Translations under genes and position numbers: made by a program
Shown here: positions 1 through 64,000 of the stretch, one piece after another
Position numbering within the stretch: the first letter of the stretch is position 1
How the letters are laid out: each line of letters begins with the position of its first letter
Notes under the pieces: model-generated
The model's input: the letters and a program-made list of their open reading frames with translations, nothing else
Told to the model about the DNA's origin: nothing
Database searches by the model: none
Assembly: GCA_904063045.1 (NCBI GenBank)
Contig: CAJFCJ010000005.1
Location: 3,652,165 to 3,716,164 of the forward strand
Reading direction: 5' to 3'
DNA: 64,000 bases
From: Dimorphilus gyrociliatus
Lineage: Eukaryota > Animalia > Annelida

Positions 1-378
1 CTGTAATAAGTGAAATTATAAAGAGAAATATAAAAAAAAGTGGAAATAAAATCTTAAATATTGTTACATAAAACTGTATATACTATTATTAGTTTGGCAA
101 GGCTATTGCACACTTTCTATACAGAACATTACCTTAGAATCGTAGTACAATTATTATTTTATCAAATTGATAATTGTTCACAATTTATATACTATAAAGG
201 AATATAAAACATTTTCATTCTGGGGAAGTTTCGAATGAATATGACTAATAAACTATTATAATCGCTATCTATATATAGATTAAGGCTTTTAATGGATGAG
301 TAAAAATTCGTGCCATATGTATATTCTGTCAAGAGTTTAAGGGAACTGCCCTTCTTTTGTCTATCATATATTTATAGA

Positions 379-870
379 TTAAGAATACAAGATTTTCTCA
401 TGAATTAGCATTTCGTTAAATTCACGATCCTCCCTAATATGGTTCCATATTAATTCGAACAATAGAAATTCAACATCGGCATCTTCGCAACATTCTCTTA
501 ATAAATCTTCGTCCGCTTTTAATTCAAAATTACATTGACGCTTTTGTTCTTCAATGGAAATGTAATCAGGATGTGGCCATCTTTCATCCGATCCTACACT
601 ATAAGGTACAACGCCTCCGATATCAATCTTTCCCTGAGCAATTTCACAGTCTGTTGATGTGGAAACATCCGTCGTCCTACATAAATTTGATGTTATAAAG
701 TTAGACTGGAAATATGATGGTTGTTGGTGTAGTATTGTAGAAAATTGTGGTTGTCTGACAAGAGAAAAGGGAAGTATATGGCCTGAGTTAGTCCTAATTC
801 GAACCAAATGAATTGGATGACTAATCATTTTTCCAGGAAGAATGATTTTATCAGCAATTAAACGATTCAT
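379..870 (-). CDS. Hypothetical protein, about 163 aa, single ORF
   Basis: Open ATG-to-stop frame of 492 nt in very AT-rich DNA with a protein-like acidic C-terminus (VPYSVGSDERWPHPDY...). First ATG is at 870; the track starts at a TTG. No family recognised. Confidence 0.45.
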   Translation of the reverse strand: MNRLIADKIILPGKMISHPIHLVRIRTNSGHILPFSLVRQPQFSTILHQQPSYFQSNFITSNLCRTTDVSTSTDCEIAQGKIDIGGVVPYSVGSDERWPHPDYISIEEQKRQCNFELKADEDLLRECCEDADVEFLLFELIWNHIREDREFNEMLIHEKILYS

Positions 871-1298
871 ACCACACAAGTCTTAAGTTAGTTAGACAAC
901 ATGGTAAGTCTTTGTTAAAAGAACAATCAATGATCACATTCCGTTTAAAAAACCTTCTATAATTCTAATAACGAAACGTCGTAGGACACAAAAAAAGTGG
1001 TTCTTTTCTTTTCTCTCTTTTTTTAAAGTAAATAGAGAAACGTCATTTATTCGAAAAAATTACGATTATTAAATGATCACATATATATATATATATATGA
1101 TTACACATATATAAATGTATACATATATATATATGATTCTTATGAATTTTCATTATTTAAATTATCAATATTTATTAATTTTTGTATAATATAATACAAT
1201 TGTTAATTTTTTTTCTTTTTGCATGCACGTGAAACAACATTTCCTAAAAATGTCTCTTATATTGACTTACAAGTATTAAATTTTTAACTTATTCCTTT

Positions 1299-1344
<46 letters not shown>

Positions 1345-1470
1345 AATATATTAAGTTATATACAATCAATTAAACTCTTTTTCTCCATACGACTTTTAAT
1401 TTTTTTCCCCTTCTTAGTCCTTCACAAAAGGCACAATCACAGGCGACTTCTGCGTATATAACAAATTACT

Positions 1471-2550
1471 TTAGGCATATATTTTTTCAAGCTTGTTGCA
1501 AGATGGTGTTGCCATTTGTGATGCTCTTTCATACATTTTTTGATCACTATAATGTCTAGCTCTCCATAACATATTTTCTTTAAGAGTTCTTTCCTTAAAG
1601 CACTGATGCCTTAAATTCTCAAGATGGTCTGACTCGACACTCTGTTCTAATTGTCGCATAGAGCCATGATATTCCGTATTGAAGTCTCTTTTCACCCAAT
1701 ACGAAATTCTTAAATTTTGTGTTGTTCTCATATGCTGATATTTTCCAGTTTTTGATAAAGAATAATGAGGCTCTGACACGAGAAAGGAGCTAAGCAGCGA
1801 CAAGACAACCAACATTAAAATTGGAGCGAGCTGCAGGAGCATTGTGTAATTTGTTTCCACTTCGGGTTGGGCACCATTCCTTCTACCGGTATGTCTTCTA
1901 TAAGTATATACATTACCTCCTGGAAAGCCACCTCCGAAAAACATATTAAATACTTCCTCTGGTGATATATCGCTCTCGAAGTCATCTGGATAGTGTCGCC
2001 TGTGATTACTTGATTCTGTTTCATGACCATGAACGTCATAACGACGCCTTTTATTAGAATCACTAAGTGTTGTGAAAGCATTCCCTATTTTTTTGAAAGC
2101 ATCCGCTGCTCCTGGCGCTTTGTTCTTATCTGGGTGAAATTTAAGGGCTAATTTACGATAAGCTTTTTTAATATCTTCTTCAGCACAATCCCTCTTGACG
2201 TTCAAAATCTCATAGTAATCTTTTGCTTTTAGAATCTTTTTCACACCACTATGTTGATCGGCGGTAAAAGATGTATCCGCTCCTGAAGTTTCGGAGGCGT
2301 TTGCCGTCTGCCGAAATCGTACATTTTCTGCTGAAGAACTATCACTGTTGCCATTCGAAAATGCCGATCGTGACGAGTCAGCGTTAGTTCCGCCATTTGA
2401 CAGGCCATCTAAAAGTTCTTGGCCTCTTTTTGTTGGATAGAGCTTTTGAGCTTTAATAACAAACTTTTTTGCTTGATCTACTTTTCCTTCCCTTAGATAC
2501 TTTTCGGCATAGTCTAAGCATTTTCTGCTTTCGTCTTTATTGCCTTCCAT
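1471..2550 (-). CDS. DNAJB12: ER-membrane DnaJ co-chaperone DNAJB12/DNAJB14, intronless
   Basis: MEGNKDE start, J-domain with HPD (LALKFHPDKNKAPGA), ISPEEVFNMFFGG, one TM segment and a DUF1977-type C-terminus. ATG at 2550. Confidence 0.95.
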   Translation of the reverse strand: MEGNKDESRKCLDYAEKYLREGKVDQAKKFVIKAQKLYPTKRGQELLDGLSNGGTNADSSRSAFSNGNSDSSSAENVRFRQTANASETSGADTSFTADQHSGVKKILKAKDYYEILNVKRDCAEEDIKKAYRKLALKFHPDKNKAPGAADAFKKIGNAFTTLSDSNKRRRYDVHGHETESSNHRRHYPDDFESDISPEEVFNMFFGGGFPGGNVYTYRRHTGRRNGAQPEVETNYTMLLQLAPILMLVVLSLLSSFLVSEPHYSLSKTGKYQHMRTTQNLRISYWVKRDFNTEYHGSMRQLEQSVESDHLENLRHQCFKERTLKENMLWRARHYSDQKMYERASQMATPSCNKLEKIYA

Positions 2551-3876
2551 AACCAAGATGGCAGCGATTTATTCAAAAAGTAAGTAGTATAGCGCGATTT
2601 GAAAGTATGGTACCGCAATCCAAGCAAAAATTTATTTAGTGATTCGGTTTTACTTTATAATTAAAGATTTTCCTATATAGACTTGAAAGTATTCTTAATT
2701 TTTCTACAATTCCTTATTCTATACTGTCATTTAAAAAAACAATAAAAAAATATGCTCTTACAAACAAAATATCTATTTATAGAAAGTTTATAAGTTTTAC
2801 ACACATGCAAAGACTGGTACGTCGGTCCTTTTTACCGTATCTGCTAAGTTCAAAACTCTGTATAACATTTGATAAGGATAATAAGGCAATACTTTTAAAA
2901 CACGCGATCTTAGGCCCGCATTAATGTTACAATTTCTTTCGTATTAATATACAGTATATATATTATATGTATATATATATATTAGACACGCCAGTGTCTA
3001 GGAAACGAAAGTAGCTATAGCCTTAGCAATTTCACTTCCTTATGAAAAAGAATTACAATAATTATTTAAATTCATGGTTTTGTAAAAAAAAAATAACCAA
3101 TCATTACTTTTCTACTTATTAATTTTTAAAAATTTTTTGTATTGCACCTACTGTTTCTTGTTCATTTTTGTCAATGTGATTAATGAAAATCAATGTTATA
3201 AATATCCTTACGAATTGGGGACTATATTTCTCACGAATTGTTCATTTATTGAAAGTATTGCGTAAGTTTTAAAGGTTTATTTGTTAGAATAGGTAATTAC
3301 TAATTGGTAAGTAAATTTTAAATTAATTATCTTGTATAGATTTAGTGAAGAGAATAAAGTTGATTTTAGGTCGAGGTTCAATTCGATTCTCTACATTTAA
3401 TTATATCCATCCTCAACAATAACAATACATATTGTGCAATGTAGTGTTGACTCACTGTTGTTTTTTTCAATACCAACACTACGAAGTTTTTAGCGTAAGA
3501 ACTAGGTTGGCTACCCATTCAACACGTTATTTGTTGCAATAGACTTTATTCGGATTAGTTACCCATAGTTTGGGAACACAATCCAATTTACAAACTCGAT
3601 AAATATTTAAAATCTCGATAGCAACCAGTCTACAAGATTTCCCAACTAAATATACATTCGTTATAAACTGGCAGCACTGCAGTTGATTTTGTCAGTAAAT
3701 GAAAAAGCAGCAGACAAAGAGCTTGTTTACTGCATAACTTTCTGTGTATCTAAACCGGAGGCTTTAGATAAGATCATATCGGATTATATTTTAACTCTAT
3801 GAGAATTGTTATGTCCTAATTAATTTAATTGAATAGCTTTTTATTATCACCTTATCTATAACGGCGCAGGGGGAAA

Positions 3877-5572
3877 ATGGCGTCAAAACCGGAAGATGAT
3901 ACATCAATCGCAAACAACTCATGCTTTTTCCAAAGACCAAAGTCATTACCTCTTCCAAAATCCGTCACAAGGATTGTAAACAGAGAATCCATCACAAAGT
4001 GTTCAAATGAAAAGAGACGTTCGCAAAGCTTAACTGAATGCGACTACATAATCCCACCAAAAAATGAAGATACTGTCGTTAAAGAAAACGAAGTAGCTCA
4101 ATGTTCTTCAAAAGAAACTTTGCAAGCTCCTATCTCAACAACAGGCGACTCAGAAGGGAGATTATCAGTAGTCAACAGTGATGACGGATTAAAAGAATCA
4201 GATTCAAAAACTTGTAACGACCAAGAGAATGGAAAGACATTTTTTTCTTCAACTGAAAACGTTGATTCACTTCGCGATGTGATTAAAAAGAACAAGCATA
4301 TCATAGAGCCTTTTTTAGAGGAATTGCAAAATGAAGAAAGCTTAAATCAAGAACGAAATCATGTCCAGTTTTATTCAGGTCATTCAACAACAAATATAAG
4401 TCCTGCAAGGAGTAGGCGTGAAAACTCCAATTTAACACTCGATCCTTCCAAGTTGGCAGGAAGTTTAAGGCAGATAAACCCGACGATTGAAGCAGGTAAT
4501 GGAGGTATTATCGATTCTGAAGATTCCATTAACAGTGATATAGAAAATTCACCTAGTTCTGGCTCATTACCATTCCCTACTGGTAAACAAATTTATAAGG
4601 CTTGTGAAGTTTGCTGCGAATACGATTTTATTCACGAAAGATTCTGTTGTCAGTCTGCGATATGCAACGCTTGCATGGAAACGTACGTTGCAACGAAAGT
4701 CACATTAGGTATTGTTAGGATAATGTGTCCATCTGGAAAATGCGACAATAAATACGTTGTTAAAGACGAAATAGCATATCGGCTACCAGTTGAGTTGAAA
4801 ACAAAGTATCACAAATTCCTCGTCGACCAAAATAGAAGCCCTTACGAAAAAACATGTCCAAATTGCAGTCTCATAACAAACATGGTAGAGCATAGAGTAA
4901 AATTCGCTCCCAAAAAAGGTTTGAACGTTGTGTGCCAGGATTGTGATTTCAAATGGTGCTTTATATGTCAAGGACCTTCTCATGAGCGTCTAACTTGTAA
5001 ACAAACTGTTAAGGGTGATACTCTAATGAGAAAATGGGCCAAGCAAGTTGGTTCTGCTCTTGTTGACCGGCCAAATGCCGTTAAATGCCCTAAATGTAGA
5101 GTTAGTATTTTCCCATAGGGAAATATATTTTCCATTAAGGTTAAATGTAAAATAATTTCTTTCATAGGCATACATTCAGAAGAGTTCCGGTTGCGATCAT
5201 ATGCAATGTAATCGCTGTAATACTGATTTTTGCTACCGTTGCGGTGAACGACTGCTGTCTTTAAAAGGTTTCGGAGACCATTATTCAAAGTATTCGATAC
5301 TTGGATGTAAGTACAGGTACTATCCAAATAAACCTGGAAGGAGGCGTTTCGTACGTGGATCAATTTTAAGCTTAAAACTTTTGGCAGCTCCAATTGCCGG
5401 AGCAGGGATAGCTGGTAATTTGTATTTTAGAAAAGAATGAAAACTCAAATAATTTAGAAAATTTCTTTTTTTTTTTGCAGTATGTGCCGGTGTTGTAGCA
5501 GTTGGGGCCTTAATATTCTTCCTACCATGTTGGAGTGTCCATAAATGTTGGAAGAAAACTCGCCGTTCATAA
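3877..5572 (+). CDS. RNF217: RBR E3 ubiquitin ligase RNF217-like (exons 3877-5100, 5168-5414, 5481-5572)
   Basis: RING1-IBR-RING2 cysteine pattern, GCDHMQC catalytic motif, GDHYSKYSILGCKYRYYPNKPGRRRFVRGS typical of RNF217, C-terminal TM. GT-AG introns are phase-compatible. Confidence 0.93.
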
Positions 5573-6239
5573 AACTTGAAAAGAAGAATAGAAGAAAATG
5601 AAAGAAATGAAGGTTTCTTCCTTACTCCAAAAAAATTTCTGTGATGTATACGGCTAAAAGCCGTTCAACTGATTTTCAAAACAATATATATATATATGCA
5701 AAGCAAAACAAACAAACAAGTAAGCTAACAAAATAATAAGATAAAGAAACAAGTAACAAATTAGAAGATAATAATTGGATACCGAAAATCTGCCCCACCT
5801 CTCTCTCTACATATATATATATATATATGCAGTGTATAAATTACTTGTCATATATACAAATGCAATTGGCCTTTTTATTGGCAAAATAGGTACGTCTTTG
5901 AGCCTGAGCACTATATCATTAACATTATTATTTATATATACAATATATATGTATATATATATATATATATATATTTGTCACTTTGCTCATTTGGTTGTAA
6001 TTGCTGTTTAATTAATCTTTTTTGTTATTATTATATTATTTAAAAGTGACTTTGTATTATTAATAATGTAAAAAATCTTGTAAAATGCAAATATATATAT
6101 ATATATATATATATATCTTGTAAGTAATGAAGAACTTTTTGCAACAGAAACGTATAAGATTTATTCTTTCTGTGAGGCAATGTAATTTCATATTAATCCT
6201 TTTTTTTAAGAAATATACTGAAGAAAGAGAAAGTTGTTT

Positions 6240-8436
6240 TTAACTTTGTTTCATGTCATCTAAAATTAATCTAGACGCTAAAGCAATAAATAGAGCGCCT
6301 AATGCCTTAACAATCGTTGAGTAGTGTATCGCCCAGCCGAAAGCGGTTACTTCCAGCTTGTTCTCAAGTAGATAGAACATTAACTCCATCCTACCTTCAG
6401 TTGGACAAACACTTTTTATAAATCTTCTTCCTTCCATATTAACTTCTGCATAGGCTCCAGTAAGTAACGGTAATAGAAGTATAGGTAGAAAGAAATCAGC
6501 AACCGAAATCAGAGTAACCGAATGGGATATCCAATATATAATATATGTCCCACAATGTAATATTATGAAAGCAATCCATGCGGTAAACCACCTTTGAAAG
6601 CAGATTGATACAGCCCGTAAACGACTCTATAGAAAAGAAAGTTTTTCGCCAATTATATATTTGCGACTCTAATTGAAAACTTCTCCAAGGCTTACTGATA
6701 ATTTCCAATGTCGTAGCAATAAATCCTCTGAAGATATCATGCCGTCCGCAATAGCGCTTTGAATAAACTCTTGCGATGCTTCTGTGTTCTCCGTGCAAAC
6801 GCTCTAAGAATAACAATCAACAAAATTTAAAATACAATGAAATAACGAAAGAAAGAAAGAGACAGAGAGAGAAAAAAAATAGAATACTTACAGCGTCACT
6901 TATTAGATGGCGTCGAAAACTATTACTCCTAGACGAATCTCGTCCAGAGGTCATGATTCTTTTCAATCCAGCCGCAGAAACATTTCCTATAGAGCATTGG
7001 AGTAAAGCCTCCTGAGATTCGAGCCTATCATCATCACTACGTTCTTCGATGCCGTCCTGATTTTCTGACGAAAAACAATTTGTAGATTTTCCTCGAAAGA
7101 ATTTCCTCTTTGGACTATATGCCGCTTGGGAGAGTGATGGTCCCGAAACACTAACCGTTGACCTATTTCGTCTAGAGATGGGGGGCGTTAGTTGGGCGTA
7201 TTGGTAACGAGATGTACGCTCTTCAACATCCAAATCGCCATCGATTATATTAAAAGCCTCTATTGTTAAACATACATCGATAAAATTAATAACTGAAAAG
7301 AGAAAGAGAGAAAAGCGTAGAATTTAACCAACCTCGAACTCTCATTCCATCAACATAATCGAATGAACTGTTTTGGGCTCCTCGAGCTTTTTTCACAGGC
7401 AGTTTTTGAAGCTCTAAGATTCTTCCATCCTCTTCCAGATCTCTAATAAAATATCTCAAATCTGAAATCAATACCGTACAACAGGAAAGGAGAGTAGAGT
7501 AGTTGAAAAAGATTGACGGAGACGAAGAAAGGAAGGGAGAGGTAGTGAAGACGAAGAAGAGAAAAATGAGTAGATGGAAGGAAGGAAATATGCATGGCAA
7601 GGAAAGAGAAAAAGATACTATATATAGTTGATAATTTATGAATATTTATATAAATACAAACCTAGAGTTAATGTTCTACAAACACTTAAAATAATAGATG
7701 CAATTAAAATATTCCATAGTAAACTGACTATTCCATAAAAACAGCGAACGTAGAATAATACTGTGCACAAATCTCCAGGTAGATCAACTTTAATACAATG
7801 TTCATACCTTCTATTAGATTTGCTAGAGAAAAGATTGACACCTAAACCAGATCCAGCCAACACCATTAACACTCCAGCACTGTTCAATTTGAACACTGTC
7901 TTTGTATGTAATCGAACAGATTGGGCAATAGCAGGAGCAGCTAATAATCTTCCTGCCAAATTATGTGAATAAACTCCAAGTGTAGACCAATAAACGGTTA
8001 AAAAAATACTGACAAAACCTTTTAGAGTTGTTTGCCTGGTTTCCGATGATATAATATTATATACTTCAAACCAGGAATGTAATACAATAAAGAGAATGGC
8101 AAGTGAAACTGTAAATACATGAAATATCGTGCCAATAATAGGCTTAGAATCACCAACAACACCTAATAGATGAGAAAGAACCCTCCATAATCCGGCTGGT
8201 AAATGAGAAGGTCTTGAATCGAGTTTCGCATACCAGCTAGTTGTTGGGATTAATTCTGTATCACCAGAAGGATTTCTTCGATTTTGTACTTTTAGCTCGA
8301 CGTCCACTTCATCTGAACCATAATTCTGATTGGCAAGTAACTCTGGTGGGTGTTGCCGTTTCCTTCTAGATGGATCCTCATTCAATTCTTTCTCACCTTC
8401 TTCTTCTTGAATGTTAATATTTGTTGTATTTATCAT
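6240..8436 (-). CDS. Multi-pass membrane protein, gustatory-receptor-like / 7TM ion channel candidate (exons about 8436-7662, 7461-7333, 7259-6892, 6803-6696, 6627-6240)
   Basis: Five exons join in frame through GT-AG introns. About 7 hydrophobic segments, a long low-complexity internal loop, and C-terminal LEVTAFGWAIHYSTIVKALGALFIAL resembling the GR/GRL TM7 region. Confidence 0.7.
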
Positions 8437-8662
8437 GTTGTATCATCTAAATTTGTTAAAACAGCAAATAAAAAATGTAATTCCATCCCATGATTAATAA
8501 TTTAAGTTTATGAATTGTTATTATGAGAGCACGTGACCGTCTTTGTCGTCTGCTATTTTTGACTGGGACCGAATTCAACTGCAAATATGTTTGTTAAACT
8601 TACGAGATGGCATGCTTTACCTTGAGTGATAGAGTCTATGTTTTTCCCTGTAAAATTTCCAC

Positions 8663-9480
8663 ATGGCTAACAGTGGAATTGATTTTAATGTCTTCGATGA
8701 GGTTATTAAGAGGGTACTCGGCGGTTGGACAGGATATCAGGTTATTATCCGTTGCTTGTTGATATTTTCCTCAATTAAATGAAAAAGTGTATTTTTTTAC
8801 TAAACGAGTGAGTCTTTAATTAGGGAGCGATAATACAAAATTGTTATGAATACAGTTAGCAATTCAACATAGTTCAGGAGGTGCTCATACGAAGGAAAAG
8901 TCTGAATGGTTTATTTGGGCAATTTCAGATTTCTTTAAACAAAATGGTATAAAATATCACAGTTATTTGATTATTTTATAATTTAATGTTCTTACACCAA
9001 TAGCTAATTTGTTTCCCGACGAAGTAGAAGATTTTATAACTGATATTCTTAATACCGAATTTAACACTATACTAGAAGATGGAAGTATACAACAGGTATC
9101 TTTTTTATCTTTTTTATCATTTGTAATGTCTTTACAATGATTGAATAATTTTGTCCCATTTTAGATTAGTAGCAAATTATGTGAATTTTTCAAAATGGTC
9201 AAAGAGGGAGATTACGAAAATCTGAAGACAAGAGTTAATGTTATACCTGGATCTGCAGTAGGAAATTCTCAGTCATTGCCTAATGACGATGATTCAGACG
9301 ATAGCGAAGAAGTAATAGATTTTCTTTTAATTACAAATCTGTCTATCTAATGTAAAATTTTCTTGAAAATAGGGCGAACCTAATCTAGTGCCAGCCACAT
9401 CAAACCCACCTAAGAATGAAAGTAGACCAGAGCCTATGGACGATGATGGTTGGACTGTTGTGAATAGGAAAAAACACTGA
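8663..9480 (+). CDS. TSR2: Pre-rRNA-processing protein TSR2 (exons 8663-8740, 8856-8946, 9004-9095, 9165-9311, 9373-9480)
   Basis: Not in the ORF track. Manual splice gives RVLGGWTGYQLAIQHSSGGAHTKEKSEW...DILNTEFNTILEDGSIQQ...DDDGWTVVNRKKH*, the WGG-domain signature; all phases fit. Confidence 0.92.
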
Positions 9481-9994
9481 ATATTAGAAAAGTGAAATAT
9501 TATATTTATGAATTTTTCGTGATGAATTTTTGTCCTAATAAAGTAGGCCTTGTCATATTTATATATAATATAAACAGAGATGTCTGATAAAAAACAAACT
9601 TAATTCATCTATCCTTCCATCAAAAGAAAACAAAGTGACAATTGAATCTCAAGTGGGGCGGTTATAATTTATTACGTAATCATTGACACATTCGTTGTAC
9701 AGATTTAAGGATCTTTTTGGTATGATGAACGAGAATTTTTTTTTGATGACCTGCACAAATATAGAGGAAAATATAACAATCTTAATTTTCCTTTTTCCAA
9801 AAAACAGGGGGATACGCTAATACAACGTATATATTTCAGTTAAAATTGATACATTCCTAGTCAAGGCAAGCACGTAAAAGTATCCAACCAGTAATGGAAA
9901 ACGTTTTATTAGACAATCTAACCAGAATAAAGCATAGAAAAGTAAACGTAAGAAAAAGTAGAGTTGTATCAATTGGCATTAATCAAATTGATTA

Positions 9995-12900
9995 TCAGTC
10001 ATCGGTTTCTTCGAAATCCTGCAATAACAGTATTTAACTTGAGTACAACTAAAATAAAACCATAATATTATTTGTACCTGAGTTTTTGGTTCTAAGTCTT
10101 CACCGTATTGAATAGCCATATCAATTATTGCTAGAATGTCGTTTATATTATCTTCGTCAGTTCTATCGATTGGATGAAACTTGACTAGGCTATAATCTTC
10201 AACCTGTGTTTTTTATAAATAATTCTCATTAAAACAAAGAAAATTAAACCTATATACCCTTAGCCTATATACGGAAATGTAAATAAAACCGCAATAATGT
10301 ACAAGCGCGTAAACAAATACGGCTAACACGATTTTCTTAAGGGAAGATCCTTTGATGTATAATATTATATATATAAATACAAGATAAATATATATATATA
10401 TTATATATATTACAGAAAAGGATTACGATAATAATTTAAGTATAAATAGATAAAAATACAATTTAAAAAAAATAGGGTCTTTTGTGGTCCACCCGTCTGC
10501 TTTCTTTAAGATTTTCTGCATCTTCTTCTTCTTCGTCTATTACCGAACCAATCTTTAAGCTGCTTCTGTGAAATTCCTGTTTTAGACATCAACTCTTGCT
10601 TCTCGTCCTCTGTTGGATATGGAGTGACTTTATGCGCTTCGAACCATTCGTTCAGAATACTATTTATTTCGGGTGCGAAATTTTTTCTTGTCCTCTTCTT
10701 TTTCGTCTCTGGTTCATTAGTTGTTGCTGGTGAAGTCATACTTGATTGGGGATTCAATGATGGGGCAGGAGCCGGTGGCGGAGGCTGTAGCTGTAAAGGT
10801 GCGAATGACGATGATGAGGGATGATGAGTGGGCGGTAATGGTGCTGGTGGTGTAGAATAATTGATAGAATGGGGTGAAATCATGCTATGTCCTCCATATC
10901 CTATAAAATTATCGTGGATGGCACTCGCTGGTGAAGCTCCTGTCATATTACCGAGAGGCGATGGAGAATACGGCGTATACGAAGTTGTTGGAGATGGATA
11001 ACTGTTGTACAGATAGGCGTTGTTGTAATGTTGTTGAGCAACGGGACATGGTGAGGCAAGACCAGAGAAGGGGATTATTTGAGGCTGAGAAGATTTTAAA
11101 TGATTCTTCTGTTTCATTCTTTGGCGAAGCCAAGTTCTAATATGTGCTGGTGACGTATTCAACGAAGAAGCCAATCTTCTTTGGATTTTTATATCGTGAA
11201 TACCTTCCGATGTAGCTTCATTTAAGAACCAAGATTCCAGAGTACTAATCTCTTTCGATCCGAGTACATTCGACTTGGCCAACGGCTTAAAACGACGCGG
11301 TGACGAGTCGGGAGAGGGCCTTTTCGGACTTTCCCAAGGACGGAACACATTTGCTTTTTCTTCCTCGACAACCAGATGTTGAATATGTTGAACATGATGA
11401 AGAGGACTTCGACGTTCCGATGATGATGGTGATCCTGATGTTGAAGACGTACTCATACGTACAATCTCCTCATCTGATACTCCACTTCCAACGGCAGACA
11501 TGGTTTTATTAAGTAACTTGGACAACCTCACTGTATGAGCTCGACTCGACAACTATGGTGATTTGAACGCGCTCACGGCGTTTTATGAAATCCGGTCGTC
11601 TAGCCGTAGTCACGTGACTTAAAAAATTTAGAAAGTTTTGCAAACACAGGAATTCACTCAATACAACTTCGACGCTTCCACTGAGTTCCGACTTTCAAAC
11701 GTGTCAAATAGGCGGCCTATACTCATAGAATTGCGCTTTTATGAAGTAGTAAAAATATTGGATAGCTGGTTTCAAACTCCTCAAGAGTAACTTTTAAAAT
11801 CACATCAAACGCTATAACAAGCGTCAAACAGCGCTCACCAATTGACTCGTGGTCTTTACCCAAACTGACTAATAACAACAAATTTTCGGCAAATTTGTAT
11901 AAGATCAATACAAATAGATGTACATTTCTAATAACATTCAATTAAATACAATTTATACATTTTTTACATTAAAAAACAAACAAATACAATCTTTTAATAT
12001 TTCGGTTTCCTCCCATATTTTTACCCCTATAGTCCTTCTATTAAATATGCCTATTTTCGCTTTTCGTTTACGACGGTGTTATAATTAATGTGTTAAACAT
12101 AAATGTCATTCTATATACCAAACGACAAGAGAATACTTAAACTGAACGTTTCTAGAAAGTGATTTTTACATTGACAGAGTTTCACCGTTCAGACAATTTA
12201 ATTAAACATACATTTAAACCTAACCGTACGTTTAACGTCTCTTCCTAAATTAGACATATACAACAGTATCTATATTTAGATTTAATGGATTTTGTATAAG
12301 ATTTAAAAGAATGTTCTTTTTTATTATTTTTTCCTTCCATTATACAATGGCCGTTTGAAGTATATTCTTAAAATTATTAAGAACAAGTTGAGTAGTTGAT
12401 ATAAAGATAAAGAGTAGTTATTAAGAGATAGAGTGTATACATGTATTTATATATTATACTAATATATAAATACATACAGTATATATATATGGAAAGTCTA
12501 TGAAAGGAAAGGTAGAGTAGTATCAACAGTAATTTTATACAAAAGTGTTATACGCACGGCGTTCACTCTTTTTTTTTTTATTATCAAGAATATGTTTTAA
12601 ATATCGTTTCACACTAGTTGACGATCTTTTTCCCTTTTGACAGAATCAATGTGTTAGTTTTACGCTGATAGATAAGCGATTAAATGATCAAAAGACCTTT
12701 CATTTTTTATTTTAAACCGTTAGATAGGACTTGGACGTGACTTTCTAATTAGGTCATTGTCTTAAAGGAGTCAACCGTTTTAGAATTCCGTACCAAAAAA
12801 AAAGACAAAAAAAAGAAAACAAACGTTCCTTGAATGGTATAAATGTATAGATAAGGATAAAAATAACCTATAAATATCGCGTATTTTTCCTAGAAATCAA

Positions 12901-13722
12901 TAAGTAACTATATTTTTTCTACTTACGATATCGGCAATTCCGCAGGATAATTTTGAATATTTCTCGTTAAATTTATCGTTGGATTTCTCTTGAACAAGAG
13001 TTTTTAAATCAGAGTCTAAAAGTCTGTTATATAAAATATAACATATTAGTTATATACAGTTTAAAGACAACTATATACAGTATATATATATGTTTATATA
13101 TATGTTTATATATTCTATATTTACCTTTCCATTTCCCTTCTAGAATGTTTATCTAATAAATCAATTTTTGTTATTAAATTTACGTGTGTTGTTTCGAGAA
13201 TGACCATTGCCGATAAAGCAGCCATTACCCCAGACACATACTGGAAATTAAAGGATAGAAATACAAAATGACTTTACAATTCCCCCATCGTTTAGAAAAG
13301 AAGATAAAAAGATACTAGACAGTTTAATTGTGACAGTTAGGACAATGTTTCTTGCTGTGATTGGTACCACATAGTTCCTGTCTAGTACCTTATGGTTTTT
13401 ACTCTTACTTTTAGTGGTTCGACCATAAATTGAGAATCTATTAAGAATACGGAACACATTCGAAAATTCATATTGGCTAATTTGGTAACGAGCTCCTTCA
13501 TTACCGGAATATGACTGTACAATTCAATTTGACCTGGAAAATTATGTATTTTGATATTTAAACTAATAATTAATTACATTTAATTAAAATTTTGTAATTA
13601 TTACCTGGACAATCGAAGAGGTAGTAATCGTCTTCATGCTCTCCTAACTGCTCTTCTAACCAATCCAAATTCTTCGCGAAATATCTTAAAATGATAGTTT
13701 TCAAGCAGAATATTTAAAAATA

Positions 13723-13770
<48 letters not shown>

Positions 13771-14163
13771 TAACTCCATGCAGAATATTAATCCACCATT
13801 TGGACCATATTGCAATGATTCATCTTCCATAGCATCCTCTAGTTGTATAAGATCGCGAATATCTGTTACGCAATGTAATGTTACAACATGTTTCAAGTTT
13901 GTCATGTATAGTAAATTTACCAGCTGCAACTGGATAATCAAATTTTTCTGCAGCAGGGTCTAAGTTAATAACATGTATGGTTCGCTTTATAACTTCGCAA
14001 TGATGGACAATGGTAGTGCAATAAGAAGACTGCAAAATATGAAAGAATATTTCGTAATTAAATATCGCTCCCATGTGAAAGTTTAACATAGATCGTGTTT
14101 TATAAAACTGTTTACTTTGCCACTACCGGCTGGACCAATAACAAGTTGTCCGTATCTGGGCAT
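9995..14163 (-). CDS. GPN3: GPN-loop GTPase 3 (9 exons: 14163-14116, 14029-13921, 13862-13775, 13684-13605, about 13532-13409, 13240-13125, 13023-12927, 10203-10078, 10018-9995)
   Basis: [41 protein letters not shown], and C-terminal [11 protein letters not shown]...[11 protein letters not shown]. Intron 7 (12926-10204) is 2.7 kb. Confidence 0.95.
10506..11501 (-). CDS. Intronless TALE-class homeobox protein with an additional degenerate N-terminal homeodomain
   Basis: C-terminal [18 protein letters not shown]...[13 protein letters not shown] (PYP, three-residue TALE insertion, G50). A second HD-like block (TLESWF...[21 protein letters not shown]). First ATG at 11501; the track starts at a TTG at 11552. 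Confidence 0.9.
   Translation of the reverse strand: MSAVGSGVSDEEIVRMSTSSTSGSPSSSERRSPLHHVQHIQHLVVEEEKANVFRPWESPKRPSPDSSPRRFKPLAKSNVLGSKEISTLESWFLNEATSEGIHDIKIQRRLASSLNTSPAHIRTWLRQRMKQKNHLKSSQPQIIPFSGLASPCPVAQQHYNNAYLYNSYPSPTTSYTPYSPSPLGNMTGASPASAIHDNFIGYGGHSMISPHSINYSTPPAPLPPTHHPSSSSFAPLQLQPPPPAPAPSLNPQSSMTSPATTNEPETKKKRTRKNFAPEINSILNEWFEAHKVTPYPTEDEKQELMSKTGISQKQLKDWFGNRRRRRRCRKS
11608..11619. promoter_or_regulatory. Palindromic extended E-box AGTCACGTGACT upstream of the nested TALE gene
   Basis: Perfect 12-bp palindrome containing GTCACGTGAC (USF/MiT-TFE type), about 110 nt upstream of the first ATG. Function is inferred. Confidence 0.45.
13731..13767. repeat. (TA)n microsatellite, representative of dozens in the window
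   Basis: About 18 TA units in GPN3 intron 3; similar runs at 1298-1343, 6095-6116, 21800-21830, 35888-35912 and 47853-47876. Confidence 0.95.
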
Positions 14164-16018
14164 GTTTATACAATTCAATGGCCTCAGGAGTTCAACTTAT
14201 TTAGGGTAAACAAGGGAAACAGCGACTAAATGGAACGCAGCGAAAATTTTGAAAGCCTACTCGAATAGAAAATACTCCGAAATATTTTGGAAAAACACAG
14301 TGTCCCGATATCGTTTATAAGTTTCCATACCAACCAGTCCTTCCTTTAATAAAACCTTCTCTTTCATAGAATAAACATTAATTAAAGTCAATATTTCGAA
14401 TTATTTTATATTAAATTTAAAAACAAAATTCTCTTAAATATTAAATTATAGATTTCAAGACAAAGCAATTAATAATTTTAAGTATTTACATGTAAAAATA
14501 ACTTTTATTGATATGAGTATGTACGATAAATAGAAGTGCAGTATTTAAATATGAAAGGCGCGTTTAGATCAAATCGAAGAAATCAGCGTACGATCTAAAG
14601 GTAAAAAAGTTTTAAACTCTATAAGTTTCATTAACAATAAAACTTAATGTTTTTATTCTTATTTACTTGTAGACTCATTATGTTTAACATTTCTAAACTA
14701 CTTTAACTTGTTGCTAATGATAGTGATGTATATTATCGCTCTATTAACATCCTAACTAGTAAGAGTGTAAATAAAAAAAAGTTAAGGACGCGTTTTTGTA
14801 TATTATTCTTATTTAAACTGATTGTAATTTAATTGACAGTAATCTTCGAGCTGTTTTTATCAATGATTTAATGAATTTTTGGACAATATAATGTATCTAA
14901 TTAAGTAATAAGAGGCTAATGTATTGTTTGTAGCGAAACCATGACATATATAAAATCAATGTAATATGTATATTGAAAATATTATAAGTTTATACTTATA
15001 GCTATATACGTCTAGACAAATTGAATAATAAGAACGAACAAAGAGAAGGATTGGAAGAGATAAACAGGGAATTTATGTATATATATACTGTATATATTAA
15101 TATATGTCGTGTTTATACACTATGTATATGCCATACAATCTTTATACGATATTAGTCATGTGTATTTACTAATTTTAGAATCTGATCAATTAGTTTCTAC
15201 ATGAATTATCCATTAATTATAAAAACAGGGTAGTTTAGGAAAGGATAAGTACCTTTGTTGATAGAAAAGGGATAAGAAATGATCTCTTGTCTATAAAGGA
15301 TTGTTAATCGTCTCGAACAATTGATTTTTTCTATTTTATTCTTATTAAGATTTTTCTTAAAATCAATCGAATAAAGTGAATGAAATATTTCTGTTTTTTT
15401 TACTTAGGTTTATTTGCTTCAAAGGTGGATTTATAACTGTAAATTTCGATTAGACGGTCTTTCTGTAGGAAGATTAATATAATCCTTCAGTATGTTTATT
15501 TATTTCAATACCTATAGTTGAATCTCATTCAAAGGACTCTTTATAAGTCTTGTGTTGAAAGTAGTATACATTTTGTAAAGCAATAGTCCGATTTAAGCTG
15601 CGCTTGAAGGAAAAATAAGGAGTCTGCTTGACGTATAACTTCTTCTCTTTATTTACCCTTTAAATTTGTTCCCCACTATATAGTTAATATTTACATTACA
15701 TTAGTCCCGCATATGTACAACTGCGTCCGAACAAATGTTGATATTTTCTTATTATTTTAAGCTTTGAATGAATGTTATATATTTAATGGACAAATGCCGT
15801 TCTCTAATCTAACTAGGGGTTTTTCTCTTTTCCTCTTTTCCTCTTTTCTATCCGTTGTTATGAGTTGTTATTGATTCACCTTAATTGTTTAATATTCTCT
15901 CTTAAAGGGGCTTTCGTTCACGAATATGCCGAAATAAGAAGGAGAACGAGAGAGAAAGAGTGAGTGAGAGAAGAGAGAAACACGCATATGTGTTTATATA
16001 AATATATATTTATACAAC

Positions 16019-19000
16019 ATGAAAACTGTTAGTGTTCAATTGGATAATAAGACCAAAGTCCAATGGAATTTAAAGCCTTTCCAAGTTGGAAATGAACACA
16101 AAAATGTCAAAATACAAGCTAGATCAAGTGTTGTTTATAATCCATGCTTGCCAACTAGAGCAGCTGTTAGGGAGGAGAATTACTTAAGGAGACGTCGTCA
16201 AATGACTGAACAGGGATTTAGATCAGTTAATCATAAACCTTATAAAGGCATAGGGGATCCATTTTATCTAGATTATGATAAATTGGTGCTATTAGCTCTA
16301 GGACAATGGGATCCGGTAAGTATAATTTATTGAATATATTTTTAAAAACGATATCATAGTTAAGGACCTGTTGTCTTCTTTTTCTAGAATGACGAAGGTC
16401 AATATGAGGCTGAAGAAGACACTGAAAGTGAACATGAAAAGCCAACAGTAAAAAGGAAACAAATGGTATTTAGTAGTACAATATATACAAATGTTTTATA
16501 TATATTTAAATATAACTAATATAATCCCTTTTTCTTAACTAGAATGCGGCCAATTTTGTTCTTAGGTCACGTAAAAACTTGAACAATTTAAGAAAAGAGC
16601 AAGCTAGGATAAGGTAGGCCTTTTTATGAGATTTTTTATTTCTATTTATCCTATTTATCTATATAAACATAAAAAGACCTAGATAAAGGTGTTGAAATTA
16701 CAAAGAGGGAAAGAGTAAGAATTGAAATTAATCTTTGTATATTCTTGAACAGAATTGTTGAACAGAATGTTAGATTTGGTCATTCTTTATTTGAGATAAT
16801 GGAGAAAGAAGAAGAGAGAAAGGTAAGATAGTTTACTATCGTGTATATATTGCTATGTACTACTTAGTTTATACATACTGTATTTACACTTGTAGAGAAT
16901 TGAACAAGAGATAAGGGAAAGAGAAGAAAAGGCTAAAGCTTGTAAACCAATTGATAGTGACGAAGAGAAGGAAGAGTCTGAAGAGTCTGTCAACAGTTTA
17001 ATAGGGTTTGTTGATAGAATAATTGCTAAGTATACGAATGCCTACTATCGTGACCTACTATTAGTTATGTAGCCAAGTACGAGCCTTCGAGAAGGTATAC
17101 AGAGACACCTAATACGGACATTACTGATAGTCTTATACCTATCGAAACGACACGGTTAATTAATTATTTAATCATTAGCGTCTATTTCATAAATCTTTAA
17201 CGAAATTCTAGTACGGAAACCAGACAATCGACTGCTGACATTCGATCCTTGTCAAGAAATTTAAGGCCTTATGCTCCGTCAGCGTCCTTAGTTACGGCCG
17301 ACGCCAAAGGCTTGCCTCCCAGGGAGGACTTTTATCGTCAGTTATGCGTTCTAAATTGGATTTTAGATGCGATGAGCGTCGATACGTCTCAGACTCCACA
17401 TCAGCATATTGAACGTGTATCGTCCGCATTCTCCTCTGGTCGTTCTACAACATCCGGACGAAAACGAGACCAAAGTAGAAGCGAATCTCAATGGTCTGAT
17501 TTCGCAAGTTCTGTAAGTTATTAATGAAAATATACTATCTACAATTTCCATTACTGTTTATACCATCAACAACTATCAGGAAACCTCCTCGTTTCCTTCT
17601 CTTCTTTCTTCTACTATATTAAATCAATTGATCAATTAAAGAAAACGACAAAACCTATCCCTCTCTTTTTTCAACTTCTTGATTCAGTTCTATTCTCTTC
17701 TATGACATTTTCTTTCAATCTTTTTAGCCTAATGGAAACGAAAACGATGTGGTAGATAAACCTCAATCGTCTTCAGTAAATCAGGTAGTTCGATCTTGTT
17801 TCATTTCGGGATTTGATTGATAAATTCTCAACTAACATTTTCTGGTGTTTTTTCTTTAATTATTAATATATATTTATATATTGTTTTATTATTGTTGTTA
17901 TTATTATTGATTCTTTCTAAATGTTGGTTTTTTTTTGTTCATTTTTCCCTTTTTTTTAAACGTTTATAGAAGAAAGTTACAACTATTCAAAGGCCTACTT
18001 TAAATACTAGACAGTCATTAATTAGACGTAGACATTCAAATCTTACTGTGCCAAGTAGCTCTAGATCTTCCTCACCTTCTGCCAATCAAGTAAGGAAACA
18101 AATTTCCGGTTTTTTATTATACAATGTAGAATAAAACAATATCGTAAATTAGGCCTCGTCCTCTCCAAAATTAGAAGATGTTTCGGAAGATGATGAAAAA
18201 TCTGCAAATGTTAACGATAATCAACATAAAGCTAAAGAAAATGAAAGTAATAATAAAATACCGGAAGAGTCGAAGGTAAAAGATAAGATAATTCAAGGAG
18301 TAGAAGAGCCTACAAAAGAAGTTTGTATATTAAACATTTCCTTTTCTATATAGAAGATATAGTTTTAATAGTACTTAACTAAAGTATATATATAAATAAA
18401 GGAAGATAATACTACTAAGCCGAAACGGAAGCAGCAAACGGTTGGTAAAAGAAAAGCTCAAATATCGGAGGAACATATGCAAATTTATGTAAATATATTA
18501 TTTTAATATGTTGGCAAACGTATATATTTGTGTTTTTATTTATTTAGAAACATCTTGAAGTTCTTCAAAGGGAAGAACGAGATCCTCGTCTAGCCAAATT
18601 AACACATGCAGAAGACAGAAGGAGAGAAGTCATGATACGCGCTAGCGAAAACATTCGACCTCAAAGGTTAATTAATTAATTAACTTTAACAAAAATACTA
18701 ATCCTTCTCTTTCGTTCTTGAAGCTCTCCTGCCGTTCTCGAATATGCCTCTTCTTTACCAAGTTGGAAGAAGGGAGCTGTTCCTTCAGAAATGAGGAACA
18801 AGTTTGCCGAAGTTGGTCAAACTCAAGCGTTACTTTTGCACGAAGCCTTCGAAGCCAGAGAAAAGTGATTATATACAAAAATAAGACGGGGTTGACCAGT
18901 AACAATTTTGTTTTTCTTAATATAGTAATAGGAACAAGCAGATGCTTCATAAATTTAGGAGATTATCAACTTCTCAACTTCACTTTCACAACGCTGTTAG

Positions 19001-20993
19001 GAATATGAGAAGTGGGCGTCGTTCGCCAAGATCATCGAAACATTCCATATCGCAGAAGAATGAAAATTACGATTATTCTAAAGAATTAACTTTAGATAGC
19101 GATACTGAGGCTATGGGAAATTCTCTATCGGTAATTAGATATATAACCTTTTATATATCATTTACCCTTTAGCTATTCCTTAACAGTTTAGGAGTGCAAC
19201 AGACGATTGGAGAAGGTCAGCAATATGGAAACAGAAGAAGAGGGAAATAGCTCATGGTCTTAGAAAATTGAAAATTGAACAGGCAAAAGAAGCTGAAAAG
19301 AGGGACAAAAGCTCTGGTCGTTTTAAATATTACGATTGGTAAGATTATATACACTGTATATTTGAACATACTATGAATATTCATTAATGTATTATATGTT
19401 ATAGGTATATTGATTTGAATATACAATGTTTCGAATATGACGAATATTTAAATTGCCCATTAATTATGGCGCAATTGAGAGAATTAGAGAAATTTGGTAA
19501 AGTAAGTAATACTATATTTACAAAAATTATAAAAGCAGTATTTACGTATATATTTAGGCCTATATATAAGTAAAGATATGCGTACAATATTCGTATTAAG
19601 GCAGAAAGGAATGAATAGATAGAATATTTTAAAATAGAGAAAATTTTGTTTTTTTTAAAAAAAAATAATTTTCAATTTTTTTTTATTAATAATTATTAAC
19701 AACTATTGTTTTTTTTGTTTTATTTTGTTTTGTCTATTTTGTTTACCTGTTTATTTTTTATGTTCTTTTTTTTGTTTATACTAATTTTATTACAGGTTTC
19801 CATTCTAGCTAACAGTGAAGTTTGCAAGGTATATAACATATCTAACGTATACAATCCTATTATATGTGTGTGCATATACTATTAACCTGCACCATTTCAT
19901 TTTCTTTTATTTTTTTTAATTAAAAAAAAAACAATAATAACAACAACAACAAAAACAACAACAACAACAACAACAACACTTAATAAAAACAATAACAATA
20001 AACCGTAATACAAACAAAATATCAGTCTTCGACGGCGGTCGATAATGTAAAATCATCGAGAAAGTCGGCAGCCGTACCCTCTGCCACACTTTTATGGCAA
20101 GTGAGTATTTATAATAATCTACTGTTAATTATTATATTTTAGTATATAAACTGTTTATATGCAGTCGATATATATAGATAGATAGATAGAACACTGTCAG
20201 TATCTTCTAACTCTCTATCGTCTTTATCTATCGCTCTCCGTTCTTTTATCTTTTAGTAACTAATTAATTTGTTAATTTATTTACTTATTATTAGTTAATT
20301 TATTTGTAAATAAGGTTTATTATTAAGAGTAGGACATATGCATCTATTTTCTTTATACATTTTACTGAATATACTGTATGCTGTATATCTGTTTACAACG
20401 AGTTTTTGAATAGTGATTGTCCCTATATACCTCTCCCACTCCCACCTTTCTACCTTGGCCCGCCCCTCGCTCTTAGCTCTAAATGGTCACTCTCCTCCTC
20501 CAAACTACTTATCAATTCCCACTAATCCTCAAAAGAAAGGACACGATTGTCCCTGATTATTTTTTTATTCAATCTGTCTATCAATCATTAAATTAAAATC
20601 TTTAAATATTTCAACGACAGTTGGAATCGGCTAAGCAGACTCCGAGAAAATTTTTAACTGCTCTCGAGAAGCTAAGAGAATGGGAGATTTGTTCTCCTCA
20701 CGTAAGATCTTTTTCCATCCTTCTCATTCTATAATATAACTTTTCTATTATCATTATCGTTATTATTATAGGTAAGTCAGGCAATAGAATTCTGCAGGGA
20801 AAGAATTATCGAAATGCCTGTAGAAGAATACGAAGAATGGTTTCGAGAAGTATTTCCGAATATTTCAAGACCCCAAACTGCGCCACCAGCAAGTAGTCGA
20901 AGTAAAGGCAATAACGGTAATAATAGCGCAAGCGATAAACAAAAGTCATCAAACTTAAAATCAAAAAGTACACCTGCAATATCAAGATTTTGA
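16019..20993 (+). CDS. CCDC60: Coiled-coil domain protein CCDC60-like, multi-exon
   Basis: FYRQLCVLNWILDAMSVD (17249 ORF) and C-terminal exons LRELEKFGK / KFLTALEKLREWEICSP / QAIEFCRERIIEMPVEEYEEWF match recalled CCDC60 motifs; stop at 20991-20993. Not every internal exon was resolved. Confidence 0.85.
19936..19978. repeat. (CAA)n microsatellite in a CCDC60 intron
   Basis: Imperfect AAC tandem run read directly. Confidence 0.9.
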
Positions 20994-21798
20994 TTTAAAA
21001 AAATAAGAAACCTATTTTTGTTGCTCAATTATTTTTTGTTTTGCTTCACGTTTGTGTCAAAAATTGATAAGAAAAACGAAAAATTGCGATTAATTATTTG
21101 TTTTCTTCATCTTATCTTCTCAGCGGAAAAAAAAATTCGTTAAAAACTCTTTTAACTACAAATGTTTTCTTCTGTATTTGAACAAAAAAAAATTGAAAAG
21201 GAGATCCAAAAGAGGAAGAAAATAAAATATCGTGTATTTATTTTTTTAAGCCTTTTTTTCTTTAAAAGTTAAATTAATAAAAGATGATTTAATGAACAAA
21301 ATTAACATATATTAAAAAAATAGATGAGAGAATAAGATGTAATATCTGTTTCTACTGTTTAATTTGCATCTTATTCAATTATTCATTTTCAAAGATATTG
21401 GCATTCTATCCATTTTTAACATTTACTAAATTTGTTTTTTATCCATTCCAACATACGATTCCTATATAGGTTATTTTCCTTTCCTTAGGGCATGCAAAAA
21501 AAAATACTGTTTTTAGCAGCAACGTATTCTAAACGGGCCCTTCCTGAGTAACACTTACACGAATAGCACATAACATTAATGTCATAAATTTTGGAAGTGA
21601 TAAGGTATAACTTAACTTGGTAAAAGGGAAATTCAAAATATGTAAACATAACCAGCATTTTTCAAAATCAAGGATTTCACAAAAAAATCATCATTAAATC
21701 AAATTTATAACTTGCATTGATAAACGTTAATTCTTTCTTTTTCAACATATTTTTTTCATTAATTAAATCATTCAAAGAATATGTAAAGAAAGAGAAAC

Positions 21799-21833
<35 letters not shown>

Positions 21834-22103
21834 TAAGTTTACATATGTATATAGTGTATCATGACTCACAATCAATACGAATTTTTGGTTGAGCTCAATT
21901 TAAAATATTAAATATTTAGGGCAAGTTTAAGATTATTTGAGCCTGCTGAAAACATCTTTAACTTGTCCAAATCAAAATAATAATATTTAAAAAATTCATT
22001 AAATTGACATATGAATACATAGACTTCAATGGTAAAGTTGGGTTTTTTTTCATTTTTCTTTGTTTTTTTTCGATATAAGATATAATACAAATCGGTAATA
22101 CGT

Positions 22104-25010
22104 CTATTCAGGTAAAACTCCGGTCTTTTTATACGCATCCAAGTCAATAACAACATCTTGTATTGGTTCCCTCCAGTATGTAAAATTGCTAAATTCTTCA
22201 GCTTCTGGAAAGTTGCAACTTTCAATTTTACCGGACGTATGCCTTTCTTTATTTAATTTTGGCAGTCTTTCTCCGTCAACAAGCGGAGGAAATAAATGAT
22301 CTACTATGGAATTCATCTTTTCGTAGCTTGACAAAAAGCCTGGTGTCTTTTCTAAAGTCAATTCTCCCCTATGATTGACAGTAAATATTCTAGAGAGGGG
22401 TACTCCAACGGCTTGATAAGCCCAAACATCCTGTTGAATGAGTACATTTGTATCAGAAACACTATACACTATCAATTAAACTATATACTACTTACATTCG
22501 ATCTATTTCCGTAGCCAGCATAAAATGGATTACGATCATGGAATAAATCTCTGATATCTTTTAAGCAGCTAATTTTAAACTCTTCAGGTTTACGTTCTAT
22601 AACTTCTTTATGGAAGGCGCTTATTAGGGAAGAGGGGGATAGCAGCAGAGGTCCATCTGGTAGTTCGTGCTGGCCAATTTGTTTAATAGATTTCAAATAT
22701 TGTCGAGTTGTGTGAGCTTGTCCTATAGCTCTAGCAGATAGGTATATAAATTTGTATCCATTTCTATGAATATCCTGGTACAGTTTAGCAATACCAGCTT
22801 GAGACCAATCATGTCTGAAAAAGGGGAGCATCGGTAAGACTTGACCAAAGACGTCAGATTTTGTTATTGTTCCGTCAATGTCCGATATAATTAGCCTATC
22901 ATCCCAGCGGAATAGGTGAATATACGATACTAGTCGAGTAGTACCTTGTAGGGAGGTTGTAACAGTATAAGTTATTTCGTTAGCTCCTTCCTTGAGTCCT
23001 AATTTCGCAATTTGTTCAGGAGTTAATCGTGTACTTTTCACAAATTTATCGGGTTCTACATTAATTTCTTCTTTAGAATCTTCTGGCGATTCTTTGGTAA
23101 TAGATGGTATTTCTTTGATTTTATTGTCTTTGTTATTCTTAACACCTGATTGACTAGTTGAAGATGGATCTCTTCCTCCAAACCCCCAGAACCATCCCTT
23201 TTTTCTCTTCGACATATGATTCTTAACCAAATTATCCACGCAATTCTAGGAAGTCAATAGTATAATTATAAGCAGGATATATTTAACGTTTCAATAACCT
23301 ACTCGACGATCCAATCAATAAAACAATCTAAATTCAAATGGTATGCAAAGATAGATATTATAATCTAACATAAAAAAATTACGGTTGTCTAAGCTACCAT
23401 TTTCCTTCTTGTTTATTAATGGAACGTTTATCATTTTTCTATGTTATTTTGTTGTTGTAGATCACATGCAGAAAGCTTACCTCGGGTAAATTTTCCTCAA
23501 AAGTATTTAAACATAACAGAATAGGTGCCGCACAAGCCCAATTATAAAACTTTTCCCCAATTTTGACTACTAAACTTGGGTGGGTTGTTATTTCGGGATT
23601 TTTACAGAATTGTTCAAATGTAACTAGATGTTCAGCAAATTTTTCTTTTGATGCCTCACTAGCATTACCACAAAGGGATAGGGAAACCGTGGGAAAAATT
23701 TCGGGTCTTCTCACTACAGGTTTAATAACCTGTTCAACAGGCGATTGAGGTAATGATCTTCCATGGCCACTTTCAACGTCATCGTCTTTTGTATTGAGTG
23801 CGGGAGAACGAGATCTACAAAATAGATGGATTTCGTAACATATATTGTATATATTAATAGAATAAAGCTCTTTTTAATATTTTTTTGAAATCAATATGAT
23901 TAGTCATACTCACGAGACATTCGTAGTCGAATATAAATAATGTGAAGCGACTTCTTCGTCTGCTTCTAAATCTGATAAATAGATTCCTTCTTCTTTTATT
24001 TGTTTACCATTCTTCGTGAAGTTCCAATTTGGTTGTTTATTAACATCACTTTTATCGATTGCAACTGGCGTTGTTGACGTGCTTTTGGGTAATTCACCCC
24101 ATTCCCAAAATAATTCGTTGATAACTTGAAATTTATCGCCGGTTAAATTAGTTTGGGCCCCAGTTTCAGCTCTGATTTGTCTTACTTCAAATTCTGTATC
24201 ACTTTTAGGAGAAGGAGATCTTGAAGGTTCTGGTGACATTTGAGGGGTAATGTCACCATCGCTAAATGGGTGAATTTCTGGATCAACAGCTGACCACTTT
24301 TCACTATCCAAATGAGGTAAGCTGTAAGACATAGACAGTTCACCGCTGACGTGGTCAAGCTTGAAGACATCGTCAGAGTTGGATACGTATCGTTTTGCCC
24401 TTTTAGCCTTCATTCTTTTCCAATCATTGGATACCTTTAGTGGTAAAATCTCATTTTCAAATGTTTGCGTAGAGGATGAAAGGTGACAACCATCCTTCGG
24501 GGGAGTGTTTCTTAGTTGTTCATAGTTCTTTTCAAAATTAATATCCAAGGGTGCGTCAGGGTTGTTTGGCGACAATAATTCAACATGTCCAGCAGTAAGA
24601 TCAGTTTGAGTTGCTTTGTCAAGATCATTAATATTTTCCGATAGTGACAACTTCAATTGTTCTAATCCTTCTTCCATAAACTGTAGAGAGTTAGGAATGG
24701 GAGACGTTGCTAAATATTCAGGAACATCATTCGATTCAGTCGCTTCAACAAAGAAAGCTTCACCGGCTTCTCCCAATTTCATATGAACATCTTCAACGAA
24801 TCTACCATTAATTTCAATATCAACAACCTTCTCTTTAGCTCTTAAAACTCCAATTTTTCCAAATCTAACGTGAAAAGGGCCAGAAACAATCTTTCCATCG
24901 GGTTGTTGAACCATAACAACATCGATAGCACCGTTAAGAGTAGCAGGATTGATTTCCTTATAAAGATTGCCAAGATGCGTAAATACGTTGTAAATAGAAT
25001 TCATAGCCAT
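22104..25010 (-). CDS. LPIN: Lipin phosphatidate phosphatase (exons 25010-23914, 23814-23481, 23245-22496, 22430-22104)
   Basis: N-LIP (NPATLNGAIDV...FHVRFGK), M-LIP (VSLSLCG...KIGEKFYNW), C-LIP with catalytic DIDGT, and FYAGYGNR. Confidence 0.96.
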
Positions 25011-25613
25011 TGTGGTAAATCAGGAGGCAAATGTATTATTTCTTAATATTCTATTCGATGCAGCTCGTTTTCCTAAGCTATTTCTATCTAAAGGTTTTTT
25101 GACCAGTCGGAAAATTTCACATCTGTCTGCGAATAAGAAAAAACGAAAACTAAAATTATTTTCTCTGACTATAAAGTTAAAAAAAAGATTCTTATTTGAA
25201 AACAAGAGATTATCATGGAACGGGAGCATAACAGAAGTGATAACCAACTTTGTGATCAGTGAATCATATGTGAGCATATTGTCGGTCACGAGACACGGGC
25301 GTTATAAATACAGCACAATTTTATTTAATGCTTTCAAAGACACTATGCAAGACAGTTCAATAACTGATAACAACTGAGCGAAGAAAGAAAATTTAGTATT
25401 TTCTATTGTTTACGCCTTCAATTTAAATAATGACTCAAATTTTTAATGAAAATTAATCAATGAAATTGTATTTACCTATTCAGTTTACCTAAAAAGTTCT
25501 CACCAGATTCGAACTGGGGAAATTTTCTAGTTTATCTACATTTTCGCGCAGATCATCGGATCATACTAGTTCTTACGGCGAAGCTGATTGGACGAACCGG
25601 CAAACATTCGACA

Positions 25614-25624
25614 GGTCACGTGAT
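25614..25624. promoter_or_regulatory. E-box GGTCACGTGAT with nearby CCAAT element upstream of lipin
   Basis: GTCACGTGAT at 25615-25624 and ATTGG at about 25587, in a GC-richer patch about 600 nt 5' of the lipin ATG. Function is inferred. Confidence 0.35.
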
Positions 25625-26466
25625 ATACTTTTTTTTTCTCTAAGCCTACTATCCGTATTAAATGTATTTGAAGGTCACCTGGTTATGATCGCTCTAATAT
25701 ACAAAATAAGGACACTGTGACAAATAAACTACTAGTAAAGGTCGCTGAACTTGACATGGTTTATTTTTTTACTCTTTCATGAATTGATAGCTTCAAATGA
25801 ACTGTTTAGTTATATTTTTCACTATTTCAATGATTCATTTTCCGTAATCCTAACAACTCGGGAGACAAAATATCTCGTATTGTGCAATTTGACCTTTGAC
25901 TTTTGATTAGTAACGTGTTTTTACTGTATAGTTTAGTACATAAATATATATATATATATGCATAAAATATTGAATAGATAAGTTAAAAAAAAGAGAGCAA
26001 ATGATAAGAGATTAGAAAAGATGCTTTAGAAGGAAAAAACAACAATAATAACAATAAAAGAACAAAGAGATCTCATTTGGTAAGGAGAGAAAAACTCAAA
26101 GGCAAAAAAACAAAAAAAAAATTTCAACAGCAAAGTCAATGCCCTCTACAGAACAAAAAATACATCCAAGGTCTTATTAAAATTAAGAGTGAATTAAGTC
26201 AATTTATTCAATCCCTTTGTTTATTTACTATAGGTGTATTTTTCCTTCTTTTTTTCAGCTATCTTATAACCTTAACTAGTTTTATCGGTTGTCTTTCTCC
26301 TTTCTTACATACAAAAGTATAGAGTATAGCACGATTAACAAAACGTTCACGTTCCATGGTTTCCTTATTATTATACACATTTAAAAAAGAATTAGATTTA
26401 AAGATACTTACGAATTTAATACTTTCTTTAAAAAGGAAGGAACATGGAGGTTGTATATATATATTT

Positions 26467-26632
26467 TTACAGATATTCTCTTTTTTTCAAATCAATTTCT
26501 ATCGATATCTTTTTCTCTAACAGGTCGCTTCGTACCTTAATAAATTCTACGGCTTTCTGAGGAGTCTGCGCACTTTGTAATAACCTTATAAACAAGTCTT
26601 TCGTACCAGTTTTTTCTTTCAATCTATATTCA
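26467..26632 (-). CDS. Possible terminal exon of a small unknown gene
   Basis: An AG acceptor is followed by an open frame EYRLKEKTGTKDLFIRLLQSAQTPQKAVEFIK...KREYL*. A small upstream exon near 26780 is phase-compatible. No start codon or family found. Confidence 0.25.
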
Positions 26633-27039
26633 CTATGTCAAAGATTCTGGTAAACTATTATAAGCTTATTGAAAAAGATCAAAATAATATATAAACAACC
26701 AATGCATATCATGAATATTAATAGTGCTTAACCTAATTATTAGAAATATATTTTACTTTTCAATAACCAAGTTGACCGACCTGAGGGAATGACAAAACGT
26801 AAAAAGTAAATAATTGATAATAATACAGAAAAAATTAAAGAGGATCTCGCGCCTGGTTTCAAATAGATAAAGCTACTCCTTTCAAGGTTTTTTCTTGATT
26901 TATCAAGTTTTTTCTTATTATCAAAATATTTCGACCAAATAAAAATAAGGTTAATTTATTGGGTCAATACGTAATTAAGATAACACAGGATATATAGTAA
27001 ATATAAAATTCTTTTGCTATCCTTTCTCTTAAAGATACT

Positions 27040-27852
27040 CTAATCTAATAGATTCTTATAAGAGCATTGAGAAGTACGCTTAAAAAGTTCATACATCGTT
27101 GATGCTATTTCGTCCACAGCTGTTCCAACCTGTTGCACAGATATTATATATATATATATATATATAAAGATAGATACACTCGGCTGTTATACAATATTAT
27201 ATAACATTTTATCTTAGTATAGATATTACTTTTGGATTTACGTGGAAGTAATAGGCCGATATTTTTTTCGCAAAATCCTTTATTTTCTCATATCTTCCCC
27301 ATTCGTTTGTGTGAGTTGCTATAGAAAAACAAAATAAACAATTATATCATTTACAATCATAAAGTGGATTATATGGCAATATATTAAAATAAATATAGTG
27401 AGAATTACTTCCTGTCATTAGAAAGCCAATTTTACCAATAAATAGAGGTAAGTTTAACGCCGATTTAATCCATAATCTTACTTCATCAAAGCTGTGATCG
27501 TAGGAATCGTTAAAAACAAATATTATATAATCAATCTCTTCTTCTTTGATGCTTTTCAACGGTAATCCATTCGCCAGCATTCTATTATTTTTGTACTAGT
27601 CAATTAATGTGATTAACTATCTCTTTAAATAAGTTTACTTACACCTTGATCTGTATTGAATTGTTTTTTGAAAAGTGCTTAAAACTGTTAGCTAATACTT
27701 CTTTATGAGATTGCTCATTTCCAACTATCTATTATTAATTTGTATAAAAATATATATCCTCTTTAATGTTTTTAAATAAAAAGAATAACTACCAGAAATT
27801 TACACATCATTTCTACTTTTGGCACCGTTGATTCCTCTTCTAAATCAGACAT
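27040..27852 (-). CDS. CENPM: Centromere protein M (exons 27852-27793, 27728-27643, 27581-27409, 27318-about 27230, 27129-27040)
   Basis: The spliced product has FLIVGNEQ...IKVMLANGLPL...IDYIIFVFND...LFIGKIGFLMTG, colinear with vertebrate CENP-M (ILLVGTED...LKVHLAKSLPL...IDLIVFVVN...FFLGKVCFLATG). Splice phases are consistent. Confidence 0.85.
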
Positions 27853-28150
27853 TATTTAACCAATAAGCTTTTGTATATATGTATATATATATATATTAGT
27901 TAATTTATTTGGAAATTTGATATATAACTTTATTTATAAATTTTTAGGCGGGAAATTTATATTGACGAAATATTCTTATGTTGAAAAAAAAAACATCAAC
28001 ATAAACTGGTTTAGAAGAAAAAATCTACGAAATATTACATTTAGTCTTCCGAATACCGGTAGAAACTGAAATTAAAACGCGCATGCGTAGTCAATGTAAA
28101 CCTATTTCGAAATTTCTCGTCTTCAAGTGAATTATTTTAAGCTGATAAAT

Positions 28151-28882
28151 ATGAAATACGAAGCTCTGCAGATGATGGATCGCGATGATCTCATTGTTTC
28201 ATCTAGTGCAAATGGCGATTTGAATCATTTAAAATTACTTCTGCAAAGTGGTCGTCATCCCGACGAAAGGGACGAAAAGGGTCGAACAGGTTTGCATTTA
28301 GCTGCTTCACATGGTAACGAAGATGTTTTAAGACTACTGTTAGAAAGTGGTGCTGATGTGGACGCAATAGATACATTTGGCAATACACCTTTACATTATT
28401 GCGGTCATGTGGAAACTATACAATGCCTAATAGACTTTGGTGCTGATATTTTTCAGACGTAAGTAAAATGTTAATTAGAGCTATAAATAAATAAAGTCTT
28501 TTGGGGATCTTTTTCTTTCCATCTTCAATTTAGGAATAAAGTTGGTCTGTCAGCATATACATTAATGAAAAGACGGAGAGTGGAAAAGGAAGCGTTAGAC
28601 ATTCTAGAAAAGAATATAGAATTTGTCCAAAAGCTTTCCTCCTCGGAGGATTTAGAGCCATTACTTCCTCAATCTATCCACTGTCGACACAATAAAACTG
28701 TTACAACTCTCTTTAGGGAATTCTACGATGATTTAGGACTATGTAAAATAATAACCACAATAGTTGTGCTCCTCTGTTTATCACTTATTGTAGCTTTTGC
28801 AGCTACGGGTGTTAATAATGCTAGAGTATCAGAAAAAATATCGGTTGTAAGCCCAAACGATAGCGTAAAGGTGGAATTATGA
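28151..28882 (+). CDS. ANKRD46: Ankyrin repeat protein 46 (exons 28151-28458, 28534-28882)
   Basis: GRTGLHLAASHGN, GNTPLHYCGHVETIQCL, MKRRRVEK, and FREFYDDLG followed by a C-terminal TM, as in ANKRD46. Confidence 0.9.
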
Positions 28883-29795
28883 CTCGGGGCTAATCAAACG
28901 AAAGTTTGATTATGAAAATAATAATGACATTTTAGAAAATATTAATTATTTTCTGAAATTCCACAGCAAATAAGCTAAAACTACCAAATAAGAAATTTAA
29001 TTATACGAACAGTATATTACTAATAGTGAAAAAATGATGTTTATTCTGCAGCCATTGATTCTCTCTCTCTCTCTCTCTCTCATTAATATATATATAACTG
29101 TATACTGTATAAAAAAACGTGAATGGGGTATGTATATATGTATATTGAGATGCTCTAAGTATGCCTAGTTTTTTTAATTAAACTAAACGGAAAGAAGCTA
29201 TTTAATCAAGTCAGCTAGGGTCTTGTTCTTTTCTATAAAGGAAAATCTAAACCATTCCAGTCGAAGAGCAGGCTATTTAATAATAAAGCTTTCTTAATAT
29301 ACATATATATATATACAGTATATATAAATTTATATATCCTTGTCTCAATTTGAAAACTGCATTAAACAGAAATTATGTGTGTTTTCTTTTTAAAACAAAC
29401 AAACAAACAAACACTGTTCAAGTGTTTTGTTCGGGAATGATAGATATAACAAATTCCTTGGTTATTATTTTTTTAAATACTCTGTCGATAACTGTAGATT
29501 GTTTAAAAGACATTAAAGATGTTTGCCAGTGTTTCTATCAGCACAAACCATGTAAACCTGTATTATGTAGTTAGTAAAGCGTTCTTCTCTTTTTTACCAT
29601 GACTTGTACAGCATATAGATGTAGTATATTTTTTTGTGGGTAAAAACTGTTTCAAGACTGACTGTATCAAAAGAGATAAGACTATTTTACTGTTGAAAAC
29701 TTGCTTAAGAAGATAAGAAAAGGAAGAAGAAGATGAAAAGAGATACTTAATTAATAAATTACAAACTAAATTCTATTTGTTGATTAATACTAGAG

Positions 29796-31128
29796 ATGTT
29801 TTATTCCTTGCTCTTTGTTACAGTTGATTCAACACTTATTATATTAACTATAATTTCAGATAATAATCATGAAATAGCTGATTTTAAATGGATTGATGTT
29901 GAAACTTATTACTGTAATATTGTGACAGAAAGCAAATCTAGCGCTTGTATAGATTATAATCATAGCTATTGGCTTATTGTTGATCCTTTACATAGTAAAG
30001 TAATTAATATTTTGTTAATATGATTTTCTTAAAATGTACTCTATTTTTTTTCTTGTTAATAAACAATTAATTAAGGATCATGGAGCTGAAATTCGATTAT
30101 TTTGCAGTACAAAGAAGGGGAAGTCAAGAGCAGAAAATCTTTTAAAACCTAATTTTCAGAAGAATAGAGAAGGATTATTAATTAATTTTAAGCCCTATTT
30201 CTCATTGAAAATCTATAATTGCGGTATTGAGAGTATATCTTTGATCAAAGTCCAGTCGAAGGTTGACACGTATCGAGTACCAATGGAAGATTTCGTACTA
30301 GTTAATAGTAAAATACCTTGTAGTTATAATAAATTCCAATTGATAAGAGTTAACGCATTAATATACAAATATAATGAAGATATTGTTGGCATTTCGTCGT
30401 TTCCTTATAAAGTGAGAAGAAAACATTTACTAAGTAATCTCCTAGAACCTTGCGATACTGATCAAAATTTACACTTTCAATCTATCAATAGCCTTTCTAT
30501 TTACTTAGATACGAAAACTTTAAGGTATGTTATAGTTTTCTATTCTTGTTCTATTTAATTATATCCTAATCAATTTCTTTCCATCTTTCTTCTCTCTATC
30601 AATTAAATCAAAATAAGATCGCTGATTATCGTTGATACTTTAGAAAATATTCAATTGTTACAAGTAGTTCAACGTTCAATTACGTTTGAAAGAGGCTACG
30701 TTCAGTTTCAACCTAATAATCTTACCGAAGAATTTCGTATATATAATTTTATTAAGAGAAAACATTCAAATCAAACTTATATAGCAGTTAGATATATCAA
30801 TATTTGCGATTGTAAACAAAAGGTATTATTGAAAATTCATCAATTTCTTTATAGTCCTATTGGAAAACGGCAAAAGTGGTTTATATGGTGCAAGGGTTCT
30901 ATTAAAAGGACAATTATATCTAAGAATTTTGCTCTTCGTAGGTTAAATTGCTGTAAAAGTAATGGAAAACTCTGTTTCCATTTTAGTGACATTTTTTACG
31001 ATGAAAAACAATATTTAAGTCATGTTTCATCTACATTTTCTCATTTTCATTCTTCTACTATTTCTGTTGATTGTTTTCTTTTAACTTTAGAATTTATACT
31101 CATAGGTTTAATAAATGTTTTAAACTAG
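29796..31128 (+). CDS. Orphan three-exon protein of about 390 aa, possibly secreted or surface-anchored (exons 29796-29999, 30076-30524, 30618-31128)
   Basis: Three consecutive plus-strand ORFs join in frame through 76- and 93-nt GT-AG introns (phases 0 and 2). Both termini are hydrophobic. No family recognised. Confidence 0.55.
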
Positions 31129-34100
31129 ATTCTTTCAGTGTTCGTAAATAAAACATTCTATACTAACTACCAGTTTTGTTTTAAATCCTTTACCGTATGA
31201 TGCCATCTATCGGTTTTGCGAACAAATGAAAAATGACGACAAACTGATCAATAGTTTGTCTTCTGCAAATGTAATTTTTTTTCCATCTATTTTCTTATTT
31301 ATATGTTAAAGCAGTTGTTCTGCAGACTCTAGAAATAATATATTATAAAAGATGTTTTCATTCCTATAACCAGACTGATTTTTGACAAGAACAAAGCGCC
31401 TTAGTAATGCTTGAAGACGGACTGATAGATATGGAATAAAGATATATTCTTTGTGAAAGGAAAGAAAAAAGATATATAAATTAAGTTGGGAGAAAGAGAA
31501 GAAAAATACTAAAAGGAAGGGAAGAAGAAGACAAGGAGATAGAGTATAGAAAAGAAAAAAATTCATATTTTCTCAAAACATCCAATAAGGGATTACGCCG
31601 GATGACTTGGCAAATATAGCATTTTAACTCGAAAATTCGTCATCAGTCATAAAGAAAAAGGTGAGAAAAAATGTTTTTCTTTAATAATAATGATATTGAA
31701 AAGAGAATGGAGAGTTTTAGAATTAAATATATTAGCCTATCTATTGTATTAAATATATATATATATATATATAATAATATAATGCATATACATTCTGTAT
31801 ATGTATATGTATAATACTTCAACACGACTATGTATTAAGTTTTATTATCGATTGTACATTTATAACATTCAAACATCTGTGTATTTAACCTGGGATAAAA
31901 ACGGTATTAAGCATTTTCGTATAACCAAAATATACAGTATATACAGAGTATATTAGAATGTATAATATTTAAGTTAAAAAGTGTTTTTATTAAGATTTTT
32001 AAAGGACAAAATAAAAAGAAAATATTACACAATAGTCGTCTGTTTGAAAATAATATTGTTGACGACTTCAATTCGTTCAAGTTAAAATTTCTATTTAACC
32101 AATCAACTATTTTCACACTTTGAAAAGTTTTGGACAACATCATCCATCTTGTAGTTTGAAAAGAAAACTTTGAGGGGGGCAAATGGGAGGAGAAGGCCAT
32201 AGGAAGCAAAATAAGAGAGATACTAGGAAAGAATGAGGGTGGGGGAAGGAAGTTGGTGATATTGTTATTGAAAAAAAAAGGCAGAATGAATGAATGAGCG
32301 AATGAGTGAGAGAAGAAGGAGAAGAAGAGGAGGGAGAAGGAGAAGGGGAGAAGAAAAAGCAGGCCGTATTGAATTGCTATAATTCTGCTCGAATAGTGTG
32401 AAATTAGCGATTTCAATGGTATAGGCCTTGGTTTTTTACTGTCAAAATTTACTATAATGGTTGTCAAAGTAGTTTTCTCTCTCTGAGCCTTTATCGCTGT
32501 CACTATGTCTGTCTATGAGAGTGTGTATGTGTGTATGTCTCTCTCTCTCTCTCTCTCGTTCTGTCTCTGCCCCCCTCCCCCTCCTTTCTTATTGTATATA
32601 TACAGTATATACAGTATATATATAGACATATAATAAGACTGGGAAAAGCATAAAGATTTTATCTCGTGATATGAAAGAAAAATAAGATTTATCCATTCAT
32701 ATCAAGGAAAAAAAGTAACTAAAATTAGTAAGGCTATTCCACCCGATTAGTCCGATTGAAAATGTTTTATAAAAAGCTTATACGCCACAAACACGAGTTA
32801 GAGGTTTGAATGCGGTTGCTTTATTTGTCTAGACAGAAGGCCTATATATCAGTTTTCATAAGATATGTTATATTTAACAATCTAATGGTAAGTCGTCGTT
32901 CCAACCATTGAGGTAGTAGTAAAGGGGGTAGGGGGTAGGAGGAGGATATAATGACCCTACTTTAGAAAATTGTGTATGTTTAGGCCCAATAGATTGAATA
33001 AAATTCAAAAGTTATATAGAATAAAAAGTCTCTTCTTATCCGGCCAATCAACGCTTGATTTGAGCATATTAGAACACGTGCCCGACACTCGGTGCTCATT
33101 CGCTGCCAAAACTTCAAACTCAGCTGCTTAAACAATAACAAATGATACAAAAAGTCAAATCGAAATAAGCTGAACTTTTAAAAGAAGAATTCAAGAGAAG
33201 AACAAAGGAGAGAGATACATATACATATATACAATATATACTATAGAGAGAGAGAGCATTCATCCTCCTCCTTCTACTTCTCCGGGACAGAACTGCAATA
33301 ATTACTGAATTATAACTATATTTTATACTACATAAAGCTGCAAAATATAAGAATATACTGCAAAGGAAACTATTTATATATTATCGAAAAGCAAAATTGT
33401 ATCGTTTCTACAAATTCTTATTATCAAAGTCTCCTAATAATAGAGAAAAAGGAAAAAGAAAGACAAGAGGAAAGAGTGAAAGATAGAGAAAAGAAAGACT
33501 TAGAATAATAAATAAAATATTATCAGAAATAATAAAAGATTTGAAAGAGGAAAAGATAAAATAACTTGAAAAGAAGAGATAAGAAAGCAAAAAAAGATAA
33601 GACTACATATATAAAAAAGAAAACTATAAAGTTGATTGAATAACAATAATAATAAATAAAATGAGAATTCTCAACCAGAAACAGTGGCGTAGTGCAGTTA
33701 TTTACAAACATTGGGAAAATATAGAAGAACCTTATATTGCTTGGTTGGATAATTACGAACAGGTATTATTGATCATTTCTTCGTTAATTGATTTAAAGGA
33801 GAGGTTTTAAAGAGTAGGTTTCAAAGGAAGGAAATAGAGTCTACAATAGTATAAACTCTATAAATATGGTATACAGAAGGGACGACATATATACTGTATA
33901 TATAAATAGAAAACAAAGTCTTTTATCTTAGTTAAAGTCTGTAAATAGTTCAACGAGCGGTCACTTAACAAAAGGAGATTTATATAAATCCTTATTAAAT
34001 TACAATTCCTATATATACAGTATATATATATGGATATAGATATTTATACAGTACATAATTTATCCCTTGCTTTTGCTTTTCTTCGTACATCATATTGTAA

Positions 34101-35521
34101 ATATTACGCAATAGACTCGATTCTCTCTTGGAATTTTCAATTAGGATATTGCGGCTAATTCCTTTGAAATGATTGTCTCAAGAGTGTCGTGTAAATTTGT
34201 TTAGTGTCTGCATTGAAGTTGCCAATATTCAATTGCCATATTTATTTTTCAATGTATATAGGTTAGTAAGTACTATAATGAGTGGTGTGGAGGAGTAATA
34301 GAAGGTTAAACGAAAAGAATAGAATAGAATAGAGCAATCTTTTCGTCCGAATCAATTATTCTTTCACCAATCAGCAATTTCTATAGAATTTTAAATACTC
34401 TATTTAGCCCGATTTCTCTTAAGAAACCTAACAACTAGGTCTATACATTACGGACGGAACTTGGCAAGTTCAATAAGTACTGCTCTATGAATAGTGCACA
34501 ACAACTAACTCGAGGATTATTTCTATCGACCTGGTCCCTTTTCGGATAGCGGTAAATAGCTTAGAGGCAAAAAGAAAGGGTAGAGTCAGCCCGCTAAACC
34601 CTTTGCACTATCTGTTTTTCTGGTCCGAAAATAGAATATAGGTGTACCTTTTACTTTCAATAGGTGAATTATTTCCGAAATCCGAGTCTATAAACACACC
34701 AACGACAATATTCATTCTTATAGATTATATTTCAAGTGTTTTTTCTACAATTATTTGTCATCGGACGCCACTTAGGCTAGCCGATCAGGAAAGGGAAGAA
34801 CATTGAAAGGGAATATACGTTTAAAATTACTTAGTTTAAGAGTAGTACCATATGTTTCTATATATACAAAGATTTTTTTGGTTAACTAATATTCTTCCTC
34901 ATACTCCTCCTATTCCTCCCTGATGCAGGGAGAAGATTTACGTAATCATTCTCCAATTTCTAGATTACGAAATTGATAAAAAATATCTGTTTTTCAATTT
35001 TTTCCACTTTTTTTTTATTATTATTTACTTAAGCAGTTTAAAAGAACGATAAGTACACGTCAATACGTCATATATATATATATATATATAAACCATTGTC
35101 CTAAGAATGCCTAGATTTTTTTCCTCTATCAAGATCTTTTTCATTCTATCTTTCTCTTTCGCACGTTATCTCCGTATCTTACCATCGTTATAACATTCTA
35201 CTCAAATTTGATTAGGTTTTTAATATATATATATATATAAATATAAATACAATGCACTCGTATTTAGTCATATAAGCTTAGTAGAGTAAACAGATGTTAA
35301 AATAAAAAAAAAGAAAGTTAATTTAAATAGGCCAACTGAATTGAAATAAAAATACAAAAAATAAAGAGTATGGTGATGAATAACTGGTATTAATAAGTAT
35401 TAAATCCATTTAAGCACGTACGTTAACCAATGGACTAGTGTTTATTCCGTTTGACAAAGTAATAGAGTGTAAATATGGAGCATAAATATAATTTCTTAGT
35501 AGGAGTAACTCTTCTTCATTC

Positions 35522-35566
35522 GTTCATTTATTCATTCATTCATTCATTCATTCATTCATGCATTCA
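35522..35566. repeat. (TTCA)n microsatellite
   Basis: Tandem ATTC units read directly. Confidence 0.9.
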
Positions 35567-35885
35567 CTCTTTCTTTCTTTCATTTTATAGTAGTTTAGCT
35601 GTTGGCGTTAGAAATCTTCTTGTAAAATAATTTTGTTTTCTATTAACCACCACTATCCTTTACCTTCGTCTCCGCCCACCTTTCTATCCGCTTCCTTTCC
35701 TTTCTCCCATGACCTTTGGAATTGAATCAAAAAGTCATAAAAAAATAAAGTTGTTTAGCGATAACAGTTTTTTATGCCATTTTTTATCATTCTTTCTTTC
35801 TTTCTTTAGTTCTTCTTCTTCGTCTCCTTTCTCCTCTTTACAAAGTAAAGAGAAAGAAATATATTATATAGACAATATATAAATT

Positions 35886-35916
<31 letters not shown>

Positions 35917-36960
35917 TTATAATAATAATGAATAAGAGAAATAGACCTTTAACCATTATATTCAAACAGCTTAAACAACAAAGTAATAAAAAGAAAAAAA
36001 ACGAACGGTTCTTCTTTCCCACTCTATAGGCCTATTTTACGACTAGACTATTCTTTTTTTTTTATCTGTCTCATTTCCCTTATTCTCTGACATGGTTAAC
36101 TTTTTTATTTTATTATTATATACTTTATTGACATTTCTTTTTAATATTTTTTTATTTAATCTTATCTTTCTCTAACTGAAAAAAAAATAATTGAATTATG
36201 TTGTGATTTATGGCCTATTCAAATTTATACATAGTCTGGTTATTACGTAAGCGATAAGATAATACTATAGAATTAAGTGTACTTGGAGAGTGTAAAGAGA
36301 GCAGGTTATAGGGTCATTGAAAACAATATTTAAAGTGATTTAATACTTACAAATAAAGGAGGGGAAGGGCGAAAGGAGGGGTTGTTTAAATATATGAAGA
36401 GAATAGACAAATGCGTATACTGATTGATAGATTGATAGGAGAGAAATGTACTCGATTGTTTTAGCAAACAGTATAATAATTGAGAAAGACAAGAAAAAGA
36501 GAGAAGAAGAAGAAGAAGAAGAAGGGAGAGAAGAAATTGATCTAGATCGAGTACATGCAAATATTAAGAAAAAATCGAACGGCTTTCAACCTTTTAATCC
36601 ACCTTTTTGTAAATATATTTGAATTGAAACCGGATAGACTCGTTGTTTTTTCGTATTAAAAGACTAAGAAAGAGTGAGAGAGAGAGAGAGAGAGAGAAAG
36701 ATGATTTTTTTCACCATTATTATTTAACAATTCAACTATTGACATATTTTTCTGCATCACAAGCCATACACTAAAGTTTATACATCTTTAAGATTTACTA
36801 GAAAATGATAGTAAATAGAATGAAATAGATAATATGAAAGGAAGAAAGAGAAAATACAATAATAATAATAATAACGATAGTAATAATGATAATGTTCTTT
36901 TTTTTTCAATAGCTTTCATTCTCTTCAAACGAAGTAAACAATATTGAAAGTGACGACGAT

Positions 36961-39565
36961 ATGATTTCGTCTGCTGAATCTGAACCTCCGAGACTTTTGT
37001 CTTGCGGAATTTGCTGGAAAACCTATTCTCAGCCAAAAGTATATATATATGATTTTTGTTGCCAAATATAGTATAATACCTTCTGTATATATATAAACTA
37101 TTTATACCTTTCATAACTATAATTACACTATATCTCAAATTTAATCTCTACCTAGATTCTACCCTGCTTACACACGTTCTGCTCGAATTGTTTAATGGAA
37201 TACCTTCCAGCCGAATCTTTAGGTATTACTTGTCCAGTTTGCCGACATCAATCTATTCTACCGCAAAATGGTATTGAAGGCCTACCGAATAATAATACGC
37301 TGATAAATCTTTTATCCGGTTCTATAAATGATGATCAAATATTTTGCCCATCTCATCCAAAGAATTGCATTGAATTATACTGCAATGAATGCGAAACAGC
37401 AATATGTTACGAGTGTACTTCGGCCGAACACGATCAACACGAATTCGATACTATTGCCGATGCGGTAAATGATCAGAAAAAAGAGATGGTGACCTTGGTC
37501 AAGGAGGCTAAGCAAAGAGTTCCCGAGATTATGCAAGCACTTAAAACTATCAAGAAGGTCAAGGACGAACTTGTTGAAAATCATACAACTGCCAAAAGGA
37601 GCGCATTAGCCACTTTCGATCTGATTTTAAATAGGCTCCGACAAAGGAGAGACTTAGTTTTGGAGGATATTAAAGAGACTTTTCTTAATAAGGAAAAGGC
37701 TTTAGATTGTCAAAGGTTGGCGCTAGAGTCGACGCTAAAATCTGTTGAGCAATGTTCTCTTCTAACTGAAAATGCTATTCGATCAAATAAGGCACACGCC
37801 CTCCTTCTTGTTAAGAAGGAGGTATCGCCCGAAATCGTAAGCCTTTGCCGTTCACCCCTACGTTGTTGTCCGGAAGAGAATGCGTCGTTGGAATTTGTAG
37901 CGCCTCAATTGAACGGTCTAAACGAAACTCTGGAGTCGTGCGGAGAAGTTCGAACGACAACTGCCGTCGCTAGCGAATCCATTGCGGCCGGTTGCGGTCT
38001 AAGGAAATGTTGCGTATCCAAACCAACAGTTGTGACAGTAACTACAAAAGATAAGCAAGGTCGAAGAGTTCAAAGGGGCGGAGCCGAACTAAAGGCCACC
38101 CTAACCGAAAAGCAAACAGGCTTAGAGCGGAAATTGCCTATATCGGACCTTGGAGACGGAACTTACGAGATTGAATACGAAACTTCCATCCCAGGCCCTC
38201 ACGTTCTTGACGTGACTCTATACGGTGATAGGTTGGCTGGTATGCCGACAATCGTCAGCTCTTATCAGCAAATAAATGAACGAGCGTCTTCCATGTCGAG
38301 AATACCTAGAACTGCTACTGCTCCCGTTAAGCAAAGAGGAGTGAAGCGACCGTCTAGTAGATCTGTTAGTATGATCCATAGAAGATCAGATTCGAATTTA
38401 TACGATGACGATTTAAAATTCTCTATTGGCAATAAGGGAAAGAATAGAGGAGAATTCGTGAATCCCCAAGGCGTTTCCTCAACTCCTTCCGGTAGAATCC
38501 TGGTAGCTGATAGTAACAACCAATGCATACAAAGTTTCGGAATAGGGGGAGAATTCAAGTCAAGATTTCAATGTTCTAAGGACAGAATTCAAAGAGGTAG
38601 GCCAACTGGGATTGTAGTAGGTTTTGACGGTAATTACCTGGTTTCGGATTACGAAAATCGTTGGGTGGCCTGTTTCTCACCTACTGGGAATCTAGTGAAG
38701 AAGATTGGCGCTAATAAACTACTCGGTCCCAAGGGGGTTTGCGTGACTAAAGCTGGGAATATAGCCGTCGTTGATAATAGGGCCTGTTCTATTTTGATAT
38801 TCTCGTCAAAAGGAAAATTGTTGTATCAATGGGGTAACAGGGGCAACGCTGAACACCAATTAGCCGGGCCTCATTTTATTGCGTGTACAAATGACGACCT
38901 CCTAGTCATATCTGACTTTCATAACCACTGCGTAAAAGTATTTGAGCAAGATGGGACATTTCGTTTCGCTTTCGGTTCAAATGGCGAAGGTAATGGTCAA
39001 TTTAACGCCCCAACTGGATTGGCTATAGACGGTAAAGGAAATATCTTGGTAGCTGATTGGGGAAATTCTCGAATTCAGGTATTAATTTCATCTCTATTAT
39101 ATAGTATTAATAAGTTATACTATGTATACAGTATATATAGTGTAGTCAGTATATAATTCAATATTAGTATATTATCATTAAGTTTGGCCACTATGTATAT
39201 ATATTTAAAAAAAGAGAAAGACATCAAATGGTAGAATAGCAGTCGACAAAGAATAGATTTGTCCTCGACCCGTTATCAGATTCGATCTTGTCTATTGTCG
39301 AATTATTTAAGAACTATTTCTATTTATAAATAAACATACAGTATATATACAGTATATATATACTTTTCTACTATGATTACCTATTCTTATATTGTATCAT
39401 TTTCTCATACAGATTTTCGACTCCCAAGGCTCTTTCCTCTCCTATATAAACACTTCTTCGGACCCTCTCTACGGTCCTCAAGGACTATGCATGACCTCCG
39501 ATGGTCTCGTCGCCGTTGCTGATTCTGGTAATCACTGCGTAAAAGTCTACAGATATTTACAATAA
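36961..39565 (+). CDS. TRIM2: TRIM-NHL E3 ligase TRIM2/TRIM3-like (exons 36961-37038, 37156-39078, 39413-39565)
   Basis: RING split over an intron ([12 protein letters not shown] / ILPCLHTFC...CPVC), B-box, coiled coil, filamin repeat, NHL repeats, and terminal [19 protein letters not shown]...VYRYLQ*. The start ATG is uncertain; the TRIM2 vs TRIM3 split is vertebrate-specific. Confidence 0.93.
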
Positions 39566-42116
39566 GATGAAAGATGCAAGAATTGAAAGAGATATTAAAT
39601 ATGGAAATTAATAATCACTCCCAAGAACCTCTTTTTTTTTTTTTTATTCTTCTTTTCTTCGTTCTATCCGTTATCCGTTCCCTTTTTTATTTAGTAGAGA
39701 AAGAGAGAGAGAGAGAGAAAGAAACGGAAAGAAAGAAGAGAAAAGAAACACATATACACTTATGCCAGGTGCACATACACAATTCTTAATTATGTTATAT
39801 TTCGTTTTCTTCCCTTTCTTTTTTTATTACTTCCTTCCTTCCTTCCTGCTGTTCTTCCTTCCAATTTTCTTCTCTATCTCTTTCGAATAGAAGAAAATTG
39901 TTCCCATTATGAGTGAGATGCAATGTACAGTGTGATTTAATTAAACAATTTATGAATATATTTTATCTAATTATTTTACAACATCACATCCGCCTGTCCA
40001 TCAAAATTCAATTGACTAGAAGAGATTTTGAGATTTTTAACCCTATTATTTTAACAGAAAAGGGGATGAATGACTGCAATTTGAAGGTTTTTGACTTTTT
40101 ATGAAAAGAAGAGGGGGGGAGGGAAAAAGAAAAAAAAAAGAAAAGCAAGGTATTCCTTCTTTTCATTGAACTTTGATATAGAACAGATAGAAGTGAAGTT
40201 GTAAAATATGAATCAATCATGCATAGTATATCGAATGTCTTGTATCTAGTCAAAAAGAAAAAAGTTTCGTACCCGGTTTTCTTTTTGTGTTTTTTCTTTT
40301 TTTTTTGGCTTTACGGAAACAAATGTATTAATTAATTAATTAATTATATATATATATATGTATATGGAAATCAATAAATCAATATATCTATATATGTATA
40401 TAGAAAAAGAATTAACCAAAAATAAAGAAGGAATAATAATGAATAAATTAACATAAATAAGGAAAGATAAGGAATCACTTAAAAGTTTTTTTTTCTATTT
40501 GTTTATTTGTTTGTTTGTTTGTTTATTTTTAATTGTAATTTTATTCTGGTTCTTATTTTTTCTCATAAATTTATTCTTTATGATAGAAAATTTTCATAAT
40601 TAATTAACTAATTAATTAATAAAGTCTTTTAAAGAAGAGAAATAAAAGAAAGTCTATAGTTTAGTTAGTCTATATAGTTTTTATATATAAAGATGATATA
40701 TAAGGTGTTATTATATTAGATATGATGCTCAGTAATATTTACTCGAGTTATTCAATATTGTATAATCACGAGCTAGCTTTTTTTATTGAATAAGTAATAC
40801 ATACATTGAAAAAAATTTGAGAAGACGACTTACTTGAATGTATAATTTATAAATATATTTATATGATTTCATTGAAATCTGTCTACTTTACTTGTGCAAG
40901 TTTCTTTTTCAATTTTTTATGTTCTTTCCTTATTCGCCTATTTCTTTATTTCTCTCTGTCAATTGTTATTCTAACAATTGAAATTTTCAAATAAGTTACC
41001 ATTGTTGAATTTTCAACAAAGAAGAAAAAGATGCAAATATATAGTTGAAGAAAGAAAGAAAAAAGAGCAAATGCTGTATATACTGTATATAATTTATATA
41101 TATATATTTATTAGAATATATAGTATATCCATATAGGCTTTGAGTTTTCTTTTTTTCTCTCTTTCTCCCTTTTTTTTTATTGTTCAATGACCCATTTATT
41201 CTTATTTGTCTCACTTTTTTTATTGCTTGTGAATTCATTGAGAATTATTCTTATCGAGAAATGAAATAAAGAAAGAGAATTAGAAAGAAAGGTAATAAAA
41301 ATGAGGGCTAAATAACTATTTCATTTTTATTATCTTCTATGTAATTTTGTTTACATAAGCCTAAATTTCTTTTGTTTACATAGGCCTAAATTAGGCAAAA
41401 TAGAGAAAAATTGATAAAAGACAAGATAAGTAAGTTAAAAGGTATGTTTTATTAGTTTCAATAAAAGAATAAAAACGCTAAGAGGTGATGGGAAAGAGAG
41501 GGTAAAGGAGAGGAGTCTCGAATAGAGAAGAGGAGAGGAGAAAAAGCAAAAAAAGAGTATATTTAATCAACTGTAGATTTTTAAAAGTCTTTAACGTTTA
41601 TAATAGAATAATATCAAGAGGGAAGAAACAATAGAAAAGACCTCCATTTGCATAACCTACTTTGTATAAAGAAGAATGAATTCTTAGGACTAAATGATTC
41701 ATGATCGTATTTCAGTCTTTCTAATTAAATATAGGCTAAAAATTGTATCAAATTAATTCAACTTAATCCTTTTTTCTACAAGTGGGCGTGTATTATTATA
41801 TATAATCAAAAATTTCTATCGGAAATATACTTTTTTTTTAATTTTTTCGAATAATATAGTAATAAGAATAATAAAGGATTTGGTGTTAAATTACAAAAGA
41901 GAGAGAGGGGGGGGAGAGAAAGCAGGGGCGGAACAAAAAAGTTGACAGGGAGGTAGGTAGGTAGGGAGGTAGGTAGACTGGGAGAGAGAATTTTAATAAA
42001 ACTTTACTGTATATATATATATATATATACTGTATATACAGCATATAAATTTATCTACGAATATAGTTATGAGATTGGAGGTCAATTTTAAAAAGTTATT
42101 ACTGTTATCTTATACA

Positions 42117-42151
<35 letters not shown>

Positions 42152-42663
42152 TATAAAATTTATACAGTATGTACATATAGTTTCTAAATATAAATTAATA
42201 ATAGATATGCTTGTTATTTATTACTTTTTTTTTGTTTTATCCTTATCTACTTTGTTAATTCTTGCATAATGCTTAGTCCACATGCATGCACTTTTCCCCT
42301 ATCTCTCTCTCTCTCTCTCTTCCCGTCCCTCCCACGTCCTCTCTCTTATTAATTTATTCTATATATTAACCATATCAATTTCAGTTGTGTTTGATAAAAT
42401 ATCAAGTGAAAAAGTTTATTTACAACTGTATTAAAAATTCGATAGACAGCGGCGCCATCTATCGATAACATTTTGGACATCCTTATTAAATTACGATTAG
42501 TTAAATATTTGAGTTAAGTGATAAATTGAATAACGATATCAATAGAAAAATAATAATTAAAGATATTGATAAGGATAATACGTGTAGTTTTAATCTAATA
42601 GATATAACAATTGAAAAGAAGCATACGCAATGAACAAGAGACCATGAGGAAACAGAAGTCGGG

Positions 42664-42671
42664 CGAGAGAA

Positions 42672-42718
<47 letters not shown>
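42664..42718. repeat. (GA)n microsatellite
   Basis: Long GA run read directly; similar runs near 29060, 32520, 36675 and 53055. Confidence 0.95.
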
Positions 42719-42726
<8 letters not shown>

Positions 42727-43112
42727 TAGACAGAACGAACGATAGGATTGATGTTTTATACACAAGTATATACAAGCGACTTTATTTTACTTCTCGGGCT
42801 TATTTATCAGTGAAATGGGAACAATTTACCAAATAAAATATAAATACATGCTATGAAAAGAGAATGAGGGCTACAAGCAGAAAAGAAGAAAGATAGAGCA
42901 AAAGCTGGATATACAGAGAGCGAAAGAGAAAGAGAATGGAGGAGATCGAGAAAAGAAAGCAAGAACAGATTGTGATTAAAAGATGTAAATAATAATATTA
43001 AAAGAATACTTAAGATGATATTTTGTTATTCTAAGTCATGTTAGCTCGACGTACATCAAAACTATGCGGATCATTAGTTTGTTGTAACGAAAATTTAGGC
43101 TTAATAATAGGA

Positions 43113-46100
43113 TTACGGTTGCCAAAAGACGTAAGTAATCCAGTAGACGAGATTAAACGTAAAATATGCAAGAGGAAAACCAGCACGAGCCCCTTTGTCA
43201 ACTTTCTTCGCTTTCTCTTTACCTTTAGGATCTCTAACGAAGAACGATATCATCTTGCCAGAACTCTTTAGTTCCTCCTCTTTTTGACAAACTTGCTATA
43301 ACAGATAAAAATAGGTTAAACGCGTTGAAATAACCTTAATAATTGAGTATTACATCGTTACGCATTTTGTCCCGAAGACTAGACTTCCGTCTGATTTCAT
43401 TTCTAGAAAGGACATTGACAATAGCAAATTCTAAGAGTGCGGCAAATACGAAAACCAAGCAGGTAGCCATCCAAATATCAATGGCTTTTATATAAGAAAC
43501 CCTGGGAAGTGATTGACGAGATGAAGACGCTTGGGTAGTCATTGTTAGTATTGTCAAAACGCCCAAAGATATTCTAGCCGGTACAGCGTCCTGACTTATC
43601 CAAAAAGATACCCACCTACATTTGAATAATAGTTCATAATTGATGAAATATTGTAAATACATATATATGTATATATCTTCTTATACACATATATATATAT
43701 ATATATATATATAAGAAATAACTTACGATAATCCAACAATCAATGCCGTAGGTATATAGGTTTGAATCATATAAAAACCAATATTCCTCCTCAAATATAA
43801 AGTGATGTTTAAACAAGAGAAATTACCTAGAGAGAAGTCAAGTTAATTGGTATTTTATGTAATTAAACGGGCGTCTATTATTTATGAATATACATAAAAG
43901 TAATAAAAGATTTACCTACCAGTTATATATCTCCTTGTGCAAGTTGATAATTTATAATCAGTTAATTCGAATTGAGGTAATTCTAATTCTTCATTAATCT
44001 CTATAGGATCTGGATTATTCCATTCAAATAATAAAGTATCCGTTGTATGCGCGTCTAAATTATGAATAGGATAAATATGACATAGTTATTATTTTATATG
44101 CAATTATTTTTATACAATAACAGTAAAAATAAACATTTACTGTTTCTTTCTTTTGGTTCATTATCTTTATTTTTTTTCTTATATAGGCCTATCACTTATG
44201 TTAACCATCTCTAAAGTTCTTTTCTTGTATTTTTACGTATAAAGTTTCTATTAGATGGAAAGAGGCTATTTAACAGTTGAAAATTAAAATAAATGAGTCA
44301 TAAAATTGTCTGGAAACGTCTCGTTATCATTCTGTTACTTCAACAAAGAATAAGAATTGACTATAGTTAATCTTAATACTTTAAGAGATTATCTCATTTC
44401 CATAGTAGTTTTATATGTGCAAGTGTGTTGTGTAAATACGTTTTATTTCCTTATTACAGTCTTCCTTTCAAGTGTACACGCACCCTTTCTTTATGCCTTT
44501 TTTCTCTACCTTCCGGTCTGTCTATCTTTCTCTCGCTCTATCTGTCTCTCTCTTTTCCACTCTCCCTTATCAGCCAAAAAAAGAAGCGTTTACAAGTGGC
44601 GTCTCTCTCCCTCAATAATTTATACGTTTATTTATACCTGTGAGCGTGTGTTTCTTTCCGGCCAAAGCAACAAAATAAAAGCTACTTACAACTCTCCATC
44701 TGTAACGTGCATTGTTGTTCATCTAAAGGGAATTTTTCAAGTCGCATTGGACAAGATAACCTAAGCGATATCCTACACAAAAGAGAAAGATAAATAGATA
44801 ATGATAAACGGAAAGAATGAGGAGATTATCCTTCTATAATATTGCTATCTTTATTTTGGTCTTTGTGCTTGTTTTTTAAAAAAAAAATATTTACCTGGAA
44901 CTGTAATAAATACTACCATTTTCATAAATTCTTAGAAATCTATTTGGTACAGTAACATCGTGGAACTCCGCCTTTTTTTCATTTCGAAAGAATAAATCTG
45001 GTACCCATATACGATCGACCATCTTCGTATCGAGACTTATCTAAGTACAGCAGATATTTATTGTTTTTTACATATTAAACCCCGTAGTTTTTGAATAATA
45101 TCTTATATTTCAATAGGCCTATAGTATTTTTTATATAAATATTTTACAGATTGTATATTTTTAAAAATGGTAGGGGAAAAGGGAATTAATGTATTTCTTC
45201 CAGTGGATTCCTTATTTACAATAAATTGTTTGGCATTTACTTTACTGATTTAGAGCTATAATGAATCAAAGTAGAACTTACTACACTGAGGTTACTAAAA
45301 TGTCTATGGCTTAGACGCGTATCCTCCCATCGTTGCCTGAGGAAGACGCTGATGATAAAGTCCATAGTCTGTTCCGAAATGCTATCTACGCTACTGATGT
45401 GCATGTCAATAGCCACCTTGGTAACTTTGTCTGTATTTTCACGATAGGAAAATTTTAAATCCTTTCCGTTAAGCGTAACCGGACGAAAGGGAATCGGGAC
45501 TGGCAAAGGGGGAGGAGGGAGGAAAAGGTTGGGATAAGAGGATGAAAGAACCTACTGTTACTTTCACTTAAAATACATTAATAAGCTATTTAAAAAGCTA
45601 TATCTAATTTAAGCGAAATTTATAGATGTGTAGATAGAGGGAGATTTCAAAAGAGCACAGAGGAGAGAAACAGAAAGAGAGAGAGAGGGTGGAGAGAAAG
45701 AAGAAACTAAGGAAAGACAGAGGAAGAAGATAGCAGAAGTAGTTAGGAATCGGAGGAAAAAGAGGATCAAGAATTAGTTGTTTTCAATTAGCTAAAAGCA
45801 CATAGGAGAAGGGTTATATATACTCCTATTGTTTCTAATTTATTTATCTCCATATATAGTTCTAAAATGTTGAATTATAGGGAAACAAAACATCTACACC
45901 GATAAAAGAAGGAAAGAGGCAAAACAATAGTAAACTATAAAAGATAACAAGAAAATATAAAAAATTATTAACCAGTGTTGAAGTTTGGCGGAACTCTCGA
46001 ATCATAATTTTCCATCAATTTTTCCAATAAGTATCTATAAAAAAGGGGAAAAAATAATCAAAAACTACAAAATTGAAAGAAAATACATTGATTTAACACT

Positions 46101-46770
46101 ACGTTTACGTATTAATAAATATATACTGTGTTTAATAAACATTTATTATATGGAAGAAGAGAAAGAAAACGGGATGAGAGAGAGAGAGAGAGGGAGAGAA
46201 AGAGAGACAATAAGACACAGACAGAACAGACACATAGGCAGACATTGTGGGAGGGAGAGAGATTGATAGACAGACAAACAGAGGTAGTCAGAGAATGAAA
46301 AAAAATAAAAGGTAAGAAATGGTTAAGTTTTGAAAAAGGACACTTTCCAATCTTTTGTAACAGATTTCACTATAAAATTTTAAAATCATATGATTGCTTT
46401 ATGAAAATTAACCAAAATAATTTGATTTCTATCAAAACAGCCTCTTTTAAATTATCTACATTAATAGCAAACTATGTTTACACGTTTGTATTAACTTATA
46501 TACAGTATATATAAATTATATATATATATATATCTAAATGGGTCTGCCTATACGCTTATACATATATATATACAGTATATGCTTTATGTACTACATGTAT
46601 ACATACTGTATGTACTGTATATCATATAATATACAGATTTGTGACAATATATAGAAACATTCAATAATGATCAATTCTCCTCCTACAAACCTTGCGTCTT
46701 GGCAAAAAACTACTCCAAATCTTATACTACTTATCAATAAGCACGATAGAGCAAAGTCTAAATGTCTCAT
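43113..46770 (-). CDS. Cys-loop ligand-gated chloride channel, glycine-receptor-like subunit (paralog B), complete, about 9 exons
   Basis: Signal-peptide exon [37 protein letters not shown], Cys-loop [15 protein letters not shown], loop [16 protein letters not shown] anion motif, and TM4 ending ...VFWQP*. Confidence 0.92.
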
Positions 46771-47936
46771 CGTCAGTAACGTTTTGTTCCTCTCTCCTCT
46801 GCTTAAGAAAGTTTCTTATTTTTTTTCTTTTTTGTAGGCAGGTTACACAGTATATTACTAAAGATATCAATCTGTTGAGTGCATTTGGTAGCGCACTTTA
46901 CATATAGTTTTTACTATATTTTCCTTTGCGGTCAGAACTGCAACTGTGCCGCAGCATTGACTGCTCTGTATATATACTAATCCCTTCGCACACCATACCA
47001 GATTTGCAGTTTAGATCGACCTTATTCGTTTATGTTTATGGCTCATTTTCTCCTTATATAGGGGAGGTGAAGTGAGGTGAGGCGAGATGAATACGCGACC
47101 TTTTAATATTTAGTTTTTGTTTTCTTTCATCTCTAAATCATTTTTGGATAATTTATATGTTATATACAAAATTTAGTATATAATGTTTAATTTCTAATGT
47201 ATTTATTAGGCGTCTTAACTAAACTATTACAACTTTTTTTCATTACTTTACTCAATTTTATTTATTCTTTTAATGAAAGAAATAAGTAAAGAAACCGTAG
47301 AAATAAAGAGTTTTCGTGAAAGAAATTAAAAGGAGAACCGCTTTTTTTGCGTTTTTTATTCCGTAAAAGTCCGCAGAAAAAGAGATAGAGTGAGAAGTGA
47401 GAAGTGAGAGGAAAATGAGAAAAAATAAAGTACATAGATAAATGTTTTACCCAAGTATGACTAAATACATTTACATTTGCAAAGATGTCCCTCATTTTTA
47501 TAAGGAACTTTCATCATTTCCTTATAATTCTTTTTAATAATAAATCTAAAATGTTGCGCAGCTTGTGTAATTGAAGATATGTTTACTGTCACTCGTCGAC
47601 TTGTTTTGATACTTTAGACATATTAACGTAATAATTAAGAGTTAAATAACTTTTAATTATAATATCATAACTTTGAAAGGAAAGAGAAAACGTATAAATT
47701 TGTACTCTATAAATGTTGTGGGTCTCTCTTTCCGATTGTTTAAGACTTTTTTCTTTAACGAAGGAATATTTACATAACATATAATTGATGAGGAAAGGAT
47801 AGTTTAGTCATACTTTGGCATTTGATATACAATATACAGCAATATATACTAATATATATATATATATATATATATAGTAGTATACGATATAAAAACAAGA
47901 CGGTAGTTCTCTTTCCAATAGCCTAAACCGTCTTCT

Positions 47937-49960
47937 TCATTCGTCCATTTTATAAACAATTGGCTGTGTATAAATAACCCAATATAGAAAATTAAATACA
48001 CCAAAAGATACTGGAAAGATTATTCGACAAGCCTTATCAAGGCCGTCGGCTGTTAACCTGTTACTAGTTTGATGTAACTTTATCCATCCAGAATGGATAG
48101 CCTTAAAAATCCTATAGCGTAAATTAATCGGTCCATTTGTTGAACAAGTACTAGGCCTATGGTGATACATTTCCCTAGCAACCATAACATGAGCTTCTTC
48201 CATATGAAGATCTTCTAGAGTTGATGCACTTGGTTTGGTAATATGCAGTTCTTGTAATTCCATATCGTCATTGGTCAAACGTCTTCTCCTTTTACCTTTT
48301 CTAGCTAGTGCATTGACGAAAGCGTATTCGATGAGTGCCAAAAAGACTAGAATCATGCAGAAAGTGTACCAAACGTCTAATGCTTTCGGATAGGACACCC
48401 TCATAGTCGATTTCGTAGCCGTCGATAATTGAGTAGTCATAGTTAAAACTGTCGTAACCCCTAATGTTATTCTAGCTGGAACAGCTTCTTTATTCACCCA
48501 GAATGAGATCCAGGATAGGATAACTATTAATATTGATGGGATATAAGTTTGCAGAACGTAGAATCCGAATTGACGCTTAAGATGGAAAACTGCTTCTAAA
48601 CAGTCAAAATTACCAGTTTTTGTCACCATATCGCATTTCTTAGTAGATGTTTTTGTTAATTCGAATTGAGGTAGCGATAATTCCTTTTGGGAAAATTCGA
48701 CTGGATCTACGTCATGCCATCGTAAAGTGACGTCTTTTAAATCATAGCCGTCTACAAGATGGAACGTTTGTAGTTAATTAAATATTGAATATATGATGAT
48801 AAAAGAGTGAGCCCTGAGAAGGGCTTGAAAGGAATAAAGTGAAAAGCGAATGGGCGGGTGGGAGGTGGCAAAGTATGTCTAAAGCTAGAAAGCAGTAAAA
48901 AAAGGGATAGAGAGAGAGAAAGGGAACGAAAGAGGAAGGGAAAGAGAGGAAAAAGATTAGATTAATATTTAGTATATAAATCCCTTTCTATTAACTATAT
49001 TATACTATTTATTTCCCCTATTATTTTCCTACTTATTTCTCATTTTATCTAATATTTAACTATTATATTTCAATTAAGGGTATATTAGGCCTATTAATTT
49101 TAAGAATTACATATTATTTGTAAAGGTTATACTAACAGCTTGCAATCTTGACAAAACATTGCTGATGGTCCATCGGAAAATGAACCAAAACCATCGGACA
49201 CGCCAATTTGAGTGTAATACTATTAAAATATTAATTACAATTAATATTATTTTTAAAGACGGTAGATGGCTCTTACCGTGAACTATACCAAACTGTACCA
49301 TTAGGATAGAGTTTAGCAACTCTATTAGGTTGAACAATATCGTGAAAACTGCCTGTTTTCTCATTGATAAAGTACAAATCCGGTATCCATAATTTACTAA
49401 TGAATTTGTGATGAAGCATCATCGGCCTCTTCTCCTTCTCGAAGACCAGCCGTTTATCGAGCCACATTTGATGAAAGTAGATGTCTAATTGAAAATCCTA
49501 TGGGAATTTATGAATAAGAAGATAAAGAATGAAATTAGCGGAAGACTTAAATAGCAATAAAAAGGGGAGGGGGAGGAAAAAGAAGAAGAAGAAGAAGAAG
49601 AAGAAGAAGAAGAAGAAGCAGTGGCAGATGAAGAGAAAGAAGAATGAAAAGAAAATGAACAAAAATTATACACAACCATGTGAACTTCATCAATTGACCC
49701 AAAGCTTGCAACGTAAAAATCGCACGTTACTTCGACCGGTTCTCCTAAAAAGAATTAAGGTTTATTATAGGCCTAAAAGCTAAATACGAGATAAGAATAC
49801 AAGAGAAAATCTTGTAGGGAGAAAATTTCCTCTAATACTATTATCGTCTAGAGGGAATTGATGAATTATGTATTTACCGAATACATTCGGACGAATTTTG
49901 CTATCAGCCTTTTTCAATATGTTTTCAAGTAATATCGACGCTTCCGATTCGTTCGTCTTT
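47937..49960 (-). CDS. Cys-loop ligand-gated chloride channel, GlyR/GluCl-like subunit (paralog A); signal-peptide exon not resolved
   Basis: Exons 49960-49876, about 49743-49678, 49497-49277, about 49219-49139, and 48752-47937. Motifs WIPDLYFINEK, CPMVLVHFPMDHQQC, loop C CDMVTKTGNFDC and PARITLGVTTVLTMTT. Confidence 0.9.
49578..49618. repeat. (GAA)n microsatellite in a channel intron
   Basis: About 13 AAG units; it explains the spurious poly-K and poly-S ORFs. Confidence 0.95.
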
Positions 49961-52354
49961 CTACAAATAGTTATAAGCAATGACCGTGAAGAATGCAAAA
50001 GTAGGATAATCCCCCCATGTATTTATAATGTTCCTATAGTATTGATTACGGCGGCCAAGAGCTGCTCATCCTCGTTTGTTTTCCCATCTATACCTTTTAG
50101 GCCTACTTTTAATATTCCTGCGGGTTTATACTCAATGACTTTTTCCTTTCTTTCCCCCTCTCTCAGTCTCTTTTATAGCGTAATATAAACCTACATTTTA
50201 ACCCAGTTCAAAAGCATATAATCATAGGCTGGACGTTGAAGAATACAGAGAGATATATATATATATAATTAAAATTTTATGAATCTAAATTGCATCAATA
50301 AATCACGGAAAAAGGAGGTAGAGCAAGAGAAATACAAGATAGATAGCTGGAGAGAGAGAGAGAGATAGATGAATAGATACATATAGATGGAAAGAGAGAG
50401 GAAGAAGAAGAGAGAAATAGTAATATATATGTGTATCTTTATGTATACAATATTATATATGAGTGGGTATGTATGTTTGCATGCGTGCGTGCATGAGAAA
50501 ATAGTAAAAAAAATGAATCCCTTTGTAATATTTACAATAAATAGTTTGTAAATTTACTTATTCAAATGTAAAGCTTTACTTAATGCAACAATCCGGCAGC
50601 AATTCTGCACTCTTGCCGTATCTATATCCATATATATGCATTATAAAATGCATACTGATAAAATGACCCTTTTTTACTATGTTTTATTACAGTTATTTTC
50701 ATAGTATAAAATCTACTCACGGAATCTTCTCATTAAAGGCATATGATATAACTTGAAAAGTAAAAAGGGCCAAAATTACCACTCTCATGATTTAATGTCT
50801 CCTCCTCCTTTCTTTCTTTTCCTACTTTCTAATCCTTCTCCTTTCCCTTCTCCTTCTCCTTCTCCTTCTTCTTCCTTTTTCTTTTTCCCTTCTTCTGCTC
50901 CGTGTTTTCTTAGTCTTTTCCCTTTATCACAAGAGTATGCTAATGAAGGCCTATAGATATCACTAAGACCAGAATAACCTATAATAAAATGCTAATTAAA
51001 CAATAAGTAACTATATAATATCGAAAATTTTTGTAAAATTACCGTTATTTTTGCAAATATTCTTTTTTTTTGCAGTGAGAATGTTTGCAGTCGCTAACGT
51101 TATAAGCGCTAAAGCGATCAATGGAGGGCAGAGTCGTATGCCACTTTTGTGACTGGTGCGATTGATGGGATGGCTTATTTGCGCAATCGTCCCTTTCGCC
51201 TTCTATTGGATAGATTTTTTGCCCTATAGGTTTCTTATCCTAATATTTTCTCTGCATTTTATGAAATATCCTTAAACTAGTGATAAATCTCTTCCCATCT
51301 TTTCTACACCCTCTCCTAAATTCTCATTCAAAAATTTTGATAAGTTAGTGAACTAAGTTTGCAGTTGCTTTATTGTAATTCATTAAAAATACTTTCCCTA
51401 ATCCATATCAGTGATCTCTTCCCCTCAGCTATATTGTACGTAACACACTAGCTATTCCTACTTTGAGAATTTCCCAACTTGGTTGGTACTTATCCCTTGA
51501 ATTGACGGAGGATGAAAAGGATAAAAATTCCCATCAAGATATTGTACTATGTCTTTTGTATTGTATAGTATTTGCTTGTACACATTTGCACGCTTTGTTT
51601 AGGAATAATCAATCTAATTATTGTAATTTCTTGATAAGTAACTCTTGAAATTCATCACCCTACCTATTAGCAACATATAAGAATAACAGACGGCGTAATC
51701 CACATATATTCTTCTTAATACCCCACTGTTACTCGTAAAAGTAACAATATAACAATAAAATCTATTCCTATTCCTTATCTACTCTGTAATTAATCTAAGT
51801 GTCCATAGCCTTCGAGCAATGTATAATTGTTTATCACTTAAAGACCAGTACCAACGATAAAAGAAAGCCAAACTAGCTTATTATAAAGAAACCCCTTGTA
51901 TTCCATTTGTACAATTTTTATACATAGCTCGTATCAACATTTTTGATATTTACAATGGAATAAGGACAAAAAAACATCGTTAAACAAAGAAAAATAAATA
52001 ATAACGCCCACTAATAATGGTCGAATGGAGGAGCAACCTGATCAATGATAGCATTCATTCGAAAGATAAACAATGACCAAGAGTAACAATCCGTTCTAGA
52101 CAAGATATTACTCTAGCAGGTATATTGGTAAATATATATAGTTTCATCTCTTTCTTTCCTCTCAAAATCCTTCCGGCTTCATCCTTCTCAGCAAACATAA
52201 TGTCGATAGCAATATCGAGCAAAATCATTATTAGCATCAACAATTTGATCAACCCTGGCAGCTTTTTGGGTTATTGTAGCCATCAAGATTAAATTCCTTT
52301 ACTATACGGCATCCAATACCAGCAATCTCTTCTACAATCCCTTTTTGAACATAC

Positions 52355-52596
52355 TTCATAAATATTTAGCGGCGATTGAATAACAAACTGTCGTATCTGC
52401 AATAATAGAATTTATAAAAAAAGATTCTTTTACATGCAATAGTATTCTAAATACATGTACTCAGTCGCTATCTATTCTGCGTAGTCTACTCACCGGTCTG
52501 TATTCAGGCCAGCTGGAAAGATACCCATGCTCAAGCTTTTGTCTCAAAATAATTAGAAATTCACCTTTTACAAGTTCAATTGAACCTTGCCTTTCA
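52355..52596 (-). CDS. Two candidate exons of an unidentified multi-exon gene (possibly spanning about 51450-52800)
   Basis: Exon 52596-52494 (ERQGSIELVKGEFLIILRQKLEHGYLSSWPEYRP; cag acceptor, gtgagt donor) joins in phase 0 to 52396-52355 (IRQFVIQSPLNIYE). The rest could not be assembled. Confidence 0.3.
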
Positions 52597-53699
52597 CTGT
52601 TTGAAAGATGATACAAATTCAATATAGATAGTATTTAGTTGGAATTTAAGCATTTATACCTCTTTAAGTCGGAATATCTTTTCAATAGTGTACTTCATCA
52701 ATTGACGTACTCTATATGGAATTATACACTTCTTCAACTTATATGTACTCGAAAAAATTGAGTGGTACTCACGAAAAATCATTAATTAAAATTAATCATA
52801 ATTACTAGACAAGTGTATTTTTATTATCTGTAAACAATTTTTGATAAGATATAATACAAAACAAATTCCATATTTCTCTTTATTTTGAATAGAAATACAG
52901 AAAAAGTTCATCAAGTATACGAAACACGTTGTGTGAGGTAATAGCGGTGTAGATTTATTCAACTGCTGTCCTAATTTTTACAAGGAATTGAACCGCCACC
53001 CCTTTCCCCTTACTACACTCCCTCTTCCCCCTCCCCCACCCTCACTTGCTCTCTGTCTCTCTCTCTCTCTCTATCTTTCTCGCTCTCAATCTATTTTTAT
53101 TCATTTATATATTTATATAATTCCCAAACTATTCAACTTTATCCGTTTGGTTGATAGTATTTCAAAATATTGACTGTGGATTTAACAGATACAAAAATTC
53201 CCATTAAGTTACCGTATAACGGTTTTTAAGCAACGAAAAGACAATATGATGCCCAGTTAATAAAAGCAATTAAGGTAAAATCTTTATTGCTGTATTATAT
53301 CAATGTATAAATGCATAAATGCAACAATAACAGGAAAAACAAATTTGAAAGTAGATGCACTCAGTTTCTCTTTCTCTCTTCCCCACCCCCTCCCAATCTC
53401 TCTCTCTCTCTCTCTCTAGTTTTCTCTATGTAATTTATCTACATATATATCTTATTCTCTTAATGATTCCTTTTGTTTTTATCCTCTTCCTCTCTTCTAA
53501 CAGCATCTGTATATACTTCAAGTATCTTAATTTGCTTGGTGGTATCCATTACTCTATTCATAAGCCTATTATTTAATTCGTCTAACGATATGTCAGTTGG
53601 TTTTTCACCGGTTACAGTTCGCTTAGCCCACTAAAAGTCAATACGGTTTGGTTGAATTATTGTTTTAATTTGTTTATTGAACCGCATTTGTTATTTTTT

Positions 53700-56600
53700 T
53701 CAACTTACTTTCAATTTACTACGGAATCCGCCTCTCTGTAGCCATCTGTCATATATACCTAATGCTTCATATTCTTCTATTAACACGTCTATGTATTCTG
53801 GATCTAAGCCCTTCTCTTGGCAGAAAGCCACGATTTCCGGCGTCAAACCATACTCTTCTTTCCCATACTGCCTTTCAGCCGTCATTCCCTTGAAAATACT
53901 TTTCGTAGCTTTTGGTTGCTTATTCTTTCTTTTATTAATATGATTTTCAGCCAAATTTCCTTCAATGTCAGTTTCAGATTCTTCTTTAAATTTACTAGTC
54001 AAATCCCTCGCTTCCCTGCCCCTATTCAATAATTCATCATAACCCCATCGATATATAATGGCATTCTCAGCCTGCGATTGCGTCATATCTTCACCTTTAA
54101 TCTTTGATAACTTCTCTCTTTCATCAGTCGAATCTTCCTCGTAATCCATGTCACTGTCAGTATCAAAGATGATGTATTGTCCGCAACCTTTACAGTTGTT
54201 CTTAAATGCTGTTACGCAATCGACGCAATATACCAATGCGCACTCTTTATTGTCGCATTTGAAAAATTTCTCTTGGTCGTCTAAAGGACCCTCCACACCG
54301 CAAATCGAACAAGTCTGTCCTCTCCAGTTGAGAAACTTCCAAAGAAAATCGCATTTTCCAGGGCAACATGCCATACATCTCTGTTTACAAGTAACTTTTC
54401 TCTTAACCTGTGATCCTGCACCTGATCCCATTTTTGCCGATGTTATTAATCCAGAGTTTCCCCACACCCTACTTCTAATAATCTTGTTATATAACCAAAC
54501 TGCCCTTTTCTGAGCTCTCTCTGGATAAAAATAGTCGCAGATCAGGTGTCTAAATCTTAAAAAGTAAAGAGCGTAAAAAACGAGAATAAAAACGACTAGA
54601 TGTAAAAATAAGATAGTTTTTGCATTTTCATAATCGGGTTCAACTGGTTCAGATATACATTTCGTAACTTGATCCCAAAACTCCGAAGGAGTATCAGCAG
54701 TTGCTGGATATTGGGTTAATCGCTTATAAATACCAGCAATAGCTCCTTCTCCTTCTACTTGAAGAGACAACTCTTCCTTACCCTGATCTATAAATAGTAG
54801 TAAAGAACAATATAAATAAACATATATATATATATCAAAGATGAGAAGGAAGAGGTGAATTGGTTCAAATTTAGCCTACTCTTAATAAAATCTTCAAATT
54901 CGTTATCCTTCTCCAAAGAGTAATAAATCATTTGATAAGCTTCGTAAATAAATACGTCCAAAAGTAGACAAAACGAAGAGAAGATTAATACTATAATTAT
55001 CTGAACCAGACCAATTAGTCTAGAAAAGAATTCGGACCATTTAACCCTCGGTGAAACTATTCGAAGGTTAAAAAATAAAATAGTTTGCTTCTATTATAAA
55101 AGGAAAAAAAATGTTACAAATGGACGAATAGTATCTCTTCCCCTCCGAATATTGCAACGGTAGAAGAGGCTCTACCGAAGAACTAATTTGTCTTTGCCTT
55201 TCATCAACGTCCAGCACGAAGAAAGTTATAAACTTTTGATCGTAAAAATCCAATCTTGTATACATTTCATAATATTTTATTGAAGATATAAATAAAACAA
55301 TTATGGTAAGCATGCCAAAGAATTTCGGAAACATATCAAGAACTAGAAAGAACCATTCAAAGTACTTAGAAAGAGATGCTATAAATAGAACAAAAAATTT
55401 TCTGTTTTAGAATTCTTTATCCATTTTATACGTTAAATACAATTATAAATATTGAAATAAAATACCTCGCACTAGGTCAGCTATAACAATCATTTGTTTG
55501 TCCGATGTAAATGTATAACTATAATGATATTCCATTGTTATGTGAAACCAAAACATTCGTACTGTTTTTTCTTTAACTTTACGAAAAGCTGTAGAGATGA
55601 GGGAAAAGAAAAATTGGTGTATCATTTAATCTTCAAGGATCAATTTTCTTTCTACTTACGATCTTTAATGTACTCTTCTAGAAATTTACTAAATATTGAC
55701 GAAGCTCCGCAAAATTGCTTAATTGCTATAGTATATGGGCATAACGTGTAGAGAATTACGGTTAGAGGGCAAAGAGGCTTATAATACCATGCAACTTCTT
55801 TACTTTATATATTAAATCAATCGACTATTTTAATTGACAATCTTTAATAACTATTCACTTACAAACATCCTTTAATTACAGCACTTATTGACTTCATACA
55901 AACAGAATAAACTTGATCTTTTTGACAAAATTCTGTAGCCTCTTTTGTTTGTTATTTTAATTGAAAAGTTAATTTATAAATAGAAAATATATTGAATTGC
56001 CAAACTTTTATAAGTCTTAAAAATTTTATCCCGGAAACGACGCATTTGTTGTAGAATTTCGGCAAATGCTTTTTCCAGAGTCTGAGATCGAATCGATATA
56101 GATGAGAGTTGTTTACATATTTCTACCAACTGAGAAGCAAACTCTAACGATATTGTTAAACTTTTGAATATATTCAAAAAATCTTAAAAAATTACTAACG
56201 TCCAGTCGGTCGTGATACTTTTTGTTGAGCATTATTCAACTCTTCTCCCGTTACTTTTTTTATACATGCTAACGACTGTCCACCCCTTTTTATGTTGTTC
56301 GAACAATTTAATATTGGACCACCAATTACCAATGCTATTATATATGCCAGAAGCCAAGTTTTTATAGCGTCTAAAAATAAACGACATCATATGAGATATG
56401 CATAAATTTTTAACAATATCTATTACTCGATGTTAAATTTGGTATGCAAAGAACTGCTAGACACCTTCCTTTCCTAGTAAATCCGATAAGTGTACTCAGA
56501 ACTAAGCCAAGAATAGCAGCGTTCCACGTCAATACTCTCCTTAGTTCAGGATACTATTTTTTTTATATATATGAACGTCTGAATGATTGAGAAAAAACAA

Positions 56601-57061
56601 ATCCATCTACTGGAACTAATGAGGGTTACCTGTGATATTCTACTCTCGAACCAGAGATAAGATAGACCTACACCAACAGTCCAGCCTATGAAACATACCA
56701 GTAAAGAATTCTCTAAAGTCCCTTTAGTTCTTAATCTACCCCATAGACTCTTAGGCGTTTTCTTTTCTCTATATAAAGCTATTTTATGTTCCTTATAAGT
56801 AAACGGACAAGGCAGTATATATTCAATGATTGATATAATTAATCCCACACAAATGTTCTTTACGCTGTTAAAAGGAATTGTTTGGTTATTTTATCTTCTT
56901 TTAAAAAAGGACCAAAGAATAGAAAAGGAAATTAGGAGTTTGAAAAAGTCTCACTTTCCCGGGGTAGGTGCTAGATTGGATCTTTGTCTAACGCAATTCT
57001 CTCTTAAGTTACCAAATGAATTAGCTAAATCATCGTAATCCTTTCTATCTCCTCGACCCAT
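53700..57061 (-). CDS. DC-STAMP domain protein, DCST1/DCST2 (Sneaky/SPE-42)-like
   Basis: CISEPVEPD...TM...LRFRHLICDYFYPERAQKRAVWLYNKIIRSR followed by a Cys-rich RING-like CSIC...C...C..YC.DC...C..C. N-terminal TM exons at 56546-56870 splice in frame to an exon with ATG at 57061. Confidence 0.88.
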
Positions 57062-57244
57062 TTCGTCTTCAACTAAAACCTTTTCTATTCAATCGTTTGT
57101 TTGGGGAGAACGTTATGACGTTACGAAGATTTAGCGATACGTTATTTGTATTTTGAACAATTATCTTATGCAACAATGCATTTTGAACCACATTATTATA
57201 CACTTGCTCACAAAATGTTCAAGTCTCCCAATTGTTATAAGAGA

Positions 57245-57439
57245 AATAGAATTCAGTTGTTGAATGGAAAGTTCTCCATTTAGTAATACCTGGAAACTTT
57301 GCTGTTCGATTGTAAAAATCTTTTAGCTGCACTCGGTTTAAATTCAGGCCTATCCGGAACCTCATATCCATATCTCTTATCTTCAAGTCAGCTTAAACAT
57401 GTAACTGATACCTTCTCCTCTACCACGTCCATCAAAGTA
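57245..57439 (-). pseudogene. Decayed glutathione S-transferase paralog fragment
   Basis: 34 of 35 nt are identical to exon 1 of the adjacent GST (TACTTTGATGGxCGTGGTAGAGGAGAAGGTATCAG), followed by an 11-nt deletion frameshift and a stop. EDKRY...PEFKP and the donor GT are retained, with an exon-2-like remnant VLLNGELSIQQLNSI. No ATG. Confidence 0.8.
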
Positions 57440-58199
57440 GTTTGGACGTTGGTCTAGACTAAAGATAATGTTAAGTTAAATTTTTGTACGTTATTTTTAT
57501 CAATTAAACGAAAGTCTTGAATTTCGCAATTGATAGGCTAAATTTGATATCATTCACCTAAATGTCCCAATGAAAAAATTGCAAATTAATATAGACATAC
57601 TGAAAAAAACACTGTAGGATAGGTTTTTATTCTTTTATATGCTAAACATTTAAACTTTTTGGCCTAATTTATAGGCTTAAGAAAGAAAAGACCTTGTAAT
57701 TCATATATATATGTAAAAAAAAAAAGAATGTTCTATCATTTCGAATAATAGAATTTAATTTATAAAAATAGATAATAATTCAATTATTATGTATAAATTG
57801 TAAATTATATTATGTGTCTCTTTATTATAGTTCTCTATTGTTATTATTATCCTTTAGAGATTGTCTGTTTTATTGATAATTATTTTGAATTTTACAAAAG
57901 TAATACCGTTAAAATGGCGAATAGTTTACTTTACGAGATACTCTAATCTATTCGTAGAAATGTAAAATTATTGCTGTCTTTTTTATATTCATTGACAAAG
58001 TACTTAAAAGTATTAGATGAGGACAAAGTATTAAAGTATGTCTTTCCTTGAAAAGTATCGGAAGTTTTAATGATACTTAACGCTTTTACAGAATATAAAT
58101 CATTTGAAAATTCAAAATAATATTTCATGTATAAAGTTGTTTCTTGTATTCGTTTAATTTGATCAGACATCTCATATTTTAGATATTCAAAATATTTAT

Positions 58200-58901
58200 T
58201 TAGAACGAATTTTGAGGGCGTACTTTAATCCATTCGGCAACAGCCGGATAACTTGCAACTCGGTCGTACAATTTTTTCAGATTTGGAACTTCTTCCAACG
58301 CTTTCAACATTTCGGGGGTACCTTCTCCTTTTAGTATAATAAATTCCAGACCAGTGAAGAATACTACATCGGCGTATGATATTTTGTCGCCAAGGAAATA
58401 ATCTTTATCTCCCAAAAACTTTCCAAGATGGTTTAATTGTACGCCAATAGTTTCAAAATAGCTGGCCTTTAGTTCCGCTTTTGTTGCTTCATCTTTCTCC
58501 CCAAATAGCCAAGGTATAGATGGAGTGATCAAATCACTATTATTTTCAACAACTTGATCAACTATGGCGGCTTCAAGGCTATTTGAACCATATAGATTGA
58601 ACTCCCTGGCAAGATAACGTCCAATTGCATGAGTTTGAGCGATTACAACGTCATCAACAGTCAATACAGGTAGTTGACCAAAGGGAGTTTCTACAAAACA
58701 TTAAAAAGGCAATATTTCCACGTTAGTAAAGATACATTAATATAAATATATCATATATTGATTCTTACTTGGCTTATATTCAGGCCAATCACTGAAGGTA
58801 TACCTCTTGTCCTCAAATTCCTTTCCAGCTATTTTGAACAGTAGTCTGATACCTTCTCCTCTACCACGACCATCAAAGTAATGCAAAGTATATTTCGGCA
58901 T
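58200..58901 (-). CDS. Glutathione S-transferase, sigma-like (exons 58901-58769, 58690-58200)
   Basis: MPKYTLHYFDGRGRGEGIRLL, TPFGQLPVL, IAQTHAIGRYLARE, YFLGDKISYAD. Confidence 0.95.
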
Positions 58902-60702
58902 ATTGAAGTTTCTTGAAATAGAGAAAAGCGATGCTTATATACATGTGTAAGATACATAGATGTAAGATGCATGTTTAAAGCTTACCTTATATAAGAGAAA
59001 TTGGTAAATTGGTACACTGAAAGTCTGCAGTCAAGCTGTCCAATGAATCCAAGTGCTAACCGATCACTTATATAGGCAAAGAATAGGCCTAAGAATATTT
59101 GAGTAGTATTCTAGTAATATTGACTAACTTTATTATGATGACGATTGGTACAATAATGAGGTCAGACACATAAGAAATTTGTTTAGTTTAAACGTATGAT
59201 TTTTATATATTATACTAAACACATAGACATATTGAGAACGTCCTATATGTTTACCCATATGCCCTAATTCTTGTTAAATGATATAGTAGGCCGACAAAAC
59301 TATATGTACATGCTTTTCTTTGTTTTCTAGTCCAGTTTTATAAACGTGTTATTTCTCAAAAATAACAAAAGCCCAAAGATTTAATGTAAATGTAGTTTGC
59401 TATTTTTCGTTAAAAAAGATGTCTTTTAGCAGTAAGTGTGTGATAATAAATGATATTGATTAAATGAAAAAATATATCAATAATTGAATTGATTTCATAT
59501 CTAGTTTGTTTAAGAAACATTTTAAATGGTAAATAAGAGATAATTGAGCGATAAAATACGATTGTTAATTAATAATTAACAAATCAGTCTCTTTTAATCT
59601 ATATTAAACTAATAATATATATTAAGAAGGTGTTATAATATATAAACTTCTTAATATTTTTTATTAACAATTTGCTCCCTGGATACTTATTATTATGGTA
59701 TCAAGGTCTTTACTTAGTTAAAAAGTTTTGCGAATTCAACCCATCATCAATCCTAACAGGTTGGAATAAATGTTACTGTTGGCATGTCTGGTCAAGAAAT
59801 TTAAAAATACAGTGTTCAATACTTATATTACGAAATATATTAATATGGAAAATAAGCATTTTCTTATCATTTCGTAGATTTATCAATTTTATTGCAGTTA
59901 TTAGGATTTTGTTAGATTTACAAATTTGTGATAGAATGCTCTTTTTCAGCCGATCACTAAAAATTTTCTAATGAATTGTATTACCATTAAACATTATAAT
60001 ATTTGATGCAAATGGTTCGATAGACAGTGGTAACATTTAATAGATTTATATATCACTTTAATAGAAGCCTAGTACCTGAGTAGTCAATTATAAAAATAGA
60101 TCTCTTTTTAAGTCACTGTTACGGTTGATTTAACCGTTGTATGGCTATCGACCATCTTTCCATTCTAAAATTATTAAAGCACAATATATATGCATTCAAA
60201 TTATCGTTCAATTCTTTTATTAGACAATGTCTATTGTTTTGAAAATCAGAAAAATGAATTTTATAAACGTTAACAGGGGGCGTATTGGATGGTCAGAGAT
60301 TTTTATCGTTTGAACTGGTTCCGTCTACTATAAGACGAATGGTAGCTTTAGTTGTTATTGTTACTTAGTTGGTTGTTCTCTTTTTGAGGAATTTATTTCT
60401 TCATTCGAAGAATATTTTGATAACTTGTTTTTAAATAATAAAACCAGTGAAAAACTCTTGCGAAAGTTTTCACTAAATTAACCACACTATAATCTTTCAT
60501 TTCAATTGGATAAAATAATATTATTTTCAGAGTTTAATCTGTTCACAAATGAAAAGTCTTGAATGATTCAGTTATCTAATATATATAATCAAAAGCTTTA
60601 GATAAAGATACCGGTCATGAGTGTAACTTTGTTCAGTTACCGGTTATAATAAGTGATATCGTCTGCTAACAAATCGGCATGAGCAGTCAAGAAATCTAAA
60701 TT

Positions 60703-62150
60703 ATGCTATCCAGAGCTGATATTACAAAGTGTATGAACGTACTTAATATAAAAAATAATTTTTAGTTTTGCATAGATTTATCAATTATATTTGATTTTTG
60801 TAGGTTTTATTAGATACGCTTGTTTAAGCAATTACAACCACGTGTTTCCAAGAAACTTTTATTCTAACGATCAGAATAAGTTTTCTAATGATGATCCGGA
60901 CAATGAAAGTTCATCGGAGAATTTATTAAGTAATGTAGAATAATCTTACGAGTAATTGTCTACATATGACTTTTCGGCAGGTATACACAGGCTAAAAAAT
61001 CCAACTTCAAAAGTTATTTGCCCCAAACAACTTAGGGTTGCTATAATAGGAGCTCCAAATGCTGGAAAATCGACTTTAACAAATAAAATACTGGGTTGGA
61101 AGGTTGCTCCAGTATCATGCAAAGTACATACAACAAGATTTAGAACAATGGGAGTTTTTACAGAAGGAGATTCTCAAATTGTAATATTGGATACACCAGG
61201 TTTAATAGAGAGTGGTAAATTGAAAAGACATAATTTAGAAGATAGCCTTCTAATTGATCCACACATAGCTCTGTTGGAAGCCGATTTGAGTATGTTGCAA
61301 ATTTATTTACTATTTAATAATAGAAATAAACCATTATTTAGTTGCTGTTACGGTTGATGTATCACCTATATGGTATCGATCATCTCTCCATTCCGAAATT
61401 GTTAAAGCATTGCATATGCACTCAAATAAGCGTTCAATTCTTCTACTGAACAAAGTTGATTTATTAAAAAATAAGAATGAATTATTTAAAATCACAAAAT
61501 CATTAACAGGAGGCATAGTTGATGGCCGAAGAGATTTCGCTATCAGAAATTCTCGAAAGTATCCAAAAGAGTCAGTGATAAAAGAAATAAATTATAACTT
61601 TCCTCCATTGCTGATGAACGATGCAGGAAAAGCTGATTTGGAATCAAAGGATGGTTGGAAAGCTTATAATAAAAGATTACAAGCCGTTGGGAATTTAACA
61701 ACTAGTTATTGGACCAAATTTGAAAGGGTCTTTATGTTAAATTCACTTGAAGGAGATGGTATATATGATTTGAAGACATATCTCTTGGAGACAGCAAAAG
61801 CAGTAGATAAATGGGATTACGACGAAACACTAGTGACGAACCAATCTCCTTATCGTCTAGTCAAGCAATGCGTATGGGAAGCTTTGTTAGACTCGGATTT
61901 ACCCGCTGAAATTCCCTATAACATTAAGATTAAAATTAAAGTATTAACCGAAAGTGAAGAAGATAGCCTCCTCCGAGTAGGGATTGATCTTCTATGTTTC
62001 AATAATAGACAATTAAGTGGAGTTATAGGAAATGACGGTCAAAAGGTAGCTCTAATAGCTCGTAAAGCCAAACAAAATATGATGGATACGTTTAAATGTG
62101 ATATGAGTTTAAAACTTGCTGCTAAACGGATAACTAAAAAAAAAACATAA
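60703..62150 (+). CDS. ERAL1: Mitochondrial Era-like GTPase ERAL1, 4 exons
   Basis: G1 GAPNAGKS, HTTR, G3 DTPG, G4 NKVD, then a KH domain (EIPY...VIGNDGQKV). The start at 60703 is inferred from splice phases. Confidence 0.93.
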
Positions 62151-62202
62151 GAGAATAAATTTGGTGGGTTTTATTAAATAGTGTTGTATGATGAAGAATT
62201 CT

Positions 62203-63701
62203 TTATCTAGCTAAAGTACGGCCTTCTCCTTTCCATTCTTCCTTAAGGCTTACATGGCAACCTAGATCTCTTAAGGCAGCTTTCACCGAATCAGCACATT
62301 TTTCGTGTTTGTTCGAAACCATATGAAGTTGCTGTTCAATACCTCGTTCAAGAAGTGCTGAGGAATGTTCTTTAACTCTGCTTACTAGATTCCTAACTAG
62401 CAGACACAATGACGACTGCAAAATAATAATAATAAGATGAATAAAATTATTGTCTTGTTTAATTTATAATAATTAATAAAACGTACCAAAACAATGGTAT
62501 TTTCTATATGAACTGCAATTACTCTAGTTATTAATTCAGCTCCTCCATTCTCCATAACAATATTACTATGATTCGGCTGTCTTAAAACGACACTCGCCAA
62601 GGTTGAACATGCAATTTCAGCGATTGGTGCGTTCTTCATATATCTGTTTAGAACAGTCATAATAATTTCGATTCCCTGTTGTTTAGCTATTTCGATTTTA
62701 GCGTCATCATTCCCAGAAACAGCTTTTATAAGTGATATTTTAGATTTGAGAAGAGATGCATTATTTTCCGGATCAGTTAATGATTTAAGTAAAAATTCAA
62801 CACCACCACAGTCTAATATTTCTTTACAGAATTCATTTCGGATTGTTAGCTTACTCAGAGCCAAGTAAATTTCTTTAAGGTTCTTGTATTCTGCATATAG
62901 TTAATAGATATAACACACTATAAATAAAGAAATCGATGAAAACTATCATTAACTTCAATTTCATACCTTTCGCCAAATTTAGCAATTCGTTTAGCATACC
63001 ATGTTTTACGAAGTCTTGAGCTCGTTCGGAAGCTTTTCCAAAGGGCACTCGTACATCATCATCGGTTAGCATAACCGAAATAAATGAACCGTATTCTTTA
63101 ACAACTTTTTCACTCCTGTTAAATGTTCTTAAAACTTTCATTAAGGATTCAGTAAGATGATTCTTAGTTATACAGTTTCTATTTCTTTCATGCTTTAAAC
63201 AACAAGCAGAGAGGGACTGTTGAAAAAATACTCAATAAATAAACAAACGAATGATGAAAGTATATAATTTAATCTAGTCAATGAACTTTAAACATTATTT
63301 ACCTTTAAAGTATTCTCCACAACTTTTTCATTATCATTTAATAGGAAATTTTGAATTAATAGCAAATCCTCTGTATTAATTATATCTGGTTGTCCTGATA
63401 TTAAATTTGTTAGACAGTTCAGAGAAGCACAAGTTACTTCATGATCCTCTTTCAATGAGTTTAAACTATTCGTCAAAGCTTTCAAAACACCTTCTTCTCT
63501 TACTATTATCCTTTCAGATAACCCGCTTAAAGTTATTTCATTCAGTTTATGTAGATTTTCCAAAAATGAAGTTTTATCGAACTGATGTACATTGTTTTGA
63601 AGATTCAAAATGGCGGCCTTTGCCGATTCTCGCACTTTTGCTATCTCCCCACTCTCATTGAATCTTTCAGCTGATGTTACAATTTCATCCAAATCGTGAC
63701 C
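62203..63701 (-). CDS. ARMC6: Armadillo repeat protein 6; 5' exon lies upstream and was not found
   Basis: GHDLDEIV, GQPDI, LTDDDVRVPFGKASERA, LSKLTIRNEFC, VSGNDDAK and C-terminal AKAALRDLGC-like SVKAALRDLGCHVSLKEEWKG. Confidence 0.92.
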
Positions 63702-63862
63702 CTATGTTGGGAAAAATGTATTATAATTTTTTAAATCAACAATAGAAGGTATGATAATAAGTAGGTCATGTAGGCTTAATTTATTGTCTATGCAGTTATT
63801 CTTCTAGCTCGAAAATAATAATGTTGTTATCATTTTCTATCATATGACACTTTAAAGACAGA

Positions 63863-64000
63863 ATGGTGTTGGATAGTGAAGCTGCTGATCTTATACCAAC
63901 TGTAAAAGTGTATAAAAGAAGGTGGTATATTCTGGCTTTGTTTTCCTTAGCTACTGCCACTCAGGGAGGTATTTGGAGTACATGGGGACCAATATCGAAG
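63863..64000 (+). CDS. SLC49A4: N-terminus of an MFS transporter, SLC49A4 (DIRC2)/FLVCR family, truncated by the window end
   Basis: MVLDSEAADLIPTVKVYKRRWYILALFSLATATQGGIWSTWGPIS matches the family's VYxRRW...QG..W.TWGPI TM1 signature. Confidence 0.8.
   Translation, partial: MVLDSEAADLIPTVKVYKRRWYILALFSLATATQGGIWSTWGPISK

Follow-up and report, generated by a model that had tools for sequence, protein, structure and literature searches.

A single-exon TALE homeobox gene of Dimorphilus gyrociliatus with a divergent homeodomain-like N-terminal block, nested in a GPN3 intron

Background

To our knowledge, the spiralian-specific TALE genes form the largest known taxon-restricted homeobox expansion, and spiralian TALE genes have been tied to blastomere specification. 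Dinophiliformia is an early-branching annelid clade that includes Dimorphilus gyrociliatus. In a 64,000-nucleotide stretch of contig CAJFCJ010000005.1 of this worm (the window, to which all coordinates refer), a preliminary description had pointed to an unannotated or novel TALE gene with two homeodomains, an intact C-terminal one and an N-terminal "pseudo-homeodomain". What kind of gene is this, and is its N-terminal block a homeodomain in decay, a homeodomain turned to other use, or no homeodomain at all? The origin and domain-architecture change of spiralian TALE genes is an open question for which the locus offers a compact and well-delimited case.

The gene and its intact homeodomain

The locus is a real, conserved, single-exon homeobox gene of the TALE class, of a non-canonical type. 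Its complete CDS occupies 10506..11501 on the minus strand (ORF list and sequence) and encodes, from an ATG at 11501, a protein of 331 aa followed by a TAA stop. An upstream TTG start would give 348 aa, and because the preliminary description counted from that TTG, its residue numbers for the N-terminal block (about 88-150) are shifted. Its ORF with an intact TALE homeodomain is confirmed by the sequence, the ORF list and Pfam. On the whole protein, Pfam identified Homeobox_KN at aa 286-325 (57.2 bits for a cut-off of 24 bits, E 1.5e-15) and Homeodomain at aa 269-327 (E 2.7e-10), and no further significant domain in the 331 residues.

The C-terminal homeodomain comprises 63 residues, aa 268-330 (10512..10700, minus strand), and its Arg-rich end stops one residue short of the stop codon. 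It carries both marks of TALE membership: three additional residues separate helices 1 and 2, and PYP is present (aa 294-296). The N-arm is basic and all canonical DNA contacts are kept (Trp48=W318, Phe49=F319, Asn51=N321, Arg53=R323), with Gly50 lying within the motif WFGN (aa 318-321). The domain aligns without gaps to Exd/PBX1, which were also the top phmmer matches in the PDB (E 5e-15, ~47% identity), followed by TGIF (3e-10) and MEIS (~5e-8), and AF2 models it with a pLDDT of 75-93. That WFGN comes here without a visible PBC domain, as first remarked from the letters, is borne out by the translation and by Pfam: PBC (PF03792) gave no match even at E up to 10, whether the query was the whole protein or aa 1-170. 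The PBC domain of the genome lies on contig 14, adjoining a separate PBX homeobox, and this is the canonical PBX gene.

Orthologue and selective constraint

An exhaustive HMMER search of 1.84 billion representatives returned a single cluster that spans the N-terminal half of the protein, an orthologue (P0002; contig L016) that stems from two SRA runs, SRR23372228 and SRR23372216. The multi-homeodomain TALE proteins topping this search owed their high scores to several homeodomain copies and were rejected as orthologues. A word-index protein search with the homeodomain recovered, from 5 candidates, only the gene itself and its orthologue and did not help to classify it. The gene is so far known from D. 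gyrociliatus and one close relative only, and the single cluster in the exhaustive search supports the earlier proposal of a lineage-restricted, non-canonical TALE gene.

The full ORF matches the orthologue at 78%, both proteins stop at the same place, and the orthologous contig is collinear, nesting in GPN3 included. Amino acid identity is 94% in the C-terminal homeodomain, 89% in the N-terminal block (N block) and falls to 45% in the linker, while synonymous sites are saturated; the N block is therefore a constrained altered domain and not a decaying one. The word "pseudo-homeodomain" was thus misleading, since purifying selection on the N block is as strong as on the true homeodomain. The variable linker, Ser/Pro/Tyr-rich and interrupted by indels (aa 169-262; 10716..10997, minus strand), has a dN/dS of ~0.37 and is predicted to be disordered (AF2 pLDDT 34-42). 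Directly behind the N block, a conserved extension (aa 138-168; 10998..11090, minus strand) retains 90% amino acid identity, and AF2 confidence in it is low except for a short helix at 156-162. The acidic, Ser-rich N-terminus (aa 1-33; 11403..11501, minus strand) is invariant between the two proteins (100% amino acid identity), its pS being 0.35 versus 0.7-0.8 in the rest of the CDS, and nucleotide identity to the orthologous contig reaches 96% over 11500-11451. The ATG is likewise invariant, and the 20 nt preceding it differ by an indel.

The N-terminal block

The N block, aa 73-136 (11094..11285, minus strand), is a divergent homeodomain-like three-helix domain, delimited with a TALE-homeodomain profile, AF2 and structural matches. 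The block retains Trp48 (W124) but has GIH where PYP would be, Leu at position 49 for Phe, Gln at 51 for Asn (Q127) and Met at 53 for Arg (M129), and WLRQ stands where the C-terminal homeodomain has WFGN. Asn51 and Arg53, the residues by which canonical major-groove binding is judged, are both missing, and the Q127 and M129 in their place are invariant in the orthologue. The absence of PYP and of the WFxN core had been reported correctly, and the motifs quoted in support (LESWF and LNEWF, and the 16-residue stretches ending in TWL and DWF) are all found. Of the proposed alignment between the two blocks, the second half stands and is free of gaps; the first does not, the loop between helices 1 and 2 of the N block exceeding that of a TALE homeodomain by one residue and that of a 60-aa homeodomain by 4. 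In register, 9 of 61 residues are identical between the two blocks. As a candidate second TALE homeodomain, the N block is accordingly homeodomain-like in profile and predicted fold, and lacks PYP and Asn51.

An HMM scan had been suggested as a check. Where Pfam sees the C-terminal homeodomain, a custom HMM built from 358 TALE homeodomains matches the N block as well, over its full length (profile positions 19-75) and with 10.4-12.0 bits, at an E-value of 1e-5 to 6e-6 that holds for a single comparison. None of 2000 shuffled N blocks reached 10.4 bits (maximum 8.1), and the reversed sequence scored -0.6. With hhalign, the N block matched the TALE-homeodomain profile at E 4e-5 and a probability of 70%. 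Among the 365 open frames of the window it was the best non-homeodomain match to the profile and the sole one spanning it whole. Used as a single-sequence query on 165 TALE proteins, it found its best weak matches almost all in homeodomains and in register, and the hydrophobic core is kept in register too (Leu16, the helix-1 aromatic pair, the helix-2 Leu, Ile45, Trp48 and Leu49). Judged from sequence profiles, the likeness of the N block to TALE homeodomains exceeds chance. An internal duplication was considered and rejected, the gene's own homeodomain standing 200th among 359 when ranked by likeness to the N block; no homeodomain class of the worm's genome stood out as closest to it.

Structure prediction, the other check proposed, yielded three helices (82-95, 104-113 and 118-137) at a moderate AF2 pLDDT of 61-79 from an input alignment of two sequences. 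In an unbiased scan of the model over 48,161 chains, homeodomains filled 26 of the 28 top rows and the two best were TALE homeodomains. By VIA-align, Exd ranked first (Z 6.2, rmsd 2.7 over 56/58 residues), Meis2 second (Z 6.0) and HOP twentieth, values of Z < 8 being such as can stem from a common helical arrangement. All top rows of a Foldseek search were homeodomains, at E-values of 0.3-0.9, and ESM Atlas, with scores of at most 0.83 that serve as a lead only, had HOP among its leads. With moderate confidence, the modelled N block shows the three helices, the helix-turn-helix geometry and the hydrophobic core of a homeodomain fold. HOP/HOPX, an example of a homeodomain-fold module whose DNA binding is not canonical, likewise combines a conserved three-helix homeodomain fold, which in the N block is predicted, with the loss of key DNA-contact residues. 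Unlike HOP/HOPX, the N block shares its chain with an intact homeodomain, and the two have no sequence relationship beyond the fold.

In molluscan TALE clades VI/VII and related SPILE clades, the PADRE domain forms a conserved region of ~87 aa N-terminal to the TALE homeodomain (PMC5322547). The N block is comparable to it in position and size, as judged from its published description. The literal PADRE motif was absent from the TALE match set, and the weak matches of the N block land almost entirely on homeodomains. An N-terminal conserved region sought in the mollusc matches turned out to be a second homeodomain (HD1).

Origin of the gene

A maximum-likelihood tree was built from 48 homeodomains, with one sequence (P0033) standing in for PBX. 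The worm's own PBX, MEIS and PKNOX homeodomains, whose homeoboxes are split by introns and whose exons were not joined, were left out, as were SIX and other non-TALE matches and a shorter TGIF-like copy. Phylogeny had been named as a check on the C-terminal homeodomain, and this tree gives it no firm position: the free tree joins it neither to the PBX representative nor to any group of second homeodomains (HD2). In approximately unbiased (AU) tests, a PBX clade (p 0.24) and two clades with HD2 sequences (p 0.38 and 0.25) all survived. Among single homeodomains, the nearest belong to a fungus, an amoeboid protist, bivalves and metagenome proteins and give no orthology signal. On balance we regard it as fairly probable that the locus is an independently transcribed intronless TALE gene whose product combines an intact DNA-binding homeodomain with a constrained N module derived from a homeodomain.

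Two-homeodomain TALE genes have been grouped as TALE clade IV (Paps 2015 / Barton-Owen 2018) and as SPILE-B (Morino 2017, 2021). These spiralian genes carry a pair of homeodomains, and degraded copies occur among them (PMC6118893, PMC8524836), in agreement with the preliminary description's account of lineage-specific TALE genes; the genome of D. gyrociliatus itself has two clear members. Since such genes with one degraded domain have been published before, the present gene is a further example of that kind, sharing with TALE-IV/SPILE-B that it is a lineage-restricted non-canonical TALE gene with two homeodomain-type modules per protein. It differs in that its first module is without PYP, Asn51 and the "NTL" signature that follows HD1, in that its linker is about four times longer, in that its intact homeodomain has Gly50 and stands apart from HD2 in the free tree, and in that its altered module shows strong conservation in place of decay.

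Descent from this group, as a diverged paralogue in which HD1 degenerated into the N block and HD2 is the intact homeodomain, is possible, and we entertain it tentatively. The order of a homeodomain-like domain and then a homeodomain is the same; D. gyrociliatus has two genuine double-homeodomain TALE genes, and the best match of the target homeodomain in its own genome is HD2 of the one on contig 6 (47%). The mollusc proteins among the nearest homeodomain matches also have an HD1 upstream, TALE-IV members include degraded homeodomains (PMC6118893), and a clade with HD2 survives the AU test. Against these points, the free tree places the target with no HD2 group, and the N block matches HD1 by hhalign at E 0.005 with a probability of 7.5%, weaker than its match to the general TALE profile. 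Furthermore, the motif of the type KKWMANKRVR..NTL seen after HD1 in own-genome and mollusc sequences is missing from the target, and the two domains are ~130 aa apart versus ~30 aa in the worm's double genes.

It is rather unlikely that the N block does not derive from a homeodomain at all, being instead a short helical domain of other descent, or a helix-turn-helix of another kind, whose likeness is convergent or due to chance. In favour of such a reading, BLASTP gave no alignment between the N block and the gene's own C-terminal homeodomain, and Pfam had no significant match for the N block in scans of the whole protein, of aa 1-170 and of the block alone. Its weak Pfam matches were YdaS HTH and ThsB_TIR (E 0.03-0.3), it has just 9-11 identities to any homeodomain, the structural Z is about 6, and AF2 may fall back on a common fold when its alignment is shallow. 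What speaks for a homeodomain is the profile match over the full domain with the core in register, at a score that no shuffled sequence attained, and a structure scan dominated by homeodomains with TALE at the top.

A PBX retrocopy that lost the PBC domain, its Gly50 and PBX-like residues inherited rather than convergent, is in our judgement improbable. Retrocopies are often intronless and nested in host introns, and the present gene is both. Like PBX/Exd, it has a Gly50 TALE homeodomain (~47% identity, Exd/PBX1 being the top matches of solved structure) with a similar N-arm and helix 1, including an Asn-Phe pair in the N-arm and an ILNE-aromatic-Phe motif in helix 1, and a PBX clade survives the AU test. 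Unlike PBX/Exd, it is without the PBC-A/B domain, of which Pfam detects no trace, and the N block aligns to homeodomains rather than to PBC. Its homeobox is intronless, where that of the worm's own PBX is split after position 46, but most other non-canonical TALE homeodomains of the genome also lie in long uninterrupted frames (six-frame translation). Moreover, Gly50 occurs in non-PBX TALE proteins of the match set too, fungal and protist homeodomains score at least as high as PBX, the target is not joined to PBX in the free tree, and its recognition helix differs from that of PBX by Asn47->Asp and Ile54->Arg, with no fourth helix.

Host gene and public gene model

The TALE gene is nested in a 2.7-kb intron of a gene for a GPN-loop GTPase (GPN3-like), on the strand of its host. 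The host exon before this intron lies at 12921..13046 (minus strand; tblastx conservation with the orthologous contig), and further exon matches to PF03029 were found at 13127-14029. On the downstream side of the TALE gene, the following exon of the host, also GPN3-like, lies at 10078..10206 (minus strand), as identified by tblastn with the tail of the deposited protein and by 77% tblastx identity to positions 4789-4944 of the orthologous contig.

Contrary to the preliminary description, an annotation exists: GenBank lists the gene as DgyrCDS3959 (P0001), which the ORF matches at 98%. The deposited model leaves the homeodomain at Gly50, splicing from a GT at 10543-10542 within the Gly50 codon into the last GPN3 exons, and is chimeric with GPN3. 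Its "exon 2" (10255..10350, minus strand; tblastn of the model's tail) is probably not a real exon of the TALE gene, and the exon at 10078..10206 is wrongly joined to the TALE ORF. DgyrCDS3959 is wrong at its 3' end, and the true form is the unspliced ORF of 331 aa. That the model is right, the splice yielding a truncated homeodomain with a GPN3 C-terminus or the ORF being an alternative part of GPN3, is highly improbable: the model is deposited, its GT-AG junctions are canonical and gene and host share a strand, but the GT is dictated by the Gly-Asn codons, the tail is merely the conserved GPN3 C-terminus, the orthologous contig has the acceptor and first codons of "exon 2" deleted and its frame broken by indels, and the orthologue's ORF closes with the same Arg-rich tail, completing the homeodomain. 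Homeobox surveys relying on DgyrCDS3959 would misread both the TALE gene and GPN3.

Proposed function

From the sequence we infer that the nested TALE gene is transcribed independently of its host, and its product would be a transcription factor. The C-terminal homeodomain, with its canonical contacts and Gly50, should confer sequence-specific DNA binding. The N module, parted from it by the disordered linker, would derive from a homeodomain, and selection keeps it nearly unchanged. To judge by its loss of PYP, Asn51 and Arg53, it would no longer read DNA in the canonical way and might serve as a surface for partner binding or intramolecular regulation, or make an atypical auxiliary contact to DNA or RNA. 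Such a role would parallel that which PBC or MEINOX has in canonical TALE proteins. The gene is convenient for asking what "second homeodomains" that have lost their DNA-reading residues do under strong constraint.

Flanking non-coding sequence

Directly upstream of the ATG lies a conserved non-coding block (11521..11880, minus strand) with 86-98% nucleotide identity to the orthologous contig in 50-nt windows, above that of the flanking GPN3 exons (~84%) and far above the intron background (30-55%). We presume that it comprises the promoter and the 5'UTR of the TALE gene itself. Rfam, scanned over 9800-13200, gave no match. A consensus RNA fold computed for the block gave no covariation, a signal that a pair of near-identical sequences cannot yield. 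Just past the stop codon, a T-rich conserved block (10440..10505, minus strand; 84% identity over 10500-10451) contains TTTTTAT and is presumably the 3'UTR; a regulatory role for it may be envisaged. No same-strand polyadenylation site was identified inside the host intron.

Maternal or early-cleavage mRNA has been described for SPILE genes. It is conceivable, if quite unlikely, that the N block was repurposed as a partner-binding or autoregulatory module replacing PBC/MEINOX in a PBX-like (Gly50) factor, and that the gene yields a maternal or early-cleavage mRNA under tight control after transcription, of which the unusually conserved 5' block, the constrained opening 99 nt of the CDS and the T-rich 3'UTR would be the marks. 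The upstream block is single copy in the genome and contains a TATA-like CATAAAAG at 11743-11736 and a palindromic E-box, CACGTG, at 11616-11611.

The TALE gene and its public model

In the Dimorphilus gyrociliatus contig 5 window (3652165-3716164), the TALE gene is an uninterrupted frame of 331 codons on the minus strand (11501..10506). A Pfam search of the whole protein matched Homeobox_KN at aa 286-325 (57.2 bits, E 1.5e-15) and Homeodomain at aa 269-327, with no further significant domains. Numbered from Trp48 (W318), the C-terminal TALE homeodomain comprises 63 residues (aa 268-330) and ends one residue short of the stop, with PYP at aa 294-296 and WFGN at aa 318-321; its pLDDT in the AlphaFold2 model is 75-93.

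The gene, which the preliminary description supposed might be unannotated, is already in GenBank as DgyrCDS3959 (P0001, 399 aa), with 98% identity across 98% of the TALE ORF. This model exits the ORF at a GT within the Gly50 codon (10543-10542) and continues on the minus strand with a piece of 96 nt (10350-10255) and exons at about 10200-10078 and at 10021-9998, the last two encoding the C-terminal end of a GPN3-like protein, a GPN-loop GTPase. P0002 (336 aa; Logan assemblies, runs SRR23372228 and SRR23372216), the sole orthologue found, has a C-terminal end identical in position to that of the unspliced ORF, and in its genomic contig, L016, the “exon 2” acceptor and first codons are deleted, with more indels across the same stretch. 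We therefore read DgyrCDS3959 as a chimera in which the homeodomain is truncated. Since the public model attaches GPN3's own C-terminal exons (10206-10078 and 10021-9998, minus strand) to the TALE ORF, the GPN3 annotation is probably also wrong or truncated.

A conserved homeodomain-like N-terminal block

BLASTP found no alignment between the N block (aa 73-136) and the C-terminal homeodomain, and Pfam, which matched the latter, did not detect the former. The N block was matched by a TALE-homeodomain HMM built from 358 TALE homeodomains out of an exhaustive search: aa ~79-135 correspond to profile positions 19-75, the entire domain, with one additional loop residue, at 10.4-12.0 bits (E 1e-5 to 6e-6 as a single comparison). 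None of 2000 shuffles reached 10.4 bits (maximum 8.1), the reversed block scored -0.6, and hhalign gave E 4e-5 at 70% probability. Among the 365 open frames of the window, the N block was the top non-homeodomain match and the sole one covering the whole profile; when the block alone served as query to 165 TALE proteins, nearly all of its best weak matches fell on their homeodomains, in register. A three-helix fold is predicted by AlphaFold2 (helices 82-95, 104-113 and 118-137, at a moderate pLDDT of 61-79), with full-length and fragment models in agreement. In a structure scan of 48,161 representative chains, independent of Foldseek, homeodomains occupied 26 of the 28 best rows, led by Exd (Z 6.2, rmsd 2.7 over 56/58) and Meis2 (Z 6.0, rmsd 2.5 over 55/55); caution is due, as the Z values stay below 8 and the model was built on two aligned sequences. 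The best 50 Foldseek matches were likewise homeodomains, at non-significant E-values. Sequence profile and predicted fold nonetheless agree on a homeodomain-like block.

In homeodomain register, the N block retains Leu16, the helix 1 aromatic pair, the helix-2 Leu, Ile45, Trp48 (W124) and Arg52, while PYP is replaced by GIH, Phe49 by Leu, position 50 by Arg, Asn51 by Gln (Q127) and Arg53 by Met (M129). The preliminary description was thus right that PYP and WFxN are missing, both motifs being replaced, but “pseudo-homeodomain” sits poorly with 89% amino acid identity to the orthologue. Identity is 100% over aa 1-33, 90% over aa 138-168 and 94% in the homeodomain, against 45% in the linker (aa 169-262; dN/dS ~0.37). 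With synonymous sites saturated, the contrast between N block and linker indicates a maintained domain rather than a decaying one. As Asn51 and Arg53 are lost, canonical DNA binding by the N block appears unlikely; it might instead serve as a partner-binding or regulatory module.

As anticipated, spiralian TALE genes with two homeodomains are on record, some with one degraded homeodomain, as are conserved N-terminal companion regions (PADRE) (PMC6118893, PMC5322547, PMC8524836). The target resembles the two-homeodomain genes in combining a homeodomain-like module with a homeodomain, but its altered module is unusually conserved. New here is an orphan example from Dinophiliformia with this well conserved module and a Gly50 homeodomain; TALE genes are not discussed in the paper on the D. 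gyrociliatus genome (PMC7854359).

Relatives and origin

When 1.84 billion representatives were searched exhaustively with HMMER, 4245 homeodomain hits came back, and a single cluster, P0002, covered the N-terminal half; a protein carrying both domains would have headed the ranking. Next in score came proteins rich in tandem TALE homeodomains, which are not orthologues and owe their scores to the number of homeodomain copies. In these top non-orthologous hits (P0013-P0016, P0022, P0024), 3 to 10 tandem TALE homeodomains make up nearly the entire protein. Proteins of one fungus, one amoeboid protist and bivalves, together with some from metagenomes, gave the best single-domain matches to the target homeodomain.

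About a dozen further non-canonical TALE homeoboxes occur in the worm's genome, among them two genuine double-homeodomain TALE genes, on contig 6 (3182778-3183316, plus strand; L002/L025) and contig 7 (1892314-1892775, minus strand; L006/L026), the latter with both homeodomains in one 330-aa frame. Their first homeodomains (HD1) cluster together in the ML tree (94/88) and match the HD1 upstream of the homeodomain in mollusc hits, which is marked by KKWMANKRVR..NTL; the worm's HD1 sequences carry this signature as KKW[MF]AN.RVRN.NTL, in common with the HD1 of mollusc two-homeodomain proteins. Both genes are counterparts of the two-homeodomain TALE-IV/SPILE-B genes in the literature (PMC6118893; PMC8524836). 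Three TALE homeoboxes of putative Iroquois class, so assigned by visual inspection of the WFANARRRLKKENK motif, also stand in tandem within 17 kb on contig 7 (1067939-1084506, plus strand; L018-L020).

In an ML tree of 48 homeodomains, with PBX represented by P0033 and the worm's intron-split PBX, MEIS and PKNOX homeoboxes left out, the target joins no group firmly. Tree and AU tests fix no clade for the homeodomain: union with the contig-6 second homeodomain (HD2; p 0.38), the mollusc HD2 group (p 0.25) or the PBX clade (p 0.24) was not rejected. Nor did the N block show special affinity to HD1, to its own C-terminal homeodomain (rank 200/359) or to any own-genome homeodomain class. The most economical origin would be divergence from a gene of TALE-IV type. 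Descent as a PBX retrocopy is less likely: the closest solved structures are Exd/PBX1 (E 5e-15, ~47% identity), with TGIF and MEIS behind, but the PBC signal is absent from both the whole protein and its N-terminal part in Pfam, bearing out the earlier remark on a PBX-like WFGN without PBC domain, and Gly50 is also present in other, non-PBX TALE proteins. That the target is the worm's PBX itself is rejected, a genuine PBC domain and intron-split PBX homeobox lying on contig 14.

Nesting in GPN3 and flanking non-coding blocks

The host gene, GPN3-like, lies at 9998-14029 on the same strand as the TALE ORF (minus), with its earlier exons at 14029-12921. Gene order in L016 follows that of the window: GPN3 5' exons, TALE ORF and GPN3 3' exon succeed one another, and collinearity extends past them, so the same-strand nesting within a 2.7-kb GPN3 intron is conserved. 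The median intron of this genome is 66 bp, and the genome paper found no evidence of operons or trans-splicing (PMC7854359).

Upstream of the ATG lies a single-copy non-coding block of 360 nt (11880-11521, minus strand) with 86-98% identity to L016 in 50-nt windows, above the GPN3 exons (~84%) and the homeodomain codons (80-88%); introns show a background of 30-55%, and the CDS is saturated at synonymous sites (pS 0.7-0.8). Within the block lie a TATA-like box at 11743-11736 and a CACGTG palindrome at 11616-11611, and an Rfam scan found no match to it. We take the block to be the TALE gene's own promoter and 5'UTR, which argues for independent transcription. Over the first 33 codons (11403-11501, minus strand) the protein is invariant and pS falls to 0.35, against 0.7-0.8 in the remaining CDS, which hints at constraint on nucleotide sequence or RNA running on from the 5'UTR. 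On the same strand, a T-rich conserved non-coding block with TTTTTAT (10440-10505) directly follows the stop, and a further non-coding block of ~55 nt (10280-10335, ~88% identity) lies within the public model's “exon”.
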